From: Babesia bigemina
Lineage: Eukaryota
Length of the DNA: 64,000 nt
Assembly (NCBI RefSeq): GCF_000981445.1
Contig: NC_027216.1
Location: 992,001-1,056,000, forward strand
Direction: 5' to 3'
Shown: one piece after another, positions 1-64,000 of the stretch
Layout of the letters: every line of letters starts with the position of its first letter
Position numbering within the stretch: position 1 is the first letter of the stretch
Position numbers and translations under genes: made by a program
Notes under the pieces: generated by a model
What the model saw: the letters and a program-made list of their open reading frames with translations, nothing else
The model's database searches: none
What the model was told of the DNA's origin: nothing

Positions 1-903
1 ATAGATATAAAACAAGATTCGACGGATCGTAAAGCTACATCAATCGACGGTAAGCAGGCATACAGTTGCAATCAAGAGAGATTGGAAACCAGGTTGAACG
101 GCTTGCGTTCATCATACATTGCAATGACAACTATGATGATCGATTATCTCGAGTTACTATGGCCCGTTGCATCGGAGGCCGCTGATGCGGATTATTCGAC
201 CGTAGTTCAAAGCATATTGTACGATGTTACGTATTCGGCTTTCCGCGCCTTACAATTGGCGGAAGAAAACAGTACGACATTCTCCGATATGGAGAGAATA
301 GTGTCGTCGGCTTTCGATAGTGTGGGAGTCATACCTATGGTGTCATCCACCACTAGCGACAGTGCCTGTTACCGTGAGCTGGATAGTAAACACGGTAACA
401 TCCTAAGTCGTAGAGCCGACCTTCAAGAGATTCTTAGTAGTTTGTATATCGAAACAGATGACGAAAAGACACTAGGATCATTGTTCCAAACTTTGAGAAA
501 TGCTATCGGCGCTGACGATCACTGGAAAACAAACAACGCCTTCAAGCTATTCTTGGATAATAGAGAACTGGTACAACGAGTGTTGCAATTGGATATCGCA
601 ATGCCGCGTATACAACAACTCATTGAAGAGTTTGTAGATGTTGTCAACGCCTCCATGCCGAGGCTCTTCGAGATTGCAGCAGGTGTTGACAGCTGCAAAA
701 CGACTTATGAGTTGGAGCCTACCAGGACTGCCGACAATCACTCAACTTCTTCCAACTCCGAAGATATTGTTGAACACCTTTTGGTAAGTCTTGACTCCGA
801 AAGTGTTACACTTGGAACTGGGTCACATGTTGAAGAAGGCGGTATCCAAAAAAAGGGATTTTGTAAGTCTTTTGGTAAGCTATTTCGCCGTAAAAAAACG
901 TAA
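1..903 (+). CDS. Lineage-specific hypothetical protein, 5'-partial (frame open from the window edge)
   Basis: Frame 1 is stop-free from base 1 (IDIKQDSTDRK...) to TAA at 901-903; helical and acidic, with no recognised motif. Confidence 0.6.
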   Translation: MDIKQDSTDRKATSIDGKQAYSCNQERLETRLNGLRSSYIAMTTMMIDYLELLWPVASEAADADYSTVVQSILYDVTYSAFRALQLAEENSTTFSDMERIVSSAFDSVGVIPMVSSTTSDSACYRELDSKHGNILSRRADLQEILSSLYIETDDEKTLGSLFQTLRNAIGADDHWKTNNAFKLFLDNRELVQRVLQLDIAMPRIQQLIEEFVDVVNASMPRLFEIAAGVDSCKTTYELEPTRTADNHSTSSNSEDIVEHLLVSLDSESVTLGTGSHVEEGGIQKKGFCKSFGKLFRRKKT

Positions 904-904
904 A

Positions 905-1882
905 CGAGTTCGTGCTTTATTCGTAATTCAATCAACTAATGAAATCCATCCGTGGCCACAGGAACTACATCTGGACTATCTGCTACCATGGGAGTTAAAT
1001 TCAGAATATGGATGCTAAAGCCATCCTGAAGCGGCAACAACCATAAAACGCTCTGTATTACCGGCTATAGCTTTTGTTCTTCATCACTACGATACCGCTG
1101 GTTGTATTTTTAGCGTTCAAAACCTTACTCATGAAGGTAAAAGCTGCGGCTATTGTGCCTGTCATCAACAGTGTGCTGACTACGTAGCCAGGTCCGATGT
1201 TCGGCTTTTCGAAACTATAGACTAACCGTGCTGTTGGTTGCAGGTTCCACGTCTAGTCATTGACTTCATCCGTGCTACCACCCAGCTGGGTTGAGAGTAT
1301 CATTCATGGTCTCGCGATGACTTATGTCCCTGTCCACCAACTCACACATTAGACAAGGTATCAATTGGCAACATGCCGACTAGACGATCTCTTTTACCTT
1401 AGACTACCTCACCGAATCATCATACCGTACAAACTACTAAGCAATTAACTGAGCACTTCGTGGAAGTTCACGTCGAGACCACGGACCCCTGCCTACAAGG
1501 CTGCGGTGTTAAGTCCTCATCGTATGAGTTGTTCAAGCCTGACAAACCCAAAATCTACGATGATAACGGAGAAGACAGCGGCCGCAAAATTGATATTCAG
1601 GCTGCCAATGAAGCAGCGTTCTACTGCCCCCCTCCGTACGTACTTGACCCACCCAACTGCTTTCACCAAGTGTTAGTGGAGGGTGAAGCAAAGAGCGTAA
1701 TCGATATAAGCAAGTCGCTGATTGAATCAGCATCCAACCACTTCGTCATCTTGAAGTTCGACAGAGAACTCGTAGGACCTGGCGAAACGCTGCGCCAGAC
1801 CCAGCCGTTGGAGTGTCGCTGCGTCACCATCAAGGGCATCGTCCTGTCTACCATCCACATCGAGCATTACTACGCCAAGTAA
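905..1882 (+). pseudogene. Broken paralog of the 6-Cys/s48-45-like gene at 59541-62417; only the last domain is intact
   Basis: ORF 1460-1882 (TDPCLQGCG...LFKP...AAFYCPPPYVLDPPNCF...LECRCVTIKGIVLSTI) is a close paralog of the C-terminus of 59541-62417. There is a weaker upstream remnant (..YLLPW, ~905-1000), and the 3' flank is also conserved between the copies. Confidence 0.8.
1151..1350 (-). mobile_element. Short 3'-terminal remnant (copy A) of the putative RLE non-LTR retroelement
   Basis: 1169-1253 closely matches 58216-58301 (identical 24-nt and 20-nt blocks). Minus-strand translation ELVDRDISHRETMNDTLNPAG aligns with KIVMRDMKPREDYDSVEDPGA of copy C. Confidence 0.6.
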
Positions 1883-2322
1883 TGAGTAGCTCAGATGTAG
1901 TAAATCTTTTTGTCAATGACAGAGTTTAATTGTCATAGTTCATGTTGGTCGTTATGTTGGTTTGTGTCTCCAGTAGCAGCATGACTTTCGGTTAGAATGT
2001 GGTATTTGCTGTTTCCAATTCCAAGACACATTATTGTGTTGAAATAACTGTTTATTCTTGCATGAGTCCTCGTAAGTCAATCCAATGTCGCATATCGTAA
2101 TCACGTACAATTATACCATTCCGTTGTTTTTCGAACTGCCTTAATGGGGGAGATGGGATTTGCCCGTCTACACATATTCCAAGAATTCATAAGATTTGCA
2201 GTGCCATTAATACACGAATATGGATAGCGCCAGATACATGTAACTATAGTTCAAAAGGTACAATGGTGTTATTGACAGACTGCATTGTCAGTTCCTGTCC
2301 ACAGAAGGCCATCGGTGGGAAG

Positions 2323-2935
2323 TAGAACAAGTATGGCTTCATCTGCCCGTCATATCTTTAAATCATACCTCATTGTACAATATCCAAGAATAGAGTGAAT
2401 TATAGTGACGATTTCCAAGTGAGCCTTTCAAGGCGACACCGGGCCCACCCACAGCCTGCACCGTGATGGGCTAGGCGAGGAGAAAGTGCGAGGCTATGCA
2501 CGATGGGATATTACGTGTCAGATACTGGTCAATATGGTCGGACTAAGGTAAACATCAGGCAACTTGGAAATACGCCCGACACCCCTTGGCTCAACAAGAG
2601 GCCCGACCTTTCGGGTTGGAACGTGAGGCATTGCACTGGATTGGCTAACTTCATCTGAACAGCACGATAACACGAAAAACAAATCTCAGAGATGTGGTTA
2701 TATGTGTCAATCGAGGGGGTTCCGTAGCCAATTCAGCTAGTAAGTGCCGTCGGCCTGATGTCATTGTGCTAACAGGTGGGGGCATGTATCGTGGTGGTCT
2801 AGGCAGTTGTGCCGAAACTTTCTGAGATACTGCAATTTTAACACCACTGAACACTTTGAACCAACGAATGTGAAATGTACGAACCAGCAAGATATTTTCT
2901 CAGCGAATGGTGGGGGAAAGTTCGTAATAGATAGA
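2323..2935 (+). mobile_element. Degenerate retroelement remnant (copy F): post-zinc-knuckle RH motif plus RLE PD motif
   Basis: One frame from 2457 reads CTVMG*ARRKCEAMHDGILRVRYWSIWSD*G...VICVNRGGS...RRPDVIVL, with internal stops. VNRG is shared with copy C. Confidence 0.55.
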
Positions 2936-2949
2936 TGTCCATTTAGGGT

Positions 2950-3687
2950 TTGCATTTTGTAAAATGCTCACCAGGGGGTCTCATTGGAAGCTGGGACTCC
3001 GCCTACTACACTAACCCCTTCGACCCGTGCAACCTGTGCCACAAGAGCAGGATCAGGATGGGATTCAAGGAGACAGACTTACCAAGTAGTCAACAAACTG
3101 GCAGCATCCTTTCCACCATCCTCACTTTCTGCTGCGGCGGTAGTGACCCTTTGCTGACATTGTCTGCCTACCTCAATTGCTTAACCAGGCTGACGCCGAG
3201 TACCACCGGGGAGCTGGTCTCGTACTTCCACAATTTTGGTGTCGAGTTGCACGGTTATGCTTTGAAGTCGTTGTCTCCACTGGGCATCTCTCTTTCCAAT
3301 TCACACCCCAACTGCCCCGACTGGGACCGTCTTGATGGCACCGACCTCAAAGATCTCCGTGGCATCCGTGGTTCCGAGTCTCTCAACTCAACGCATGACC
3401 ATCTGAAGAGTCCACATAAGCAATTTGGAGACAACTTGGGTCATTTACATCGCCATCCACAATTGTTGCCAACTATCTACCATTCGCATGCCCTCTACCC
3501 CCTCGTCTTTGACTACACGATTTTTCACTTCTTGAATGTTCTGCCATGTTCCCAAAAGTTTCGACTCCCAAGGCGTCCTACTTCATTCACGTCACGACAA
3601 TACTCGTTCACTGGAAGAGGATACTCCTACCTTGCTACGACATCGACTGCTTCAATGACCCCATGGGCAAACATTGTTACATCGTAA
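2950..3687 (+). pseudogene. Fragment of a ves1/VESA1-like variant surface antigen gene
   Basis: PFDPCNLCHKSRIRMGF, DPLLTLSAYLNCLTRLTPSTTGELVSYFHNFG and HPNCPDWDRL are typical internal VESA-like segments. There is no ATG start, and homology is lost toward the 3' end. Confidence 0.7.
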
Positions 3688-3924
3688 TTATCGCATTTAT
3701 GTAATCACAGGTTGTTATATGATGGAATGCAGTGCAGCAGTGATTAAATGTGCTGCTGAGGCGTATGCAGCGGGATGTGTAATAGATTCATGAAACTGTC
3801 GTATATACAACTGTGATTACACACCTATGCCACCTCCATGGCAACACTAAGGTAATGTAATAAAATAATTCATGGCATAATTAATTCGTGAGTAAGATAG
3901 ATTATAACCCGTGCCTATAGCTCG

Positions 3925-4290
3925 GGAGCGCCATGCTGGGTTTGGGAATGGGCAATCATCCGGGTGGGTGTACAAAATTTGTATACTTGTTTGGGTTGCT
4001 ATAAGCGACGTTTTGCGTCTTCATACGAATTTTTGTAAAGCTGCGTCTCGATTCAGTGTCGTAGATCACAGAGGCATGTGTTAGCGCATTAGCATTGTAG
4101 ACATACGGTTGGAAGTTGTTGGACCGAACTGGCGGAATCACCTTCCGTTAGAATTCATATCAGCCATATTGGCATAAAGTAACATTGTATGGGAACGTAG
4201 GCAACCGAAGTTCAGGAATTCTCACGTTCATTGGGACAACAGAACCCAGGATTCTTTCAGGCTGATTCGCCTTGGCGTGGAGCCACAGGG
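3925..4290 (+). mobile_element. Old diverged remnant (copy B), inverted homolog of 58300-58650
   Basis: 4131-4226 is the reverse-complement homolog of ~58343-58440 (ttcctgaacttcggtt; ggaaggtgattccgcca). Translation AIIRVGVQNLY...ELAESPSVRIHI weakly parallels TIVEIGITNQY...DLGISDRMEAHI of copy C. Confidence 0.5.
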
Positions 4291-5048
4291 TTTGAAACAA
4301 AGCATCTGCAAATTAAGGTTTTACATTAGGTGCTCGAAACAAGGCATTATTTTACAAGCTATGAAATGCCGGGATATTCACATACAACGTCAGCCTCGTA
4401 CACACTAGTTTCATACACGGCAGTGCGCTGGATTCCATAGCAACCACATATCACAGTTGACATCAAGAGTGGCGTGAGAAGAAGGTGATCACATATCATA
4501 GCGTGCAGTCCTTATGTGTCAGTATGCATTCGCAATCAAAGTTGCTGCAAGCACTGAAAGCAATAAACAATTACGCCAATCACGGAAGGCGGTAGAAGCA
4601 GTGTATACATGCCTCATCAGGTGACTGCTGTCTTGATAATAAGAAGGCACTATTAGACTATATTAACGCTGCGAAAAGCTATTTGCAACCCATGGTAACA
4701 CTTTAATCTTCAACGTCTGTCCAAACTTGCAACGACACTTATAAGCCTAGTATGGGCGACTAGTGCCGCATATATACGCTTACAATGACTCGCGATAGTT
4801 GTACTGAATGCCGCGTCAATGGTATCGAGATCGAAGAGCTGGGGCATCTGTGTAGTTCCTTCCTTTACCATAGGTATCTTTGGCATATCTTAATCTTTCT
4901 AAATTTAAATTAGAAGCCTATTTATTAGGTCTAAGCTGCACTTTTGCATTGCGTATTGTCGAAGACAACTCGTCTGTTTGCAACCTGGCCTGCAAATGGA
5001 CCAATCCATACAGGAGTAGTAGCTGCATAGTTTAACTCATTTTTCAAA

Positions 5049-6035
5049 ATGGTGTACACTTCGTTGACTGACATCCCTCGTAACCTTAAAGAAGGTATTG
5101 ACTGGTTGTTGGCCGTGAAGGGAGCCGATGCTGAAAAGAACTTAGCGGCCATGGGCGCTGCCCTATACGACTTTCTCGTAGACAAGCCTGTAGGCTTCAC
5201 GGAGGTGCCAGCTCTCGAGAATGTTAAGCTTATTTCGAAAGAGTTCCTGGAGCGACAGGAATTTAAGGACATGTGGCCTGCAAACGAGCTGCTGGGGAGA
5301 TTCAACAACCATGTGAAGACACAAAACATAGACCACCTTAAGTACCCGTTTCCCATAAACGACAGCGATTTTTCGAATGTCGTGCGTGCCAGGCGTGCCG
5401 TACCTGAAAAAATCGCAGAGGACCTAGGTAGGATTGTGGATGGTTGCGAGAGCTTCCTGGAGCATATCGTACTCCCTGAGCAGTATTTATCTGCTTATAA
5501 TTCAGAAGCAACTTGGAAGAAATCATGTTCGGAAAAGCCGGAAGATTGCGCAGTGGTACTTGTGGGTATTGCGCCAATGTTGTACGCAGGACTGCGTTCT
5601 TTGAAGGTCGCGTGCGACAATGAACGCCTAGGTGGGGTACCAGGGGCTAAGGCGATGAGCAGTTTGGGAAGTGTACTGTTGGCTGATGGTTACCAGGAAA
5701 AGCAATGGCCCACTGCAATGACCCCTTCATATGTCGCTAAGGCGTTGGAAGGTGTGAGTCATGAGGTGTTGGTCACGCTCTACGACTTCGCTGGATTCTG
5801 GGCTTTCTATGGATTGCATGACCCCAACAATGTTCCAGCTGTAAAATCTGGCGAGCTTGACAAGGACGCACAGGAGTTTATTGACTTCTACGTCAACATG
5901 AAGCCCATTAACCCTCCCAAGAAGAAGTTGCAGTTCATTAAGTCGCCCAGCACATACACTGCCACCGGATCGAACAACATGTATTACCCCTGGCTGCCAA
6001 CAGTGTTGGATATGGGTGATACTGTCCCACTTTAA
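5049..6035 (+). CDS. Short ves-related protein (VESA N-terminal-like domain only; ves2-like)
   Basis: Starts MVYTSLTDIPRNLKEGIDWL, the typical ves-family N-terminus, and carries an SEATW..SC...PEDCAVVLVGIAPMLYAGL motif. Single exon, 328 aa, no C-terminal TM segment. Confidence 0.8.
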   Translation: MVYTSLTDIPRNLKEGIDWLLAVKGADAEKNLAAMGAALYDFLVDKPVGFTEVPALENVKLISKEFLERQEFKDMWPANELLGRFNNHVKTQNIDHLKYPFPINDSDFSNVVRARRAVPEKIAEDLGRIVDGCESFLEHIVLPEQYLSAYNSEATWKKSCSEKPEDCAVVLVGIAPMLYAGLRSLKVACDNERLGGVPGAKAMSSLGSVLLADGYQEKQWPTAMTPSYVAKALEGVSHEVLVTLYDFAGFWAFYGLHDPNNVPAVKSGELDKDAQEFIDFYVNMKPINPPKKKLQFIKSPSTYTATGSNNMYYPWLPTVLDMGDTVPL

Positions 6036-6229
6036 TGCGCCTCATCGTCTGCCGTGTCTTTGTAAGACTGCGGGATGTATTCTTTAACGCTTTTATTAAT
6101 AAATGTTGATATATGTCCAATCTGTCATCCCCTCTGCCCATTGTTTTGAACCACTAATCGGTTTACCTAACAAGCAATCTGGTAGGTAAGGTCGTAGACG
6201 CATTAAGACAGCGTATTAGTGGCCTATAT

Positions 6230-6735
6230 CTATGAGTCAGTGCAGCGACCCGGCATCGCAGTAAACCGTGGATATGCCTGATACCATCTGGATGTCTGAG
6301 GAACACCGTCACTATCGTGGAGATAGGAATCACCAATCAATACAACCTAGTGGATACGGAGAAGTTCAAGAAGCAGAAGTAGGCAGACCTTATCGAGGAC
6401 CTCAAGGCGCGACAGTTCAACCAGCAGACCAAGATTTGGGTTATCCCCTACGTTATGACGTGGGAGGGAATAGTGACAAAGGAGCACAGCAAGTACAGAC
6501 GGGACCTGGGCATATCGGATCGCATGGAAGCCCACATACAAAGGGTAGTGATCCAAGAAACACATAAAATAGTGATGAGGGACATGAAACCAAGAGAAGA
6601 CTACGATTCTGTAGAAGACCCTGGTGCCCAAACTTGATGGACACCCGCATGGATGACACCAGTTACGATCGGCAACGGACCGATGTGGAACCCGCAGCCA
6701 GCACCAACGTGAGGCGCAGGCATGGTAAGGTTAAA
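6230..6735 (+). mobile_element. Best-preserved RLE endonuclease remnant of a non-LTR retrotransposon (copy C), pseudogenised
   Basis: MPDTIWMSE (6274-6300), then a +1 frameshift, then NTVTIVEIGITNQYNLVDTEKFKKQK*(TAG 6380-6382)ADLIEDL...WVIPYVMTWEGIVTKEHSKYRRDLGISDRMEAHIQ. This fits the PD..E..KxxKY RLE pattern. Confidence 0.75.
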
Positions 6736-7043
6736 AATCTGCCGTAGTTCTGCTAAGTCCACATATCGTTATACTAAGCGCTAATTGCTCTAACATGTCT
6801 AAAAAATATGCAAACATATCCGACCCAGTAATAAGCTGCAAAAGGTTAAGCGAAGCAGTTGTGAAGGTATGCCGGTACCCGAATGGCAAAAAGATGGGGC
6901 TTTGGATGCAATATATAACCACCCGGCAACATCCCAACAGAGTATTGTTGCAAACATTACATAATACCGACAATTATGTCACAATTAGAGCTGAACGTTA
7001 ATATATGTATATGGTTTAGCGCTTTGTCGTGTTCAATATAGTC

Positions 7044-10000
7044 CTATACATCATCGTCGTAGCCGTAAGTGTCGTCATCAACTTCCTCTTCGCCGTCACC
7101 TGATTCCGTTGCTAGATAGTCCTCCACCTCCGATGATGCTCCATCTTCCACTACATAGGCCTGACTAACACCATCAATGTCATCATTGGACGCAGCCGGT
7201 TCTCTAGCGGTTTCCGCTGAAAGAGGGTGGCCACATATGGCACTGCACCTGTCACACAACCCCTCCGAAACGTCCTCTCTGTACAGCCAACACCTGCAGA
7301 TGGTTTATATCACATATATTTGGTGTCGTAAAATATGTAAAAATGCATTCAAAGCGTGTACAGACACAACAAACATACGCAGTATCACACATCGCTTTAC
7401 AACGTATACTACAAATGTTCGAAACGAACGATACTGTCCGCAGCGTACTACACTTTAAACCTGGGAACGTACCTCTTGCACTTATCGAATGCCGCAGGTA
7501 TGAAGTAAGCGGTGTATCCGTTCCCACGCATAAGAGCCTCGCCGCCCTTGTATGACGATGAATCCAGAGCCAGTTCGACTTCAGCAACTCCCGTTAACAA
7601 CCGCAGGTCTATTTGCAAGTTGGTTTCGAGGTCCAAGAGGCTCTTCAGAATTTCGTCATTGCCGCAAACAATAACCAGCTTCTGATCGTTGCGCCGCATG
7701 TTTGAGGCGTTTAAGACACTTCGCAACTCCAAAGCCCTCTCCACTCTATCGGCAACGTCGACTTTGGCAAGGTACGGGGGCATCTGTGCCCAACGACCTC
7801 CGAAAACTGAAGGAACAGACCTTTTGTCGCTTCGATTGACGGGTAGCTGTACGTTCGACAAGGTCTGGTATACGTCTTCAGCCATGTGAGGCATGAGAGG
7901 TGCTACTACACCGAGCACATTGCGCATGATTTTTCGTAGGATAATCTGCGCGGACGTGCGCCGCCACCCATGCTTGACGTCGCAGTAAAGCCGATCCTTG
8001 CTGTACGAGATGTAGATGTTCGAGAGTCGGGTGAGGAAAACCTCAAGTTCTCGTACTATTTTGTGAAAGCTACCAACGCGATAGAAATGTCGCGCATCGC
8101 GTACCAAGTCGAACGAGAGCTTTAAAAAGTGTAGGTCCAAACCGTTGAAGCGCTCTGCTTTGATTCGGCAACGGTCGTTGGTTATCTTGCAGTCATTGGT
8201 TACGCCAATGGCGTACTTGAAAAAGTTTGATACCTTCTTCGCAAAATCCAGCGCTTCACCAAGATTATCCTCGTTCAACTGGATGTCCTTCTGTAGAAAG
8301 TCGCTGCTGCACGCCCACAGCCGCATCACGTCCGCCCCAACACCACGCGGAGCATACAAATCCAGCAACTGCAAATCCTCATAATACTCGCCACCCAGCA
8401 TTGTCGTGAGGTCGACGGATGCGAGGCTGTTCTTTGGTGAATTTTGCTCCTTTCTCAAACGGAGGCCATCACCGTCATTGTCCACCTCTACGTCGCTGCG
8501 TGCTGAATCTCCACATGCCTTATTAGCGCTGGCAATTGAACTCGGGACTTCAGATGGAGAAAAGGTCTCACAAGCTTTTGTACCTCCAGACGTCACAACG
8601 TCCGTAGGAGCCTGACCAGTTGCAGTAGCTACGTCTCCGTTAGCTTCCATGCCCTCCTTTTGTGCCACATTTTGGTTGCGTTTCGACAACTTGTTGCCTC
8701 TATCGTCGTTAACGAATCCGTGAGTGATGATACGACGAGCCAGAACGGAACCCGCTTCAGTGGCGCTGGCTTCATTTTCGCCACCACTGCCCAGCAGCGT
8801 GTTCAACAGCAGTGAAGACTGGTACCAACCACGAAATTGGTCTGGCCCTTCAACTGCGTACTCTGGGACAAGGTCGCGGAACGTGTAATGGTTCTTCCCA
8901 GCGCTAATGCGAGACATGTCAGACATGATAATACGGAGGCGATCCATAGTAACTCGCTGAGCCAGAGCGGATTCAAACCATACATCAACCGTGTCCGTCC
9001 TGAAGTCCAACTTACGAAAAACGCGATCACCCAAGTCGTATGGAGGCAACGTTTCAATGTCCACCTCCGCGCGGTACTCCCCTCTGCCAGCATCCTCAAA
9101 ACGCTCTGTCAGGTCGCACAGTTTCGCGAGTTCAGGGTTTTCAATGGCCTTTGAATCGACATAAACCACCGGAATTGGCGTGCCCCAAACGCGCTGACGG
9201 CTGAGACACCAATCCTGCGCCCTGTGGGTGATGATGTTCTGCAGGTAGTTACGTGAAGATGCGGGATACATCTTTATATCGTTCAACCGCTCTAAACACG
9301 CCTTACGCCCGCGCAGCATGAGACACCACTGCTTAGTCAGCCTCACATGAGTGCGATTGCCGAAACGCCAGTCGACGTCAACTGGAAGGCGCTCTACCTT
9401 CGCCTTAAGCAGCGAGTCTCCAAGCAGAGCACTGAGTCGTTCCTCATCAATATCGTGGATACTAAGTCCTTCCAGCATCCAATGCAGGTTGGGGTAGAAC
9501 CGTTCGTTTTCGTCGATTATGTTGCATATTGCGTTTGGATCGCTGACGTAATTGTCTACTACCTGATAATCTCCAGAGGACGTCAGTAGTCTAAAGTCTA
9601 CCATGCCATGGGCCGGAGCGGCGTGGACTATACCCGTGCCTTTGTCACGCAGAATACCTGCGTGGTCGTGCACCTTGTACTGTGCGCCGGTGACCGGGTT
9701 CATGATGCTCAACCCCAGTAACAGGTCGCCCTTAAGACGACCTACATGCTGCTTCGCCTCAAACAGTCCAAACTTGTCATTGTTGTTGAGGACGTACAAG
9801 CTACCATTGGCGTAATACACGTCGTAATCCGCCGACGAATCCAATAGCACACCCCTGTTAGCGGGGAGTGTCCATGGCAACGTGGTCCAGCATACTAGCC
9901 GAACGTCCATGAGCGGCCTGTGGAAGTCGAGTGCTTGCAAGATGGCATCAGGCTCGGTCACCTCGAACCCTACAAAGGCTGTCAAAATGTCCCTAACATC

Positions 10001-10912
10001 GGAGACAAGCTCCGAGTCAGCCAGCACGGAACCAGACTTCGCGCTGTAATGCTGAGGGCAGCGGGCCCGGTAGATGGCCCCCCGTCGAAGGAGCTCCTGG
10101 AAAGCGTTCATTACATGCCGTTCGTAGTTGTAGTGATAGGTTGCGTAAAATTGCTTCCAGAATCCCCAGAAGCCTGACATTTCAAATGTCGACATCTGCG
10201 ACTGAATCGACTGCGTGGCAACCTGGCTGCAGCGCTGCCGCACCTCAACGGCTCTGGGGACACCTGCATCTGTCAAACCTCTGCGTAGGTCCCCCAATAC
10301 ATAATCACTCGATCCAAGCACTTTTGACTCGATGGGTATCCCATGGCAATCCCATCCCGGCAGGAAGAGCGCCAGCCGGCCGTCGAGCAATGCGGCCCGC
10401 AGCAAAACGTCCTTGATGGTCTTGTTAAGGAAGTGACCGTAGTGCGCCGATCCATTTGCATAAGGCGGCCCGTCGAGAATCACTGTGGTGCGTTTCGCCA
10501 CCTTGGCGTCGGAGAGCCCCTTGTCCTCGAACTTAGACAGACGTCGTTCTAGCAGCAGACGGTATATGTCGTGATCCTTCCAGAACTTCTGGATGCGCGC
10601 CTGTCGCTCAATAGCCGCTTTGTTGAAATGCTTTTGCTTAGGCCAGATCGTTTTAGGCAGGTTCAGGGTGTTCTCTATGGCGGTTTCGTCCAGCGCCGTC
10701 TGGCGTGAGCCTTCATCTGCACCCGAAGCTTGCAGTGGATGGGCTCCATAGCGCGTCCTTCTACATCCATCGCTATAACCACACGTGCGATATTGCCGAT
10801 CGACGGCCAACACTGCGTCTGCAGCGTCGTTGAGACGGCGAATCACATAGCAGTCGCAACACAGCAGAGCACCGAGGATCAGGTGTACGAGGACCGAATC
10901 CCGCAGTCGCAT
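7044..10912 (-). CDS. ileS: Isoleucyl-tRNA synthetase, bacterial-type, probably apicoplast-targeted (exons 10912-7473 and 7293-7044)
   Basis: DGPPYANG, HYGH (HIGH), PGWDCHG, WTTLPWTLPAN, DWCLSRQRVWG and KLSK (KMSKS) motifs. A GT-AG intron at 7472-7294 restores the CKRCW..LCDRC zinc finger. Hydrophobic signal-like N-terminus. Confidence 0.95.
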
Positions 10913-11016
10913 ACTTGCGCCCAACGCCACTCACATTTGTACGTACTAGCTACATCTAACTTCGACAAGCTGTGTCTATGTGTTACTCTACACATTGATG
11001 GTCGCGCGAAGGCAGG

Positions 11017-12883
11017 TTACTTTACATTAAAGGATGACAGATAAGACCTGATCTTCTCCAACTCTTCAGCCATGGACCGTGTCGAGTTGGAAGTCTGCGT
11101 GTGTGTGAGAACTTCGTGAGATCAACAACGTATCGTGCAGGCGCGCGGTCCCGCGGACGCAGCTCCACCCGGTGCATACACCTACCTTTATGCCGAAGAA
11201 TCGGGCCCATCTCAGCATGTTAGGCTGAGACATAGCGCGAAAGTCGAGATTCCAGAACCGGTCTAGCGGGTCACCCTGCGGCTCCGCCGAAGCGTTCTCG
11301 ACACGTACACCCCGTCCCTCTGACCCGGGCGAGAGACTGCCCTCATTTCGGTTGCATCTGTAGTTCCCTGCTGAACGCATTACTGCTCGAGAGGGAGAGA
11401 CCGCTTCCGGCTTGTCGTTGGACTTAAGCCAGCACGAGCGCCACATGCGGAAGTCGTTGAGCACGTTGGATTCCATAAAGTCATCCGCATTGTAGTTCGC
11501 AACGTTGCGGTCCAGCTGGCTCTCGCCTATAAATTCCAGCTCATCATCATTTCCGTGCACAGAAGAGCCCACGCGTTGCATCGCGTGGTGCGAAACGTCG
11601 GTGAACGACGACTCGGAGTCATCGTCAACCTGACCCTTGCACGGCGGTTCCGGTGGCCCCGCTTGCTCAGCGTGGGACTTGTGCTCCTCCACATCCCCAT
11701 CATCTACAATCTCTATTACATCTGGGACGCATTGAATAGCGCCATTTTGCGATACTACTCCCTCACCGGACTCTGCCTGTGGAGAAGCGGTTGTTTCCGT
11801 GGCTGCCTTAGCAACTGTTGGTTCCTGTTTTGCGTCACGTGGGAGTGTATAATCTGTCAACACGTTAGCCACCGAAACAGCCGCACAGGCGTTTTCTTTG
11901 GGCGACATAGACTCCTTAGCCGGGACAGTCGTCCGAGCCCCTGCAGAGCTGCCACGCGTAACGCCAGGCCCATCGCCGTTCAACGACGTGGCAGCAGCAA
12001 CTAACTCAGCGCCATCCGGTCTCGTTTGCTCAACGTCCTTTGGACGTGTTGCATTCAGACGATCGCATTCAGCGGCGTTCCACCTACTGGGGAATGATTC
12101 CTGTAGTTGCCGCACATTCAGCTGATAAAGGGCGTTCAGCAACCCCTGGCGCTCCGACTCAAATCGCTTCATAGTTTTCTCTATGTTGGATATGCGGGAG
12201 CATATGGTCTTCACGTAGCTTGCGATGTCCTTCACGTCCTTGGGAGTGGTGAGCCAGAACGGCACAGAGGTATCCACCGGTGCAGGCTTACGAATCGGCG
12301 GCACAGGAATCTCCGCAGGTTCCGGCTTCACCACCGCCTTCCGCTTCGCCCGCTTTTTGCGCGGTTCCACAGCGACGGTAGTGTCAGAGCAGTTCAACAA
12401 CAGCTGTTTGGAACCGGTGCTGCGGCCCGGCCTTTCCCGCAACCCCGATTTACTCGTCAGCGCGGCAGCACGCTCTCCCAATCCAGGGGACAAACATGGT
12501 CCTTTATCATCCCCCACCTTTATGCTTTGTATGGTAGGAACTGCGCTGCGTTCCAGCGAAGGTGGTGACTGGCTTCCGCCACCATTGCCTGTGTCGATAT
12601 CTGGTCCGCCAGCACTCCGGGTCCGCGAAAGCATAGCAGCCGAGGGCAGCCCAGCGCCATCTACCCGCACCGGAGTCGTCCTCGCACTAGAAGACGGCGA
12701 GTACACACTGGTGGAATCGCTCATGAACCTCAGGCTTTCTATTGAGTCAATGGAGGAATGCGTGCGATCCTGAGGATTGGCGGCACGGCGAGGGCGCCGA
12801 CTTCTTGGCGTTGACGCCGCGTTCGTTGGAGAAATCGCATTCCGGCCAACCGCGGCATCAGGTAAAGTGGCGCCACTCAGCAT
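11017..12883 (-). CDS. Low-complexity protein with a coiled coil and a C-terminal SLX4-type SAP-like motif (intron 11185-11095)
   Basis: Long ORF from ATG 12883. Splicing yields FRAMSQPNMLRWARFFGIK-TSNSTRSMAEELEKIRSYL, resembling the SLX4 SAP motif. Confidence 0.55.
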
Positions 12884-13151
12884 CGTGGCGGCCCTGCCCC
12901 GCAGGAACGAGTGAATTGGCCTTAGCCGGGGGAAGGCGGCATACGAGGCTGGTCATACCCGTCCACGCAGAGTAGTCCAGGCGCGGCCTTCCTAGTTCAT
13001 ACCGAGCCTAATTTCACCATGGTCGGATAATTTATAGCTAATATGCGCGTCAGCCATCCCAACGCAAGGTGACGGGCTGCGCTGCGTACACATCTCGCCT
13101 AGCCAAAGCGTTCCGCCCGCTCACTGCCCATTAGGCCCTCCAAATACGGAA

Positions 13152-13838
13152 ATGTACATAAATGAGTACTTCGGCGCGCATTACTTGCGTCGATGTGTGA
13201 GACATTTCGGAGTCTCCGGCAGCTATGGGCCGAGCATCTACGGAATCCAGACAACTGAAACGAATACCCGGCTCATCCGCCTTCCCCAGGAGGCGCCGCC
13301 GCCTCAGATTGACATAAATGCGCGTTTACATGTGGCGCAATGGCCGGGCAAGATACGGGCGCTGCGCTCCGGTTACTTCTTCAGACCCGAGCAGCGAACG
13401 AACACGGGGTATTACCACATGCTCATCAAGGGCAAGAAGGACGTTTGTCTCGTGTCTAACGCCGTGAAGAGCCAAACTGCTACGAAGACCATTGAGAACT
13501 GCCTGCACGAGCGCACGCGCGGATTCTCCGGCCAGGTGCTGCTTCACGGCAGGGGTGTCAAGGCGTTCTTCGAGCCGCAGTTTCCGCACCTCATGTTCAG
13601 GCTGGGAGTGGGTTCAAATTGTCTGGACGCTACTCGGATTTGCACGATGTATGCCAAGCACGTCAAGGTAGAAGTGGATCGCACTGGGCTCATCGTCTCC
13701 GTACACGGGTACAACAAAATGATGGTAGGGAACGTCGTCTACCGTCTTTTCCGGCTGGTGGAGGCGAATCCGTACACGCTAAAGGGTGGCCACATCGCAA
13801 ATTATCCCATCAAGAAGAAGACGCCTAAAAAGCGGTAG
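13152..13838 (+). CDS. Organellar (probably mitochondrial) ribosomal protein uL6
   Basis: TRGF....LHGRGVKA, ..GYNKMMVGN..., ANPYTLKG and a basic KKKTPKK tail match the L6 C-terminal domain. Confidence 0.85.
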   Translation: MYINEYFGAHYLRRCVRHFGVSGSYGPSIYGIQTTETNTRLIRLPQEAPPPQIDINARLHVAQWPGKIRALRSGYFFRPEQRTNTGYYHMLIKGKKDVCLVSNAVKSQTATKTIENCLHERTRGFSGQVLLHGRGVKAFFEPQFPHLMFRLGVGSNCLDATRICTMYAKHVKVEVDRTGLIVSVHGYNKMMVGNVVYRLFRLVEANPYTLKGGHIANYPIKKKTPKKR

Positions 13839-14270
13839 CGTCGGAGCGCTGCCGCGTTGCGTGGGTCGTGAAATGGAAATGGGCAGCCGTATCGGCTCTG
13901 TATTGTATGTACCCGTGCGAGTAAGAGCGCAGGAGTCAAATCAGCGGTATCAATAGAAACAAGATTAACCTCGGTTGCGACTTTTGGGGCACGGCACAGA
14001 TTTGGGAAGCGCCAGCGCCGGCGATGCCACGTAGATGCCTACGAGCCGCCGCGGCTGGCGCCGCCGCACTCCGCAACGTCACTGCATGAACGATTGCGCG
14101 TAATTGGGTTGTTACAGTTGTAACTTCACACTTAAAGTTAACAAAAGTAGCAGTGGTTTCACGCTGAAGGTGATAAGTCCGAGTGGGTCAGATGTCAATC
14201 CATCTCGGAAGGTGGCTGGCGGCTACAAGACAAATTGCCGCGCCTGGTCGGCGGTGTGCCCACGGCAGCT

Positions 14271-15326
14271 TCATTGTTTCATAAAGCAGCTGTGGTCGCC
14301 GTTAAACATGATTTCGGAGTCGTCCGGCGCAGGTTCAAATTGCTGCACGGCTTTTATGTACTCCTGGACGTCTTCGTCGAGTCCGATGATACGCTCCTTT
14401 ATGTTACCATTGCGATAGCTCTCCACTAATTCGCGGACCTCTTGGGCGCTCTTTACCTCGTAGTGGTAGCTGTCGCGCACCGTGCCGTTGAGCAAGTTCA
14501 ACGCCTCCCTCTCGGCCTCCTTGACCTCTTCGTTGTTGTACACGTCAAGGTCCTTGAATCGCCGCTTACGGATGTTCTTGGTGGGCGGTGTAATGCCGTC
14601 AGGCCACTCCCACATGCACTGGCGCATGGCCTCGACGGTGACCTCCGCCTCCTTCCGCTCCTGCACGACGATCATCTGCGAGACATCAGCCGCCTTGAAC
14701 AGCATGTCGCAGTCGAGCGTCTTGTGCGCCTCGAGGTGGCACGGCAGCTCTACCAAGATGCCCATCAGCTCCACGGGGACGCCGCGCACCCGTACTACGA
14801 ACTCTCGGTAGTCGTAGCGCCCCGTTGGCTCGATCGATACGCCGGTATCCTCGTTAGCAGCGCTGCGCTCTCTAATGACCTCGGCGATGTCGGGGGGAAA
14901 GCGGATGATGCAGTGCTTGTCAATGGAACCCATGTCGCTGAAGTCGCATGCTCCTCCGGAGTCTGCGTATTGCAACCTCTTGGAGCTGTGCCGCTCGCTT
15001 TTCGCCGGCTTGTTAAACAGCACCTCCTCGTATATCTCATGCGCGCCGAATATGCCATGGCGCGCCAAAAGCTTCCCCTTTATGATCTCGTCGAAGCCCT
15101 GTAACTTCGGCGGGTTAGGGTCGGGCTGCGCAAGCACTTCCGAGGGAGGCCCTGAAGCGACCGCACCGCTCGCGGTCGCCGCGTCCTGATTTGCTTCATA
15201 TGCGGAGTTATCGTCTTGTGCGGAATCTGGCGCCTCAAGCTCGGCTGCGGCGGTGGCAGGGACGCTGGTCACGTCGCTCTGCCCGTCGACCAGGCTGCTC
15301 TCGACGGAAGCCTCGTTATCCGACAT
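14271..15326 (-). CDS. TAF7: TFIID subunit TAF7 (TAFII55 N-terminal domain)
   Basis: IIRFP, LVELPCHLEAHKTLD, FKAADVSQM and WPDGITPPTKNIRKRRF motifs; likely start MSDNE at 15326. Confidence 0.9.
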   Translation of the reverse strand: MSDNEASVESSLVDGQSDVTSVPATAAAELEAPDSAQDDNSAYEANQDAATASGAVASGPPSEVLAQPDPNPPKLQGFDEIIKGKLLARHGIFGAHEIYEEVLFNKPAKSERHSSKRLQYADSGGACDFSDMGSIDKHCIIRFPPDIAEVIRERSAANEDTGVSIEPTGRYDYREFVVRVRGVPVELMGILVELPCHLEAHKTLDCDMLFKAADVSQMIVVQERKEAEVTVEAMRQCMWEWPDGITPPTKNIRKRRFKDLDVYNNEEVKEAEREALNLLNGTVRDSYHYEVKSAQEVRELVESYRNGNIKERIIGLDEDVQEYIKAVQQFEPAPDDSEIMFNGDHSCFMKQ

Positions 15327-16136
15327 CGCGATACGCCAAATCCGCTGCAGAAGGCGGGCGATGCGCGCTGCAGTGCGTGTACTGGGCAGAGAATCACGCC
15401 TGCAGCGTCCGGCGCTCCTGCAGGGCACGGAATGTCGGCTCTGGGCGCCGCGGCAGAAAGTAACCGCGGCACGCGATTCGGTCAATCCACAGCGTTGCGG
15501 CTACTGCATTCCGCCGCCTGCAACCAACGCCGGCTCACGTGCGTGGGAGCACGGCGCCGCAACTGCAGCGAGGCAACCTTCTTCGCCGCGGATTGCGTTG
15601 GCGCACGCGAACGGGATTGGGCCGCAAACACCGGTAATAAAGTGCTAGTATACACACCGAATTCGGCTACGTGTCTTTAAAGGGCAGATCAGCTACGGGA
15701 GCGTTGGAGAAGGGCGATACGCGCAAAGCTTAGCCATCGCGGGAACGCTACCTTCCACGTCAGCCGAAGCGACGATGATACCGCGCTGGTCATCGAATTG
15801 CGGTGTTGTTTCCACTCAACCCACCCGCATTTTGGCGGGCCGCCCCCAGGGATCTGGTCGCCTTGGCCTGCTGCCACGGCCAGTAATAGCAATCACTTCT
15901 GTTCAATGCCCGACTTCAGTCGACAAGACACCGGCGCAGTGTGTGTAGCGTCGTCCACTTTTTGAAGTGTGTAGCGGCGCGGAATAAGATGGCCGATTTA
16001 CTGCTTACGGCGCCGTTCGGAACCCAGAGCTGGATGAAACGGGGACGCCGTGGCGAAACCGTGGAGCCGTGAAGCGCGCCCCTGGTGCATCCCGAGGGGG
16101 ATGTGATGTGATTCTAGGCTGCTAGTGACGCCCAAA

Positions 16137-16856
16137 ATGCCGGAGGAGAAAATTGAGGCGACTGGAATACCGCTATTCCGCCTAACGCTGATCGGCGCCC
16201 ACGGCGTTGGAAAAACGTGCCTCGTGAACTCGATCATGAACAACGTGCCGCCACCGTCGTACAAAGCGACGCGGATTCCGGAACTGTACTACTTTTTGCT
16301 CCGACTATCATACGACGAGCCCATCGTAAAGGACGCCTACGACGACATCAACGCGTTCTGCTTCGAAATAGAGGACACGTGCGCGGACGACGACGTGCGC
16401 CAGCTTATCGACATGACCAGGGCTAAATGGCCGTTCGAAAGCGGCATGAACGACTACACTCCGTTTGGGATATTCAAGGAACCCCTGGTGCCGATGCGCA
16501 AGGGCGACGAGCTCCGGCCGGTGTCACAAAATCGCATGGCGTTCCTCGTCGTTTTCGACGTCAGCAACTACGAGTCCTACAAGTACGCCATATCCATTGT
16601 AGAATACATTATGCACAACCTGGGCAGCATCGGCACGACGCAGCCCCTCGTTTGCCTCGTGGCAAACAAGTCCGACCTCATGCGGGACGATGCGCCCATA
16701 TGGGACGAGGCTGAAACGTTCAGCCAGGCGCGCACTGTCCCCATGTACCGGGTCTCCACGGTCCTGAACCAAAACATCGCCAAGATGATGAGGGAGCTCG
16801 CAATGCTGCTGTATGGGTCGCTGGCGCTATGGGAAATCGTGACCCACACCACCTGA
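16137..16856 (+). CDS. Atypical Ras-superfamily small GTPase
   Basis: G1 GAHGVGKT, AFLVVFDVS, G4 NKSD; G3 is degenerate (EDTCA) and there is no CAAX motif. Confidence 0.8.
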   Translation: MPEEKIEATGIPLFRLTLIGAHGVGKTCLVNSIMNNVPPPSYKATRIPELYYFLLRLSYDEPIVKDAYDDINAFCFEIEDTCADDDVRQLIDMTRAKWPFESGMNDYTPFGIFKEPLVPMRKGDELRPVSQNRMAFLVVFDVSNYESYKYAISIVEYIMHNLGSIGTTQPLVCLVANKSDLMRDDAPIWDEAETFSQARTVPMYRVSTVLNQNIAKMMRELAMLLYGSLALWEIVTHTT

Positions 16857-17001
16857 GCCGTACGACGGCCCTCACAGCGCGGCGTGCAACACACTCCATG
16901 TAGCCGCATAATACCGCAAATTAGCTGTGCACGCATGTAATAATGGTGCTTATCAAGTTAACTATGGAGACTTGCGGCCGCCGAATCTCCCGGCACCTCC
17001 G

Positions 17002-19091
17002 CTAGCTGTTGGCGTTATCTGCCGGGGTTTCCGCCTCCAGAGGGCGTGAGGTGGCGACTTGCCGATGCATCTTCTTGGGTCCCCAATATTTGCTGGGGTT
17101 GTTCAGCCAGCGGGCCACCGCAGTGCGAGTGGAAGTTTCGGGCGGCGTGAGATCGATCCCCTCCGTTTGGATGGGCGTCTTGAAGAATTCATGAGACCCC
17201 ACCTTGTTTTGCTCGATTGCGTGGTGCCGTAAGATGTCCATGACAACCTTGTTGGGCGCGTCCGTCTTCAGCGACTGCGGATCGCGGTGGAAGTGCGACG
17301 CTCGGTAGCCCAGCTTCTCGAGGCATGCCTTGAATGCGGACGGGCTGATCGTGGTCAGATTCCACTTCTGGCACAGGCACGGAATGCTGTAGTGCAGCGG
17401 GGTGTCTTCAAGCTCCTGAGAGACAATGTCACGCGGCATCACAACCAAGTCAAGAGACATCGAATATTCGCATAATCAGTCATTTCACCATACATACACC
17501 CCGCTTGCGGGAAGCGACATCACGCGCACCGATACGACCGCACAATGTAACGTTACAACCAGCGTAACCGAGTGGAAACTGACGACGTTCGTCGCGAGGC
17601 CATACAGCGCTCCCCCCCACGAAACTCACCTCGGAAATGGCCGTTAAGATGCCTATGATTTTGGCATTTTGGGTAACCCCTGGCAGCGATTCATGCGCCT
17701 CGGTGGCGTTCTTTAGCGCTGCCGAAACGAACTGCCTGTTGTGTATGGGTCCGACGTAGAGCGGGCCGCCGATCTTCAAACGTCCGTTGCACTCCTCGCA
17801 CGTTCCACGGAGGTCGCCCGGCACTGACGCCGGCCGCTGCTTGGGTTCGCTGTATTCGCCCAGTTTAAGCAGCCGGAACGAGTCGCACTGCGCGCACATG
17901 AGCAACAGGGCGCAGTTTTCGCTGAGGTGCTTGCACTGCTGCACGTTGTTGCTGACCCGCACGAACACCCTGACGTAGAAGTCCGCGCTGCACGAAATCA
18001 GCGGTTCCACCACCCGCTGGTATTTGGCTGCGGTTGTCATCACGGTGTAGAGCAGAATCCTGAGCGAGAGTTCGTGGCAGAATGTGGCCTTGATGCTCGA
18101 GCCCCCGTACTTGTAAAACGAGACCAAGGGGTTGTTGCCGCAGAGGGTGGGCATGTCTGTGGACGTCACCATCAACATCCCCCCGCTCTTCACGCAGCGC
18201 ACTGCTGAGTCGAGGAAGACCGTGGCCGTGGAGTAGGGGTCAATGTCAATGACGTCGATGACGTTGCGATATCGGGTAACGTCCTCGCTGCATTCGCTGG
18301 CCGCAATAACGGCCAAAAACCGCTCAACCGTACTGTTGTAGGCGTCCATTGCGCTGAATGTCTTCGATGGAACGAAACCGCAGGGGATCTTCTGGATATT
18401 GCCGTTCATCAGCATGAGGCGCAGGATGTCGGCGGGCGGTGTCAGCATCTGCGCCAGCTGGTTGCCGTCAGCACATATTGCGCGGTACTTGGACGGGGGT
18501 ATCCCGTTGAAGTCGCAGTTTTTCGCGATTGCACGGGCGGAGTTGTGGTCCAGGTCATTAATGTAGATGTGGTTGACGTAGTCTCCCAACTCCTTCAGGT
18601 AACGAATGCTCCTGATCCCTGCGTTTTATGAGCGTTTCGCGCATTTAGAAATAGAGCCAGGTAATGGAAAAGCCATCACATCGGGTGCACCACGAATGCC
18701 AGGGTCGAGATGTATGGCTAAATAGTGGCGGGCCCATGAGCCGCCTCGGTCGTTGACCCAGATAACTGATGGTACTCCACCGCCACTCAATACCGGTTAC
18801 GTTTAACCATTGCCCCAATCACGCACTAATCGCACAACACAACAGACACTAACCAGTTGCTGCAAGCATCTCTAGAACGTTGACGCCCACAAAGGCTCCA
18901 ACTCTGCTTTCGCCCGTTGACGAGCGGCATTCTTTCGCGCGCTCCTTCTCGGATTCCACGAACGTTTTCAACACTATTAGCGAAATATCGCGATTGAACA
19001 CTTGCGGAGGGTTGTAAAACAGCGGCTTCCCGTCCAGAGAGCGGCTGCTCACCTGGACGAGGCCTTCCGACACCGTTTCGGGCGCTTCCAT
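17002..19091 (-). CDS. TRM1: tRNA (guanine26-N2)-dimethyltransferase; exons 19091-18854, 18618-17630, 17415-17002
   Basis: FYNPPQVFNRDIS, spliced LAATGIRSIRY, DVIDIDPYS, HELSLRILL, DFYVRVFV, spliced ISEELEDTPLHY, KTDAP, and NPSKYWGPK motifs. Confidence 0.93.
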
Positions 19092-20279
19092 CGGCCCCGG
19101 GGGCTAAATCGCAAGGCACATCATTAAAGCAGCATTGCTACGTAACCTTCATCCAACGTTAGAGCGGTGTGTCATTTCACAACCTAAAGGGGAGGCGACC
19201 AACCCGCCGCCACAATTACGGTGAAACCATGCGCGGACGACACTTTTGAACAACGGAATTTTACTAATGATGCTTAAAGGCACATGTGCATCAGTTTTAT
19301 TTGTCGATGCTAGGAGGTGTGTGCTACCGACGAAGTGCCAAAATCAGAAGGCATGAACAAAGGCGAACACCAATCTCTTTTCGCACCCAACGCATCGATT
19401 TAAGGAGCGAAAAACACACTGATTCGTGCGTAATAACGACTGCCACCGTGCAAGCATTGGCACGGTCACTCTACACAACTGACGTAGACAGGGAACACCG
19501 GCAATGCTTCTTATCGGAGCAATCACTCGCTACCCGCCGCTAATAAAGCCGACACATAGCAAATGCAAACACACTACGGCATGGTAGCTGCGGCATCAAC
19601 GCGTAAACAGCGCATTCGTGTGTAATACAGCGTAATGCAACGTTCCACTTAACACTCGGTTCCAGACGGTACACACCAGCTTTGAACGATCTCAAAAAGC
19701 CGCACTAGCTATCACAAGTTGCCACCGATGCCCAGCCAGCGCGATCCTGTCAACCACTGACTCAATGAGCATGGCCTCACGCAGCGCCACCACCCACAGC
19801 ACCCACCACCATTCGTCAGCAGCAGCTTCAGTGTATCAAGTGCCACGTTTACAGGGAACTGTTTGGATTGGCGAAAGTTAAATGGCGAAGGATCAGCGGT
19901 GAAAACACGAGCGATTATCGTTTTCATCTCTGCGACCTTCCGGCACATTGATAAGGCTGATCCGTTCCATCCACGTATTCATCGTGTACGGGCCTGATAC
20001 TTGCGCATTATATAAGGCCGAGTGACTGTAATAGTTGCAGTTTACGGCCTACCCGCGCGCTGGCTAGCTGACAAACAGATAGGGGGTCTACCGTCGCAGC
20101 TTACACACCAACCCGAAGAACGTTACAAAAAACGCGTTACACTTCGGCAAACGGTGTACTACAGCGCCCCAATCTGATAAGGAGCTGCATCTGTGTCTAT
20201 TTTCCTTGAGAAAAACACAGGTCCTTTAAGAATAGAGGCTGTATCGTCCGCCGAGCAAGCAGTATAGCGAGAAGCAACC

Positions 20280-23200
20280 ATGGCTGGGAATCGGGCAGTT
20301 GCGACTGAGAAAAGCGGCGACCTCGTCGTCCTCCGCACGCCTCACACCTCAAGCGTAGACGATGTCCTTAAGCACTACCGCGTCACGCTTGAGAAGGGTC
20401 TCGACAGCAAGGCTGTCGAGGACAGGCGCCGGCTCTTCGGGGCTAACATGCTCGAACAGAAGGCCAAGGAATCGATATGGGTTCTTTTCTTGGGTCAGTT
20501 TGATGACATGTTGGTCAAGATTCTGCTTGGCGCTGCCATCGTCAGCTTCGTCCTGACCCTCACCGAGGTCACCGATAGCTACGCGATCACCGACTTCATC
20601 GAGCCCTTGGTCATCGTCGTCATTCTCGTGCTGAACGCCTTTGTGGGAGTGTGGCAGGAAACCAATGCTGAGCAAGCCCTCGACGCGCTGAAAAAGCTGC
20701 AGTCCACAGTGGCCACTTGCCTCAGGGATGGCAAATGGGTCACCATCGACTCCGTGGACCTCGTTGTGGGCGACATCGTGCGCATGCGAACTGGCAACAA
20801 GGTCCCCGCCGACTTGAGGGTGTGCTCCATTTCTTCAACTTCGCTCAGCTGCGAGCAATCGCAACTTACTGGAGAATCGAGGAACGTCGCCAAGACATCG
20901 AAGCCCATTCCGGCTGGCATGGAGAACTGCGAAATTCAGGAGAAGCGTAACCTGCTCTTCTGCGGTACGACGGTTTCGGCCGGGTCTTGCGTCGGCGTCG
21001 TGGTCGCGACGGGCATGCAGACTGAGATCGGAGCCATTCAGGCAGCAGTACTTGACGCTGGGTCGCAGGAGAGGGGGACGCCGCTGCAGCGTATGCTCAG
21101 CGACTTCAGCACATCGCTTTCGAAGTTCATCAGCGTGATCTGTATCGCGGTTTGGGTTATAAACGTCAGGAACTTCAATGACCCCATCCACCACAGCTTC
21201 ATGAAGGGCTGCATATATTACTTCAAGATCGCCATCGCGCTGGCCGTGGCCGCCATTCCCGAAGGACTGCCGGCCGTCATCACTACGAGTCTCGCTCTGG
21301 GAACGCGCAACATGGCCAAGAGGAATGCCATCGTTCGCAAATTGCCGTCGGTTGAGACTCTGGGTTGTACCACCGTCATCTGCTCCGACAAAACCGGCAC
21401 CATCACCACCAACAAAATGCGCGCGCAAGTGCTGAAACTGGTCGGCAATGATGACAAGGTTAGGTCGGTCCACTTCACCGACGACGGTAAAATTGACACG
21501 ACCAAGGGCAATTCCAATGAGATCGCTCCTGGCCAGGGTCTCAATGGACCTTTCGGTAAGCTTCTAAGCGCCGTGTTTAAGTGCGGTTGCATCTGTTCTG
21601 AGGCAGCCGTCGAGCAGGAAGAAGGCGAGCCCACCGAATTGGCCATTCTCCACATGGTGAACGACGTGCACGCTTTCCTGACGCCAAATGGCAGTGCGAT
21701 AGTATCGGCGGAGTACCAGAAGCAGATCCGCAAGGAGGCCACCCTCGAGTTCTGCAGGGACAGGAAGATGATGAGTGTGATTGCCAGTGAAGACGGGGGC
21801 CACCAGCTGTACACCAAGGGTGCGCCAGAGTCGGTGATCGAGAGGTGCAACATGTACATGAAAGCCGACGGCACGATGTCGCCCATCACCCCCGCTGTCA
21901 AGGCGACTATTATGCAGGAGGTGGAGATGATGGCACGCGATGCGTTGCGTACATTGGCCTTTGCGTGCTCCAACGATGCTGCCGGCGCTTTGCAGATCTA
22001 TAAGCAAAAGAGCGCCAGTGGCGAGATTTCCGAGGGCAGTCCGGAATTCTTCCAGGAGATCGAACGCGACCTCGTGTTCTTAGGTCTCACGGGTATTTTG
22101 GACCCGCCGAGGCCACAGGTCAGGCAGGCCATTGAAATGGCGCACACGGCCGGTATCAGGGTGTTCATGATCACCGGTGACAACAAGTTGACGGCTGAAG
22201 CCATTGCCAAACGCGTAGGCATTCTGCCCCCTGAATTCCCCGCCGCGAGCGACAGGGTCTGCTACTCCTACACTGGCAAGGAATTCGAAAAATTGTCAGA
22301 CAGCGAAAAGCGCCGCGTTGTGAGTGGCCACGGCGTGGTGTTCAGCAGGACTGAGCCCAAACACAAGCAGGACATTGTGTCCATATTGAAGCAGCTGGGC
22401 GAAACTGTGGCGATGACGGGTGACGGAGTCAATGATGCACCCGCGCTGAAGATGGCCGACATAGGTATTGCCATGGGCATCACCGGAACTGAAGTCGCCA
22501 AGGAGGCCGCTGACATGATCCTCGTTGACGACAACTTCCAATCTATCGTCGCTGCCATCGAGGAAGGCAGATGCATCTACTCGAACATGAAGTCGTTCAT
22601 CCGGTACCTCATTTCCAGCAACATAGGTGAGGTTGCATCTATCTTCTTGACTGCGGCTATGGGCATACCAGAGGGTATGATGCCGGTCAAGCTGCTGTGG
22701 GTTAACCTGGTCACCGATGGCCTGCCGGCCACCGCTCTCAGCTTCAACCCGCCTGACCACAAGGTGATGCTGAAGCCGCCAAGGAGCAACGACGAGAAGC
22801 TCATCGATGGGTGGACCTTCCTGAGGTACCTTATCATCGGTTTGTACGTGGGGGTGTCGACCGTGGGGTCATTCGTATGGTGGTACGTCCGCGGTATTTC
22901 CCCCAACGACGGTAACACAACCGTCACGCTGAAGCAGCTCATGAGCTTCAGCAAGTGCACGCAGTGGAGTGATTTCTCAGTCAACCGATTGGAAGGCATG
23001 ACCGACGATATGTGCAGCTACTTCACGCTCGGTAAAATCAAACCCGCCACCATCAGCCTCACGGTGTTGGTCATGATTGAGATGTTCAACGCTTACAACG
23101 CGGTGTCTGAGGAATCGTCTCTGTTTTGCACCCCCCCGTGGTTGAACCCGCATCTCATGGTGGCGACCACGATATCGTTCACTATCCACTGCATCATTCT

Positions 23201-23393
23201 GTACACGCCCTTCCTGGCCAGTGTATTCGGCGTCGTTCCTCTGGACAAACACGACTGGATTGCCGTGTTGATGTGGTCGTTCCCCGTGATTATCATTGAC
23301 GAGATCATTAAGTGGGTGGGCAGGAACTACATTCGGCGGTCGCAGCGCCACGAGGAGCCCACGAAACCCATGGCAGACAAGAAGGCGGACTAA
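20280..23393 (+). CDS. ATP6: SERCA-type P2A Ca2+-ATPase
   Basis: TGES, AAIPEGLPAVIT, DKTGT, KGAPE, TGDGVNDAPALK and LLWVNLVTDGLPATAL motifs. Confidence 0.97.
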   Translation: MAGNRAVATEKSGDLVVLRTPHTSSVDDVLKHYRVTLEKGLDSKAVEDRRRLFGANMLEQKAKESIWVLFLGQFDDMLVKILLGAAIVSFVLTLTEVTDSYAITDFIEPLVIVVILVLNAFVGVWQETNAEQALDALKKLQSTVATCLRDGKWVTIDSVDLVVGDIVRMRTGNKVPADLRVCSISSTSLSCEQSQLTGESRNVAKTSKPIPAGMENCEIQEKRNLLFCGTTVSAGSCVGVVVATGMQTEIGAIQAAVLDAGSQERGTPLQRMLSDFSTSLSKFISVICIAVWVINVRNFNDPIHHSFMKGCIYYFKIAIALAVAAIPEGLPAVITTSLALGTRNMAKRNAIVRKLPSVETLGCTTVICSDKTGTITTNKMRAQVLKLVGNDDKVRSVHFTDDGKIDTTKGNSNEIAPGQGLNGPFGKLLSAVFKCGCICSEAAVEQEEGEPTELAILHMVNDVHAFLTPNGSAIVSAEYQKQIRKEATLEFCRDRKMMSVIASEDGGHQLYTKGAPESVIERCNMYMKADGTMSPITPAVKATIMQEVEMMARDALRTLAFACSNDAAGALQIYKQKSASGEISEGSPEFFQEIERDLVFLGLTGILDPPRPQVRQAIEMAHTAGIRVFMITGDNKLTAEAIAKRVGILPPEFPAASDRVCYSYTGKEFEKLSDSEKRRVVSGHGVVFSRTEPKHKQDIVSILKQLGETVAMTGDGVNDAPALKMADIGIAMGITGTEVAKEAADMILVDDNFQSIVAAIEEGRCIYSNMKSFIRYLISSNIGEVASIFLTAAMGIPEGMMPVKLLWVNLVTDGLPATALSFNPPDHKVMLKPPRSNDEKLIDGWTFLRYLIIGLYVGVSTVGSFVWWYVRGISPNDGNTTVTLKQLMSFSKCTQWSDFSVNRLEGMTDDMCSYFTLGKIKPATISLTVLVMIEMFNAYNAVSEESSLFCTPPWLNPHLMVATTISFTIHCIILYTPFLASVFGVVPLDKHDWIAVLMWSFPVIIIDEIIKWVGRNYIRRSQRHEEPTKPMADKKAD

Positions 23394-24020
23394 AACGTAA
23401 CAGCGTCAAAGCTGAACTGGAACTGCACAATTTCTGGACGTTGCACGTTTCTACGGAATTTGCAGTGACACGTGGCGGTGGTGGCATGACGGCGTTAGAC
23501 GAGCAGCATATCTTTAAATGACGCTAGAATGCACTCACATCGTAAACGAGTCTGCCATTTCACTGGCCGACGCACTAACATGCCAAACTGGCACGTGCAG
23601 CGGCCCATACCGCAATTAGAATGCCCATAATGTGCCGATTTTTAGCGACGGATCAGTGTGTGCTGCTGTCCGCTCTTGTTGCGGTGGCCAGCGTGGCCAC
23701 CTCGGAATGGTATCTGGTTCTCGCGCATGACTGGGCTGTAGCCTTTGCACCCGGAGGCAGCTCTCGTCAGCGACTACACGCAACCGATGTCAAGTGATCG
23801 GATGCTGGCATGCCTCACGATGAACACGACTTAGTGTGATGCGCCGGTCGGCGCGGCATGAAAAAGCATGAACGTGTTGAACATGTTACAATAACGAGTC
23901 TGTCGATCGCATATAGCGTATCAGCGTGAGCTCTATATTGACATTTCGTGGACGTCTATGAAGACACGGCCGGCGTTCATCCAATGAAGCGAGACCGGAC
24001 ATGCTTGGCCATCGGCCACT

Positions 24021-24839
24021 CTATTCTGCACTGCGAACTGGGTGAATGTTAAACGTTTTCACCGATTTTGGCTTCAGCACGTGCACTTCGATGTGATCGT
24101 CGCTTATGAAGGCCCTCACGAGGTAGGAGTCTGCTTCCAGGGGCTGCGTACCGGGTACCACACCCTCGTCGGTGAACAGTGTGTAATAGACTGAACCTAT
24201 CTTGTATGGGTGCTTGAAGTAGTTGCGCCACGGGTATATTTCGAAGCCTCGGTGCTTACGCGCCAGCGTGTACACGAAGCCGAAAAGTCCATTGTCCAGC
24301 AGCAGCTTGCGCTCCACAAACGGATGCATGGGTGTGTTGGGAGTTATGTTCAGGTCCAAAGAAATAGGTCCGCAGGCAAAGCTCTCTACCGCGTGGTCGT
24401 CGCACTCCACCGGCCCGTTGCTGTTGACGAGGAACGTCTTGGTTCGGTACCCAGCGGGGTGGCCATGGCGGTCGATGAAGGCAAACAACCGGATCACACG
24501 TTCGTCGCCGCGCACAAAATATTCGACGTAGACGTCTTTGTGGCCGTATGATTCGAAAACTTTTGGGACCAACTCGACGGATCCGTACGACACACGGATG
24601 GTGCCTGCTTCACCTCGCACCAAACGGTAGACTCCACCGTCGGGGAAGGTTCCCTTAAACACGTCCACGTGATCTGAAAAATTGAAAGATTCCAAGTCGA
24701 CCTGAAACGGCAACTCAGCGTCTTTGGGTGGGAAATGTAACAAGCCCATGCTGAAGGTTTTGATTTCGCACTGCTCTGCGCCCGGACCTAATTGGATAGA
24801 GTCGATATGGTTATCAGATATTCTTGAAAATTGTATCAC
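24021..24839 (-). CDS. Piroplasm-type hypothetical beta-rich protein (probably a last exon; 5' exons not resolved)
   Basis: 272-codon open frame with gene-like codon usage, no ATG start, and no firm motif. Confidence 0.55.
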   Translation of the reverse strand: MIQFSRISDNHIDSIQLGPGAEQCEIKTFSMGLLHFPPKDAELPFQVDLESFNFSDHVDVFKGTFPDGGVYRLVRGEAGTIRVSYGSVELVPKVFESYGHKDVYVEYFVRGDERVIRLFAFIDRHGHPAGYRTKTFLVNSNGPVECDDHAVESFACGPISLDLNITPNTPMHPFVERKLLLDNGLFGFVYTLARKHRGFEIYPWRNYFKHPYKIGSVYYTLFTDEGVVPGTQPLEADSYLVRAFISDDHIEVHVLKPKSVKTFNIHPVRSAE

Positions 24840-25663
24840 ATGAGTTTATTGCAATGTTTTTATGCAGTGGAGCGTTGGGTCGCGGCAGGCATGGGCCATA
24901 GGGGCCAAATGCCTCACCGAGGAAAGTGAGATGCACGAACGACCTCTTGTCACCTCGGCCGGCTGCTGTCTACGCTCGACGGACACACACGGGCGGCCAT
25001 TTTAGATTCAATCATGCCATGAAAGACCGTTGCTTTTACACGGAGAGCTCTGGGAGCCGACGTATGGCCCTGACGACCTGCTCCGGCGCAGCTCTCCGTC
25101 GGTAAGGGGAAAAAGGACTAGCTATCACTGCCCAAGGTGACAACAAACTTACGAGCGCCGTTTTTTGCCGGATTCCGGGCAGATTAAGGCGGTAGTAAAA
25201 TGCCTATAAAAATAGGTTTGCGGTGTGAGCCTGTCTACACGGCGTCGGTGTGATTGGTGCCAACGTCGGCCGCCAAAGCACCCAGGCACGCGATTGCATA
25301 AACCGATATGAACTGATTAGCTGAGCTCATAGAACACTTTTTAAAAAACGCACGAACAACTTTTACAGCAAGGAGGTAAACTGCAGGGGCCAACGCAGTT
25401 TACGGTATTGCACACATGTTCGGCCTTAAGACTCATAGATATTAGCTGTTGTACACATTTGTGGCTTGCGGTAACCGCGGAGTGCGTGGAAGATGGCTGT
25501 GGAATCGGTATGTGCATACCACGCGGCCATCCGGTGACCGACGGTTGCCGCCGTAACGCAGTGGACCTGTGTGTTCGCAGCGTCCATTACAGCTTTAAAG
25601 GCAGCGCACAGGCACTCCGTCTTTGCATATTTACGACAGACAGATGCAACGTGCGCCACGGGC

Positions 25664-28600
25664 TCATTTGATGGCGACCAAAATGAGCAACAGAGATGCG
25701 AAAACAAAGGCAATCGTGATGAACATCCCGGTCCACTTCAACCCTGACATAATTGCCCCCGATGCGTTGTTTATGGTTGCCTTTATTTCTTGCCAGTCCA
25801 GGTACGTGCGGTTCTCCAGCACGTTTGGCAGGAAGGGGTCCTTGTTAGGCGCCTCGCGCCCCTTGCCAACCGCGAACAGCTTGGCCTCCGAATCCGACAG
25901 CACCGAAAACTCAATCCCTATTTGCCCCCTCGACTGGGATCCGAAAGACGGGTGCAGGCAGTCCAGCCAAAACTTCTTGCAGTGGTACGGACCAACCTTC
26001 TTCCGGATTCTTGAGTAGTCCTGACGCAGGTCAATTGCGCTCTCCCCTATCAGCTCGTTGCCACCCAACAAGTTCGAAGAACAAATCTGGAGTTTCAGTA
26101 ACGAATAGTCGCTGGGTATCCGAATCGGATACTTGAACCGCCAGTTGAAGACGGCGGTTCCGTCGCGACTATTGTAATGCGTGTCAGTTTCCTCAACGAG
26201 GTCCTCACCCTCCTCGACCTGGTATGTGCCACGAACGAATAGCGACAGTGCCGAGTTCCCATCCAGAGGAACACCACGCAGGTCCCATATAACAACACGG
26301 AGTTCGTAGTCCGACTGCTCCATGCCACCCAGCGTGCGGATGGGTTTCGTCTGCGCAGTATCCAGGTCCATCATCTCAATCCAGCAACGCAGCGTTCCGT
26401 GAGAAACCGTGGAGTCCTCGTTTTTCAAAGTGCGGAGCTCTATGGGCACAATATCTTGCACCATGAGCTGCTGCATCTTCTGGTTCAGGAAGCGATCTTC
26501 GCAGTCCACAAAGGTGGTGCCGATCACCTCATCCTGGATGGTCCCCTGCTCTACGACGCTGATTTTGAGAATTGAGTTTTCGGGTAAGGCGCAACCCAAG
26601 TTGAAACAGACGTTAAACACCGGTTTCACACCCTGAGCGCGGATGGTGGTATCTCGTATGTTCTGGGGGTAGCTCAGCGACGATTTCTGCTCTCCATCGG
26701 AATTCCGGACCCACAGATACGTCGGGATGTTGCTATGGCCGCTGCTCGTGTAGAGCCCCTTGGCCTGGAGCACGTAGAGGCGCACAACGAGCTCTTTTGC
26801 CTTGGCGTACAGGTCAACCAACTTCTGACGGCGCTCGGCCATCTTCGCAGCGGCCTCCCGGCGGACGTCCTTGTTGTCGTTGGCATCCACGCTGCACATG
26901 TATTTGAGGACGCCCACAGTTTCCGGCACGCCCGCTGGGGTGCACTGCACAATCGGGGCCTTCATATAGGGAAGGTCCTCCAGCGCGAAATCACATTCCA
27001 TCTCGTAGGGGATCTCGTCACGCTGCAAATCGTCGGGTTCGTCATCCTCCACCACGGCGATGTCGAAGTCGTTGCGGAACTCCTCGCCGTCACGCGACTC
27101 GCCGGCGCGCTGCAGCGAGACAAAATCGAAGGTTTCGTAGATCTTCACGTTCTGCGATTCGATGTCTTCCCGCACAACCGACTTCGAGGAGCCGCTCTCG
27201 TTCTTCGATTCATCGATGTGGGTCTGCTCCCCGGTCGACAGAAAATCTTCGAGCACCTGCATCTTGAAGATATCCTTGGAGTGAAGGCGCTCCTCGTGTG
27301 TTAGCCACGGCAGAAACGCGTTGAGGCTAACGTACGTCACGCCGAAGCACTCATTGTCGCCGGTGATGACCACAAACTCGATGTAGCAGTGGTGCTGCAT
27401 GCGTTTCGGGAGGTCAACCATGAGGCTGTGAGTAGTCAGGTAGTTCCAGTTCCCCTCGGAACCGGAAACGGGGTTGCCACTGGAGGACTTGTAGATCGGG
27501 TTGTCACGGCTTCCGAAACGGATCAACACGCGAGGCCGATTGAGCGGTCTAAAGGCGCGCACTCCGATGAGAAGCAACGAGACCAGTGACGCGATTTTGG
27601 ACGGGCGAATGTCGTCGAAAAACGGGTACAGGTCCGGATCCTTCAATAAAATGTCAGTCGGGACCAACTCAAACGCAACTAGCACACAGGGGTGATGCAG
27701 ATCGTTCTTTGTGGACTTCAGCTGGACCCACTGAGGCGCCTTGCGCCACTCCTTGGGAACCTTCGTGAGACTGAAGTGGCCGTTACACAACAGCTCGCGC
27801 GAAGCAAACATCGACGTTGGCTCAGCGTAAATGTTGATGGTCACATCGGGCGCCAGCACGAGGTTGGAAGGAAGCAAAACCTCCACCTCCGTAGCCTCGT
27901 AAAACGAGGGGCACAAGGTGCCTCTGGCCACCTGGGTTCGGATGTGGAACCCACCGAGCTCTATCTCCACGAAGGAATCTGGGAACCCCGCCATGCCAAG
28001 GCACGGGATATTCAATGCCTCGTATATCATCGCCCGAAACACGTACTTGGACAACGTGTATTCGAATCGACCTGGGCGTTGCTCGACTTCGTCACCAATC
28101 ACCTCAATGGACATAAGCATGTTGAAGGCATCAATGCGCGGGTCAGCCACGCTTGGCATCAAAAACCACATCGGTTTTCCCTGTGAACGCCGAATTAGGT
28201 CGTACGATATGCGTTTCCAGGCCACTCGCGGTTGTTCCGTGATTCCCCATTCCGAACGGTCGTTAACGTAAACGAAGAAATCCCAGAAGTCGGAGTCGTT
28301 GCTACCTACGAAAAACTGACGACTACGGGACGAATTCAAACCTGACACAAGAGGCTCCATGGGCGCCAATCTGCCTACAGTGTCGTCCACTTTGTAGGTG
28401 CCATTTGCGCCCAGTCTCAACACCGCGGTCCGCACGGAGTAGGGGCCCAAACAGACAACCACCTCTATTGGCACCGTCGAGTTGGCAAGAGGCACCACCT
28501 CATAGATGTCAATCCACACGATGCGCTTCTGAGTCGGAGGCGCGGAAATCTGCTTGAAGGGCTTGATGCCCACCACAGGCGGCACCTGGACCTGCGTAGC

Positions 28601-29780
28601 CGATGCGCTGATCAAAACGCGTCCACCATAATCAGTCAGACATTCGTTGGAGCCAACCACGTACGTCTTCACTAAATCGAGTAGCCCTGACGTTGATGCG
28701 TTATTGCAGTATATGTTGACCCATCTCGGAGGGTAGTCATTGTTGAAGAGGTACTTCACGTCAATGGACTCGCAGTGGAGCAGCACACTGTTAGACTCCC
28801 CATTCCATATCTCCACCGTCAACAGGTCGTCGAAAGAGGGCGTTAAACAGGGCATGTAAAGCGTCGACTGCCACTCGGGGTTTGGGTTGTCCTTTATCAC
28901 GGGGGTCTGGACCTGGAGTCCACCGTGACAAACTCTCACGAAGGGCTCCAAGCATGTCGATAAGAGAGAGCCCCGCGACATGAAATCGCGGCCGCATATG
29001 ACGTTGAGGTTCAGGACGTAGAACTTCGACGCTATTTCGGGCGAACGCAGATTGCGAGCGCCGCCCTGCCCGACGTCCGCAGCGGCAATGATGGCACCCG
29101 TAGGGCGGGTGCCTCCCACACCCTCCTTGAACAACGGCACATTATCTCCCGGTCCAAAGACACCCACAGAAGTCAGCAACAACCCCTGCACGCGAGTTAT
29201 ACACGAAAAAGCAGATGAAGTCGATGTGCCACGGACACAAAATTGCTGCTGCGGCGTTTCGTCTAAATAGTCACTACGGGACTTCTACTACGACAAAATA
29301 CCGCAAATTAGAACGAACAGGCTGTATAAATACGAAGGGACGAACAAATTGAGTGTTTCAAATCACATCTCGATATGGGTGAAAACGTACCGCGTTGTGA
29401 CCCGGGAAGTCAGGGCAGAGGACTCTCGCCCAGGAACGATGAATGCAGTGCTGCTGCTTCGAGTAAATGTAATGCAGCCCGAACGCATGCAATCCGATGA
29501 GCGCACTCTGTATGCGATATTTGTGGTGGAGGGATACAATAATCCGAGTTCTGCTCAGCTCAGTGGGCGTCAGGTCAAGAGTGAAGTTGAAGGAAGCGTT
29601 GAAAACCGCGTTAGACGCCTGGTTCTTCTGTATCGTAGAGTACTGCGTGTTGCCAACCGTCACCAGGCAGTACAGGTTGGGGATGATGTCAACCTCGGAA
29701 CTCGGATCCTTGAAGACCACCTCCTTCACCTCGTGAACTTCCACCTTTATGAGGTACTTCACGGCGGCCATGGTGGCCAT
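25664..29780 (-). CDS. Ferlin-family multi-C2-domain tail-anchored protein; exons 29780-29391 and 29185-25664
   Basis: Several C2 domains, ETDTHYNSRDGTAVFNWRF, VGKGREAPNKDPFL and a C-terminal TM helix. A GT-AG intron joins GHNA|GLLLTSVGVFGPGD. Confidence 0.92.
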
Positions 29781-30082
29781 GTGTGTACGTATTATATTGC
29801 TTGTGCATTATAAAACCCGGTCAAAGCACACAGTATACGCATACTGGCGCGCCTAGACAGGGTCACGCGACCAAGGCCGGCGACATCAGGAGGCCTCACC
29901 AACGGCCGTATAGGGCACACATTAATATTTGGACACACATATGTCGTGTGTAACGTGTTTGTAGGGGAGTAAACGTGCTGTGTTGGCGATATGAGCCACC
30001 CGAAGGCTGAATAGGCTGCCGATGCCTCCGCGGCGCGGCGCGCAAGCATATCGATTACGAAGTCGGCATTACTGGCGTCAAG

Positions 30083-31150
30083 ATGGACAACGAATGCCCG
30101 ATATGCCTCGATGTTATCACTCCGCTGAGTGAAAAGAAGATGCTGGTGTCGAAGGTTTGCGATCACAAGATGTAGGTCTCCGTGCTTCATGCTGGCAACC
30201 CCGCTTATTTGGTGGCCTGTGTTCGCAGTTGTTCATGACGTTTCGATTGCGTATTCGCTAATTGCTGATCAGATGCGACGTATGTGCGGAGCGACAGCGT
30301 AGGTTAACGTCTTGAAGTCGCTCAAAGCCACCAGTATCATCCCAAGTCGGCCAGGCGCAGTGCGCCATCTGCCGGTGCCACATAAGCAGGGCTTCCTTCG
30401 CCCCGTTCGACATTACGCAGGCGTATTACAGCGCGCTCAGGGATGCGCGCAAGCGCGTTCTGCAGGTGTAAGTTCGCCGGGCGCGGAGAATACTCCAGCA
30501 GGTACAACGACACCCGAAGCAACTTCAAGGACACGCCGGAGTACAACAAGTTTCTCGAGGAGAGGGAAGAGATGATAAACACGCTGGCTGCGGGTAGGAA
30601 CGACCTGCGGTGGGAGAAGGTGGAGACGGAATTGAAGAACTATGAGCGCCAACAGGCATCGCGCATATCGGAGAATATAGTAGCGCAGGTTTGAACGGCT
30701 GTGAGCGAACTCATGCAGTGTAGCAAAATGAACTGCGTAAGCGCGTCAAATACATCGTGGAAACCGAAAAGACCTTCTACGAGATGGTGGACAAGGGCGC
30801 GCCATTCAACCTGTGGAAGGTCGAAGATCTGGTCCACACCCTGCAGCGCACTCACGCCTCCTTCTTCGCCGAAGACAAGGAAGTCACCTCGTCGACAGGC
30901 GAATGCAAAGTAAGCTGATAAATGCGGATCTCCACTATCTGCAGCCTCTCAACGCCGCGATAAGAAACGACACCGACATCCCACGACGAATGCTGGCCTC
31001 CAGGTGAGCGGCGGTTGGCGAGGGAAACCGACAGACATGTGCAGGGATGAGGTTCTGGCGTGTGATATCGCAGGAGGGTACAACACAGCGCTGGTTGCGG
31101 AGCGTTGTCAGATGCAAGTGGATCTAATGCTGCTCTGGAACTTAGTATAG
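30083..31150 (+). CDS. MAT1: CDK-activating kinase assembly factor MAT1 (TFIIH subunit), about 7 exons, missed by the ORF track
   Basis: Spliced product MDNECPICLD..VCDHKICDVC..QCAICR (RING), RKRVLQVYNDTRSNFKDTPEYNKFLEERE, and C-terminal AGGY..VAERC. Introns include 30172-30272, 30299-30334, 30468-30501 and 30689-30723. Confidence 0.88.
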
Positions 31151-31847
31151 GTGACACGGCGATCCAGCCACTAGCGGCGTGAGATCCCACACCAAACAGA
31201 CACAAAATGCAGCACGATACATACAATATACAAGCAGTTACGTAGACGCAATGACCTACATAAGCCTGGGCGAATTCGACGACTACCCCGCCGCCGAGTC
31301 GTTCACACGAGCTCCTTTGGATGAGTATAAAGGGGCCGACCATATAGAAACCGAGTGCTCTAAAACCCGGATGTGCAAAAATGTGATCGAACAATTTTGC
31401 GTACAATCATCGGCCCATCAGCTGCAATGGAAGGTTGAGAAGGTCAAAGTCGACACGCAATCCAGCACATCGCACGGAAATCAAGCAAATAAAACGCTTG
31501 CGGTTGATCCTAAAATGCTGCAACATACGGGAACGCTCTACACGTTGTGGTAGGTCCACGCCATGCAACCGTACACCTTCCTCAGCTACACACCCGCCTA
31601 CTGGCCGAGAGCCTCCCCGAAAGTCCGAGCCACGGGCAAAGGTGCCATCGCAAAAACACCGCACTAACGTGAATACTTCTTACCCACTGTAGCTCTGCCA
31701 TATAAAAACACGCACTGTGGAAGGCGCGATGCTGTCTAATGAGCCACGCCGGACGACAGACGCCACCGCTGCGGGCATATGTTAGCCCGAAAGCACGCAG
31801 TATCGCAAATGACGGCCTGACGCGCAACTCTGGGGGAGGGAAGAAGG

Positions 31848-34800
31848 ATGGATATGCTAGATCAGGACTCGGAGGCGTGCCTCGAGTGGTTCCGTCCGTG
31901 GCTCGAGTCAATAGCTGCGTCCGAGTCACCGCGGTCTTCAACGTGGGACGAAAACATTCCGCACTACACAAAGCTCCAAAACGCCGCCTCCTTGAACGAG
32001 ATAGCGATAGAACTGTATCACGAGATACACAAAGGCGACCTTTCTCTGCAGGAGCTCACCCAGCATATTGGACAAATAGGCGATGTGCTTAACCAAGTGG
32101 ACCTCAGGCAGCTCGCCACCCAGCCGAAGTCGCGCAGTAACAAGATGCTCACGGCATTCCTCGACTCCTCTGACATATCGGATGCGCTGCAGGAGTGCCA
32201 CCAGCAGGATTCTTACGCGTACGTATACCTGCTGGTGAGGCTGCTGTACGAGGTGTTGCTGTACACCAAGTCAACTTCCGTGAGACTCTTCTGTTTCTAT
32301 CAAATCGTAAGGAACACGAAGGTCATGCGTATTCTCTTCGGGCTCTTCACGCGTGAAGTTTGCATAAGGGGTGCGGAGGGGTACGTTGAGGGCAAAACTC
32401 CCGCCGTGGTTGACGCGCTCGACACCATAGGGCAGCTGCCCCGGCAATTCTCTGTCAACGTGATGGACACTATACTTATGCAAATGCTGGAGGCGCACGA
32501 TATAAACCTTAAGGTATGTGGGTTCGAACTGCTGAAGCTTTGTCCACGCATCGTTGCCTGTAATCCGCAGCTGCTGGGCGAGCTTCGGGACGCGCTGGTC
32601 GGGCCTGTTGATGATTTCGCCACCAAATCTGCCGTAGCGCTGATCGGTGTGCTGGAATACGTCCCAAAGGAGGTTGCGCAGATATTTTTGAGATGCAGCC
32701 ACGAGCACACTCTTGCGGTAGAGTGCAGCCCCCAACGGGTACAGTCATTTTGCTGCGTCGCGCTTGGGTGCCGTCTTCAACCACTCTACAAAACGGCGTT
32801 TCGCATGTGTTGGAACATCTGGATCCACATCGAATCGTGTAGGGAGCAGCGGCAGACGTCGGAGACGCTTATCGTTCGTGAATCGCAATTCTACTTGATG
32901 CTGACCAGCACGATTCTCTGTCTGGACCGTCCAGATTTGGAGATGCGACAGAGACGAAGGCTGGAGTCGCTTTTTTACGACCAGAGGGAACGGGAATCCG
33001 GCATGGAAGTGGCACTCTGTCTCAACCTACTCTACAAACACTACGCAGATGTCAAAGAGCTAACCAAGCTATGTAAAATGGAAGTCAAAGGGACCAACGT
33101 TTATAAGGATATGAACTGTATTCTATTCAAGATGATCATTCGGCAGTTCAAGGAAAGTAAGAGCTCGAAGACATTCGTGAACGCTGTTGCCCTATTCGAG
33201 TCTTTGGTGTTCACAGACGCCGCCAACATTAAACTGCTACGTGATATCAAAGACGCGTTCAAGCATTTGAAGGCAAACTATTCGGAGTACATGCTACGCA
33301 TCTTGCGAGTAGCTGCCACGCAGTACCCCGCCCTCACCGGCGAACTGAGTTACCTCCAAACGATAGTCTTGCGGATGATGGCAAACATCATCAAAATGTG
33401 CTACGTCGTCGAACCACAAAAGTTGGCCAGAATGATGCCCGAAATCAAGGAAGTTGTTGAACTCACCGATCTGAGGTTCCTCTTCAAGCCGCTGCTCTCT
33501 ACGGAAGATTTCGGTACATTGGACGACGGACTAACGGCGACGCAGGTGAACCTTTGGGTGGGCACCTTGTACGACTTGACCCACATAAAGCCTCCAAAGA
33601 TACACAACTTCGTAACTGTGCCTGTGACCATCGATTTGTTGACAGGGAAGCTGAGAAACGTCGGTGAGACGGGTCCGGTGAGGGTCACCGTCATAACGAA
33701 AAAGGACGGCTTCAACTCCAGCGTACTGCATGGGCACGTTCGCTCGTTGTTTGTAGATGGCTTTGAAAGAATCGGCAGCGGGGGTGTAATGGGTCTGGCA
33801 ATAAACCTCGCCTTGAGGCTTGGGTTATATGACGAAGCGGCAAACTATCTCAGGCAGCTGGAGCTGTGGACGAGCGAAACGCTGCTGTGGTTTCATGCGC
33901 TGCACTTATACGCCAAAGCGGAGATAGAATCCGACGAAATCAAAGCCGTGCAGCTGCGAGTGCAGTGCTTGGATGCCTTGGAGACATACAGTCACCAGTG
34001 CACTTCGTGGGCAGTGGGCGATTCCAAAAACGATGTGATGGCACCGGAACTGAATTACAACGTCCCGGGCCTAGTGACACACGTTTGGTGTGTCCTCAGA
34101 CTTGTGTTTCAGGTGGCTGTCGGCCACCTGCAGCAAGCGCTAAACGAAAGCCCCTATGGCCCAACAGCACTGGCACCCGTGTTCGTCGGATTATTCGGTC
34201 ACTTCAAGACGCTCAGATGGGCATTCCGAGATCTATGTTGCGAAACCACACACATTTTACAGGTCTACGAGGGTCTCTGCATCCTGCTCCACGCCATCTG
34301 CTCGGTGGAACCGGCGCCGGAGGTTAAAAAGGAGGAAGCCGGAAGTCAAAATCCGGAGGACTCACAACACAACACAGATCCGGATGAAGCACTGAGGAAC
34401 TACATAACGAACCTATTCTCCGAAGACGATGTCCACATGCCCGAAACCTTCGCAATTGTGGAACTTATCGACCCGGCGATACGGGCTCAACTCTATGCGG
34501 CGCCCGCCATAATGGCGGCCCACAAAACCCTCATCGGCGCTGTGACGAAACCATGCAGCGACGTCGCTGCGGCGAAGGTGGAACCGGCGGTGCCACAGGT
34601 GATGCCAACACACGTGTCTCAGCTGTCCCTCGAGAGCGTCCTGAAAGAGTTCGTCCTGTTCTCTCGTGTGCGCACCAACAAAGAGAAAAACAGCACTAGG
34701 AAATCGACCGTTTCCGATGATTCTAACGCGGTTGCGGCAACGCAGTGCGACGCATTCGTCTCATACTTGTCGAGGGATATGGACCCCCTGGCGCCGTTGC

Positions 34801-35328
34801 TACTTCTTGCCAAGACGTGCGACACACATAACAAGAACGCAAAGGCTGTTGAGGAGCTGCTGAAAGCTATAAGAGCCCTCCAGCTGCCAATGCCGGTGGG
34901 GGTCATCAAAACGTTCCCCCTCCCCTTCGCGGCCTTGACAGCACTGGTGGTATACGAGGTAGGTCAGAACACCGTCATTATATTGTTACGCAGCAACGTT
35001 CCGGCGACGGCCCAGCGGCCGTACACATACAAGGGTCAATGCGTAACGTAGGTGTGAACGTAGTGGAGTAACAACGCTGCAGTGTGCTTGCCGGGTGGCG
35101 TGGATCAAGATAAAGCTCGAGGTGCTCGACGATGGTGCCAGCAGCCCCGTGATATTTAGAAAAAGGTTCAAAATGCATCGCAACGTTATAGACAAGTATG
35201 TACACCTGTACTTGGATCTACAATACGTCGAAGCGCTCAGCTTCAGCTGTCTGCCGCTGAACAGTGGCGGCTACCCCTGCGGCGTGCCCACACATTTCAG
35301 GCCGACGTTGCGGGAGATACCTACCTGA
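31848..35328 (+). CDS. Large alpha-solenoid protein, probable Integrator subunit 7 homolog (introns 34959-34993 and 35048-35082)
   Basis: ALRLGLYDEAANYLRQL..SETLLWFHALHLYAKAE and FRDLCCETTHILQVYEGLCILLHAI recall conserved INTS7 blocks; beta-rich C-terminal exons. Confidence 0.55.
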
Positions 35329-35569
35329 TTCCAGGCACCCACACACTGTTCCAGTAATGTATCGCAAACACATCGCTACGATCCCTATGATATAGAGCGG
35401 CAGCCGTAGGAATCACGTTAGTACCGTCCGGGGCAGCAAATAGAATCACCTACGATGACAGAGGCGTGGATACGAGATTTATAGCGGAACACATCATCGG
35501 CAGGAATATAGCTGGTGAGCAGGCGAACTGTCCTTCCACCGATTGCGCGCGGCGATAGCTGAAGACAAG

Positions 35570-38500
35570 ATGGATGACGCGCTGAGTATGTTCGACGCCT
35601 TCGCGGCCGCTACCACCAACAAGGTCTCCGACTATGAAAACGAGGGGTTCGCCAAGGCTCCAAAGTTCGTGGATGCTGCCCAGCACCGGCTGGCTGCGCA
35701 GGTCGTCCTGGAGAAGCTTCCCGGTGGCAAGAACTGCACTCACCATAGGCTGAAGCCAGCGAACTATGAGATCCCGGATCAGCCCACGGGGGAGCCTGCG
35801 CGCACGTATCCCTTCACGCTTGACGAGTTCCAGAAGAAGTCCATTGACTGTCTGGAGCGAGGGGAAAGTGTCCTTGTCTGTGCCCACACCTCCGCCGGAA
35901 AGACGGCCGTGGCCGAGTACGCCATTGCAATGGGCCTCCGCGACAAGAGGCGCATCATATACACGAGCCCTATCAAGGCCCTGAGCAACCAGAAGTACCG
36001 GAACTTGTGCGACGAGTTCGTCGACGTCGGGCTGATGACGGGAGACGTGACGCTGAACCCCGACGCCTCCGTCATGGTCATGACCACCGAGATTCTGAGG
36101 TCCATGTTGTACAGAGGCAGCGAAATCGTGCAGGAAATGAAGTGGGTTATTTTCGACGAGGTGCACTACATGCGCGACGCCGAAAGAGGTGTCGTCTGGG
36201 AGGAGACCATCATCCTCATACCCCAAAAGGTGCACCTGGTGTTCCTGTCAGCAACGATACCCAATTCTATCGAGTTCGCCGAGTGGATCTGCAGAATCAA
36301 GAACATGCCGTGCAACGTCATTTCCACGGATTACCGTCCCACTCCTCTGCAGCACTACATATATGCGCCGCAGTCAAACGGGGTCTACCTCGTCGTGGAT
36401 GATTCTGGCAGGTTCAGGCAGGATGCGTTCCTGAAAGCTGTAAGCACGCTGGACTCCGTGGAGGAGGGCAGGCGCAAAAGGGGCCGCAACACGAAGGACA
36501 TCGAGTCGGTCGTTGCCATGTGCCACGAGAAAAAATTCACGCCGGTAATCGTGTTCGCCTTCTCCAAAGCCGAGTGCGAGGCTAATGCGACGGCTATCAG
36601 GACTCTCGACATGACTGACGAGGCGGAGAAGAACCTCATCACCGAAATATACCAAAATGCAATGGCGACCCTTGCCGATGACGACCGGACGTTGCCGCAG
36701 GCGGTATTCATGCTACCGCTGCTCAGGAAGGGGGTGGGCATTCACCACGGAGGGCTGCTGCCGATTATAAAGGAGATCATAGAAATTCTGTTCCAAGAGG
36801 GCCTTATCAAGGTTCTCTTCAGCACTGAAACGTTCTCCATGGGGGTCAACATGCCGGCGAGATGCGTTGTGTTCACCAGTCTCAACAAGTGGGATGGCCA
36901 GACCAACCGGCTCATCACGTCTGGCGAGTACATTCAGATGGCCGGGCGTGCAGGCAGGCGCGGTCTGGATGAGCATGGGCTGGTCATTATCATGATGGAG
37001 AAGGGGATAAAGCCCGAGGAAGCTAAATCCATATTCATGGGAAAGGCCAATAGGTTGGACAGCTCGTTCCACTTGGGCTACAATATGCTGCTGAACCTCA
37101 TCCGCATCGAAAACACCACGCCGGAGTTTCTGATCGAACGGTCGTTCCTGCAGTTCCAGAGGGACACCAACGCAAGAAGCTACCAGAGGGAGCTCTTAGC
37201 CGTGAGGAAGGAAATGGAGGAAAAGAAGGCGTTGCTGAGGCATGAGGACCTGCTGGAACTCACAAACGTCCACGCATTGCGCAAGGAAATAGCCGACAAA
37301 AAGGACGCCGTCGGCCGCCTCGTCTCCAAAGATTTGCGGATGCTGAACTTCCTGAATTTCGGCCGGCTGGTGAAGCTCGAGAATGAGGGCCACGTCTGGG
37401 AATGGGGCATAGTGTTCGCGACGCCCAAGGTCAAGGTAAACAGGAGCACCTACGAAAAGCAGAAGTTCTACATTGTGGACTGTTTGGTTCTGTGCGATCG
37501 TGCAAGCGTCAGCGGGAACAAAAGGGAGGCGCCATTGCCGACGTCAGATGTCGCCGACGGCCTGTTCGTCGTAGTGCCGTTCTCGATAGACTGCGTCAAG
37601 GAAATAAGCCAAATAAGGATGCAGGTGCAGCAGGACTTCAGGGTCAACAGCGAACTTTCCCAAATGCACATGCGAGCGAAATACACACAGCTCCTGGAGT
37701 ACCTGAAGACACTGCCGTCGGTGCCGATGTTGGACCCCGTGGAACACATCAAAATCGACACCCCCGAGATGAAGGGGCTGCTCAGCCAAATCACCGACCT
37801 CGAAAAACGTCTGAGTGGCTGCAAGGTGCTCGCCAGCGGCGACTATGAAACGAAGTACAATCTGTTCATGGACTACGTTAAGAGCCAAACCAAGGAAAGG
37901 GAAGTGCTGCGCCAGATCGAGATGTCCAATCAAATCGTCATGAAGGAGGATTTGCGACACATGAAGGCGGTGCTGAAAGAGCTCAACTATGTTGATGAAA
38001 ACGGCGTCGTCACGATAAAGGGTAACGTCGCGTGCGAAATTAACGCAACAGACGAGCTGGTTGTAGCGGAAATGTTTTTGCGAAACTTTTTCGAAAACAT
38101 GGAGCCCGAGTACATCTGTGCCTCCCTTAGCTGTCTCGTCGTTGACGAAAAGAAGGAGGACAAGCTGCCGAGCGATCTAAAGCTTGTGGAAGCATTCAAG
38201 AAGATTCAGGTGAGTTTGGTGATGTATATGTGAATGATCTAGTGGAGCGTGACATCGGTCTCGCGGGACACGTATTACAACGTGCTCTCATTTGCAGCGT
38301 TGAATCGTAAACGCGTTCACAACAACGTTGGGTTTGCATATGTTCATTGGAATGTTTTTACTTTTGAGTGCGTGCAAGTTGATTGGTATGTGCTAAATGC
38401 GTCAGTATGACGTGACCTGGTTTTTCCCCTAGAACAGGCGACTGTTGTTCACAGTGTTCTCGTCTTATCAGTTATTTCGTTTGTCCACGTGAGTGTTGGA

Positions 38501-38943
38501 GTTTTGCATACCAAACTTTGCTTTTAATGCGCTCGTGGTGTCTGAGCATCATGCTGTTCGTTCGCTTCTCATGATTGGCACAGGAAATAGCTCGTGAAAT
38601 CGCGACAGTAATGGCAGCAAAGCATCTGGATGTGAACGTCGAGGATTTCGTAAAGAAATTCAAGCCGGCTATGATGACGGTGGTCCTCAGGTGGGCGAAG
38701 GGGCACTCGTTCACCGAGGTGATGGCGGAATCGAACCTGTTCGAGGGTTCAGTCATCCGATGCGTGAGGTGGGTTCAGCACCGTCGGGGTTCATAATATC
38801 GGCGCAGGCGTCTGGAGGAGCTGCTGAGGCAGCTGGCATGTACTTCGCGTAACATAGGCAACCTGCAGATGGAGCAGACGTTCGTGACGTGCATCAAGAA
38901 ATTAAAGAAAGGCATCATTTTCACGTCGTCACTATATTTGTAA
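35570..38943 (+). CDS. MTR4: Nuclear exosome RNA helicase MTR4 (Ski2-like); three exons
   Basis: AHTSAGKT, TSPIKALSNQK, DEVH, SAT, QMAGRAGRRG, an arch domain, and DSHCT end FEGSVIRCVRRLEELL...IIFTSSLYL*; intron 38210-38583. Confidence 0.95.
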
Positions 38944-39107
38944 CCTTTTATCACCTTAGACTTGCCCATTGGCCGACCTTCCACCGAATGTGTAGCCGCG
39001 CGGTGCGCGAGATCCAACCCATCGTGGCGCGACAGTAGCGGCAGCCTTCCACGCAGTAACGACGCTGGTATCAAACGGATCACTCTGGTTATATCTAACG
39101 GTTCAAA

Positions 39108-40227
39108 ATGGATGAGATGCGGGCGCAGTGGGAAGCCCTAATGGGCAACCTGGAGAATCCCGCCGACCCCAAGGAAACGAAAAGCTTCGAAGACAAGGAT
39201 GTATGCAAGATGTACCTGGTCGGACTGTGTCCGCACGACCTTTTCGAGAACACGGTAGGCGCCTGTCTGCCGATACTAACGCCCTGCAGAAGCATTACAT
39301 CGGTCCGTGCGCGCTGCTCCACTGTGACGAGCTGCGAGCGAAGTAAGCACATCCTGTTGCTATCCATCACGCGACGCAGGTACCTGGAGCAGAGGAAGAC
39401 GCGCTACTACAATTATGAGGCCGAGACCCTGCGATTCATCATACCGCTCATCGAGGATTGCGATCGTCGAGTGCAGAGGGGACGCGTGAGGGTAAATCTA
39501 TCGCCCCGTAGCATATCAGTGTATTCAGGCCGAGGATGACGTCGCCTGTAAGCAAACGACGCTCGACGATGCAACCATCGCGGAAGCCAAGCGCATCGAT
39601 GCGGAGATTGAAAAGAAAATGAAAATCGTAAGCTGACAACCTTTACATGATTACGTTGTGTTGTCACAGTATTTGCACGTTAACAATGGTGTAGGCTAAC
39701 GAGCTGGGGGAGAAGGGAGAGGTCGAAGAATCCTTCAAGCTGCTGGAGGAGGCTGAGCTGCTTAAGAAAAACAAGCTGGAGATGCTCGAAAAGGCGGGAG
39801 AGACTTCTTACCAGTCGCGCATCAAGCCATGCGACATTTGCGGGGCGTTGCTATCAGGTGGGTACCCGACAAAAAAATCTAACCCGCCGCAGCGACCGAC
39901 ACCGACCGCCGCTTAACTGAACACTACAGTGGTAAAATTCACGTGAGCTACCAGAAACTGCGCGACATGTCGAAGTTTTTGACGGAGTACATAAAAGAGC
40001 ACAAGCCCGACAGGTATGCGACAACAGCCACCCCGTTCAATTGCCGAAGGAGCAGCCAAAACACGGACCGCAGTTCAAGCCGCTCGTACGGAAACAGGAG
40101 GCCGCCAAATCGTACGCATAGCCGTTCCTCTCGTTCACAAAGCCCTAGCAGCAGTCGCAGCGGCAACAGTGGGAGGGGACGTCGGCACCGCAGCCGGTCC
40201 AGGGACAGGTACAGCAGGAGGCGGTGA
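39108..40227 (+). CDS. LUC7: LUC7-like U1 snRNP protein, multi-exon, with an RS-rich tail
   Basis: MRAQWEALMG, VCKMYLVGLCPHDLFENT, second zinc finger CDICGALL...TDRRLTEHYSGKIH, RSRSRDR tail. Confidence 0.9.
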
Positions 40228-40424
40228 CGGGCTAGGGTCCCCAGCTGGTACCAACAGTTCCAATCTCATTATAACTTCATACTTGGATGGTTGGCGCGAA
40301 ATCGGACAAGCTGTAATCGCGGGAACTTCTTGCGTCGGCGCCGGTGCATTACGACACCACCGCTGCTGTGCGGCGGCGACGGTCGCAGGCGCAAAAGACT
40401 GACCCATCAGATCGCGATGCCGGT

Positions 40425-40904
40425 ATGCGTCGTCAGGTGCTCGTGACTGTGGGCACCACCTGTTTCGACGGGCTCATCGAGGCCGTAGACAACGTCGAGA
40501 CGCAGCTAGAGCTGAAGCGACTTGGATACACCCACATCTACTACCAAATAGGGCGCTCGTCGAGGGTTATACAACAGAATATTTTGGTAACGCGGTCAGT
40601 GAGGTTTGAAGAGGATTTTGTTGAGCGTTTGCGGGAAAGCGAGCTCGTTATTTCACACATGGGAGCGGGCACTATCATTGACATCTTCCGCTTGAAAAAG
40701 AAGGCCATTTTCGTCCCAAACAACAATGTGGCTGACAACCACCAGATGCAACTGTTCGGCGTGATGGACGGGCGCCATGTGGCCGCACTGGACACTCTGC
40801 GGAGTAGGCTGTCCACGGCAACAGAAACGCCGGGCGACTTCTTCGGCAGGCTGCTACCAGCAGTACCGCTGAATGAGGTCGTCGAGCGTACCATGTCGCT
40901 GTAA
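40425..40904 (+). CDS. ALG13: UDP-GlcNAc transferase catalytic subunit ALG13 (GT28 C-terminal)
   Basis: VLVTVGTTCFDGLI, YQIG, VISHMGAGT and VPNNNVADNHQMQL motifs. Confidence 0.88.
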   Translation: MRRQVLVTVGTTCFDGLIEAVDNVETQLELKRLGYTHIYYQIGRSSRVIQQNILVTRSVRFEEDFVERLRESELVISHMGAGTIIDIFRLKKKAIFVPNNNVADNHQMQLFGVMDGRHVAALDTLRSRLSTATETPGDFFGRLLPAVPLNEVVERTMSL

Positions 40905-41113
40905 AATTTGTTGCAGCAGTTGCCGGTGCCCACGCGTGGGCAGGCACAGCAGTGTTAGCGTAGTAGTCCAGTGAAAAAACACGGCCGAGCCACTAATGAA
41001 ATCGATACAATTGGCAATCTAAAGCAGCATAATACATAAGAATTTAACAACATGTATAGCCAGCCCGTCGACAGAAGCCGCATCACAGGGTTTATGGGCT
41101 ACACTAGTTGCCG

Positions 41114-42571
41114 TCACGCCTCATTCTTTTTGACCCTCGCCTTTTCGAGTGCGTCTAACAGTCGCTTGGATACGTCTTGAGTTTCGGGAGCTTGAATGCG
41201 GTATCGTCTCGCGGTTTCCTGCATGTACCGGCCCAGCGTCACCAACGCGCGGGCACGCTCCAGACGCTGCTCTACAGAGACATCGCAATCCTTGCAGCAC
41301 TTTGTGGCGGCGGATCGCACGGTGTTCTCAACATCATATAACACTATCGAGAGGACGTTTTCCACGATGTTCGTCAGCTGGTCCAGCGCCTCGTGTTGGT
41401 CCTGGCCAGTCTTCATGTCCTTCACCAGCATCGCCACGTTCACCACGGACTTGGCCATGCTCCAGGTGTTGCCCAGGGTGCGGCCGGCCGCCTGCACGTT
41501 CACAACGGTCGTCCCGATGCCCCAAAGTGTAGTGGCATCAGCTACGAAATAGTCACCACAGTTCTCGTACACCCAACCGATAGAGTCCACCAAAGCGTCA
41601 CTGAAGGCACCGGAGCACAACTTATCCAAGTCTTCACGCAATTCCTGGCTTATTTCACCGCCCCTGACTTCGTTGTCCAGCCTCTTAGCCAACTTAACAG
41701 CCAACGACACCTCTCGGTAAGTTTGCTCCACCTCCATTTCGTTGCTCATGTTCTTTGGACGGCTACCGTTGCCGGTGACATGCTTGAGCAGATGCGCAAT
41801 CTTCAGGGTGCCTATATAATCCACCAGGGCCTCCGAACCGTAAAGCAGCATGAAGAAAAGCGATGCGTCCATGGTTGGGAAGTCGTACTCTCCCGTGTTA
41901 CCCTGGCTATCGTAGCGCTGACGCGTGGCGTCGTCGAAGAGTATCTGATACGCCTCTCCGATCTCCTGGAACTTTCGTTTTGCATCCTCATCGTTCGGGT
42001 TTTTGTCGGGGTGGTATTTGAGCGCAAGCTTGTAGTACGCCTGCTTGATCTTAGACTTGGACGCAGTGCACTCCACGCCCAAACGATCGTACATGGTCAT
42101 GTCCACCACCGTGGAGCTGGGAGTGTAACCAGCATCCTCTTCACTTGACCCGCTACCGGAAGACGTGTTAGCATTGTCCGTTTGCTGGCACATACGATTC
42201 CTCGTCTCAGTAGTTTCAGCCTCCTCCTTGGAGAGCGAATAGTAGGTATCGCGCTCCCCCCACTGCAGCATATTGGCAAGCTGCGCCGTGTTGTTGACAA
42301 CCATGTCCACAAATCCGCTGCCGAACCAACTGGATTCCTCATCGTGCTTGCGATTGGATGAACTGTCCTCCAACGGCCTTGGGAAGCTATCGTTAAACAT
42401 TTTGTATAGATTTCTTGCACCGTACATGCGATTAATCCCTCTGGTAGCGAGGCCGGTTCCCCGCTTGGCGGTATCGTTTGCCTGCCCTACGCAACAACCA
42501 GCTTGTTCATCCAACGTCAAACGGTGCCCAGAATCAAATCCGCAGCACCAGTACGCTACGGGGTTGCACAT
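41114..42571 (-). CDS. DnaJ protein with a J domain and a DnaJ-X-like C-terminal domain
   Basis: YDRLGV..IKQAYYKLALKYHPDKNP..FQEIGEAYQIL, followed by SIGWVYEN and DVENTVR..RARAL..LG. Confidence 0.9.
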   Translation of the reverse strand: MCNPVAYWCCGFDSGHRLTLDEQAGCCVGQANDTAKRGTGLATRGINRMYGARNLYKMFNDSFPRPLEDSSSNRKHDEESSWFGSGFVDMVVNNTAQLANMLQWGERDTYYSLSKEEAETTETRNRMCQQTDNANTSSGSGSSEEDAGYTPSSTVVDMTMYDRLGVECTASKSKIKQAYYKLALKYHPDKNPNDEDAKRKFQEIGEAYQILFDDATRQRYDSQGNTGEYDFPTMDASLFFMLLYGSEALVDYIGTLKIAHLLKHVTGNGSRPKNMSNEMEVEQTYREVSLAVKLAKRLDNEVRGGEISQELREDLDKLCSGAFSDALVDSIGWVYENCGDYFVADATTLWGIGTTVVNVQAAGRTLGNTWSMAKSVVNVAMLVKDMKTGQDQHEALDQLTNIVENVLSIVLYDVENTVRSAATKCCKDCDVSVEQRLERARALVTLGRYMQETARRYRIQAPETQDVSKRLLDALEKARVKKNEA

Positions 42572-44451
42572 GTGCCGGCCGATTCCATGGCACCGAATAC
42601 GGGTCGAACGTGTGCAACGCGCCCGAACAGTAAGTTCCGACGGGGTATCTTACGCTTGCGTTGGGCTGTCAAAGTTATCAGCGGGGCGAAACGGCTGCGG
42701 CGATGTGTATGCGTAAGGAGCAAGGACACCCTTTAAAGACCGGGATACCATACAAATAGAGCCCTGCGTCTGGCAGGCACTCGCTGCGTTATACTAGTAA
42801 TGCCCCAAAACTACTATTTGTAGCGGTACGTCGGTTGGCTTTAACAAAGCGCAACACACTCGCACATCTACACACCAGCACGGCTCTAGCACGAGGCGTG
42901 ACCGTTATGCCGAGTACAAGTTAACCAGCTGGCGGCAACCAAAATTAGCCGTGAGATTATGTTAATACGTTGCGGCAGCTGGGAGGGCTGTCGAAGAGGT
43001 GCATTGCGCTTACCGCCGACCAGCGCTTCAAATCTGTCGCAGGCAGAACCACTACTACGCTGTGTCGTCAATCGTGCACATCAATTTTATATTGACGCGT
43101 GTACAAGCGCTGTTCACGATATACAACGCACGATCGTGTAAGCTTCGCAAAATATCAATCGGATAAAAACATCAAAGAGTTTAACAAGGTGACATTTTTG
43201 CCGTCGAAATTCTGTGTTAAATATGAGTTCCGTGACGCAATTCACCACATCGTGTACGCAGAATCGTGAAACAGGGCTAAAACTCTCCGAGCGTTGTGGA
43301 GTGGCCACCTGACACACTACCGTACGACATCAGACGGTAGAGAACGCCTAGTGCAGTTGTATTCTTTCACGTGTCTTGCGTGAATTCAATTTACGTAGTA
43401 GTTCCACAAATAGTCGAGGAGCGAAACAGTTCTCGTACAACACAAGAATGCGGCCCCCGTCATTTCCGTGCCTTGTTCTTCGACGCCGTTAGCGCGTGGA
43501 AGAATAAGGGGCTCAAATGAAAGTTGGTTGCTAACTACCAACTGTTCTGTCGTTTTACGGGAACCTCTTTGGGACAGCACTTGTAACGGGCTTCGCCAAC
43601 TTTAGCTCGGGTCACCTTTTCGCAACGCAATTGAACAGCGTGTCGCGAATATACACGGTTTTACAACACACTGTTTTACGTTGTGGCTATTTAGGTGTCA
43701 TTGCGGTGATTCCTCTGCCTGCCTGAGCACTCAGACCGTTACTATCACGACCATCTGCCACATAACATGAATGATTTCAGCTACTAAATTTTCCTTTTTT
43801 GGTGTCAGGTGCATTTTGCAAAGCGTTGAATAGGAACCTATTGGGCACGTTTCGAGCCATAAATATCGCAGCCGTCGCCAGATATCGCCATATATACAGG
43901 CGTCAACCAGCTGATCTGGGCTGCACAGACAAAAATCATCGGACGTAACGGTGACATTCGCTGCAATCAAAAAACAAGCTCACCAGCATGTAAAAACGTT
44001 TTCCTAACGGCATATTGAGGCGCAATAAGGGTCAGCACTACAGAGAGGGGCAATTTCACATCCCGCAATTGTTTGCTGGGAGGCGAGGAATATTCCTGTT
44101 GGCGTCATACGTGCAGATAACCTGCTAATACGGCGCTCATTTCACGCCCATAAACGTCTGAATGTACATTTTATGGGCCGTAAATGCCTAATGGACACAG
44201 GAAGCAAGCCTTAGGTGCACATAAAAGGAGTCGATACTAGAACCAGTCGCGGAGCCAACTGATGTATAGACTCTCCAGATGAGTTTACTGTAATTTTAGT
44301 CAACCAAGTCGCTATTCATGGTTGACAAAGGCTGCATTTCGCAGGCTATTGCATAGGTTCCGCGACAACTCAAGGCACTGCTGGCGTCGTGAACTCCCGA
44401 AGGCAGCTAGATCGTGTTCGTGCCTTTTAACAGTTTAGTAATATATTCCGA

Positions 44452-46090
44452 ATGGTTATGGATACGTCAAACATTCCCAACTTGGGGGTGGAGACGCAAC
44501 CTGTCGGGACACGCAACGGGGCGGACTATCTTAAAAAAAGAATATCCACCTCTACTTCGAGAGCGATGGCGGAGGACGGTGCTTGGCAGATTCGGTGTAT
44601 CGCAGGGGCGCTTTCTAACTCAAGGGGTGCCTTTCCGGAGAATTTAACCTACGAAATAAACGGTAAGTGTTATCTTACATACCTAACCCTACGTTCGTGA
44701 AAATATCCGCTGAAATCATTTTCGAAACTACACTGCAGTATGAGTTTTCTCTATCTTTTGCGCATATCTAACGGCTTGTTTTCAATGTTGCCTCTCTGCA
44801 TAACGCGGTCGTACTCAATCCGTATCCTACTTATGCCATGAACACCCGCACCCGAATTACAGGGACGCAAACGATATTGGTTCCACGAAATGGCCTATAT
44901 TTAGGATTTCATACGCCTTGTGTTAACGGTGTGGATCTTTTCCGTTGTTTGTTTGGCGCTTCTTGTCGTTCGATGGGTTGCGGGTTGCTGCAAAGGGCAG
45001 CAACATTGCGCTGATACCTTCCATAGTCGTGTGACCGTTTACTTGCTCATATTAAATGCGGATCTAATGCGGAAAACGCTGAATCTGATCTGCGGAAGAG
45101 AAAATTACGTGTTCCTTACATACATCGTGTCGGCCATCTGATGCGTATTTGTTGACGCAGGAAAGCGCGGTAGCTCAGCAGCAAGTATATGTCTAATGAT
45201 GCACACGTGTGCTGTTACCAGCTGTTAATGTGTGTTCAGGTGGCGTGCTCATATGGATCGCCCGTGGTTACCAGTCCGAGCTAAAAGTCAGGTGCAAGAA
45301 CGCCCTGGAAGTTGTGGACGGTTTCTACTACGCGGAATACTTCCTAGATACCAGTAAAATACTCGACGAGCATGGCGAATTCCAAGCGTCGCTGACAGTT
45401 GAGGCGAGCGAGCCGGAGTACGAACCGAAGGCTATGGTGTCACAGCAAACCATCGTAGAAACGGTCATGCGCATGAAAAGACAGAGGCAAATGAGAGCAA
45501 AGCTCAAGGAAAGCGAGGAAGGTACGCCGGAAACTCAGAACGGCGATGCCACGGCTGATGAAAACCACCCCGATGCTTTTGAAGCCTCCAGCGCGGATCC
45601 ATCAAGCGGACAGAATACAACACAGCCAGCGGAGGAACAGGAGTCGAAAACAGCGTGCCCGGCATCTGTGTGTGTGAGGGTTATGAATAACACGCGTAAC
45701 GTGTATGGTAAAACTGTGGAGAACCTGTCGGCTGCGCCGAAGAAGGAGGCGGCAAGGTTCATCAAATCTAACTCCGCTTCGCCGCGAACACGCTCCGACG
45801 TATTCAACACAGCGGTGATAAAACGGGACGTGAGGCTTGTGGATGTAAGCTCAGCGCATAACAAGCGCAAAAAGCACACCAGGATGCTGGAGAATCCTAC
45901 CAGCAGCAAACCGATTTTCGAACTAGCGGAAACGGAAGGCCAGTCTGGCGACCCTACACATCTTGTAAGCACCCTTGGAGTAGCGGAAGCCAGCAGGAAA
46001 ACCGCTCTTTTGCAGAACTGTTTGGTGTCTATCGCAAAAAACGAGTGTGTTGGGGAGACCTTCGTCAAGGTCAATAAAATCGCGTATTGA
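44452..46090 (+). CDS. Hypothetical multi-exon protein (main exon ~45241-46090)
   Basis: Open 5' segment ending at a GTAAG donor (~44663) and a long charged exon; intermediate exons not resolved. Confidence 0.5.
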
Positions 46091-46202
46091 TTCGCCATTC
46101 TGCAACTGGAAAACCGCATATTAATGTTAGAATTTTCACCGCTAGCCGATGTGTCAAAATGTGGTAACGTTACACACCAGTGTTTGCTGAGCCGCAACCG
46201 AG

Positions 46203-49200
46203 ATGTCGTTTATCATGAAGCGCCATTCGGCGCCATGGAAGGCAGCGATATTTAGGGTTCTGCGCATAGCGTGCCTCAGTTGGAGTCTCACGACGTGCGG
46301 AAATGCCGCCGCCAGTTTAGCTTCCAAGGACAGTCAAACTGGCTTCACAGCGTACGGCGAATCTTGTGCAGGAGCTGGTTGTATATTCGACGAGTCCAGC
46401 GTGGGCGCCGACATACACGAGTTCTGCCTTGTACCGGGGGTGGGGGGCGGTAGAGCTGTACAGCTGGTGCGCCCAACCGATGATCACCTAGGATTGGAAC
46501 TGGTCGAAGAGGGAATGCAACTCTTGCGCTCCATACCGAAACCAATCGCAATAGTGACAGCAATCGGGAGCGTCAAGACGGGGAAGAGCTCGCTACTTAA
46601 TGTGCTCAATGAGCACGTTTTGTGCGCCAAGGGCGACCAGCTGGATGGTTTCCATGTTAGCGATTCCGTCAATGCGACAACACGTGGGATATGGATTTGG
46701 TCGGAACCCATCGAGGTGGAGTCCAGAGTTCTGCAAGAGCATATAGACAAAGGTCTAACGTCAAAATCAAGTGCATTCGATCACCTGGTAACTGTGATGG
46801 ATTCGCTCATGGGAGGAACATTGCGTGCTAAGTTGACGGCAAAAGGCCGTGCTGATTTCTCAAAACGCTCCGTCGATAGAGTGAATGTTGTATTACTGGA
46901 TGTGGAAGGGTTTAACTCCACAGACGGATTCCAGCGATATGACGAGGCCTTGTTCACACTGGCGGCAACCTTGAGCACCGAACTCATATACTTGACTCAC
47001 AAAGTTCTAGATTCCAGGGATCTTTTGGACCTACAGCACATGCTGCAGACCGCAAACTCAACTATAGTCAACATATACAGATCGTTGTCAAATGCACCAA
47101 GCGTGGTTATAGGTGAGGGTAATTATGCGCGCAGCCATCAGGGCGTGTCGGTGATTCAACAGGCAGGCGTCGCGGAAGAAACCGGTTGCGATGCCTGCAA
47201 TATCATAACTAACGTCAGCAGGACGGCGTCGGGTGAGCGGCTTGGTGGTGGATTGCTCGACCTCCAGACGCGCACTACGCTAACCATGTCAGTGCAAGGA
47301 TTCAATTTGCAGCTCCAAGAATCCGCACTGGACTACTTAAACGAAGTTATCAATGTGAAACGATTCGATCTGTCTTATAACGACCAGAGGTCATTTTTAG
47401 CGAACTTGTCTCAAATGAGGGAGCAATTCGTGCGCTTCTTCAAAGCCGACAGTAGGTCGAGGGCTACGGCGTCATCCCCGGATCAGTTGGCGACGGACCT
47501 AATCTCTAGGATGACTTCAGGGTATAAATACGTTATTCCGCATGTTTTCGGGGCAGTCGACGCACTGCTAATGTCAGCTCCATCTAAAAATAATAAAACG
47601 CCAAGGAAATGCGAACTTGCCCGTGGGTATTTGGAGCAGGTGTTAAACTTTAAAATTAGGCTATTCAAGCGATGCCTGATGTCTCCCAAGACACGTGTTT
47701 CGTTCGTGTTGAATGATACGGTCCATATGGCGGGAAATGATTTTGGCGACCTTCTCGATCACCTGGTTAAGACACTGAATGACTCACTAAAGGCTGGATC
47801 TGTGGACTACGAAGGCGACTTCCGTTTGACACGGGCGAACCTGGTGAAGAACGATCTTGTTGATCTGTACGCCCAGGAGCTTGGGGGGTTCACGCGCAAA
47901 CTTCCAATACCGCTTCCCGTCGAGCTGGCCGACTTTAATGAAGTCACAAAAACCAAGTACATCCAGCTCATTGAATTATACGCGAGTTATGACATCACCC
48001 CCGACAATTACCGTGCCTTGAAGGCAGATTTCGAAGGGCGATTGTCAAAGTTAATGGAATACTTCGACCATGAGCTTCACGAAATCACCTTGAAACACTG
48101 CCGGGCCGTTCTACCGGGTGTTAAGAATGCCATAAGTGAGCTCACAGCGCAATTAAAGTTGCCAGTCTTGCCCTCTGTGATAGAGGACCTCGAACGCAAG
48201 AGACTTGAGATACTGGATATCTTCGTACAAGCAGTAGATGCCAATGGAGTTGAATATTCCACAACTGAAGCATCCAAAGCGGTAGCAGTTGAGGTTGTGG
48301 AGTTTATAGACACGCAAATACATGACCTTTATAGGGAAAACGAGTCTGAAATTAATGCTGTATTCCAGGAAGGTACGCGGCGGGCAATCGAGTTTTACGT
48401 GAGCAACTCCGACCGTAATGCTGTGGAAAAGTACCGCGTCAGTAGCACGGATTTCGTTGAAAGCGTTAACGCTTGGATCGGCGGCTCTTATGCAGCCTAC
48501 TACCAAGTTGTCGGCGACTTCAAGGAGATGGACGACATGAACCGAAAGTCACTGGAGTTTCTGGGGAAGCAGCTCTCCCTTCTCGAGAAGGAAAGCATGG
48601 ACCATTGGGATGACGTATGCCGGCACTCTCTGTCGCAAACCATGCATCGATTCAAGAGCACATTCGACGTGCAATTGCAGCAGCTTGTGCCATTTAGACC
48701 TGCACCCAAGCCGATTTTAAGGATCGCCATAGAGTACCTGCGGGCGCGCGGATGGGCAGCAATGGCCGAGTTGCACTGTGGCACATCCCAGGTAGTGCGT
48801 AACACACAACCGATCTTCAACCGCATGGTCGACGAAATCGGCCAGAATGCAGTGAAAAGCAACGATGAATCCGTATTCAGGCACTTCCACAAGGAGTTTA
48901 TGATCATGTACCAAGAGGCCGTGGAACGTGTTGACCACGTCTACCACTTCTACCAGCTTAAAAAGCATATGCACTGGTATGCTAAACGACATGTGTTCGC
49001 ACACATAAAGGTGGTCGATCAGCTTCTACGGCCAAAAAGGGCTGCAGAAGAGCTTAAGAAGAATGTGGACGTCGATGTGCTGGAAAATATTACGGACGCG
49101 AAACTGCTCCGGGAGGCGAAATCATTGCTGCTTATCGGAAGCGCAGATGCATCAAAGACACACGTTATTGACGCCTCTATTTTGCTGGAAGATATAGTTG

Positions 49201-49607
49201 AGCAGTGGCTGAGCGAAAGACTCTACCCACGTATACGAAATGACCTCATGATACGCATGCCAAAGCTGTCCACTTTCTTTGCCATGGCAGCAGTACTGGT
49301 ATGCTCTACGCTCATGTTCAACGTGCGCAATGCTCGTCTGATATATTTTTTATGCTGCATTGACGTCATTGCTTTCGTGCATATGATGGGGTTGCGTCGG
49401 GTCATGTTGCTCCTCGGGATGGCTGCGCGATGGGCGAAGAACCTTTTGACTATGGCTATCGCTACGCTGGGTGTGTCTTGGAGTGTGGCTATTGCTATGA
49501 CGCTGCTGGCCGGGTCGCTTCTCTGGCGCCAGGTAGTAAGGCGGATGCCGGCAATATTAGGGGGGCGCCGCCGTTCCAGGTACCTGCTGTTGAAGCAGGG
49601 CAGGTAG
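46203..49607 (+). CDS. Guanylate-binding protein/atlastin-like large GTPase with C-terminal TM segments
   Basis: G1 GSVKTGKS, TTRGIWIW and LLDVEG motifs, a long helical region, hydrophobic C-terminal segments, and a signal-like N-terminus. Confidence 0.85.
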   Translation: MSFIMKRHSAPWKAAIFRVLRIACLSWSLTTCGNAAASLASKDSQTGFTAYGESCAGAGCIFDESSVGADIHEFCLVPGVGGGRAVQLVRPTDDHLGLELVEEGMQLLRSIPKPIAIVTAIGSVKTGKSSLLNVLNEHVLCAKGDQLDGFHVSDSVNATTRGIWIWSEPIEVESRVLQEHIDKGLTSKSSAFDHLVTVMDSLMGGTLRAKLTAKGRADFSKRSVDRVNVVLLDVEGFNSTDGFQRYDEALFTLAATLSTELIYLTHKVLDSRDLLDLQHMLQTANSTIVNIYRSLSNAPSVVIGEGNYARSHQGVSVIQQAGVAEETGCDACNIITNVSRTASGERLGGGLLDLQTRTTLTMSVQGFNLQLQESALDYLNEVINVKRFDLSYNDQRSFLANLSQMREQFVRFFKADSRSRATASSPDQLATDLISRMTSGYKYVIPHVFGAVDALLMSAPSKNNKTPRKCELARGYLEQVLNFKIRLFKRCLMSPKTRVSFVLNDTVHMAGNDFGDLLDHLVKTLNDSLKAGSVDYEGDFRLTRANLVKNDLVDLYAQELGGFTRKLPIPLPVELADFNEVTKTKYIQLIELYASYDITPDNYRALKADFEGRLSKLMEYFDHELHEITLKHCRAVLPGVKNAISELTAQLKLPVLPSVIEDLERKRLEILDIFVQAVDANGVEYSTTEASKAVAVEVVEFIDTQIHDLYRENESEINAVFQEGTRRAIEFYVSNSDRNAVEKYRVSSTDFVESVNAWIGGSYAAYYQVVGDFKEMDDMNRKSLEFLGKQLSLLEKESMDHWDDVCRHSLSQTMHRFKSTFDVQLQQLVPFRPAPKPILRIAIEYLRARGWAAMAELHCGTSQVVRNTQPIFNRMVDEIGQNAVKSNDESVFRHFHKEFMIMYQEAVERVDHVYHFYQLKKHMHWYAKRHVFAHIKVVDQLLRPKRAAEELKKNVDVDVLENITDAKLLREAKSLLLIGSADASKTHVIDASILLEDIVEQWLSERLYPRIRNDLMIRMPKLSTFFAMAAVLVCSTLMFNVRNARLIYFLCCIDVIAFVHMMGLRRVMLLLGMAARWAKNLLTMAIATLGVSWSVAIAMTLLAGSLLWRQVVRRMPAILGGRRRSRYLLLKQGR

Positions 49608-49877
49608 CACCACATCGCCTGCGCCACTACAGTCATATTGGAGGTGTGTCTAGTGTATGTCGCGTTCAATGCGGGCGTCACCCTTGTAAACCACCATCGC
49701 AACACCAGAGTAAGGGACATGGGTGGTTGCCGGCTATTAACAGCGCATGAATACTACACCGCTCCTTGATATCGCCAAATAGATATATAATATTCCTTCA
49801 TATTGTGTTGGTGAGATTGCCATTTCATTATATGTCCGCGCGACATCCGCGGCGGGTGCACAATAGGCGCTTGCACT

Positions 49878-51331
49878 TCACGCTTCTTTATTCGCCTTGT
49901 CCAATAGCGCTCCCAAACCGAACGGGTCTGATGTCTCCTTGACAAACTCAACGGGCGTTGTCCGTTGTACCTGCGCGGCGTTAGCAAAAGATGGCACGCG
50001 AGCTGCTTCACTAGCTCCCAAGGACTGCTTGAAACGCTCGTTGGAGTGCTGATATATCCCGACGATGCTCCGATCAACAAACAGGGGTTTGTCATACACG
50101 TTGTAAGTCTCATCTTCGCCGGCGTTGAATCCAGAGTCAATACCCGCCGCAGTATTCAGCAGTCGCGAGTCGTGCGTGTCTGAGACCCTGCTCGGTGCAG
50201 GCTGCCCGAGGGCGACACGTTCTGTGATATCCCTGTCCCGGGCGGCGGCAGCCTTGATCTTCTTGCCAGCTCGCTCCAAGCGCAGCTCACGCTCGATCTC
50301 TCTCTTGCGCTCAAACTCGGCTGCCTGCAGTTCGCTGTGCACGTCAATCCGAGAACGCTCCTCGCGCGCACGAGCGGCCAGAGCACGCAGTTGCTCCTCC
50401 TTCTCCTGCGCCTCTTTAAGCTTCTCCATACGATGCGCTTCGTTTCGCAGCCGAACCTCCTCACGTGCCGTGCGCTCCGCCAGTGAGAGGCTCTCGCCGA
50501 ATACGGCAAACTTCTCATTCACGTACACCTCCTGGAGGCGGCGGCCATCAGCCTGCACACGCTTGTCAATCGGGATGGTATAGCCCTTAGAATTCTTCCA
50601 GTTGCTGATGCAAGGGGGGATCTTCCACGCCAACTGGTCCTCCTTCGTCAGCTTACGAGGGGGCGAATGCTGCAACGGAGGAGGCGGCGACGGCGCCGCA
50701 GCAGGCAACTTCTTGTTGCGGTAACGCGATGGCTCCAAAGGATCCGTCTCTTTCTCCACCATCTTGATCAGACGTTGGTTTATGGTGCCAGCAGACTGCT
50801 GACTTGGCGTGTAGCGAAAGATTACGGGTTCGCTGGTGGGTCCAGACGAGGCGTTACCCAGCTGCCTACGGCGCGTGAGTGTCATCTCTAGTGCCTCCCG
50901 TGTGCGGTCTAGGTTTTTGTTAACGGCATCGTCAGTAGGACGGGCCAGCGCGTCCTCGCTGAACTGCTTCTCCCGTTGGTCCGCCGGTTTGGAGTACACG
51001 ATCTTGTCGCTGCGAACTCCCTGGCGCACCACCCTATCGAATTCCGGCCTTCCTTCGCTGTCATATTGCAGCGCGAGGGTGCGAGAACTCTGCAACAACA
51101 TCAGATTTGTGCGAAGGGCAACGCGCCGTAGTAGCACACAGCAAACCCACCTCCGCATCGTGTCTAGACACGGCAAGCTCTTCCTGTATTGAGAAGCAGC
51201 CTGCGGCGCCGCTGCTTCCGGGTAGAAGCTCCCGCTGGCTCTGCAGCAACACATGGTTGCTTTTCCTGTGACGCGATGACATAGACGACGCCTAAACACA
51301 CCTCGTGTAGTTCGACATCGTGCGTCGACAT
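49878..51331 (-). CDS. SNW1: SNW1/SKIP (Prp45) spliceosomal protein; 5' exons uncertain
   Basis: DPLEP, HSPPRKLT..Q..WKIPPCISNWKNSKGYTIPIDKR, RDRDITERVALG and YNVYDKPLF motifs. Confidence 0.93.
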
Positions 51332-51386
51332 GCGATATTTATTTAAAGGTTGTTTTGATGCGAAATTTTCGTATCTGTGCACTACA

Positions 51387-54271
51387 TTATCGACCCGTCA
51401 GGAACATGATGAGCAGGTCTACCGCGGTCAGGTCCACTGCATTAAAAATGGAATAATTCCGCAAAAAACACTCGTTTTGGTGGTTTACGTCCTGAAAATA
51501 GATGAAGCGTGGCTCAGAAGCTTACCTTTGACAAATTGAAGAAGCTGACGGCCGCCCTCTGCACGCTCGGTTGCGGCGCGCCGAGCTTATTTTTGAACGC
51601 CTTTAGCACTACCACCGCGTGTTCACACAGCTGATGAGCATACAGCCGAGGAAATGTCAAACCGAGGCACTTTTTGCTGGCCTCAATGACGCCCATTATC
51701 TCGGAATCCTCACCCGTGCCGGTCTCCACCATGTGACTCAAGTACATCGCGTAGAACGTCAGGTCCTCCGGGTTGTGACATCGGGATCCCATCGACTCGA
51801 ATACAATTTCGTAGTACTTTTTGGCCTCATCGAACATGGCCAAATCGTAATCCGCGGTTTCGGCGTACATCCTTAGCATGTCTTCATTGCCAGGGAACAT
51901 TTCAAGGCCGTATCTGAGCAGAGGTAGCACCACGGGGGAATTAAAATGAGTGCTCAGAGCACGAGCGGTGGAGACGATTTGTCTAGGACCTAGCACGTTG
52001 TCCAAAACTGCGTGCTTCTCAATCCACGGCTTATAGTGGTCCAACCGATGCATTACTTCCCAGGGGCGCTCCTCAGCGACTTCAGACGGCCCCTTATAGC
52101 GGAACGCCAAATAGCGGCTGTTGGAAAACAGCAGCTCGAAATGACTGCTACCCGCCCATAAGCGGTTGCACAAACGGCGGTAATACGGGGCGCCAGATGG
52201 GCAGGTGCCCAATGGGTTGAGGGACAGCAACTTCTGCACCCCGTAAGGGCCCTTGTCACGAGGAATGGTGCAAAATTTCATCGGCACAATAACCACATCC
52301 GTTTTATAGCGCCCACGTAGCGTCTCCCCGAACCAGCGGGCGTCGTTGCAGTCGCCCAACGTATAGAAGAAATGGGTCTTCCGGCGCAGCGGCGTGTACT
52401 CGTACTGCGGATTGAGAACTATGCGTGCGCTTGAAGCCGCTCGTAACGCACTCGACGTGGGCATGTCAGATAGTATTGGAGTTCCTGATTCGAGATGGTG
52501 GTTTACCCATTGGACGAGGTCCTTCAGGTCATCTCTGTTGTAAAGCTCCCCAACAGGAGGAGTGCGCATTTCTTGCACGGGCATCGTGGTGAAATAAGGA
52601 GCCAAGGCGAGGGAAATCATCAACATTGTTATCCAGTTGCTGCAAATCATGCTGCGCCACTAAAGGGCAAACGTACGAAGTTTTGACGCGAGGCAGGCGG
52701 AGGAGCAGCATGGAATAGCCCGAAAACACGCACATCAAAGGAAGCGCCAGAACCCGTAGGCGCGACACCATCGTAGCCATGGACGCGAACACCACCAGCT
52801 GAATACCTAGGTAATAGTTGAAACGCCCTTGAAAGCCACGAATAGACCGGTCACCCTGCTGTCGCTCAGATATGCATGGGTGGAAACTTCTTACCTTGCA
52901 CGAAAGCAGCATGAGAATCATTAACGACGCTGCCGCGTAGTGGAACAGTCGCGTACTGGCTATGCGCTGCAACACGCCCGCAGAAATGGTTCGGAACTCC
53001 TGAAGACACATTACGCCAAAATGGTAACACCTACCGCCCCCATCAAGTAAATCTGTGAGTCGAACGTTGGCCTAGACAGACCCAACTTGGATAACAAAAT
53101 CTCATTTATGTGGCCATCATGGCGACTAGTGAGAGCAATTAAAGCATTCGCAAACACGAATATTGTCAGCGAAAGCATGACCTTCTGGAATGCAGTATAG
53201 ACCCTAAAACGTTGGGAGCAGATGCCATCGGGCTGAATTGCATGCATTGAGATAAATACAGCCAGACAACCCGTGAACATGACCGACGTAAGCAAGAAAG
53301 AGGGGCACAGCATAAGCAGCCACGAAAACGTGAGGGATCCTAGCGCTACCACGCTTATACGTTTCATTTCTGCATCCGTTACGGCATTGAACAGATTCAA
53401 CAAAAATAAGCAACCCAACTGAGTAGCCAATATGTGCAAAGACAGCTGCCACGTCAAGATCATCCACGTGTACGCGACGAATAGGAAGGTGTAATGGCGA
53501 CTCACACGGCGTCGGTGCGCCAAAATGTGGCGGATGCACAACAACGACGCCCATAGTGCAGGAAGCGCGAAGTTCTCACGCAGCGGGAGGGCGGAAATAC
53601 GACTGATCAACTTCTCGTAGAAGTTAGACAAATAGAGCCCAAAGAAGAGGACACCGGCCCACCTGGATTTCCCTATCTTGCAGGCCAACAAAAACAAGAG
53701 CGCGACGCCACCTGCATTTAAGACGAGCACTGAAAGCAAATTTGTGTTATTTGTCCCGCAACGTGCCTGCAAATGCATAGAAGTTGAACGGATTCGAAAA
53801 TATATATCGCAGGTTGCAGAGACGATAAAACGATCCTAGGATGATTTCTGCACACGAAGCTGTCAGATTATTTACACCGATTGCGTACCCTGCACTATAT
53901 TGAGCCGCTTGAAAGCGACGACGATTTCAGGGTACTCCGTGCGGTCGTCATGACTGGTTAAGCAATTGAAATGATAGTATTCGTTGAGCTTACGTTAGGG
54001 CGTTCCACACCGCTGCCCAACTGGGTGCATCGACAACATCGTAGTAGAAGGACAAGTAGAAGGCTGACTGCTCGTGGTTATATATATCCTACGCGTGATG
54101 GCACACACCTCTGAATAGTACATCAACTTCTGGTCCTCTGGTTCCAGGTCGAAGATGCCGCGGTAACGCCGCAACAGCAAAATAGACACCAGCAGCCTTA
54201 AACGGTTAGTTGCTGATGAACTACACTCACCATACCGAAAGCGTCGCAGACAAATATGGATGGCTTTTCAT
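51387..54271 (-). CDS. DPY19: DPY19-family tryptophan C-mannosyltransferase, multi-exon
   Basis: YYSE..FYLSFY, DDRTEYP, PLRENFALP, WQLS..IL.TQ, RLRVLALP..C and SDMPTS.ALRA....IVLNPQYE motifs, with many TM segments. Confidence 0.85.
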
Positions 54272-54959
54272 TCTAGCATTTGCGGTTCAACAGAATCTGT
54301 AGGTGCAGCTACACACCGTGTAAGAAGCCCTATCTAGCTGTGAATTCTCGTTGCTGCTGGGACATCGGCTTCAATGCGCAGCACATTATCACATGTGCCG
54401 AAACTATGGTCTAATATTCGTCTGTAGTTGGTTTCTAAGGCTTCCAAAAACAAAAACGCTTATGTTGTGCGTCTTATCCACCTATGGGATGTGACATGAT
54501 AAGACAAGTCGCCATTGTGTGTGTGTCCGGCCTCCTCATTGACCTTCTACACACTATCATGATTCATCGGCTATATGCCACCCCCGACAATATTACTTAA
54601 TACAGTCGCCGATAGCTGGAGCCATACGAGCTGTCTGCGGTGGAGAACGCTGTTGCTACGCACGGTGTAGAATCACTGATCGGCATCTCGAAAATGCATA
54701 ACGATTTGGAAGTGACTTATTGGCATTGTATAGCGGCTTGGATTCATTAACGCGATACTCCGAAACGGTAATGACAGTGTGTTAGTGGTGACATAAATGA
54801 ATGGAATTCACCCGAAGCGTTAGCCATCCTCTAAGTCACGCAGCCACCCCCACGTTTTATATGTTGCTTGTTTCTGTTATAAGGACTATTGCAGGCACGT
54901 ATCTAATACGGTGAATATGTGACGTATTTTGACACGGAGACTTATTATTTCGCACTTTT

Positions 54960-56250
54960 ACCTAAGCAGCTGATGTGGAGACATGTGACATCCTACAGAT
55001 TCCTTTGCCATCTGTTGAGCTTATATTTGAGTTATTGCACGCAAGTAGCGTATATACGTAAGGTATCAAACAGCAAAATAGGATCTCTGTAAGAATAACA
55101 GATGCGAATGTAATAATGATCACAATATATACGCATTTAAGTATTACGCGTAACACTTAACAAAAGGCGCCTTCCCCATTGTTTGGAATTTTGGTTTTTC
55201 CGGTTTTATGCTGCGTGCACATTCTCACCTGGTCGATTACTATCCGTCGATTCTTCCATATCTTAAGAATCTACGGTCCTCGTTACATCGGCAGATTTGT
55301 GGCCCGCCGCAACGTCCTACAAAGTGGAATATCCCATAAAAATCACTCACATACATATGAATTGGTAGTGAAGCGTTGAAACTTTGAGGATATACAACCG
55401 AAGTAGCGCAAAGGCACCTGGTTGAAACGGCCTCCTATAATAGTTAGACACTACGGTACGTGCTGTGGTAGCCGTTGAACGCTGACGTATGAAACGTCCA
55501 GCGCATGTGTTCATCACAGTGGCGAATGAAAGTTGCAATCAGCGCTACTACCAACCCTGAGCTCTCTGCGAAATAAACAACCCATAATGGCGCAGGTCGG
55601 TAGACTGCGAATCACAAGCTTATAGAGCACCTTATGTTGCCAACGAAAAGCAACCAAGCGTTTCTGATTCATGTGTCAAACAGAATGGGGCGACAAAACA
55701 TTTACTTTTTTGCAACCGCGTAAGTGCACCAGCGATACCTACCATATAATTGATTGGTACGTGGCAAAACATGGCACAGGTTGTCTACCAGCATTCGCGC
55801 ATCATGCACTCCCATGCCAATAATGTTGCTCAGCACATATGTTGCAAAATGAGGACACGTAACCAACAAAAATACTCGAACTCAAATCATCCAAAAACTA
55901 CGACTCACACCGACGTCAAACTGCGCTCTTGAGGGGATAGGGCGCTGTAGGCAGCATCTGTCACAGAAACAGTATACCCAACAGCGTGTGCGCCTAGAAT
56001 TGCCCTGTAATGCAATGCGAGTGACAAGCAAAAGTTTGCACCTTATTAAAGCAGTTACGCACTGCACTCACTGGCATCTCTGGCGTTACAACCCGTAGAC
56101 AGCTAATCACGCCAAACAAGATCATACGTTCGTTTATATACGAATTGTGTAATTAGGAAAACCTATTACCCCGTCAATTACTCAATACACACCAGAGAGG
56201 GTGTGCACACCCGTAACCGGCCATACACAACGTTGTACATGGCAGCCATC
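54960..56250 (-). other. Possible small multi-exon gene with a hydrophobic terminal segment
   Basis: Several GTGAG-like donors and CAG acceptors on the minus strand plus a TM-like ORF at 54962-55156; could not be assembled reliably. Confidence 0.25.
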
Positions 56251-56588
56251 TATTAGAAGTTCTACAGGTATTTTACATTAAATATAGATACACTAGGGTA
56301 CCTAATAGAGGCTGCAATATGACGTAGTATCGGTGCAACATATCAGGCTATGGGGCATATCACATCGACTCATGATGGCTATTGGAGCGACGCTATACAC
56401 ATTCACACTTCTCATTGAACACGCATTCCTTATACGATTAAGCCCTTAAGAGGGCCTTGTTTTCAATTCTAGGGTCCACTGCGCTATTTTGTTGGCGCCT
56501 AGACGCGGACTGATACGCTACCGCGTGCCCACCTCCACCGTACACTCGCAACGGAGTAACTTAATTATTACCATCGCCTTTTGTAACT

Positions 56589-57655
56589 ATGGCTGCATCT
56601 GTCGATTCGCGGGCCGAAGCGGCCAACTACTACGACCCTGAGAAAAGTTAGTGCAAACAATAGCCGTTCAATCCCCTGCAGATGCGACCGGTGACCACTA
56701 CTGTTTCTCGGAGACTACTCCGATGTACATCCGTCACGAATTTGTCAAGAAAGTGTTCGGCATCGTCACCATCCAACTCGCTGTAAGTTTGCTTCTATAA
56801 CATAGCGCTACGAATCCCATTCTACGCATTATTCGTCACCTTCTGTTGCAATTATGATGTATCACTCTGGATTCTGTCGCATGGTAGAGCCGTTTTCCTT
56901 CCTTATGACTAGTTCTTTCTCATGCGACACCTTGTTCATTGGCGGTGGTAGCCTTTTCTTGAAGATTTATTTTGGTAGGCGTATTTCGTTGCGACCTCTA
57001 CAATACAAAACTCATGTGAACTGTAGGCGACTTTCGCTTTTATGCTTGCAACCTTTAACGTCGAAGCCATGAAACAGTTCTTCCTACTGCGGCCTTATAT
57101 TGGGATAGTGGCAATCATCATCTTTATGATCGCCTCGATTGTAGTTGTTTGCAAACGTTCCTTGGCACACAACAAGGCTGTAGCCGCTTCTCTTTTGGTT
57201 TTGATGACAGGATGTATGATGCTTTACGTTGCGTGCTTCGCCGTGCACTTTGCTGCATTCGAAGTAACAGTAGCAGCGGGCATGACAGCTGGTTTGACGC
57301 TGGGTGTCACTCTTTTTGCTATGCAGACGAAGTATGACTTTACAGGTATGCGTGGTTATCATGCTTTTAAATGTCTGCAGGGTACATCATGCACATATTC
57401 TGCTTTAGCCTCGGCCTGTTCTTCGCTGGCATCCTCATTGCAATCTTCCCTAGCAGGGCGCTGCGCATTGCGTACTCAACAGTTGGAGCTCTGCTTGCGT
57501 GCGTCTATCTGGTTGTCGACATACAGTTAGCCGTTGGTGGTAGGAAGCACGAGTGGACAATTGACGACTACGTCATCGCGGCAATATCCATCTACCTTGA
57601 CATCATTAACCTCTTCGTCCATCTGCTCAGGCTTCTTGGTGATGCTAATGAGTGA
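56589..57655 (+). CDS. Bax inhibitor-1/TMBIM (LFG-like) membrane protein, multi-exon
   Basis: [35 protein letters not shown] and [18 protein letters not shown] motifs. Confidence 0.92.
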
Positions 57656-58190
57656 GGAGTTGCTGGAGCTCGTAAATAAGTTTACAATCTTCTCCGGCAT
57701 CTGTTGTCAATGGCATGGAAATACATGCCAAGGAGCGCTCTCTGGAACGTTTTCTAATGTACTAATTAATATCAATAATCAACACTGTGAATGGCCTAAT
57801 GTGAGTAGTGACATCATTAAACGTCGTCGCTCCATGATGTTATATACTGAATACCTCCTCGCGTAAATAATAGCCTCAAATGGATGCCAGCGTTTCCTCG
57901 TAAATACATAATCCATCGCCGTATTATAGTCGAGTTAGCATCAGGCATTTGTGTTGTGAGTACTTTTTCGTGATAAGAAAGTGAAACTTTACAGCGTATC
58001 ACCTCCGGGCGGCAAGCGTGGGCATTGCTAATTGGATAATCTGACGCAAGAACGCACGCACATTAACCATCAACGCAATACACAGCGCCTATTGCAGCGG
58101 CACGCCTGTTATAAGAGACCTATCGTATTAACGAAGCATAATTATTAAGTCCGTGGCACGGATATTTCAGAGTTGGTGTACCTGAGCTAC

Positions 58191-58650
58191 TTATTATTAT
58201 GGTGTCTGTCTTTTACAGTGTGCTCTGACTACATGGCCAGGTCCGATGTTCGGCTTTTCAGGGATATATACTAAAGGTGCTGTTGGTTGCAGGTTCACGT
58301 CAGGCAGACCTATGTAACCCTTGAATTCTGTACCGGTGTAACCGTCGGGATTCCTGAACTTCGGTTTCCCGCATTACCATATAGCGTTTAATCATGTCAA
58401 TGTAACCAGATTTGAATTCCGATGGAAGGTGATTCCGCCACCTTCTCACCGCATCCGTGTGCCACGCTGGTAATGTAATAGTAACTGTCTGTGCGCGCTA
58501 CGGTGCGAGATTAAGGTGCTGAAGAGTCACATGGATTTGCCAGCCGACACAAAATATTACATCATATAGATACTCTAACAATCACTCGCATTTCGTGAAT
58601 TCACCCGGCGGATGGCCCAACGCCTCTCCCATGCTGCCGACTCCGGCAGC
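58191..58650 (-). mobile_element. Retroelement remnant (copy D), ending in a short TAA-repeat tail
   Basis: 3' part matches 1169-1253 and 5' part matches inverted 3925-4290; ends ...cacactgtaaaagacagacaccataataataa in element sense. Confidence 0.55.
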
Positions 58651-58720
58651 CTCTGACCCGTTTCAGTCCTATGTTAGTATTAAACGACAACAGTGATTAT
58701 TACATCCCAGTCATTGCATC

Positions 58721-59235
58721 TATTATTATGTTCTCTCATCTTATAGTGTGCTATCTGGCTACATGTGACTTGTGTTACTGTTAAGTTTACCAAGGCTACC
58801 GCCTCACTCTGAAACCGGTTGCGGGATCCACGTCGGTCCATTGCCGATCGTCACTGGTGCCATCCATGCGGGCGTCTATCAAGTTTGGGGTAGAGGTTAG
58901 TTGGCCGGGTCATTATCATCAATAGGTATCACGTTACTCATCGCAGCGTACGGATTTGTAGCTCTAACATCGCGTTGGATGTGGGAATATATGCGATCGG
59001 AGATGCCAAGAGCTAGTAGATGCATATTATACTGTCGCTCCACAATCCATTTCCACGTCACAACATTTGGTACAACCATGGGCATCGTCTTATCCTTTAA
59101 AAGGCATTGGTACCTTTCACGCTTCTATGGCATCGTCTCCACAACGTTATATGCGCTGTAAATCGCCACATCGAGAATGGCGATAGCATTGCGATGATAA
59201 TGTATCGCCAATGATGGGTGTCTTGCAGAGGAGAA
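58721..59235 (-). mobile_element. Retroelement RLE remnant (copy E), homolog of copy C
   Basis: Single minus frame: RHPSLAIHYHRNAIAILDVAIYSAYNVVETMP*KRERYQCLLKD..VVPNVVTWKWIV..LGISDRIYSHIQR. 58817-58889 matches 6627-6699 at 65/73 nt (manual count). Confidence 0.7.
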
Positions 59236-59540
59236 TTTTGTTGGGAAAGACAACGATGCCTCATACATAAAATTATAGTTACATAAATTGCATAAAAAAG
59301 TTATCAATGATATAACATTAACACTGTTGTCTAATATATTAATTTTTTAGTCCTTATTTTTTGAGGAAAATTCTTCCATAACAAGGCAGCTAGCTGGGGA
59401 GGTGGAATCTTCACTGCCACTGCTTTGAAAATTACTAGCCCTTCTTATTAATTAATTCATATATTCATGCGTGGTAAGTTGGTGGGAGGCCATTTTTACT
59501 CAGGGTTATTTTTGTCTGTCGTCGGACGAAAAATATAACC

Positions 59541-62417
59541 ATGGCGCAATGTATGAGAGTCCAGTTGGCAATTTGCGCTATAGTTCTGCAGCTTATTGGA
59601 TTCATAGGCGCAGTGGAATATGGTTTCATTAATAATATGAGTTCTTTGGGTGCCAATCCCCTAGTTGTATACCACATAAACATGGATGAAATTGGGATAG
59701 CAACTCTGACATGCCCACGCCAAGTCAACGGAACTGAGTACGTATGGAATCCCCAACCAACAGCTGATCACGACGTCAGTCTCAAAACCTATGTGATTGA
59801 AGACGGTAAATTTCACTTCGTCCCTTTTTCAAAGGTAGTGGTCACCGAAGCACCACGCCCATATGTTCGGAAAGTGTCAAAGGAGTCGCAAACAGACTTG
59901 CATATCGATCTAATGGATGACGATATATATGCCATTACTGAAGAACGTTTAGTATTCATATGTGGTCCAAGGGATTTGGTCTTGACAGATGCTCTGCAAG
60001 GCCAACTTGCTCGCCTACCGGAGATTTATGAAACGGATATTTATTCATGGGATTCAACCACGCCATTGATTGAAGAAATAGCTAAGATAGGAATAAGCCT
60101 GGGTGTAATATTCTTGCACAGAGGCCTTAATCATCAATTACTGCAAGGCTGTGGAAGTCGTCCCTCGAAACTCTTTGCTCGAGATAATGACGTGACTGTA
60201 GACCCTATCACTGGCACACGTTCTTGTGTAGTAGATCCAATGTCGACATTACGCACTGGGTTCGTTTGCAAAGGCAGAATAGAACCGAACGATTGCATGA
60301 AATACCTCCTGTACGAAGACAGAGTGGTAACTGCTCCTCGACCATATTCGTATCGTTATTTTAATACCCATAAGCCTTGGGTGGTAGCTAGATATTTTAA
60401 TGACGTAGCATTACCCCGTTTCAACGGCGAATGTCGATGCATAGATCCTAAGACTGGTCACGTGAAAGCAAGGATGGAGATTCGTTGGAAAACTGAATAC
60501 GTTTGTGACATAGCTAGCATGATTGTTCGTAACAGGTTGAAGCCTATTAGTGGGCCGTGGTGTTCAGTAATGCTACATCCGGGTGCTACGTTGACCATTA
60601 AGTTGCCAAAACAGACAGACAAGTCGGCTGCTACCGGCGAAGAATACGAAGAAGACGTTGACGATATTGACTATGATCCTTCGACAGTTCCATTTTCGCA
60701 ACTTCCATCTACCCACGCATACGAAAGTGAATTCAAGCCGGACACGGAGTTGACGCTACGCCAAATACAAACGATTTATGACATCAATGATTACGACGAA
60801 ATCGTGACCAACAAAGCGTTCACTGGCGACGTGCTCGAGGTAGATATTTCACAAATGGAGAGAGGAGAGGTTAAGCTGAAGTACCATACGGGCAGACCTC
60901 TTGCATTACGAAGTGGATACAATTCGTTCTTATATCATTGGACATTCATATCTAGGAACGAATACGTTCTAGAAAAGATACGCGCTGTGGTGAACGTCTC
61001 ATTTGCGCCTACTTATCGCTACAATATTATTGGTTGTGACCGATGGAGGCCAGGTATGTTTGATCCGGCAAATGACGTTGGCTCTCTTACAATTAGAAAC
61101 ATGCGGAATGGTATAGGGAAAATAGCTGAATGGCTGTTAGATGTCATGAGTGGCGAGGAACAAGCGGGTATTCAATGCCAACCCAATGAGGAGCTGTTTC
61201 CAAACAATTGTGAGTCCACAGGATACGATCTTTCCTCCAATCAGGTTGCGCCATTCCCTACATCTGTGCGCAATGTCACACTTTACCCCGTTCGAGGATT
61301 TCAGGTATTCGAGATGAGCTTCCAAAATGTGCCTGTCAGTCACGCTTGCAGTTGTGTCGATGAACATGGATACGAGACATCTAGGCTAATTTTGAGATCC
61401 AACCGTCGTGAGGAGTATGAGTATACAGTAAGTCGTGAAGAGGCAAATCAAAGGTTGCTGCCCTACTCATTACTGCCCTGGACCGAGGTGGCTTTCTTAC
61501 ACGGCGATCGCACTCCTATGCAATCAATTAAGCTACACAACACACCCCATAGACCTATGAAACTACATTCGGGCACAGTATTATCCATGCGGTGTGTTAT
61601 GTACCACGCATTGTACAACGGTGAGAATAACGCTGCCGCAATGCCTACCTGGTTACCAGATTATCCTGGATTTAACCATTACAAAATATATACTACCGCA
61701 GAAGGAGATAGGTTAATTAAAAGGCCACACGACGAGAGTATAGCTGGCACAAGACGTGGATTCCAAGTCACGCTGTCAGAATACACAGAAGAATATAGTG
61801 ATTTGCTAATCAAATCCAACAGTGGCTCAATTTTGGTATCCAGGGATCCAGATCACTCGGAATACGTGCCCATGACATTCGTTTGTGGTAAGGAGATTTC
61901 AGAATCAGATTTTGATCAAAGCAACGATAACGCAGCTGCAGCTGCCATTCCCCCACCTGTAGCACTATTAGAGGAATACACGTGGAACGTAGTTCAAATT
62001 GACGTAGAGATGACGGACCCATACATGCAAGGGTGCGGAATTACTGACTCAAGAGATACTCTATTCAAGCCCGAGACACCCAAACTCTACAGCTCCATCA
62101 TACGACACCCTCGCGGCTGCAAGATCGACATTCAGACTGCGGGTGAGGCGGCGTTCTACTGCCCAGCACCGTACGTCCTGGACCCACCCAACTGCTTCGA
62201 CCAGGTCTCCGTGAACGGTGAAGTGAAGAACCTCAGCGACATCAGCCAGTCTTTGGTGGCTTCTCGAACTAAGCACTTCGTTACCTTGCGGTTCGACAGT
62301 GAACTCATTGGACCCGGGGAAAAGCTGCGCCAGACCCCGCCACTTGAATGCCGCTGCGTCACCGTCAAAGGCATCGTCCTCTCCACCATCCAGATTGGGA
62401 ACTACTACAACAAGTAA
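59541..62417 (+). CDS. Secreted Cys-rich protein with several s48/45 (6-Cys)-like domains, multicopy family
   Basis: N-terminal signal peptide; repeated GC...C...(F/I)xC....PxxC...CxC modules (e.g. MQGCG..CKIDI..FYCPAPYVLDPPNCFDQV..LECRC); paralog fragment at 1460-1882. Confidence 0.75.
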   Translation: MAQCMRVQLAICAIVLQLIGFIGAVEYGFINNMSSLGANPLVVYHINMDEIGIATLTCPRQVNGTEYVWNPQPTADHDVSLKTYVIEDGKFHFVPFSKVVVTEAPRPYVRKVSKESQTDLHIDLMDDDIYAITEERLVFICGPRDLVLTDALQGQLARLPEIYETDIYSWDSTTPLIEEIAKIGISLGVIFLHRGLNHQLLQGCGSRPSKLFARDNDVTVDPITGTRSCVVDPMSTLRTGFVCKGRIEPNDCMKYLLYEDRVVTAPRPYSYRYFNTHKPWVVARYFNDVALPRFNGECRCIDPKTGHVKARMEIRWKTEYVCDIASMIVRNRLKPISGPWCSVMLHPGATLTIKLPKQTDKSAATGEEYEEDVDDIDYDPSTVPFSQLPSTHAYESEFKPDTELTLRQIQTIYDINDYDEIVTNKAFTGDVLEVDISQMERGEVKLKYHTGRPLALRSGYNSFLYHWTFISRNEYVLEKIRAVVNVSFAPTYRYNIIGCDRWRPGMFDPANDVGSLTIRNMRNGIGKIAEWLLDVMSGEEQAGIQCQPNEELFPNNCESTGYDLSSNQVAPFPTSVRNVTLYPVRGFQVFEMSFQNVPVSHACSCVDEHGYETSRLILRSNRREEYEYTVSREEANQRLLPYSLLPWTEVAFLHGDRTPMQSIKLHNTPHRPMKLHSGTVLSMRCVMYHALYNGENNAAAMPTWLPDYPGFNHYKIYTTAEGDRLIKRPHDESIAGTRRGFQVTLSEYTEEYSDLLIKSNSGSILVSRDPDHSEYVPMTFVCGKEISESDFDQSNDNAAAAAIPPPVALLEEYTWNVVQIDVEMTDPYMQGCGITDSRDTLFKPETPKLYSSIIRHPRGCKIDIQTAGEAAFYCPAPYVLDPPNCFDQVSVNGEVKNLSDISQSLVASRTKHFVTLRFDSELIGPGEKLRQTPPLECRCVTVKGIVLSTIQIGNYYNK

Positions 62418-63352
62418 CAAGTAGCTCAGATTTGGTCACTCTTTTGGCAATGAACCACTTTAATTGTCATTGTTCATGTTGGTCGATCTGGTGGTTTGTG
62501 TCACGCGTGAGAGAATTGCTTTGGGTAGAGTGTTGCGATTATAATTGCCAGTCTAACGACATATTCTTGTGTTGTCGTAGCTTTTTGTAACTAGCGTGAA
62601 TGGCCATGGGCCCGGTGAAGACCGTACTGTGGAATTACATGTCACAACCACTTAGTTGGGCACTGTCTACCGCAGGCATTAGGAAGATGCAACTTAGAGG
62701 TTTGCATCTCCGTTCGCATTTTGAAACCTTAACAATGCCCTTAACACACGACAAAGAGCAATACGTGGTACCTTGAACGGGACTTCACTGAGCCCCCAAT
62801 TTGGGTGAGCAATTACTGCGGCGGTGCCTGAGCACGTTGGTCGACCGCTGGGAGTGGGTGGCTAGACCGTGTGGATTTCACCCTATTTAGGCGAATCTCG
62901 GTCATTCTTTGCCTATGTATGAGTTAATCTTCGGTGTGGTGGCATTTATCGTCAGCATCGTCATAAGTCTCGAGGTCGTAACCCCAGAATGCACCCTAGC
63001 AGAGGCTTTGAGGGGCGCCCCGCAAACATGGCCACCCACTTATTAGTTACCCCGCAGGAGTTGCTACGCAAGTGCGCACAATGCCAGTCTATGTCGGGTA
63101 TCCACATTTTCAGAGTTTGAGTGGAAGTGACTGCAATTTGATGGAGATTATGCTGGCACCATAACCAGTCATAGTTTAGTTAACCGTGATTAGCAAGAAC
63201 GTGCAGGAGCAGCCAGCATTGAAAGCACGCTTACGAGAGCGTACCTTGAGAGCAGCCGGGTTGTGTATCTCTACCTGAAGACGGTACTTTGAGGTTCAGG
63301 TACACTGCTAATTTTTGTCCGCGGCAGTGCTTTTGAAACCGTCACGTGCAAG

Positions 63353-64000
63353 ATGGCTGTGTCAGCAGCAGAGAATGAACAAACCTATCAGGCAGTAAGT
63401 GATTCTACGGACTGCAATAGTCATGCGAAACACAACGAGGATGGGAATGAGGGAATGCTGATGGATATTAGCGAAATGAAGGCAACGGTGGAGGATAAGA
63501 TGGAAACGAGGGAGTCGCTACAGGATATTAACGAAATGAAGGCAACGGTGGAGGATAAGATGGAAACGAGGGAGTCGCTACAGGATATTAACGAAATGAA
63601 GGCAACGGTGGAGGATAAGATGGAAACGAGGGAGTCGCTACAGGATATTAGCGAAATGAAGGCAACGGTGGAGGATAAGATGGAAACGAGGGAGTCGCTA
63701 CAGGATATTAACGAAATGAAGGCAACGGTGGAGGATAAGATGGAAACGAGGGAGTCGCTACAGGATATTAGCGAAATGAAGGCAACGGTGGAGGATAAGA
63801 TGGAAACGAGGGAGTCGCTACAGGATATTAACGAAATGAAGGCAACGGTGGAGGATAAGATGGAAACGAGGGAGTCGCTACAGGATATTAACGAAATGAA
63901 GGCAACGGTGGAGGATAAGATGGAAACGAGGGAGTCGCTACAGGATATGAGGGAAATGATGAAGTTGCTGAAGGATATGAGGGAAATGATGAAGTCGCTG
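63353..64000 (+). CDS. Tandem-repeat protein, 3'-partial; upstream exons are possible
   Basis: Open frame from ATG 63353 to the window end, encoding (D I [N/S] E M K A T V E D K M E T R E S L Q)x8 and then DMREMMKLLK-type units. Confidence 0.7.
   Translation, partial: MAVSAAENEQTYQAVSDSTDCNSHAKHNEDGNEGMLMDISEMKATVEDKMETRESLQDINEMKATVEDKMETRESLQDINEMKATVEDKMETRESLQDISEMKATVEDKMETRESLQDINEMKATVEDKMETRESLQDISEMKATVEDKMETRESLQDINEMKATVEDKMETRESLQDINEMKATVEDKMETRESLQDMREMMKLLKDMREMMKSL
63463..64000. repeat. Coding minisatellite: 8 near-identical 60-bp units followed by 30-bp units
   Basis: Directly visible; the 60-bp units differ at a single A/G position. Confidence 0.98.

What the first reader, a model, noticed from the sequence alone, without database searches (positions are those of the whole stretch)
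2323..2935. Longer 5' remnant preserving the RH..PD architecture, abutting a ves fragment
One frame from 2457 reads C-x12-MHDGILRVRYWSIWSD*G...VICVNRG...RRPDVIVL. In RLE LINEs the last zinc-knuckle Cys is followed by RH(D/N)x(I/V)xxx(I/L)xWxxxxxYG and then RPD. Just upstream, *NKYGFICP and LYNIQE recall the WLxxGxxxPxxE...QD linker. VNRG also precedes the PD motif in copy C. The remnant ends ~15 nt before the ves-like fragment. The H-to-PD spacing (~85 codons) is longer than I would expect.
Basis: partly seen in the sequence, partly recalled or inferred. Interest (0 to 1): 0.75.

Follow-up and report, generated by a model that had tools for sequence, protein, structure and literature searches.

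The report
Old retrotransposon relic beside ves fragment
In the cattle parasite Babesia bigemina, this stretch is likely the badly decayed, probably dead tail of an old jumping gene, of another kind than the parasite's already reported ones, lying against a broken surface-antigen gene; the match is faint and could still be chance.

Summary
The motifs are present as described. The stretch does not come from B. bigemina's known LINE family: 0 of 123 related proteins hit it, while two real remnants in this window (6299-6700; 59193-58810) hit strongly. It is not ves either: 0 of 92 VESA1-type proteins match 1900-2940, and all 92 match from about 2980. Standard profiles give background scores. Letters in related copies give back three conserved residues (2-8 of 100 random controls). 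Profile and gap costs were chosen after seeing the data, the zinc knuckle and KxxKY are missing, and the upstream part is not significant. Verdict: probably (0.55) a dead relic of a second endonuclease-LINE lineage, joined to a 5'-truncated ves1 piece and duplicated with it at least four times; otherwise chance motifs in non-coding flank. The better register puts PD at NLRD (2682-2693), not RRPD. LINEs in B. bigemina are already published. Interest low.

The parts
2457..2924 (+). Likely decayed C-terminal piece (last knuckle Cys, RH helix, endonuclease core) of an animal-type R4/Dong-like LINE, in one frame with 5 internal stops
   Evidence: Translation; P0113 pairwise 30% over 82 aa, E 0.009 on a 64-kb database, best of 155 queries; single-frame profile alignment
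2487..2549 (+). RH-helix-like motif (MHD..I....YW.I...*G)
   Evidence: 11.9 bits in fixed register; 9 of 127,874 window positions score as high; related copies have the conserved Y and C but lose the W and, in some, the D
2682..2702 (+). NLRDVVI, likely the NRPDIVI equivalent; the proline is not kept
   Evidence: Alignments
2745..2771 (+).
   Evidence: (as PD, needs a 31-codon insertion and a frameshift) versus (as second D, no frameshift)
2154..2456 (+). Upstream flank with thumb-like (PVYTYS, IDRLH) and linker-like (IQE) words in the same frame; not significant
   Evidence: 13.2 bits, 30-82 of 300 codon shuffles as high; other frames score the same
2907..2974 (+). Match to the 5-residue first exon and a GT..AG intron of three paralogous B. 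bigemina gene models; prediction only
   Evidence: P0139, P0231 and P0140 begin MVGER
2980..3659 (+). 5'-truncated ves1-type fragment with one block of 114 profile columns missing and one frameshift
   Evidence: 92 of 92 VESA1-type proteins; profile alignment; Atlas lead VESA1, score 0.89
6299..6734 (+). Copy C: true 3' remnant of the known B. bigemina RT-endonuclease LINE (context)
   Evidence: 90% identical to P0002 residues 1211-1344, E 5e-68
58781..59193 (-). Older 3' remnant of the same known family (positive control)
   Evidence: 42% identical to P0002 residues 1211-1346, E 7e-25; 4 stops in 128 codons, no frameshift

Best explanation
The stretch 2457-2924 is likely the decayed endonuclease end of an old non-LTR retrotransposon of the animal-type R4/Dong-like group; it is not a piece of B. 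bigemina's known LINE family and not ves sequence, and it is probably inert. Inferred history: an element inserted here by target-primed reverse transcription and decayed by point mutation. A later deletion would have removed its last codons and 3' UTR and set it against the middle of a ves1 gene. The relic-plus-ves block was then copied, and at least four versions exist. Shown: the motifs, the two exclusions, the ves boundary at about 2980 and the paralogous blocks. Inferred: LINE origin, clade, order of events.
For: (1) The best of 38 sub-clade profiles gives z 4.3; 0 of 60 nulls reach that with any clade. (3) The whole 84-sequence group gives 29.4 bits with cheap long gaps: 1 of 200 region nulls, 1 of 33 tiles, 0 of 700 non-coding nulls, about 0.04 after allowing for 25 tile-strands. 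(5) Stop density (5 internal in 156 codons) and the kept frame resemble the certain remnant at 59 kb (4 in 128). (6) The locus holds a certain LINE remnant 3.4 kb away.
Against: Standard methods see nothing: 0 of 123 proteins at E<=1; HMMs at or below -1.7 bits versus 110 and 34 for the controls; frameshift-aware 17.8 and 21.2 bits versus null maxima near 28; no locus at E<1e-3 among 34; 53 sub-clade HMMs at most 2.3 bits; no protein of 213-2000 aa among 51 candidates. With ordinary gap costs the decay aligner gives 22 bits (16 of 200 nulls, 5 of 33 tiles). Gap costs and clade were chosen after seeing the data. The aligner is biased in coding DNA (88 of 342 tiles reach 29.4), and codon-shuffle nulls are lenient (a misregistered alignment to the Babesia-type profile reached 5 and 2 of 200). 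With the broad profile the allele test is weak (33 of 100; 7, 37 and 33 of 120), and related copies also lose the D, the W and a candidate KY tyrosine and gain 2 stops. Knuckle, PD proline and KxxKY are missing; the register needs four insertions (2, 5, 2 and 7+7 codons); upstream is not significant. No element of this type was among the piroplasm proteins returned.
Confidence: 0.55

Rival explanations
1. Non-coding 5' flank of a small duplicated family of truncated ves1 pieces; the endonuclease-like words are chance, picked by a reader who was looking for them next to real remnants.
Against: The co-linear single-frame alignment beats all 400 matched nulls and 32 tiles; unseen alleles favour conserved residues.
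Confidence: 0.35
2. Relic of another endonuclease-LINE clade (HERO, NeSL, CRE or R2) in the reader's own register, with RRPD as the PD motif and a frameshift into ACIVVV..MY..W.
For: The broad profile chooses this register, with RH, PD, D, KY and W landmarks in order. HERO elements have an H-to-PD spacing near 80 (recalled, from no call).
Against: It needs a 31-codon insertion against all 155 elements held (spacing 40-66); related copies in all 3 runs have a stop at the KY tyrosine; no R2 protein of the PDB is matched. No HERO, NeSL or CRE sequence could be fetched, so this is largely untested.
Confidence: 0.07
3. A longer 5' remnant of the same B. bigemina LINE family as copy C.
For: The family has many intact copies and two remnants in this window.
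Against: No hit with the intact ORF (18 bits versus 462 and 163 for the two remnants); the Babesia/microsporidia-type profile scores at background.
Confidence: 0.02
4. Frameshifted upstream part of the adjoining ves1 pseudogene.
For: It adjoins the ves piece, and another frame (2467-2655) is open with the highest synonymous share, 6 of 16.
Against: 0 of 92 VESA1-type proteins match 1900-2940; a ves profile scores at control level (17.5 versus 15-16 bits); none of the 92 library hits has its best stretch in 2467-2655. Only ves proteins related to the adjoining piece were in hand.
Confidence: 0.01

Closest known systems
B. bigemina RT-endonuclease LINE (P0002, XP_012770787.1, 1347 aa; LINE-like elements reported in PMC9141347)
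   Same: Same genome and locus type; same C-terminal plan (knuckle, RH, PD, D/E, K..KY) if the relic is real.
   Different: No detectable similarity to the finding; its family groups with T. equi, microsporidian and environmental elements, apart from the arthropod group.
Animal-type R4/Dong-like elements (P0113, P0106, P0116 from Penaeus, loci L047 and L067; the label R4/Dong is recalled, no named reference was fetched)
   Same: Co-linear C..RHD..W..C..W..HP..W..H..N.xD..KC..D..MW in one frame.
   Different: At most 30% identity; no knuckle, PD proline or KxxKY; in-frame insertions; the last 35 or more residues and the 3' UTR are absent; no RT domain found upstream.
Truncated ves1-type gene models BBBOND_0204320, BBBOND_0202310 and BBBOND_0202950 (P0139, P0231, P0140)
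   Same: Same ves start point, same short first exon that lies inside the finding, 82% identity over 235 aa for P0139.

Membership tests
Endonuclease (RLE) LINEs | CX2-3CX7-8HX4C zinc knuckle (PMC5678591, passages) | tested here: not met
   Only a possible last Cys at 2457; by eye the loose end of a related contig reads like two Cys, one base out of frame, not scored
Endonuclease (RLE) LINEs | RH at the first endonuclease helix, 10 residues after the last Cys | tested here: inconclusive
   MH instead of RH (R in 101 of 104) and a gap of 12 instead of 10 (97 of 101); helix score 11.9 bits
Endonuclease (RLE) LINEs | PD motif 40-66 residues after the His, then a second D/E | tested here: inconclusive
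   RRPD lies at 85 (outside the range of 155 elements); NLRD lies at 63 but lacks the proline; second D present in that register
Endonuclease (RLE) LINEs | KX2KY catalytic motif (PMC5678591, passages) | tested here: not met
   Absent in the single-frame register; only MY after a frameshift in the other register, a stop in related copies
Endonuclease (RLE) LINEs | Reverse transcriptase domain upstream in the same ORF | tested here: not met
   No Pfam RT hit in six frames; thumb-like words not significant. Expected for a 5'-truncated copy
Endonuclease (RLE) LINEs | Intact 3' end, tail or target-site duplication | tested here: inconclusive
   The frame ends about 35 or more residues short of the elements and ves begins about 50 nt later; target-site duplications were not searched
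B. bigemina LINE family (P0002) | Sequence similarity to the intact ORF | tested here: not met
HERO, NeSL, CRE clades | Similarity to clade-specific C-termini | not testable with these tools
   No such sequence was recognised among those returned; R2 chains of the PDB gave no match
ves1 (VESA1) | Similarity to VESA1-type proteins | tested here: not met
   0 of 92 over 1900-2940; met only from about 2980

The most novel reading that the evidence does not exclude
Babesia once carried a second, animal-type endonuclease LINE, separate from its microsporidia-like family and perhaps picked up from a tick or vertebrate host; its insertion and a later deletion created the 5' end of a duplicated family of short, truncated ves1-type reading frames, so that a fossil retrotransposon supplies the start codon of a variant-antigen offshoot.
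Probability: 0.15. Interest if true: 0.55.

Novelty: new member of a known kind. Interest (0 to 1): 0.27.

Why it matters
LINE-like elements in B. bigemina, B. ovata, B. divergens and T. equi are already reported (PMC9141347), and RT-motif gene clusters in B. caballi and B. ovata too (PMC10463595), so one more remnant is ordinary. If real, this one would show a second, extinct lineage and so more than one invasion of piroplasms, and it would tie retroelement debris to the breakpoints of ves genes, whose movement between loci is documented (PMC4066756). Searches listed no paper whose title or abstract start points to a second lineage or such a link; I read only five papers in part. As it stands it is a faint fossil with no sign of function.

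Tried and rejected
No whole genome was held, so the paralogous flanks could not be read directly. Pfam on six frames (35), PDB, Rfam, Atlas on the 63-codon open frame (44), a metagenome scan with the ves piece (36) and earlier findings (43, 52, 89, 90) gave nothing on the stretch. My first idea, that the stretch is the frameshifted upstream part of the ves gene, came from recalled VESA motifs and was rejected. A motif-pattern shuffle (0 of 40 strict, 1 of 40 loose) is circular, because the pattern was fitted to the observation, and is not counted. No DNA-level internal duplication explains the long spacing. Two loose-end motifs have no match in the window. No RNA holder was listed; this says nothing on expression. 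No fold was predicted: the frame is broken and has no alignment. Of 81 variant rows only 40 were shown, unphased; I used 39 and the 35 up to 2917. Of 198 proteins only 120 were listed.

Full report
Setting. The window is from Babesia bigemina by its proteins: copy C is 93% identical to a B. bigemina RT protein, and a window protein clusters with a named B. bigemina 6-Cys protein. No whole genome was held. The first 7 kb are gene-family debris: a 6-Cys gene fragment at 1439-1879 whose DNA match to the gene at 59.5-62.4 kb runs to 2041, the finding, a ves1-type piece, a VESA-like gene at 5049-6035 (ves2 is my inference from PMC4066756) and a LINE remnant.

Observation. Two details fail. Ves homology starts at about 2980: 54 of 92 VESA1-type proteins begin there, and contig depth rises from about 5 to 400 near 2990. 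The VNRG of copy C lies upstream of that copy's homology to the intact element, which starts at 6299.

The known family. B. bigemina has intact 1347-aa ORFs with an RT domain followed by a knuckle, RH, NRPD, E and K..KY; two clusters hold 10 and 4 members. Two true remnants lie in the window, at 6299-6700 (90%) and 59193-58810 (42%). The finding is not of this family. None of 123 proteins hit it at E<=1, while 94 and 77 hit the two remnants. The intact ORF gives 18 bits against 462 and 163, and the Babesia/microsporidia-type profile scores at background.

Not ves. I first suspected an upstream, frameshifted part of the ves gene. A library search returned 92 VESA1-type proteins. All 92 match the piece at 2980-3684 and none matches 1900-2940; a ves profile gives 17.5 bits there against 15-16 for controls. 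Three B. bigemina gene models (P0139, P0231, P0140) are paralogs of the same truncated piece and begin with a 5-residue exon that matches 2907-2919 followed by a GT..AG intron. Contigs from 3 runs of 3 studies cover parts of 2282-2990 at 87-97% identity without indels, and 2 bridge the junction. So flank plus ves piece is a block that exists in at least four versions. The ves piece lacks one block of 114 profile columns and has one frameshift.

Standard tests for an endonuclease LINE are blank. HMMs from 104 and 32 C-termini score the stretch at or below -1.7 bits. A frameshift-aware alignment gives 17.8 and 21.2 bits, with 22 and 9 of 114 tiles as high. I widened the set with 114 loci to 155 C-termini; their H-to-P spacing is 40-66, with 91 at 56. 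The best pair, P0113, gives 28.5 bits against a null maximum of 29, or 30% over 82 residues at E 0.009 for one query on 64 kb; the full-length search had missed it. Fifty-three sub-clade HMMs give at most 2.3 bits.

A decay-aware test is borderline positive. I wrote an aligner that scores each codon as a mutated descendant of a profile column, so that stops count as decayed codons. With the 84 animal-type sequences and ordinary gaps the stretch scores 22.0 bits (16 of 200 region-matched nulls, 5 of 33 non-coding tiles). With three cheaper gap settings, tried afterwards, it scores 29.4, 35.4 and 35.3 (1, 4 and 12 of 200; 1 of 33 tiles each). Against a non-coding null it is 0 and 1 of 700, about 0.04-0.07 after allowing for 25 tile-strands. 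Coding tiles inflate this score (88 of 342 tiles reach 29.4), so only non-coding nulls are fair. Across 38 sub-clades the best z is 4.3 and 0 of 60 nulls reach it with any clade. This register brings the spacing to 63. It needs several in-frame insertions and has no KxxKY.

Independent check. In this register they give the conserved Tyr before RH, the Cys of the helix and the Trp of KMW in all 3 runs. They also remove the helix Trp, in 2 runs the Asp of MHD, and add 2 stops. As a score, the real letters beat random changes in all but 4, 5, 2 and 8 of 100 trials with the sub-clade profiles, but only modestly with the broad profile (7, 37 and 33 of 120; 33 of 100). Upstream, the best thumb alignment falls in the same frame and order, but 30-82 of 300 shuffles score as high and other frames do as well. 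Codon shuffles are lenient: a misregistered alignment to the Babesia-type profile reached 5 and 2 of 200. The stop density, 5 internal in 156 codons, is close to that of the certain remnant at 59 kb, 4 in 128 with no frameshift, so a frame-keeping relic of this age is plausible in this genome.

How it most likely arose. Endonuclease LINEs nick DNA and copy their RNA from the 3' end, often leaving 5'-truncated copies (established knowledge). A copy of an animal-type element would have landed here long ago and decayed. Because the frame ends about 35 or more residues short of the elements and ves starts about 50 nt later, the junction cannot be a clean 3' end; a later deletion is needed (inference). 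The block was then duplicated. Changes between copies show no coding constraint in this frame, so it is probably inert.

What is known. PMC9141347 (passages, section 3.2, one supplement search) reports LINE-like elements in B. bigemina (0.97% of the genome), B. ovata, B. divergens and T. equi. PMC10463595 (passages) notes RT-motif gene clusters in B. caballi and B. ovata. PMC4066756 (passages and part 1 of section 22) defines ves1a, ves1b and ves2 and their movement between loci. PMC5678591 and PMC4640811 (passages) give the defining motifs and the five clades. In an RT tree of 48 rows the 8 Babesia rows (100/100) sit with T. equi, microsporidian and environmental elements, apart from the arthropod group (100/100) that holds P0113 and P0116. 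The label R4/Dong for that group and the HERO spacing are recalled. Searches listed nothing on a second lineage by title or abstract start; supplements other than that of PMC9141347 were not read and could bear on this.

Verdict. Real motifs, not the known family, not ves, more likely than not a dead relic of a second endonuclease LINE. It fails several membership features, as a relic would, so it should be filed as probable only. Interest 0.27.

Noticed in passing
window 6299-6734 (+) and 59193-58781 (-): Both true LINE remnants start at the same residue (1211) of the intact ORF, just after the PD motif, despite 90% and 42% identity, and end at about the same 3' point; this may mark a shared short derivative or a preferred truncation point.
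   Followed up: partly
P0136 (4034 aa), P0005 (1501 aa), P0134: Several Babesia gene models fuse the RT-endonuclease ORF to other sequence: P0005 carries VESA1_N and P0136 ends, by eye, in a ves1-like tail. The elements may insert next to ves genes often.
   Followed up: no
P0002, P0003, P0007, P0049 and relatives: Piroplasm LINEs are 42-46% identical to microsporidian and environmental elements and group with them rather than with arthropod elements; horizontal transfer was not tested.
   Followed up: partly
window 2907-3687 (+): The truncated ves1-type unit keeps an open 235-codon stretch with the same non-canonical tail in the window and in P0139 (82% identity), P0231 is 90% identical to P0139, and P0140 ends early; pseudogene family or short variant antigen is open.
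   Followed up: partly
window 2467-2655 (+): A 63-codon open frame overlapping the finding has the highest synonymous share among related copies (6 of 16, one new stop) but no match; 2431-2631 is covered by higher-depth contigs whose flanks differ.
   Followed up: partly
window 1151-1253 with 58198-58301; 4130-4219 with 58440-58350: Two short non-coding repeats (83% and 76% identity) shared between the two ends of the window; not part of copy C's flank; unexplained.
   Followed up: no
window 1439-2041 with 61996-62574: 3' fragment of a 6-Cys (s48/45) gene, 61% protein identity to the 958-aa gene at 59541-62414, with shared 3' flank.
   Followed up: partly
window 4791-4880 (+): Weak knuckle-like match to three LINE proteins (best E 0.3); not significant.
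   Followed up: no
window 63463-63959: 60-bp tandem array, 8.3 copies, 98% matches, inside an open frame.
   Followed up: no
L003-L034: Eukaryote-type LINE contigs sit in many prokaryotic genome records, probably bin contamination.
   Followed up: no

What the first reader, a model, noticed from the sequence alone, without database searches (positions are those of the whole stretch)
6230..6735. Fossil restriction-like endonuclease of a non-LTR retrotransposon in a piroplasm genome
Seen in sequence: repairing one frameshift (~6300) and one stop (TAG 6380) gives PDTIWMSE-NTVTIVEIGITNQYNLVDTEKFKKQK(Y)ADL...VIPYVMTWEGIVTKEH..Y.RDLGI....AHIQ. Established knowledge: RLE-clade LINEs (R2/R4/NeSL/CRE) end in PD..E...KxxKY. 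From memory, the EVGIT and IIPYVMTWDG.VTK.H signature resembles R4/Dong-like elements such as those of microsporidia. Piroplasms are generally described as lacking transposons. Inference: a LINE family was once active in this lineage, either ancestrally or by horizontal acquisition.
Basis: partly seen in the sequence, partly recalled or inferred. Interest (0 to 1): 0.9.

Follow-up and report, generated by a model that had tools for sequence, protein, structure and literature searches.

The report
Dead fragment of young Babesia retrotransposon
This is the broken tail end of a jumping gene (a LINE retrotransposon) of the cattle parasite Babesia bigemina; LINE-like elements are already reported in this species, but near-identical intact copies exist elsewhere in the genome, so the family was likely mobile recently, and its closest named relatives outside piroplasms come from microsporidian fungi, which suggests it was likely acquired horizontally.

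Summary
Window 6298-6734 (+) is the decayed 3' end of an RLE-type non-LTR retrotransposon. It matches the last 134 aa of an intact 1347-aa Babesia bigemina ORF at 90%. That ORF has RT, a CCHC knuckle and the RH/PD/E/K..KY endonuclease motifs, and a fold of the B. ovata homologue matches R2 structures best.

Corrections: the match starts at about 6298, so the 'repaired' PD..WMSE part is unproven. Piroplasms do not lack transposons: LINE-like elements in B. bigemina, B. ovata, B. divergens and T. equi were published in 2022 (PMC9141347). Only this copy is a fossil: 8 accessions encode 1347-aa ORFs 99.7-99.9% alike.

Not found in my literature searches: the piroplasm elements nest among microsporidian elements (100/99). 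T. equi's element is closer to Vairimorpha's (49%) than to Babesia's (41%), and AU tests reject keeping microsporidia apart (p 0.02 and 0.002). An old horizontal transfer is likely; the donor is unproven. A second, older copy lies at 58781-59193 (-).

The parts
6298..6734 (+). 5'-truncated, decayed 3' end of an RLE-type LINE (C-terminal part of the endonuclease, protein tail, short 3' untranslated end)
   Evidence: tblastn 120/134 identical to P0014 residues 1211-1344; contigs of other copies start to fit at 6298 and depth falls after about 6726; similarity to the second copy ends at 6734
6299..6712 (+). ORF remnant, equal to residues 1211-1347 of the intact protein plus its stop; 14 of 134 compared residues differ, two of them stops
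6320..6322 (+). Codon for the conserved acidic residue (E of VEIGI) of the PD-(D/E)XK-type site
   Evidence: E or D in 98 of 98 aligned homologues; motif as defined in PMC4838377 passages
6368..6382 (+). K..KY motif, with TAG at 6380-6382 in place of the conserved Tyr
   Evidence: K, K and Y each in 97 of 98 homologues; contigs of other copies in 3 of 4 runs differ from the window at 6382
6635..6637 (+). Second premature stop (TGA), in the protein tail
6713..6737 (+). About 22-nt 3' untranslated end followed by a run of five A (possible tail remnant); no target-site duplication found
   Evidence: sequence; only two 6-mers are shared between the flanks, neither at the junctions
6277..6282 (+).
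   Evidence: 25 nt upstream of the Asn codon, against 30 nt in the intact protein; no supporting alignment
58781..59193 (-). Second, much older copy of the same 3' end, with stops and an 8-codon gap
   Evidence: 57/136 (42%) identical to P0014; 192/297 nt identical to the first copy
6103..6379 (+). Annotated 71-aa hypothetical gene model BBBOND_0104470, spliced from flank into the element; likely a prediction artefact
   Evidence: P0011 maps to 6103-6201 and 6242-6379
5049..6035 (+). Upstream host gene of a multi-copy family (ves2-like by a recalled N-terminal motif, not confirmed by a call)
   Evidence: ORF; many paralogous contigs; no Pfam hit

Best explanation
The stretch is a dead, 5'-truncated copy of a single-ORF RLE-type LINE of Babesia bigemina whose intact copies likely still transpose, or did so very recently, by target-primed reverse transcription, and whose lineage likely entered piroplasms by an old horizontal transfer from the pool of elements carried by microsporidia. 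Shown: the identity of the fragment; the domain order of the intact ORF (Myb-like W-x19-W segment, RT, CCHC knuckle, RLE); near-identical intact ORFs; nesting of the piroplasm elements among microsporidian ones. Inferred from R2 biochemistry: the RLE nicks DNA, the RT copies the element RNA from its 3' end, and early arrest leaves a 3'-only insert like this one, which then gained stops. Inferred: the insert was later duplicated together with its upstream flank, because a second locus shares the same flank and junction but still has the Tyr. My odds: identity 0.97, recent mobility 0.75, horizontal entry into piroplasms 0.7, microsporidia as the direct donor 0.4.
For: Nine of 10 first hits are Babesia proteins, and the three from B. 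ovata are named RT-domain proteins. The longer-protein search gave the 1347-aa ORF P0014, with RVT_1 at E 5e-30. Four 1347-aa sequences (8 GenBank protein accessions, 4 of them on chromosome-scale contigs) differ by 2-4 residues. Five other T. equi copies are 98.2-98.7% identical to P0073. The motifs are kept in 93-98 of 98 homologues. A model of B. ovata P0013 (pLDDT 90) ranks seven R2 structures first by Foldseek (E 3e-20 to 3e-16) and by VIA (best Z 25.2, rmsd 4.2, 577 aligned; best LINE-1 Z 15.0). Among the 120 listed of 233 hits, 39 carry an organism name: 9 piroplasm, 19 microsporidia, 6 Octopus sinensis, 3 mites, 2 bacterial MAG labels. A branch holding all 6 piroplasm rows and 6 of 8 microsporidian rows has 100/99 support in both careful trees. 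Holding microsporidia apart from piroplasms is rejected (p-AU 0.02; 0.002). T. equi is nearer to V. apis (path 1.51, 49.0%) than to B. bigemina (1.93, 40.8%). A contig of run X1 bridges the 3' junction (6667-6964, 12 differences). P0012 shares the flank and junction.
Against: Mobility was not observed: no empty-versus-filled site, no target-site duplication, and near-identity of copies can be inflated by assembly or gene conversion. The Octopus- and mite-labelled rows may be genuine animal elements or parasite contamination; this was not tested. Transposon proteins of ticks are often unannotated, so their absence from a protein search is weak. The root rests on unnamed outgroups at 27-29% identity, the Babesia stem is long (0.51-0.65), and both AU tests used LG+G4 only. 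The groups were named after the first tree had been seen. Piroplasm monophyly is neither shown nor rejected (p-AU 0.46). Ancient persistence of an RLE lineage across supergroups has been argued for Utopia (PMC4640811 passages).
Confidence: 0.8

Rival explanations
1. The element came from an arthropod (tick or mite) lineage, and microsporidia and piroplasms each picked it up from such hosts.
For: Three mite-labelled and six Octopus-labelled relatives are in the wider clade. Microsporidia exchange transposons with animals (PMC4202319 passages). The nearest Atlas clusters by features are mostly arthropod where the phylum is known, for 4-6 members each.
Against: Mite rows are more distant (32-36%, path 2.6) than microsporidian rows (40-44% for 7 of 8, path 1.65-1.9). 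No tick protein is among the 39 named of 120 listed hits.
Confidence: 0.25
2. The family was inherited vertically from an ancient alveolate or eukaryotic ancestor and lost in most apicomplexans; closeness to microsporidia reflects sparse sampling and slow RT evolution.
For: PMC9141347 offers a single gain plus losses within piroplasms. Utopia is argued to predate the supergroups. The Octopus-labelled rows could come from an apicomplexan parasite of octopus (recalled, untested).
Against: The element evolves fast within Babesia (79% bigemina-ovata, 47-54% bigemina-caballi), yet is 40-50% identical to 7 of 8 microsporidian elements. T. equi is closer to microsporidia than to Babesia. AU tests reject a host-like split.
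Confidence: 0.15
3. The family is extinct, and the near-identical ORFs are assembly duplicates, segmental duplicates or a domesticated RT gene.
For: Four of the 8 accessions are on small unplaced contigs. This very fragment was apparently duplicated with its flank (P0012).
Against: Intact ORFs sit at separate gene numbers on two chromosome-scale contigs. All catalytic motifs are intact. A near-full-length B. ovata copy interrupts a host gene model. T. equi has its own set of 98% alike copies.
Confidence: 0.15
4. It is contamination (cattle, tick or microsporidian DNA) or an ordinary Babesia host gene.
For: B. bigemina assemblies have yielded BovB- and L1-like matches to mammals (PMC13465657 passages).
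Against: The fragment lies between Babesia genes. A contig of another run bridges its 3' junction. Elements of three Babesia species form one clade at 100/100. GC3 is 0.63, against 0.57 for the neighbouring gene. The fold is R2-like, not L1-like.
Confidence: 0.02

Closest known systems
LINE-like TEs of Babesia and Theileria equi (Rodriguez and Makalowski 2022, PMC9141347; models Bova_19, Bdiv_22, Tequ_3)
   Same: Same species distribution (B. bigemina, B. ovata, T. equi); RT-bearing and non-LTR; 0.97% of the B. bigemina genome. Most likely the same family, though I could not compare sequences with their models.
   Different: The Babesia models are classed 'Unknown/LINE' and Bova_19 is only 2078 nt. 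In the full main text I saw no mention of the RLE domain, intact young copies or microsporidian relatives. B. divergens hits were classed 'LINE R2' by MGEScan.
R2 retrotransposons (R2Bm 8gh6, R2Tg 9dou/9nl3, R2Pm 9nl2)
   Same: Single ORF with RT, CCHC knuckle and RLE carrying RH, PD, D/E and K..KY; best structural matches.
   Different: Only 12-16% identity; no N-terminal zinc-finger pattern in P0014; this copy is not in rDNA; Y-V-M-T-W-E-G follows strand 4, and I did not identify R2's RG.W motif.
Microsporidian non-LTR elements (Vairimorpha apis, V. necatrix, Hamiltosporidium, Pancytospora, Enteropsectra); dominant LINEs of Microsporidia sp. MB are labelled Dong-R4 (PMC13174016)
   Same: Closest named non-piroplasm relatives: 40-44% over about 490-725 columns for 7 of 8 rows, with the same N-terminal W-P..RMPR.GW segment.
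   Different: The Babesia ORF is longer (1347 aa against about 1145 aa in unnamed relatives) and host-like in GC. The Dong-R4 label comes from a species not in my tree.
RT-motif gene cluster of B. caballi and B. ovata (PMC10463595)
   Same: Expanded RT genes in the same species; B. caballi proteins join the Babesia clade.
   Different: In the passages read, they are described only as genes with a putative RT motif, not as retrotransposons.

Membership tests
RLE-type non-LTR retrotransposons (R2 group) | Single long ORF with a non-LTR-type RT | tested here: met
   Intact family member of 1347 aa, RVT_1 640-881, YIDD at 818; best PDB sequence hits are LINE-1 and R2. The window copy itself lacks this part.
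RLE-type non-LTR retrotransposons (R2 group) | CX2-3CX7-8HX4C knuckle after the RT | tested here: met
   C1119-X2-C-X7-H-X4-C in P0014; conserved in 93-98 of 98 rows; spacing from PMC5678591 passages
RLE-type non-LTR retrotransposons (R2 group) | C-terminal PD-(D/E)XK-type endonuclease with RH, PD, D/E and K..KY | tested here: met
   R1146-H1147, P1202-D1203, E1218, K1234..K1237-Y1238; 96-98 of 98 rows; the model aligns to R2 chains up to their C-terminal ends. The window copy keeps E and K..K, with a stop at Y.
RLE-type non-LTR retrotransposons (R2 group) | No APE endonuclease, integrase or RNase H | tested here: met
   Only RVT_1 is a strong, shared Pfam match in P0014 and across 21 of 21 relatives; no APE, integrase or RNase H family was listed
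RLE-type non-LTR retrotransposons (R2 group) | Dispersed copies with 5' truncations | tested here: met
   Two 3'-only copies in the window and many partial models on several chromosomes
RLE-type non-LTR retrotransposons (R2 group) | 3' tail and target-site duplication | tested here: inconclusive
   Five A after 6732 in one copy, none in the other; no duplication at the junctions; the copy is decayed and DNA of intact copies was not available
RLE-type non-LTR retrotransposons (R2 group) | Target-primed reverse transcription activity | not testable with these tools
   Needs a biochemical assay
R2 clade proper | N-terminal zinc finger(s) plus Myb | tested here: not met
   Cys positions in the first 560 aa show no C2H2 pattern; a Myb-like W-x19-W segment is visible by eye but has no Pfam hit
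R2 clade proper | Insertion in rDNA | tested here: not met
   Both window copies lie between protein-coding genes
R4/Dong clade | RT phylogeny grouping with R4 and Dong | not testable with these tools
   No named R4 or Dong sequence was returned by any search; circumstantial only (PMC13174016 passages)
NeSL/Utopia | Ulp1-like protease or N-terminal zinc fingers, U2 or spliced-leader target | tested here: inconclusive
   No protease Pfam hit; targets of the intact copies are unknown; no reference in the tree

The most novel reading that the evidence does not exclude
Piroplasms acquired an RLE LINE from microsporidia, a fungus-to-apicomplexan transfer that plausibly took place in a co-infected tick and perhaps happened twice (Babesia and T. 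equi). The element is still mobile in B. bigemina, lands preferentially in and beside the ves/ebh antigen gene families, and supplied the reverse transcriptase that the published retro-origin hypothesis for B. bovis ves1-alpha requires.
Probability: 0.3. Interest if true: 0.75.

Novelty: new member of a known kind. Interest (0 to 1): 0.45.

Why it matters
Apicomplexan genomes were long noted for lacking active transposons despite heavy rearrangement (PMC3176833 passages). The 2022 survey found LINE-like sequence in piroplasms but left its class, activity and origin open. An intact, young RLE family gives a testable source of rearrangement and of reverse transcriptase in Babesia. That bears on the proposal that B. 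bovis ves1-alpha arose by reverse transcription (PMC4066756 section 22). A transfer between microsporidia and an apicomplexan would be a rare cross-supergroup move for a non-LTR element. Compact RLE elements are also of interest as RNA-templated insertion tools. The fragment itself is ordinary junk, and it creates a spurious gene model.

Tried and rejected
No whole genome is held for this window, so copy number, flanks and target sites could not be read from DNA.

Pfam on the fragment gave only Cas9_C below its cut-off (E 0.03); rejected as noise. A single-sequence fold of P0004 was useless (pLDDT 36); it was replaced by an alignment-based fold. The careful mixture-model tree did not finish; its quick version gave the same nesting.

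The metagenome scan returned 80 loci. The 7 close ones (48-61%) are 1.2-4.4 kb contigs with little or no flank, so their hosts could not be told.

Run search: no listed holder is on record as RNA. Run X3 is only guessed to be RNA, so its element contigs are not used as evidence of expression. The 5' junction contig of X1 has only 29 letters on the element side and is not counted as bridging. Finer mapping of the ends from reads was not obtained. The Atlas look-up for the upstream gene did not complete, so its family rests on recall.

Three look-ups of earlier findings were empty. PMC7313128, PMC5660447 and bioRxiv 2025.06.16.659975 passages held nothing on this family.

Full report
Observation. 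It was searched with X at that stop. The best 10 of 10 hits in the first protein search were 3 B. ovata 'reverse transcriptase domain' proteins, 6 B. bigemina hypothetical proteins and 1 unnamed protein. One of them, BBBOND_0104470, maps onto the window itself, which places the window on a 2.54-Mb B. bigemina contig. The representative library gave 249 hits at E up to 0.001.

What it is. Searching longer proteins with a B. ovata homologue gave a 1347-aa B. bigemina ORF. The window matches its residues 1211-1344 at 120 of 134 (score 625 against a shuffled maximum of 55 in 500). The ORF has an RT, a CX2CX7HX4C knuckle and the RH, PD, E and K..KY motifs that define the R2-type endonuclease (PMC4838377 and PMC5678591, passages). 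Each motif residue is kept in 93-98 of 98 aligned homologues. An AlphaFold model of the 670-aa B. ovata homologue (98 sequences, pLDDT 90) matches seven R2 structures ahead of LINE-1 in both searches, over model residues 1-627, which include the endonuclease. The fragment is therefore the 3' end of an RLE LINE. It spans about 6298-6734 and carries two stops. It lacks the RT, the knuckle, RH and probably PD, so it is dead. A second, more decayed copy lies at 58781-59193 on the minus strand (42%).

History of this copy. The model BBBOND_0404960, on another contig, has the same upstream flank and junction but keeps the Tyr. I infer one truncated insertion, later duplicated with its flank, and the stop arising afterwards in this copy. 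A contig from run X1 bridges the 3' junction at 96% identity, so the junction is not an assembly artefact; it could come from a paralogous locus. No target-site duplication was found.

The family is young. Four 1347-aa sequences, covering 8 GenBank accessions of which 4 are on the 2.8- and 3.5-Mb contigs, differ by 2-4 residues. Five other T. equi ORFs of 1258-1314 aa are 98.2-98.7% identical to the T. equi representative. Intact catalytic motifs and near-identity point to recent transposition. Movement was not observed, and assembly or gene conversion could inflate identity.

Origin. The RT-to-RLE search gave 233 hits, of which 120 were listed. Of the listed hits, 39 name an organism: 9 piroplasm, 19 microsporidia, 6 Octopus sinensis, 3 mites and 2 bacterial MAG labels; 81 are unnamed. 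Trees were built on 122 rows (FastTree), on 51 rows that I picked from them by hand, and on the 20 named rows of those 51 plus 6 outgroup rows. All give a Babesia clade (100/100 in the careful trees) and a branch joining it and T. equi with 6 of 8 microsporidian rows (100/99; 17 of 19 in the FastTree), with two Enteropsectra families outside. Forcing microsporidia apart from piroplasms is rejected (p-AU 0.02 and 0.002). Piroplasm monophyly is not rejected (0.46), so one or two entries remain possible. B. bigemina is 79% identical to B. ovata, 47-54% to B. caballi, 41% to T. equi and 40-44% to 7 of 8 microsporidian rows; T. equi is 49% identical to V. apis. An element that changes this fast within Babesia is unlikely to have kept such identity since alveolates and fungi split, so horizontal transfer is the best reading. 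It would be old, as GC3 is host-like. The donor is open: most relatives are unnamed, the animal labels are unverified, tick transposons are poorly annotated, the outgroup is unnamed, and the AU tests used LG+G4 with groups named after the first tree. Microsporidia do occur in hard ticks, at low prevalence (PMC8760655 abstract), which gives a possible meeting place.

Neighbours. I examined 7 Babesia or Babesia-like gene models in which the element is fused to other sequence. [quoted passage not shown] In two B. ovata models the element starts at about the same position of ebh-like paralogues that are only 39% alike. These are predicted, spliced models, so this is a lead for target preference, not a result.

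What is known. PMC9141347 (whole main text; supplement part 1 of 5 plus searched rows; Tables S5 and S6 were not in the held archive) reports LINE-like elements in B. bigemina (0.97% of the genome), B. ovata, B. divergens and T. equi, and none in B. bovis. PMC10463595 (passages) notes RT-gene expansions. So the headline, a LINE in a piroplasm, is already in print. I found no paper that gives the RLE anatomy, intact young copies or a microsporidian link. The searches were made, over open-access full text only; Repbase, Dfam, subscription journals and unseen supplements may hold a name for this family. Other papers seen as passages only: PMC4066756 (plus section 22 part 1), PMC5660447, PMC4202319, PMC13174016, PMC7313128, PMC4640811, PMC3176833, PMC13465657 and bioRxiv 2025.06.16.659975.

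Verdict. It is a member of the RLE non-LTR group, not of the R2 clade proper; R4/Dong is untested. Interest 0.45: the fragment is ordinary and the presence of LINEs is known, but a probably still mobile family of likely horizontal origin in a piroplasm is worth follow-up.

Noticed in passing
window 58781-58889 (-) vs 6627-6734 (+): The last ~110 nt of the two copies are 82% alike, while the whole aligned stretch is only 65% alike; gene conversion or constraint on the element's 3' end is possible.
   Followed up: no
proteins P0019 and P0015 (B. ovata), P0365 (B. bigemina): A near-full-length element splits an ebh-like gene model in B. ovata, and a second paralogue has element sequence from about the same position; hint of a preferred target.
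   Followed up: partly
proteins P0034 vs P0019: B. ovata carries two distinct families of this element, about 1.1 changes per column apart.
   Followed up: partly
window 1151-1253, 1464-2041, 4130-4219 vs 58198-58440, 61996-62574: Both ends of the window are AT-richer islands that share several 73-83% repeats, including 6-Cys (s48/45) gene ends; both LINE fragments sit in these islands.
   Followed up: no
window 2947-3687 (+): 246-aa open frame without a Pfam hit that looks like a fragment of a ves-type gene (recalled resemblance).
   Followed up: no
window 63440-63999: 60-nt tandem repeat inside an open frame that runs off the window end.
   Followed up: no
proteins P0068, P0090, P0304, P0305: Members of this eukaryotic retrotransposon clade are filed under bacterial MAG names (Candidatus Riesia, Turicibacter, Simkania), likely binning contamination.
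   Followed up: no
proteins P0078, P0080, P0087, P0095, P0113, P0116; P0102, P0115, P0121: Octopus sinensis- and mite-labelled relatives fall among microsporidian elements; parasite DNA in those assemblies is possible.
   Followed up: no
proteins P0151, P0152, P0155: Unnamed RLE fragments whose best matches are Babesia elements; they may come from further Babesia species.
   Followed up: partly

What the first reader, a model, noticed from the sequence alone, without database searches (positions are those of the whole stretch)
58191..58760. Copies share a common 3' terminus with a short (TAA)n tail and lie head-to-tail
In element orientation, copies A, D and E all run gacgtg(g)a.c..gcaacc...gtag.cag..gcacact... 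They then end in cataataataa (D, 58191), cataataata (E, 58721) and cacaata (A, ~1151). Their 5' extents differ: about 200, 460 and 510 bp. A shared 3' end, variable 5' truncation and a simple-repeat tail are hallmarks of target-primed reverse transcription. D follows almost directly after the tail of E, suggesting repeated insertion at a preferred site. Dong-type R4 elements are known to target TAA repeats.
Basis: partly seen in the sequence, partly recalled or inferred. Interest (0 to 1): 0.7.

Follow-up and report, generated by a model that had tools for sequence, protein, structure and literature searches.

The report
Stacked retrotransposon ends in cattle Babesia
Two short repeats lying head to tail in the cattle parasite Babesia bigemina end in the same tail as its jumping gene of the R2/R4 type: one is a decayed, front-truncated copy of that gene, while the other joins the tail to a different repeated sequence and may be a small hitch-hiking element that likely borrowed the same copying enzyme.

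Summary
The shared 3' end is real: the last 103-114 bases of A, D and E are homologous (0 of 500 shuffles each), begin at the last codons of a reverse-transcriptase/restriction-like-endonuclease ORF, and other E-type copies in public contigs stop at the same place in unrelated flanks. E (58721-59265) and C (6299-6712) encode the endonuclease end of a 1347-aa Babesia bigemina LINE protein on record in four versions 1-4 residues apart, whose predicted fold matches R2 best. But the three copies are not one element cut to three lengths: D's 340-400-base head matches neither E nor the LINE protein; it matches another repeat, B. The tail is only 2-3 TAA units, absent in A, and no TAA microsatellite flanks any copy, so 'Dong' is not earned. 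LINE-like elements in B. bigemina were reported in 2022 without clade or anatomy in the text I read. Verdict: a new, probably recently active member of a known kind; the open lead is that D is a SINE-like partner.

The parts
58721..59265 (-). Copy E: 5'-truncated, decayed LINE copy; endonuclease (REL) coding remnant 59265-58807, stop 58806-58804, 3' UTR, tail CATAATAATA 58730-58721
   Evidence: tblastn 37% identity to P0004 aa 1187-1346, E 3e-22; frameshift-aware REL profile 54 bits, 0 of 60 shuffles; stop position; a contig in run X1 leaves the window sequence at 59264 (table 7)
58191..58301 (-). Copy D, LINE-type 3' end: last codons of the ORF, 3' UTR, three TAA units
   Evidence: 83% identical to A over 105 columns; homologous to E's tail, 0 of 500 shuffles; only (TTA)3 run in the window
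58302..58644 (-). Copy D head: repeat shared with B, not LINE coding sequence, identity unknown
   Evidence: 61% identical to B over 310 columns; REL and RT profiles at shuffle level; no coding-frame signal in six frames; several variant contigs in run X2
58645..58720 (-). Spacer between E's tail and the firm start of D; possibly D's 5' end
   Evidence: marginal homology to B's upstream sequence, 98 of 2000 shuffles
58182..58191 (-). 3' flank of D: 10-mer that elsewhere in the window follows the stop codons of the two 6-Cys genes
   Evidence: 3 occurrences, chance mean 0.10; flank alignment
1151..1253 (-). Copy A: short LINE 3' stub of the D-type tail, no TAA repeat; weak ORF-end homology to about 1313
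6299..6712 (+). Copy C: endonuclease end of the LINE ORF, close to the intact family; no recognisable tail
   Evidence: tblastn 90% identity to P0004 aa 1211-1344; 144 bits; tail against D 431 of 500, against E 9 of 500 shuffles
3925..4235 (+). Copy B: older relative of D's head; no detectable LINE-type tail
   Evidence: tail against D 327 of 500 shuffles
59544..62417 (+). Neighbouring 6-Cys (s48/45) gene, right of E
   Evidence: Pfam s48_45, E 1.9e-12
57066..57347 (+). Part of the neighbouring Bax-inhibitor-like gene, left of D
   Evidence: Pfam Bax1-I, E 3.9e-06, below the curated cut-off

Best explanation
E is a front-truncated, decayed copy of a Babesia bigemina non-LTR retrotransposon with a C-terminal restriction-like endonuclease, A and D end in the same family's 3' end, and all were likely pasted by target-primed reverse transcription, D likely as a short non-autonomous unit landing at E's AT-rich tail. 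Inferred and weakest: D's head and tail moved together as one RNA that carries the LINE's 3' recognition sequence, and the 10-mer at both ends of D is a target-site duplication of E's tail. I put the LINE origin of E and of the three tails at about 0.92 and the one-unit reading of D at about 0.4, ahead of its two rivals.
For: P0002 (copy C) finds B. bigemina RT proteins at 95% identity. P0004 has YIDD, CCHC, RHN, PD..E and K..KY motifs; the CCHC, PD and K/Y residues are invariant in 60 of 60 aligned relatives. Best structural matches are R2 proteins (Foldseek E 6e-29; Z 30.2, 749 residues, model range 315-1128). E and C are the only 2 of 212 window tiles clearly above the rest with the REL profile (144 and 54 bits; next 22.3). 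In public contigs summed depth (not a copy number) steps from 4.1 to 33.5 (X1) and 3.6 to 14.8 (X2) across E's tail; 4 contigs have loose ends at 58723-58725 with different flanks (3 of the 13 rows shown; 15 rows hidden) and a fifth piece stops at 58720. The loose end at 58794 in X2 matches A's tail at 20 of 30 bases by eye, tying the A/D tail to the commoner UTR. For D as a unit: the head is repeated (B; three variant contigs at 58343-58415 in X2 where the flank has one), shows no coding signal, and CATAATAATA flanks it on both sides while A and two outside copies end otherwise.
Against: B has D's head but no detectable tail (327 of 500); B-D homology into the tail motif is marginal (88 of 2000). 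No outside contig showed head and tail joined at another locus, and D's tail region had one contig per run, though the lay also did not pick up copy A, so it is insensitive at about 83% identity. No empty site: contigs of X1 and X2 span both of D's junctions with no joint. No target-site duplication was found for E or A. The flanking 10-mer may be two independent family tails. C, the copy closest to the intact ORF, has no recognisable tail. Variant contigs could be alleles of mixed infections.
Confidence: 0.7

Rival explanations
1. D is a chance composite: a roughly 110-base LINE stub inserted next to an unrelated multicopy host sequence (for example flank DNA of the ves-like or 6-Cys families), with E inserted separately.
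For: B lacks the tail; B lies downstream of a ves-like ORF; D's 3' flank resembles a 6-Cys 3' region (0-1 of 500 with the 10-mer, 35 of 500 without); A carries the same tail without the head (328 of 500).
Against: B-D similarity runs on, weakly, into the tail motif (88 and 34 of 2000); the identical 10-mer flanks head plus tail; no match of the head to six window proteins of these families.
Confidence: 0.3
2. D is the 5'-truncated 3' end of a second, older LINE lineage with a long non-conserved C-terminal extension or 3' UTR.
For: A second RT lineage exists in B. ovata (P0032, 47% identity); D's 40 bases upstream of the motif resemble C's ORF end (15 of 2000; but 462 of 2000 against E); two 3-base gaps in the B-D alignment.
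Against: tblastn of 285 retrieved proteins against A, B and D gave only 9 scattered hits at E 0.009-0.05; REL and RT profiles at shuffle level; no frame shows a coding pattern (259-928 of 1000); no protein hit for the most open frame (a weak search).
Confidence: 0.25
3. The repeats are segmental duplications of variant-gene islands, not retroposed copies.
For: All five lie in the two AT-richer ends of the window beside 6-Cys and ves-like paralogues; the 6-Cys 3' ends are themselves duplicated (1433-2065 against 61964-62599).
Against: Homology stops at the tail; outside copies diverge into unrelated flanks at the same point; E and C encode the endonuclease end.
Confidence: 0.03

Closest known systems
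R4/Dong clade non-LTR retrotransposons (PMC7998251 and PMC3812793, passages read)
   Same: Single ORF with RT and C-terminal REL endonuclease, no N-terminal zinc finger, a conserved N-terminal three-helix segment that could be the divergent Myb/SANT domain, short TAA-containing end.
   Different: No (TAA)n microsatellite around any copy; Myb domain and RT placement among named R4/Dong elements not shown. Closest named relatives found are RTs of Babesia, Theileria equi and microsporidia.
R2 retrotransposons (PDB 9nl2, 9nl3, 9dou, 8gh6)
   Same: Best sequence-profile (E 2e-53) and fold match, including the C-terminal endonuclease region.
   Different: 14-16% identity; no conserved N-terminal Cys/His column; copies dispersed, not in 28S rDNA.
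'LINE-like' elements of B. bigemina, B. ovata, B. divergens and T. equi (PMC9141347); RT gene clusters of B. caballi and B. ovata (PMC10463595)
   Same: Almost certainly the same family; 0.97% of the B. bigemina assembly in that paper.
   Different: The main text parts I read give no clade for B. bigemina (B. divergens copies were auto-called R2), no 3' end, target or non-autonomous partner; 'Dong' occurs 0 times. Its tables S2 and S6 were not held and may say more.
Entamoeba EhSINE1/EhLINE1 pair (PMC2996970, passages read)
   Same: A 500-600-base non-coding element sharing only its last about 70 bases with an REL-type LINE; D has this outline (up to about 530 bases, 110 shared).
   Different: EhSINE1 has 393 copies with target-site duplications; D has one copy with a tail, one without, and a few partial outside matches.

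Membership tests
RLE-type non-LTR retrotransposon (R2/R4 group): parent of E and C | One ORF with non-LTR reverse transcriptase | tested here: met
   RVT_1 E 5e-30; YIDD at 818
RLE-type non-LTR retrotransposon (R2/R4 group): parent of E and C | C-terminal CCHC knuckle and PD-(D/E)xK-type endonuclease | tested here: met
   motifs, invariant in 60 of 60, aligned to R2 over model residues 315-1128
RLE-type non-LTR retrotransposon (R2/R4 group): parent of E and C | Fixed 3' end with variable 5' truncation | tested here: met
   3' ends at 58720-58725 in 5 outside contigs; 5' ends at aa 1187 (E) and 1211 (C). C itself lacks the tail.
RLE-type non-LTR retrotransposon (R2/R4 group): parent of E and C | Target-site duplication or empty site | tested here: inconclusive
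   none for E or A; no empty site in X1 or X2, X3 does not cover
R4/Dong clade | No N-terminal zinc fingers | tested here: met
   no conserved Cys/His column in residues 1-330 of the 60-row alignment; 1 of 25 relatives has a weak zf-C2H2 hit
R4/Dong clade | Divergent N-terminal Myb/SANT domain | tested here: inconclusive
   three predicted helices at 66-115 with conserved WP..RMPR.GW; no Pfam Myb hit in 25 of 25; domain not folded alone
R4/Dong clade | RT phylogeny inside R4 with named references | not testable with these tools
   no named R4, Dong or EhLINE protein among the 120 listed of 322 hits
Dong in the strict sense | Insertion within (TAA)n microsatellites | tested here: not met
   no TAA microsatellite in the window; outside flanks are ordinary sequence after 1-3 units
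SINE-like non-autonomous retroposon (D) | 3' end shared with a partner LINE | tested here: met
SINE-like non-autonomous retroposon (D) | Non-coding head unrelated to the LINE ORF | tested here: met
   homology to the LINE's 5' UTR could not be tested (no LINE DNA held)
SINE-like non-autonomous retroposon (D) | Several dispersed copies with head and tail joined and a common 5' end | tested here: inconclusive
   head repeated; tail seen on D only
SINE-like non-autonomous retroposon (D) | Head derived from a Pol III RNA (tRNA, 5S, 7SL) | tested here: not met
   no tRNA, no Rfam match of note, no A or B box with recalled patterns; EhSINE1 also shows only limited box similarity

The most novel reading that the evidence does not exclude
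B. bigemina carries a still-mobile R4-like LINE together with a SINE-like partner (D/B family: unique 400-base head plus the LINE's last 110 bases) that inserted into the tail of an earlier LINE copy and duplicated it; this would be the first LINE/SINE pair described in an apicomplexan, piling up beside the 6-Cys and ves-like gene families.
Probability: 0.25. Interest if true: 0.68.

Novelty: new member of a known kind. Interest (0 to 1): 0.42.

Why it matters
Apicomplexan genomes are nearly free of transposons, and the Babesia LINEs have been noted but, in the papers I could search, not described. Four versions of an intact 1347-aa ORF only 1-4 residues apart point to recent activity, so insertion polymorphism could serve as strain markers and as a source of rearrangement in the variant-antigen islands where all five window copies lie. 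A defined 3' recognition end makes the target preference testable in vitro. A SINE-like partner would be new for the phylum. The copies in this window are themselves dead and probably old.

Tried and rejected
No whole genome was held, so the genome-wide census could not be run. D's head as an inverted RT fragment (twin priming): suggested by weak tblastn hits (best E 0.009), rejected because the RT profile scores at shuffle level (19 of 30). D or B as diverged REL coding sequence: rejected at this sensitivity (8 and 35 of 60 shuffles). A coding frame in the head: none; protein search of the most open frame among longer proteins found nothing (weak evidence). 6-Cys or ves-like coding origin of the head: no tblastn hit. 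Structured RNA: tails z -0.65 to 0.90, head z -1.32; Rfam and ARAGORN blank. No relatives in viral or metagenome contigs. Single-sequence fold of copy C's piece was poor (pLDDT 51). Independent origins of the Babesia and T. equi elements: the free tree separates them but one clade is not rejected (AU p 0.34, 19 of 29 rows kept). Rows with E used a wrong anchor and were redone. PMC3505731 had no passage on transposons; PMC329514 is not held.

Full report
Setting. The window is from Babesia bigemina: its SERCA protein is in the collection letter for letter, clustered with the B. ovata orthologue and on a contig of the same length as one that holds named B. bigemina proteins, and copy C matches B. 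bigemina proteins at 95%. The finding lies between a Bax-inhibitor-like gene and a 6-Cys (s48/45) gene. Self-comparison gave four repeat pairs outside the terminal tandem array: a 6-Cys duplication, C with E, A with D, and B with D. No whole genome was held.

The observation. The motifs and end points are present. The last 103, 111 and 114 bases of A, D and E are homologous in all three pairs, 0 of 500 shuffles each, and homology stops at the tail. The tail is short: three TAA units in D, the only such run in 64 kb, two in E, none in A. CATAATAATA occurs only at the ends of D and E. E reaches 59265. A is firm for about 105 bases and weak to about 165. D's head is firm to 58644 through its likeness to B, 76 bases short of E's tail; the rest is marginal.

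The parent element. Copy C retrieved a 1347-aa B. bigemina protein, P0004, with RVT_1, YIDD, a CCHC knuckle and PD..E / K..KY endonuclease motifs, invariant in 60 of 60 aligned relatives. Its model (1165-aa member, pLDDT 86) matches R2 proteins best, as does the profile. Four distinct 1347-aa versions differ by 1-4 residues and carry 8 listed GenBank accessions (some are on short contigs and may be redundant), which suggests recent activity. Relatives are in B. ovata, B. caballi, T. equi, microsporidia and unnamed metagenome contigs (120 of 322 listed). C matches aa 1211-1344 at 90% and E aa 1187-1346 at 37%.

The 3' end outside the window. Laying public contigs on 58080-58840 showed summed depth stepping up across E's tail in X1 and X2, loose ends of 4 contigs at 58723-58725 with different flanks (13 of 28 loose-end rows shown) and one more piece ending at 58720. 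Two of these flanks continue CATAAT with TTAA, so the common end is a short AT-rich tail and not a TAA microsatellite. Loose ends at 58762, 58794 and 58802 mark a UTR segment in which E differs from the commoner copies; the X2 segment matches A's tail at 20 of 30 bases by eye. Contigs of X1 and X2 span D's 3' junction and the D/E junction with no joint: the arrangement is not an assembly artefact and no empty site was seen in 2 of 2 covering runs.

D is not a shorter E. A frameshift-aware REL profile of 114 relatives scores C 144 and E 54 bits but D, A and B at shuffle level; an RT profile of 117 relatives does the same for both strands of D, B and A. D's head is unrelated to E's and C's bodies and related to B (score 211 against a shuffle maximum of 95.5). 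No frame shows a coding pattern, and a protein search with its most open frame was blank. In X2 three variant contigs cover 58343-58415 where the flank has one, so the head is probably multicopy, though mixed infections could mimic this. B has no detectable tail, and its likeness to D into the tail motif is marginal. So D is a 340-400-base repeat joined to a 110-base LINE end. Three readings remain: one non-autonomous unit (about 0.4; SINE-like or an internally deleted LINE), a chance composite (0.3), or the end of a second LINE lineage (0.25). The 10-mer on both sides of D would be a target-site duplication under the first, and two family tails under the others.

Mechanism. By established R2/R4 biology (my knowledge, with the R2 structures), the protein binds the 3' end of its RNA, nicks the target and reverse-transcribes from the nick; early stops give 5' truncation. 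Shown here are the protein's anatomy, the fixed 3' end and the truncations; nicking, target preference and mobilisation of D in trans are inferred.

Comparison with what is known. PMC9141347 (abstract, passages, parts 2-3 of 5 of the body; one supplementary table, S1; S2 and S6 not held) reports LINE-like elements in B. bigemina (0.97% of the assembly), B. ovata, B. divergens and T. equi, gives no clade for B. bigemina and found no tRNA-derived SINE. PMC10463595 (passages) notes RT gene clusters in B. caballi and B. ovata. PMC3812793 and PMC7998251 (passages) give TAA microsatellites as the Dong target and describe R4/Dong as RT plus REL with a divergent Myb domain and no N-terminal zinc finger. 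PMC2996970 (passages) gives the EhSINE1/EhLINE1 outline. PMC4202319 (passages) lists microsporidian LINEs without clade. Eight literature searches (listings only, apart from the papers named) showed no description of the clade, 3' end, target or SINE partner of the Babesia element; Repbase, Dfam and subscription journals were not searchable. The element works like an R4/Dong-type RLE retrotransposon, is filed here as an RLE-type non-LTR element, and is not filed as Dong because the microsatellite target was not met.

Verdict. Observation partly confirmed, interpretation partly supported. A new, probably recently active member of a known kind, already flagged in this species; interest 0.42. The SINE-like partner is the lead worth one blastn against the assembly.

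Noticed in passing
window 58182-58191 (-), 1885-1894 (+), 62420-62429 (+): The 10-mer right after D's tail occurs only twice more, each just after a 6-Cys gene's stop codon; D's TAA tail sits where such a stop would be, so part of the tail may be target DNA of a relic 6-Cys 3' end. Beyond the 10-mer the likeness is weak (35 of 500).
   Followed up: partly
window 1-7000 and 58000-64000: All five repeat copies lie in the two AT-richer ends of the window beside 6-Cys and ves-like paralogues; the core-gene stretch between has no REL or RT profile hit.
   Followed up: partly
P0004, P0008, P0009, P0010: Four intact 1347-aa LINE ORFs 1-4 residues apart, annotated mostly as hypothetical proteins: candidate active element in a piroplasm.
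   Followed up: partly
P0004 relatives: Nearest non-piroplasm relatives are microsporidian RTs and unnamed metagenome proteins at 40-45% identity, closer than or equal to the T. equi element (41%); piroplasm monophyly is neither recovered nor rejected. Hits named Octopus, mites, wasp and bacterial MAGs may be contamination.
   Followed up: partly
P0015, P0028, P0073, P0119: Several Babesia gene models are much longer than the RT match and carry unrelated sequence or names (one with PF12785); they may be LINE insertions into host multigene families merged by the annotation.
   Followed up: no
window 1403-1882 (+): A lone C-terminal 6-Cys fragment, 61% identical to the end of the gene at 59544-62417, directly right of copy A.
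   Followed up: no
window 63463-63959 (+): A 60-base tandem array (8.3 copies, 98% matches) in an open frame running off the window.
   Followed up: no

What the first reader, a model, noticed from the sequence alone, without database searches (positions are those of the whole stretch)
58721..59235. Second, independently decayed copy of the same element 52 kb away on the opposite strand
Two small ORFs in the track (59125-59307 and 58897-59085) lie in one frame separated by a single stop. They align with copy C: RNAIAILDVAI/RNTVTIVEIGI, VPNVVTWKWIV/IPYVMTWEGIV and LGISDRIYSHIQR/LGISDRMEAHIQR. The catalytic PD has become PS and the lesions differ between copies. This shows a dispersed repeat family rather than a single odd pseudogene.
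Basis: seen in the sequence. Interest (0 to 1): 0.8.

Follow-up and report, generated by a model that had tools for sequence, protein, structure and literature searches.

The report
Defective retrotransposon subfamily in cattle parasite
This broken piece in a cattle blood parasite's genome is the tail end of an already known jumping gene, but it is an older-bodied version found in at least three near-identical copies, which likely spreads by borrowing the machinery of the intact element.

Summary
The alignment is real (score 150; 0 of 10,000 shuffles reach it). Both pieces are 3' fragments of a Babesia bigemina non-LTR retrotransposon: a 1347-aa protein with reverse transcriptase, zinc knuckle and an R2-like restriction-like endonuclease. 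LINE-like elements in this species are already published (PMC9141347).

The 6.3-kb copy is young (93/101 residues match the intact protein). The 59-kb copy is a mosaic. Its core matches at only 36/101 residues and diverged under protein-level selection (omega 0.03, p 2.5e-8). Its tail matches at 19/22. Two near-identical sister copies are on record at other loci (60/62 aa), one ending at the same premature stop. So it is a separate defective subfamily: old body, current 3' tail, copied after it broke.

Trans-mobilisation by the intact LINE is my best reading (0.5). DNA-level duplication or gene conversion (0.35) is not excluded, because the flanks of the sister copies could not be seen. The nearest named non-piroplasm relatives are mostly microsporidian elements; horizontal transfer is not shown.

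The parts
58781..59193 (-). Copy B: 3' fragment of an RLE-type non-LTR retrotransposon, defective subfamily (whole homologous span)
   Evidence: tblastx and blastn of the window against itself; tblastn of family proteins; family profile E 1e-9
58891..59193 (-). Diverged core: C-terminal part of the restriction-like endonuclease domain; 36/101 aa identical to intact P0004; stops at 59125-59127 and 58897-58899; 24-nt in-frame gap at 59092/59091
58804..58890 (-). Young tail: C-terminal coding end of the element, 72/87 nt identical to copy C; its 22-aa stretch matches intact copies at 19/22 and decayed copy P0006 at 21/22; two stops at 58876-58881; end stop 58804-58806
58781..58803 (-). About 22 nt of short 3' untranslated end shared with copy C (17 of 23 aligned; 9 of 500 shuffles as high)
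58897..59085 (-). 62-aa ORF inside the core; 60/62 identical to P0167 and 47 of the first 52 identical to P0170, both from other loci
59212..59217 (-). 'PS' dipeptide, possible remnant of the catalytic PD; outside the significant alignment
6277..6734 (+). Copy C: 5'-truncated young copy of the autonomous family (93/101 aa identical to P0004 in the core); frameshift before 6299, TAG 6380-6382, TGA 6635-6637

Best explanation
The 59-kb piece is one of at least three near-identical copies of a broken retrotransposon fragment that joins an old, diverged endonuclease core to a 3' tail matching the intact Babesia bigemina LINE, and it likely spreads as a non-autonomous passenger whose RNA would be copied by the intact element's reverse transcriptase. 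Shown: identity as an RLE-type LINE fragment, the mosaic of old core and young tail, loss of coding capacity, and sister copies. Inferred: the core comes from an older sister subfamily that diverged while still coding and then decayed; it acquired the current tail by template switching or by conversion from 3' cDNA; the tail is what the active protein recognises for target-primed reverse transcription (established for other LINEs, from memory); the copies arose by retrotransposition.
For: Parent: P0001 hits B. bigemina and B. ovata RT proteins at 79-93%; PF00078 E 5e-30; the family profile hits R2 proteins over RT and, separately, over the C-terminal stretch (E 7e-4); the AlphaFold model of P0003 (pLDDT 89) has R2 structures as its top 7 Foldseek hits (E 6e-9 to 2e-6, TM about 0.6). 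An active donor is plausible: 8 accessions of a 1347-aa protein, two sequences each recorded under 3 accessions. Old core: 162/303 nt identical to copy C; codon positions 56/68/38 of 101; base-conditional permutation p 1e-4 for position 3 and 0 of 20,000 for BLOSUM score; GY94 omega 0.03, about 0.16 as upper bound, p 2.5e-8 against omega 1. Decay: only 15 of 28 family-conserved sites kept, against 22-27 of 28 in five intact relatives. Young tail: 72/87 nt against 162/303, Fisher p 5e-7; 19/22 against 36/101 aa to the intact protein, p 2e-5. Copied after breaking: P0167 is 60/62 identical and ends at the same codon as the window's TAA; P0170 carries the same core and the tail in a shifted frame, 26/30 identical. 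Copy B ends where copy C ends, about 22 nt past the stop, and B and C share no flanks (28 and 236 of 500 shuffles as high).
Against: No target-site duplication stood out (best exact repeats 7-8 nt, at chance level) and no poly(A) is visible. The flanks of P0167 and P0170 could not be read, so retrotransposition is not separated from DNA duplication. Only three copies are known, and only through annotated proteins. The tail does not fold better than shuffles (z +0.85 and +1.68). Both window ends share other repeats, which shows DNA-level shuffling here. Four-fold sites were identical in 10 of 16, so synonymous saturation is not uniform. No intact protein of the supposed older subfamily was found. 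The shared TGA in B and C is unexplained: P0170 lacks it, so it is a parallel change or an exchange.
Confidence: 0.5

Rival explanations
1. An old decayed LINE relic had its 3' end overwritten once by ectopic gene conversion from a young copy, and was then multiplied passively inside duplicated blocks of the multigene islands. It was never mobile in this form.
For: The junction is in exact register, as homology-guided exchange would give. The two window ends share a 6-Cys 3' end (73% over 583 nt) and two other repeats at 76-83%. Ectopic gene conversion among ves loci is described as frequent in Babesia (PMC4066756, passages). No TSD found.
Against: The shared repeats are not in the same order or orientation at the two window ends, and B and C share no flanks. 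The young tract is exactly the 3' end, where LINE reverse transcription starts.
Confidence: 0.35
2. The core is a domesticated host gene derived from the endonuclease domain that evolved under selection as a small protein and has recently broken, or still works as the 62-aa ORF.
For: Strong codon signal of purifying selection and no frameshift; sister copies are annotated as hypothetical proteins starting at the same Met; an upstream in-frame ATG exists at 59268.
Against: Internal stops; P0170 is frameshifted and internally deleted; no orthologue outside B. bigemina among 1.84 billion representatives or in the word search (weak: 4 candidates, none scored).
Confidence: 0.08
3. One reading: a copy of the same young element that decayed neutrally in place.
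For: Best matches are the B. bigemina/B. ovata subfamily, and the tree places it there (SH-aLRT 98, very long branch). Two new stops in the core are compatible with neutral decay (p 0.21).
Against: Omega 1 rejected; core and tail differ sharply in age; near-identical sister copies exist.
Confidence: 0.04

Closest known systems
LINE-like elements of Babesia bigemina, B. ovata, B. divergens and Theileria equi (PMC9141347)
   Same: Same species and element class; the paper gives 0.97% of the B. bigemina genome as LINE-like. RT-motif gene expansions are also noted for B. caballi and B. ovata (PMC10463595 passages).
   Different: In the passages, section 3.2 and supplement rows that I read there is no domain anatomy for the B. 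bigemina element, no defective subfamily and no mosaic; no B. bigemina-named model appears in the supplement tables held. Tables S5 and S6 were not in the file held.
R2 retrotransposons (PDB 9nl2, 9dou, 9nl3, 8gh6, 8ibw-z)
   Same: RT, CCHC knuckle and restriction-like endonuclease in the same order; fold match of the C-terminal module.
   Different: Only 14-18% identity in the fold match; copies are dispersed near multigene islands rather than shown to target rDNA; the exact clade (R4/Dong, NeSL or other) was not tested.
Microsporidian RLE elements (Vairimorpha, Hamiltosporidium, Enteropsectra, Pancytospora, Dictyocoela records)
   Same: Most named non-piroplasm hits among the 120 listed; 31-47% identity over the RT-endonuclease region.
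   Different: Babesia elements form their own clade (support 100) with a longer loop and their own tail.
Non-autonomous LINE partners that share the 3' end of an active LINE (trypanosomatid RIME/NARTc, Entamoeba EhSINE; recalled, no call)
   Same: Short, non-coding, multi-copy, 3' end matching an autonomous LINE.
   Different: Here the body is a decayed endonuclease from a related LINE lineage; copy number is low as far as seen; mobility is not shown; no tRNA or Rfam head.

Membership tests
RLE-type non-LTR retrotransposon (parent element, P0004) | Non-LTR-type reverse transcriptase | tested here: met
   PF00078 E 5e-30; all 10 PDB sequence hits are L1-type or R2 proteins
RLE-type non-LTR retrotransposon (parent element, P0004) | CCHC zinc knuckle after the RT | tested here: met
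   C-x2-C-x7-H-x4-C seen in P0003/P0004; C10 and H18 invariant in 73 sequences
RLE-type non-LTR retrotransposon (parent element, P0004) | C-terminal restriction-like endonuclease (PD...D/E...K...KY) | tested here: met
   P90 D91 K122 K125 Y126 invariant; profile hit to R2Tg C-terminus E 7e-4; top 7 Foldseek hits are R2
RLE-type non-LTR retrotransposon (parent element, P0004) | No apurinic endonuclease, integrase or RNase H | tested here: met
   Pfam scan of P0004 to E 1 gave only RVT_1 and a sub-threshold Cas9_C
RLE-type non-LTR retrotransposon (parent element, P0004) | Sequence-specific target site | not testable with these tools
   No genome DNA held; the two window copies share no flanks
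R4/Dong, NeSL or R2 clade in the strict sense | Groups with reference elements of that clade in an RT tree | not tested
   No curated reference elements were in my trees
Autonomous LINE (copy B itself) | Intact RT and endonuclease ORF | tested here: not met
   The family profile finds only the two 3' fragments in the window; stops and loss of 13 of 28 conserved sites
Non-autonomous LINE-derived retroposon | 3' tail shared with an autonomous LINE | tested here: met
   19/22 aa in the tail against 36/101 in the core; 72/87 nt to copy C
Non-autonomous LINE-derived retroposon | Several near-identical defective copies | tested here: met
   Window copy plus P0167 and P0170; three known
Non-autonomous LINE-derived retroposon | Copies at unrelated sites with insertion marks (TSD, common 3' end) | tested here: inconclusive
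   No TSD above chance at the window copy; flanks of the other copies not available
Non-autonomous LINE-derived retroposon | Transcribed and mobilised in trans | not testable with these tools
Classical SINE | tRNA-, 7SL- or 5S-derived Pol III head | tested here: not met
   0 tRNA genes and 0 Rfam matches at gathering score in the window
Domesticated retrotransposon gene | Intact ORF with orthologues in related species | tested here: not met
   Internal stops; only B. bigemina records among the 3 relevant of 4 hits

The most novel reading that the evidence does not exclude
B. bigemina carries an active R2-like LINE together with a SINE-like passenger built from a dead relative's body and the live element's tail, the first such pair described in Apicomplexa; the LINE lineage was exchanged horizontally with microsporidia, and the pair seeds homology in antigen-gene islands.
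Probability: 0.2. Interest if true: 0.7.

Novelty: new member of a known kind. Interest (0 to 1): 0.4.

Why it matters
Apicomplexan genomes have few mobile elements, and the Babesia LINEs have only been counted, not dissected, in the papers I could read. A defective partner that keeps the live element's 3' end would mark the sequence the reverse transcriptase recognises and would show that retrotransposition in trans works in this parasite. Both window copies sit beside surface-protein family genes, so such repeats could supply homology for ectopic recombination.

Tried and rejected
No genome was held for the window and no sequencing reads could be laid, so there is no copy count at DNA level. 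Pfam and PDB sequence scans of the fragments alone found nothing. Rfam and ARAGORN found nothing. A word search with copy B gave 4 candidates and no scored hit; the fourth hit of the profile-free search, P0169, is an unrelated repeat protein and was dropped. Metagenome contigs held no locus (107 pattern matches, 0 confirmed). A structured tail was not supported. TSDs were at chance level. Co-duplication of B with C was rejected for lack of shared flanks. AT-biased mutation as the cause of the third-position excess was rejected by base-conditional permutation. The short endonuclease tree put T. equi deep among microsporidia-like rows, but the 727-column trees left it unresolved; piroplasm monophyly was neither shown nor rejected (support 7), and monophyly of 9 named microsporidian rows was not rejected (p-AU 0.308). 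So two invasions and horizontal transfer are not shown. Both careful trees did not finish; quick trees were used. The RT trees used 41 rows that I chose from the 120 listed of 329 hits. The bacterial promoter scan is not meaningful for this eukaryote. The scan's earlier findings had nothing. The neighbouring repeat at 58200-58650 stayed unidentified.

Full report
Setting. The window is eukaryotic: a core of housekeeping genes lies between two lower-GC ends. The right end holds an s48/45 6-Cys gene at 59541-62417. Near-identical named relatives place it in Babesia bigemina. No whole genome was held, so everything outside the window comes from protein records.

Observation. The two small ORFs are in one frame with a single stop between them. 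Their translation aligns with the 6.3-kb copy (copy C) at score 150 against shuffle mean 24.7 and maximum 59, 0 of 10,000. Homology of the 59-kb copy (copy B) runs from 59193 to 58781. The PD-to-PS claim is plausible in register but lies outside the significant alignment. Most lesions differ, but one TGA stands at the same codon in both copies.

What the parent is. Copy C, read with X at its stop, hits four Babesia proteins at 79-93% identity (4 of 31 candidates). The longest, P0004 (1347 aa), has RT, a CCHC knuckle and a PD...E...K...KY module; these residues are invariant in 73 aligned relatives. The family profile matches R2 proteins over RT and separately over the C-terminal stretch. A model of the C-terminal 235 residues (pLDDT 89) has R2 structures as its first seven Foldseek hits. 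This is an RLE-type non-LTR retrotransposon. Eight accessions of the 1347-aa protein are listed, two sequences under three accessions each, which suggests recent amplification. A family profile finds only the two 3' fragments in the window.

Copy B is a mosaic. Against copy C, the core is 162/303 nt identical, with codon positions 56, 68 and 38 of 101. Permuting bases within each base class gives p 1e-4 for the third-position deficit and 0 of 20,000 for the BLOSUM score. A codon model gives omega 0.03 with an upper bound near 0.16 (p 2.5e-8 against 1). There is no frameshift over 130 codons. So most of the divergence happened under selection on protein. Against that, 10 of 16 four-fold sites are identical, so saturation is uneven. 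The core has also decayed: it keeps 15 of 28 family-conserved sites, where five intact relatives keep 22-27. The tail is different: 72/87 nt identical to copy C (Fisher p 5e-7), omega not distinguishable from 1, and 19/22 residues identical to intact copies against 36/101 in the core. A tree of the endonuclease region puts copy B with the B. bigemina/B. ovata subfamily on a very long branch; its exact place is unsure.

Copy B has sisters. A full HMMER search gave four hits: P0167, P0006, P0168 and one unrelated repeat protein that I dropped. P0167 is 60/62 identical to the window's 62-aa ORF and ends at the same codon; its cluster mate P0170 has the same core and then the tail in a shifted frame, 26/30 identical. 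Both are B. bigemina records on different contigs, and neither is the window's own sequence. So the diverged, already broken form was copied at least twice. P0170 reads through the codon where B and C both have TGA, so that stop arose after the B-type copies split; it is a parallel change or an exchange. P0170's accession is two numbers from one accession of a full-length copy, a hint that they are neighbours.

Mechanism. Shown: LINE origin, old core, young tail, loss of coding, several copies. Inferred: an older sister subfamily decayed, gained the current 3' end by template switch or cDNA conversion, and is copied in trans because LINE proteins start reverse transcription at the 3' end of the RNA (established knowledge, recalled). 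I give this 0.5. The main rival is one conversion event followed by passive DNA duplication (0.35): the two window ends share a 6-Cys 3' end and two other repeats, and ectopic conversion is frequent at ves loci (PMC4066756, passages). No TSD or poly(A) was seen and the tail has no unusual fold. B and C share no flanks. A domesticated gene (0.08) and simple neutral decay (0.04) fit worse.

Origin of the family. Among the best 120 of 329 hits, most named non-piroplasm relatives are microsporidian; many others are unnamed metagenome proteins, and a few carry animal or bacterial labels. Babesia elements form one clade (support 100) among these. But monophyly of the named microsporidian rows is not rejected (p-AU 0.308) and the place of T. 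equi is open. Horizontal transfer is a lead only.

What is known. PMC9141347 (passages, section 3.2, supplement part 1 and searched rows) reports LINE-like elements in B. bigemina, B. ovata, B. divergens and T. equi and leaves one or two invasions open; its Tables S5 and S6 were not in the file held and could bear on this. PMC10463595 (passages) notes RT-motif gene expansion in B. caballi and B. ovata. PMC5660447 had no occurrence of my three terms; PMC4066756 uses 'transposition' for ves genes only in the passages shown; PMC7313128 and PMC13627686 (passages) added nothing on this element. Searches for a defective partner or a microsporidian link (listings only unless named above) found no such report; the library lacks most subscription journals.

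Verdict. The repeat family is real and known. The new part is that the 59-kb copy is a distinct defective subfamily with an old body and a current tail. Novelty: new member of a known kind. Interest 0.4.

Noticed in passing
window 1427-2218 and 61959-62752: 3' end and downstream region of the 6-Cys (s48/45) gene is duplicated at the other end of the window: 73% over 583 nt, omega 0.11. The left copy looks like a fragment.
   Followed up: partly
window 58198-58301 and 1151-1253: A 105-nt repeat at 83% identity, with a 24-nt exact core; no Rfam match, no unusual fold.
   Followed up: partly
window 58257-58648 (minus) and 3920-4312 (plus): A second dispersed repeat, adjoining the first and 130 nt downstream of copy B. 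One frame reads like a decayed gene; it matched no fetched protein. Unidentified.
   Followed up: partly
window 5049-6035: 328-aa ORF just upstream of copy C with weak similarity (E 2e-7) to the non-RT part of P0036, a record that carries PF12785; likely a ves-like gene (that PF12785 is VESA1 N-terminal is recalled).
   Followed up: partly
P0022, P0027, P0036, P0150: Several annotated Babesia proteins fuse the LINE ORF to long unrelated sequence, which suggests insertions in or beside large surface-antigen-like genes; Pfam did not name the extra parts in P0022, P0027 and P0150.
   Followed up: partly
P0006: Another decayed young copy lacks 9 residues at nearly the same place where copy B lacks 8, and has the tail closest to copy B (21/22). 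Shared history or a deletion hot spot.
   Followed up: no
P0035: B. ovata has a second, distinct LINE subfamily (52/101 to P0004 in the core), so several subfamilies have coexisted in this lineage.
   Followed up: partly
window 63440-63999: Tandem array of a 60-nt unit, about 94% identical between neighbours, open in one frame.
   Followed up: no
P0067, P0078, P0091, P0100: Records labelled as bacteria, octopus or mite fall among microsporidia-like elements in the tree; possibly contamination of those assemblies.
   Followed up: no
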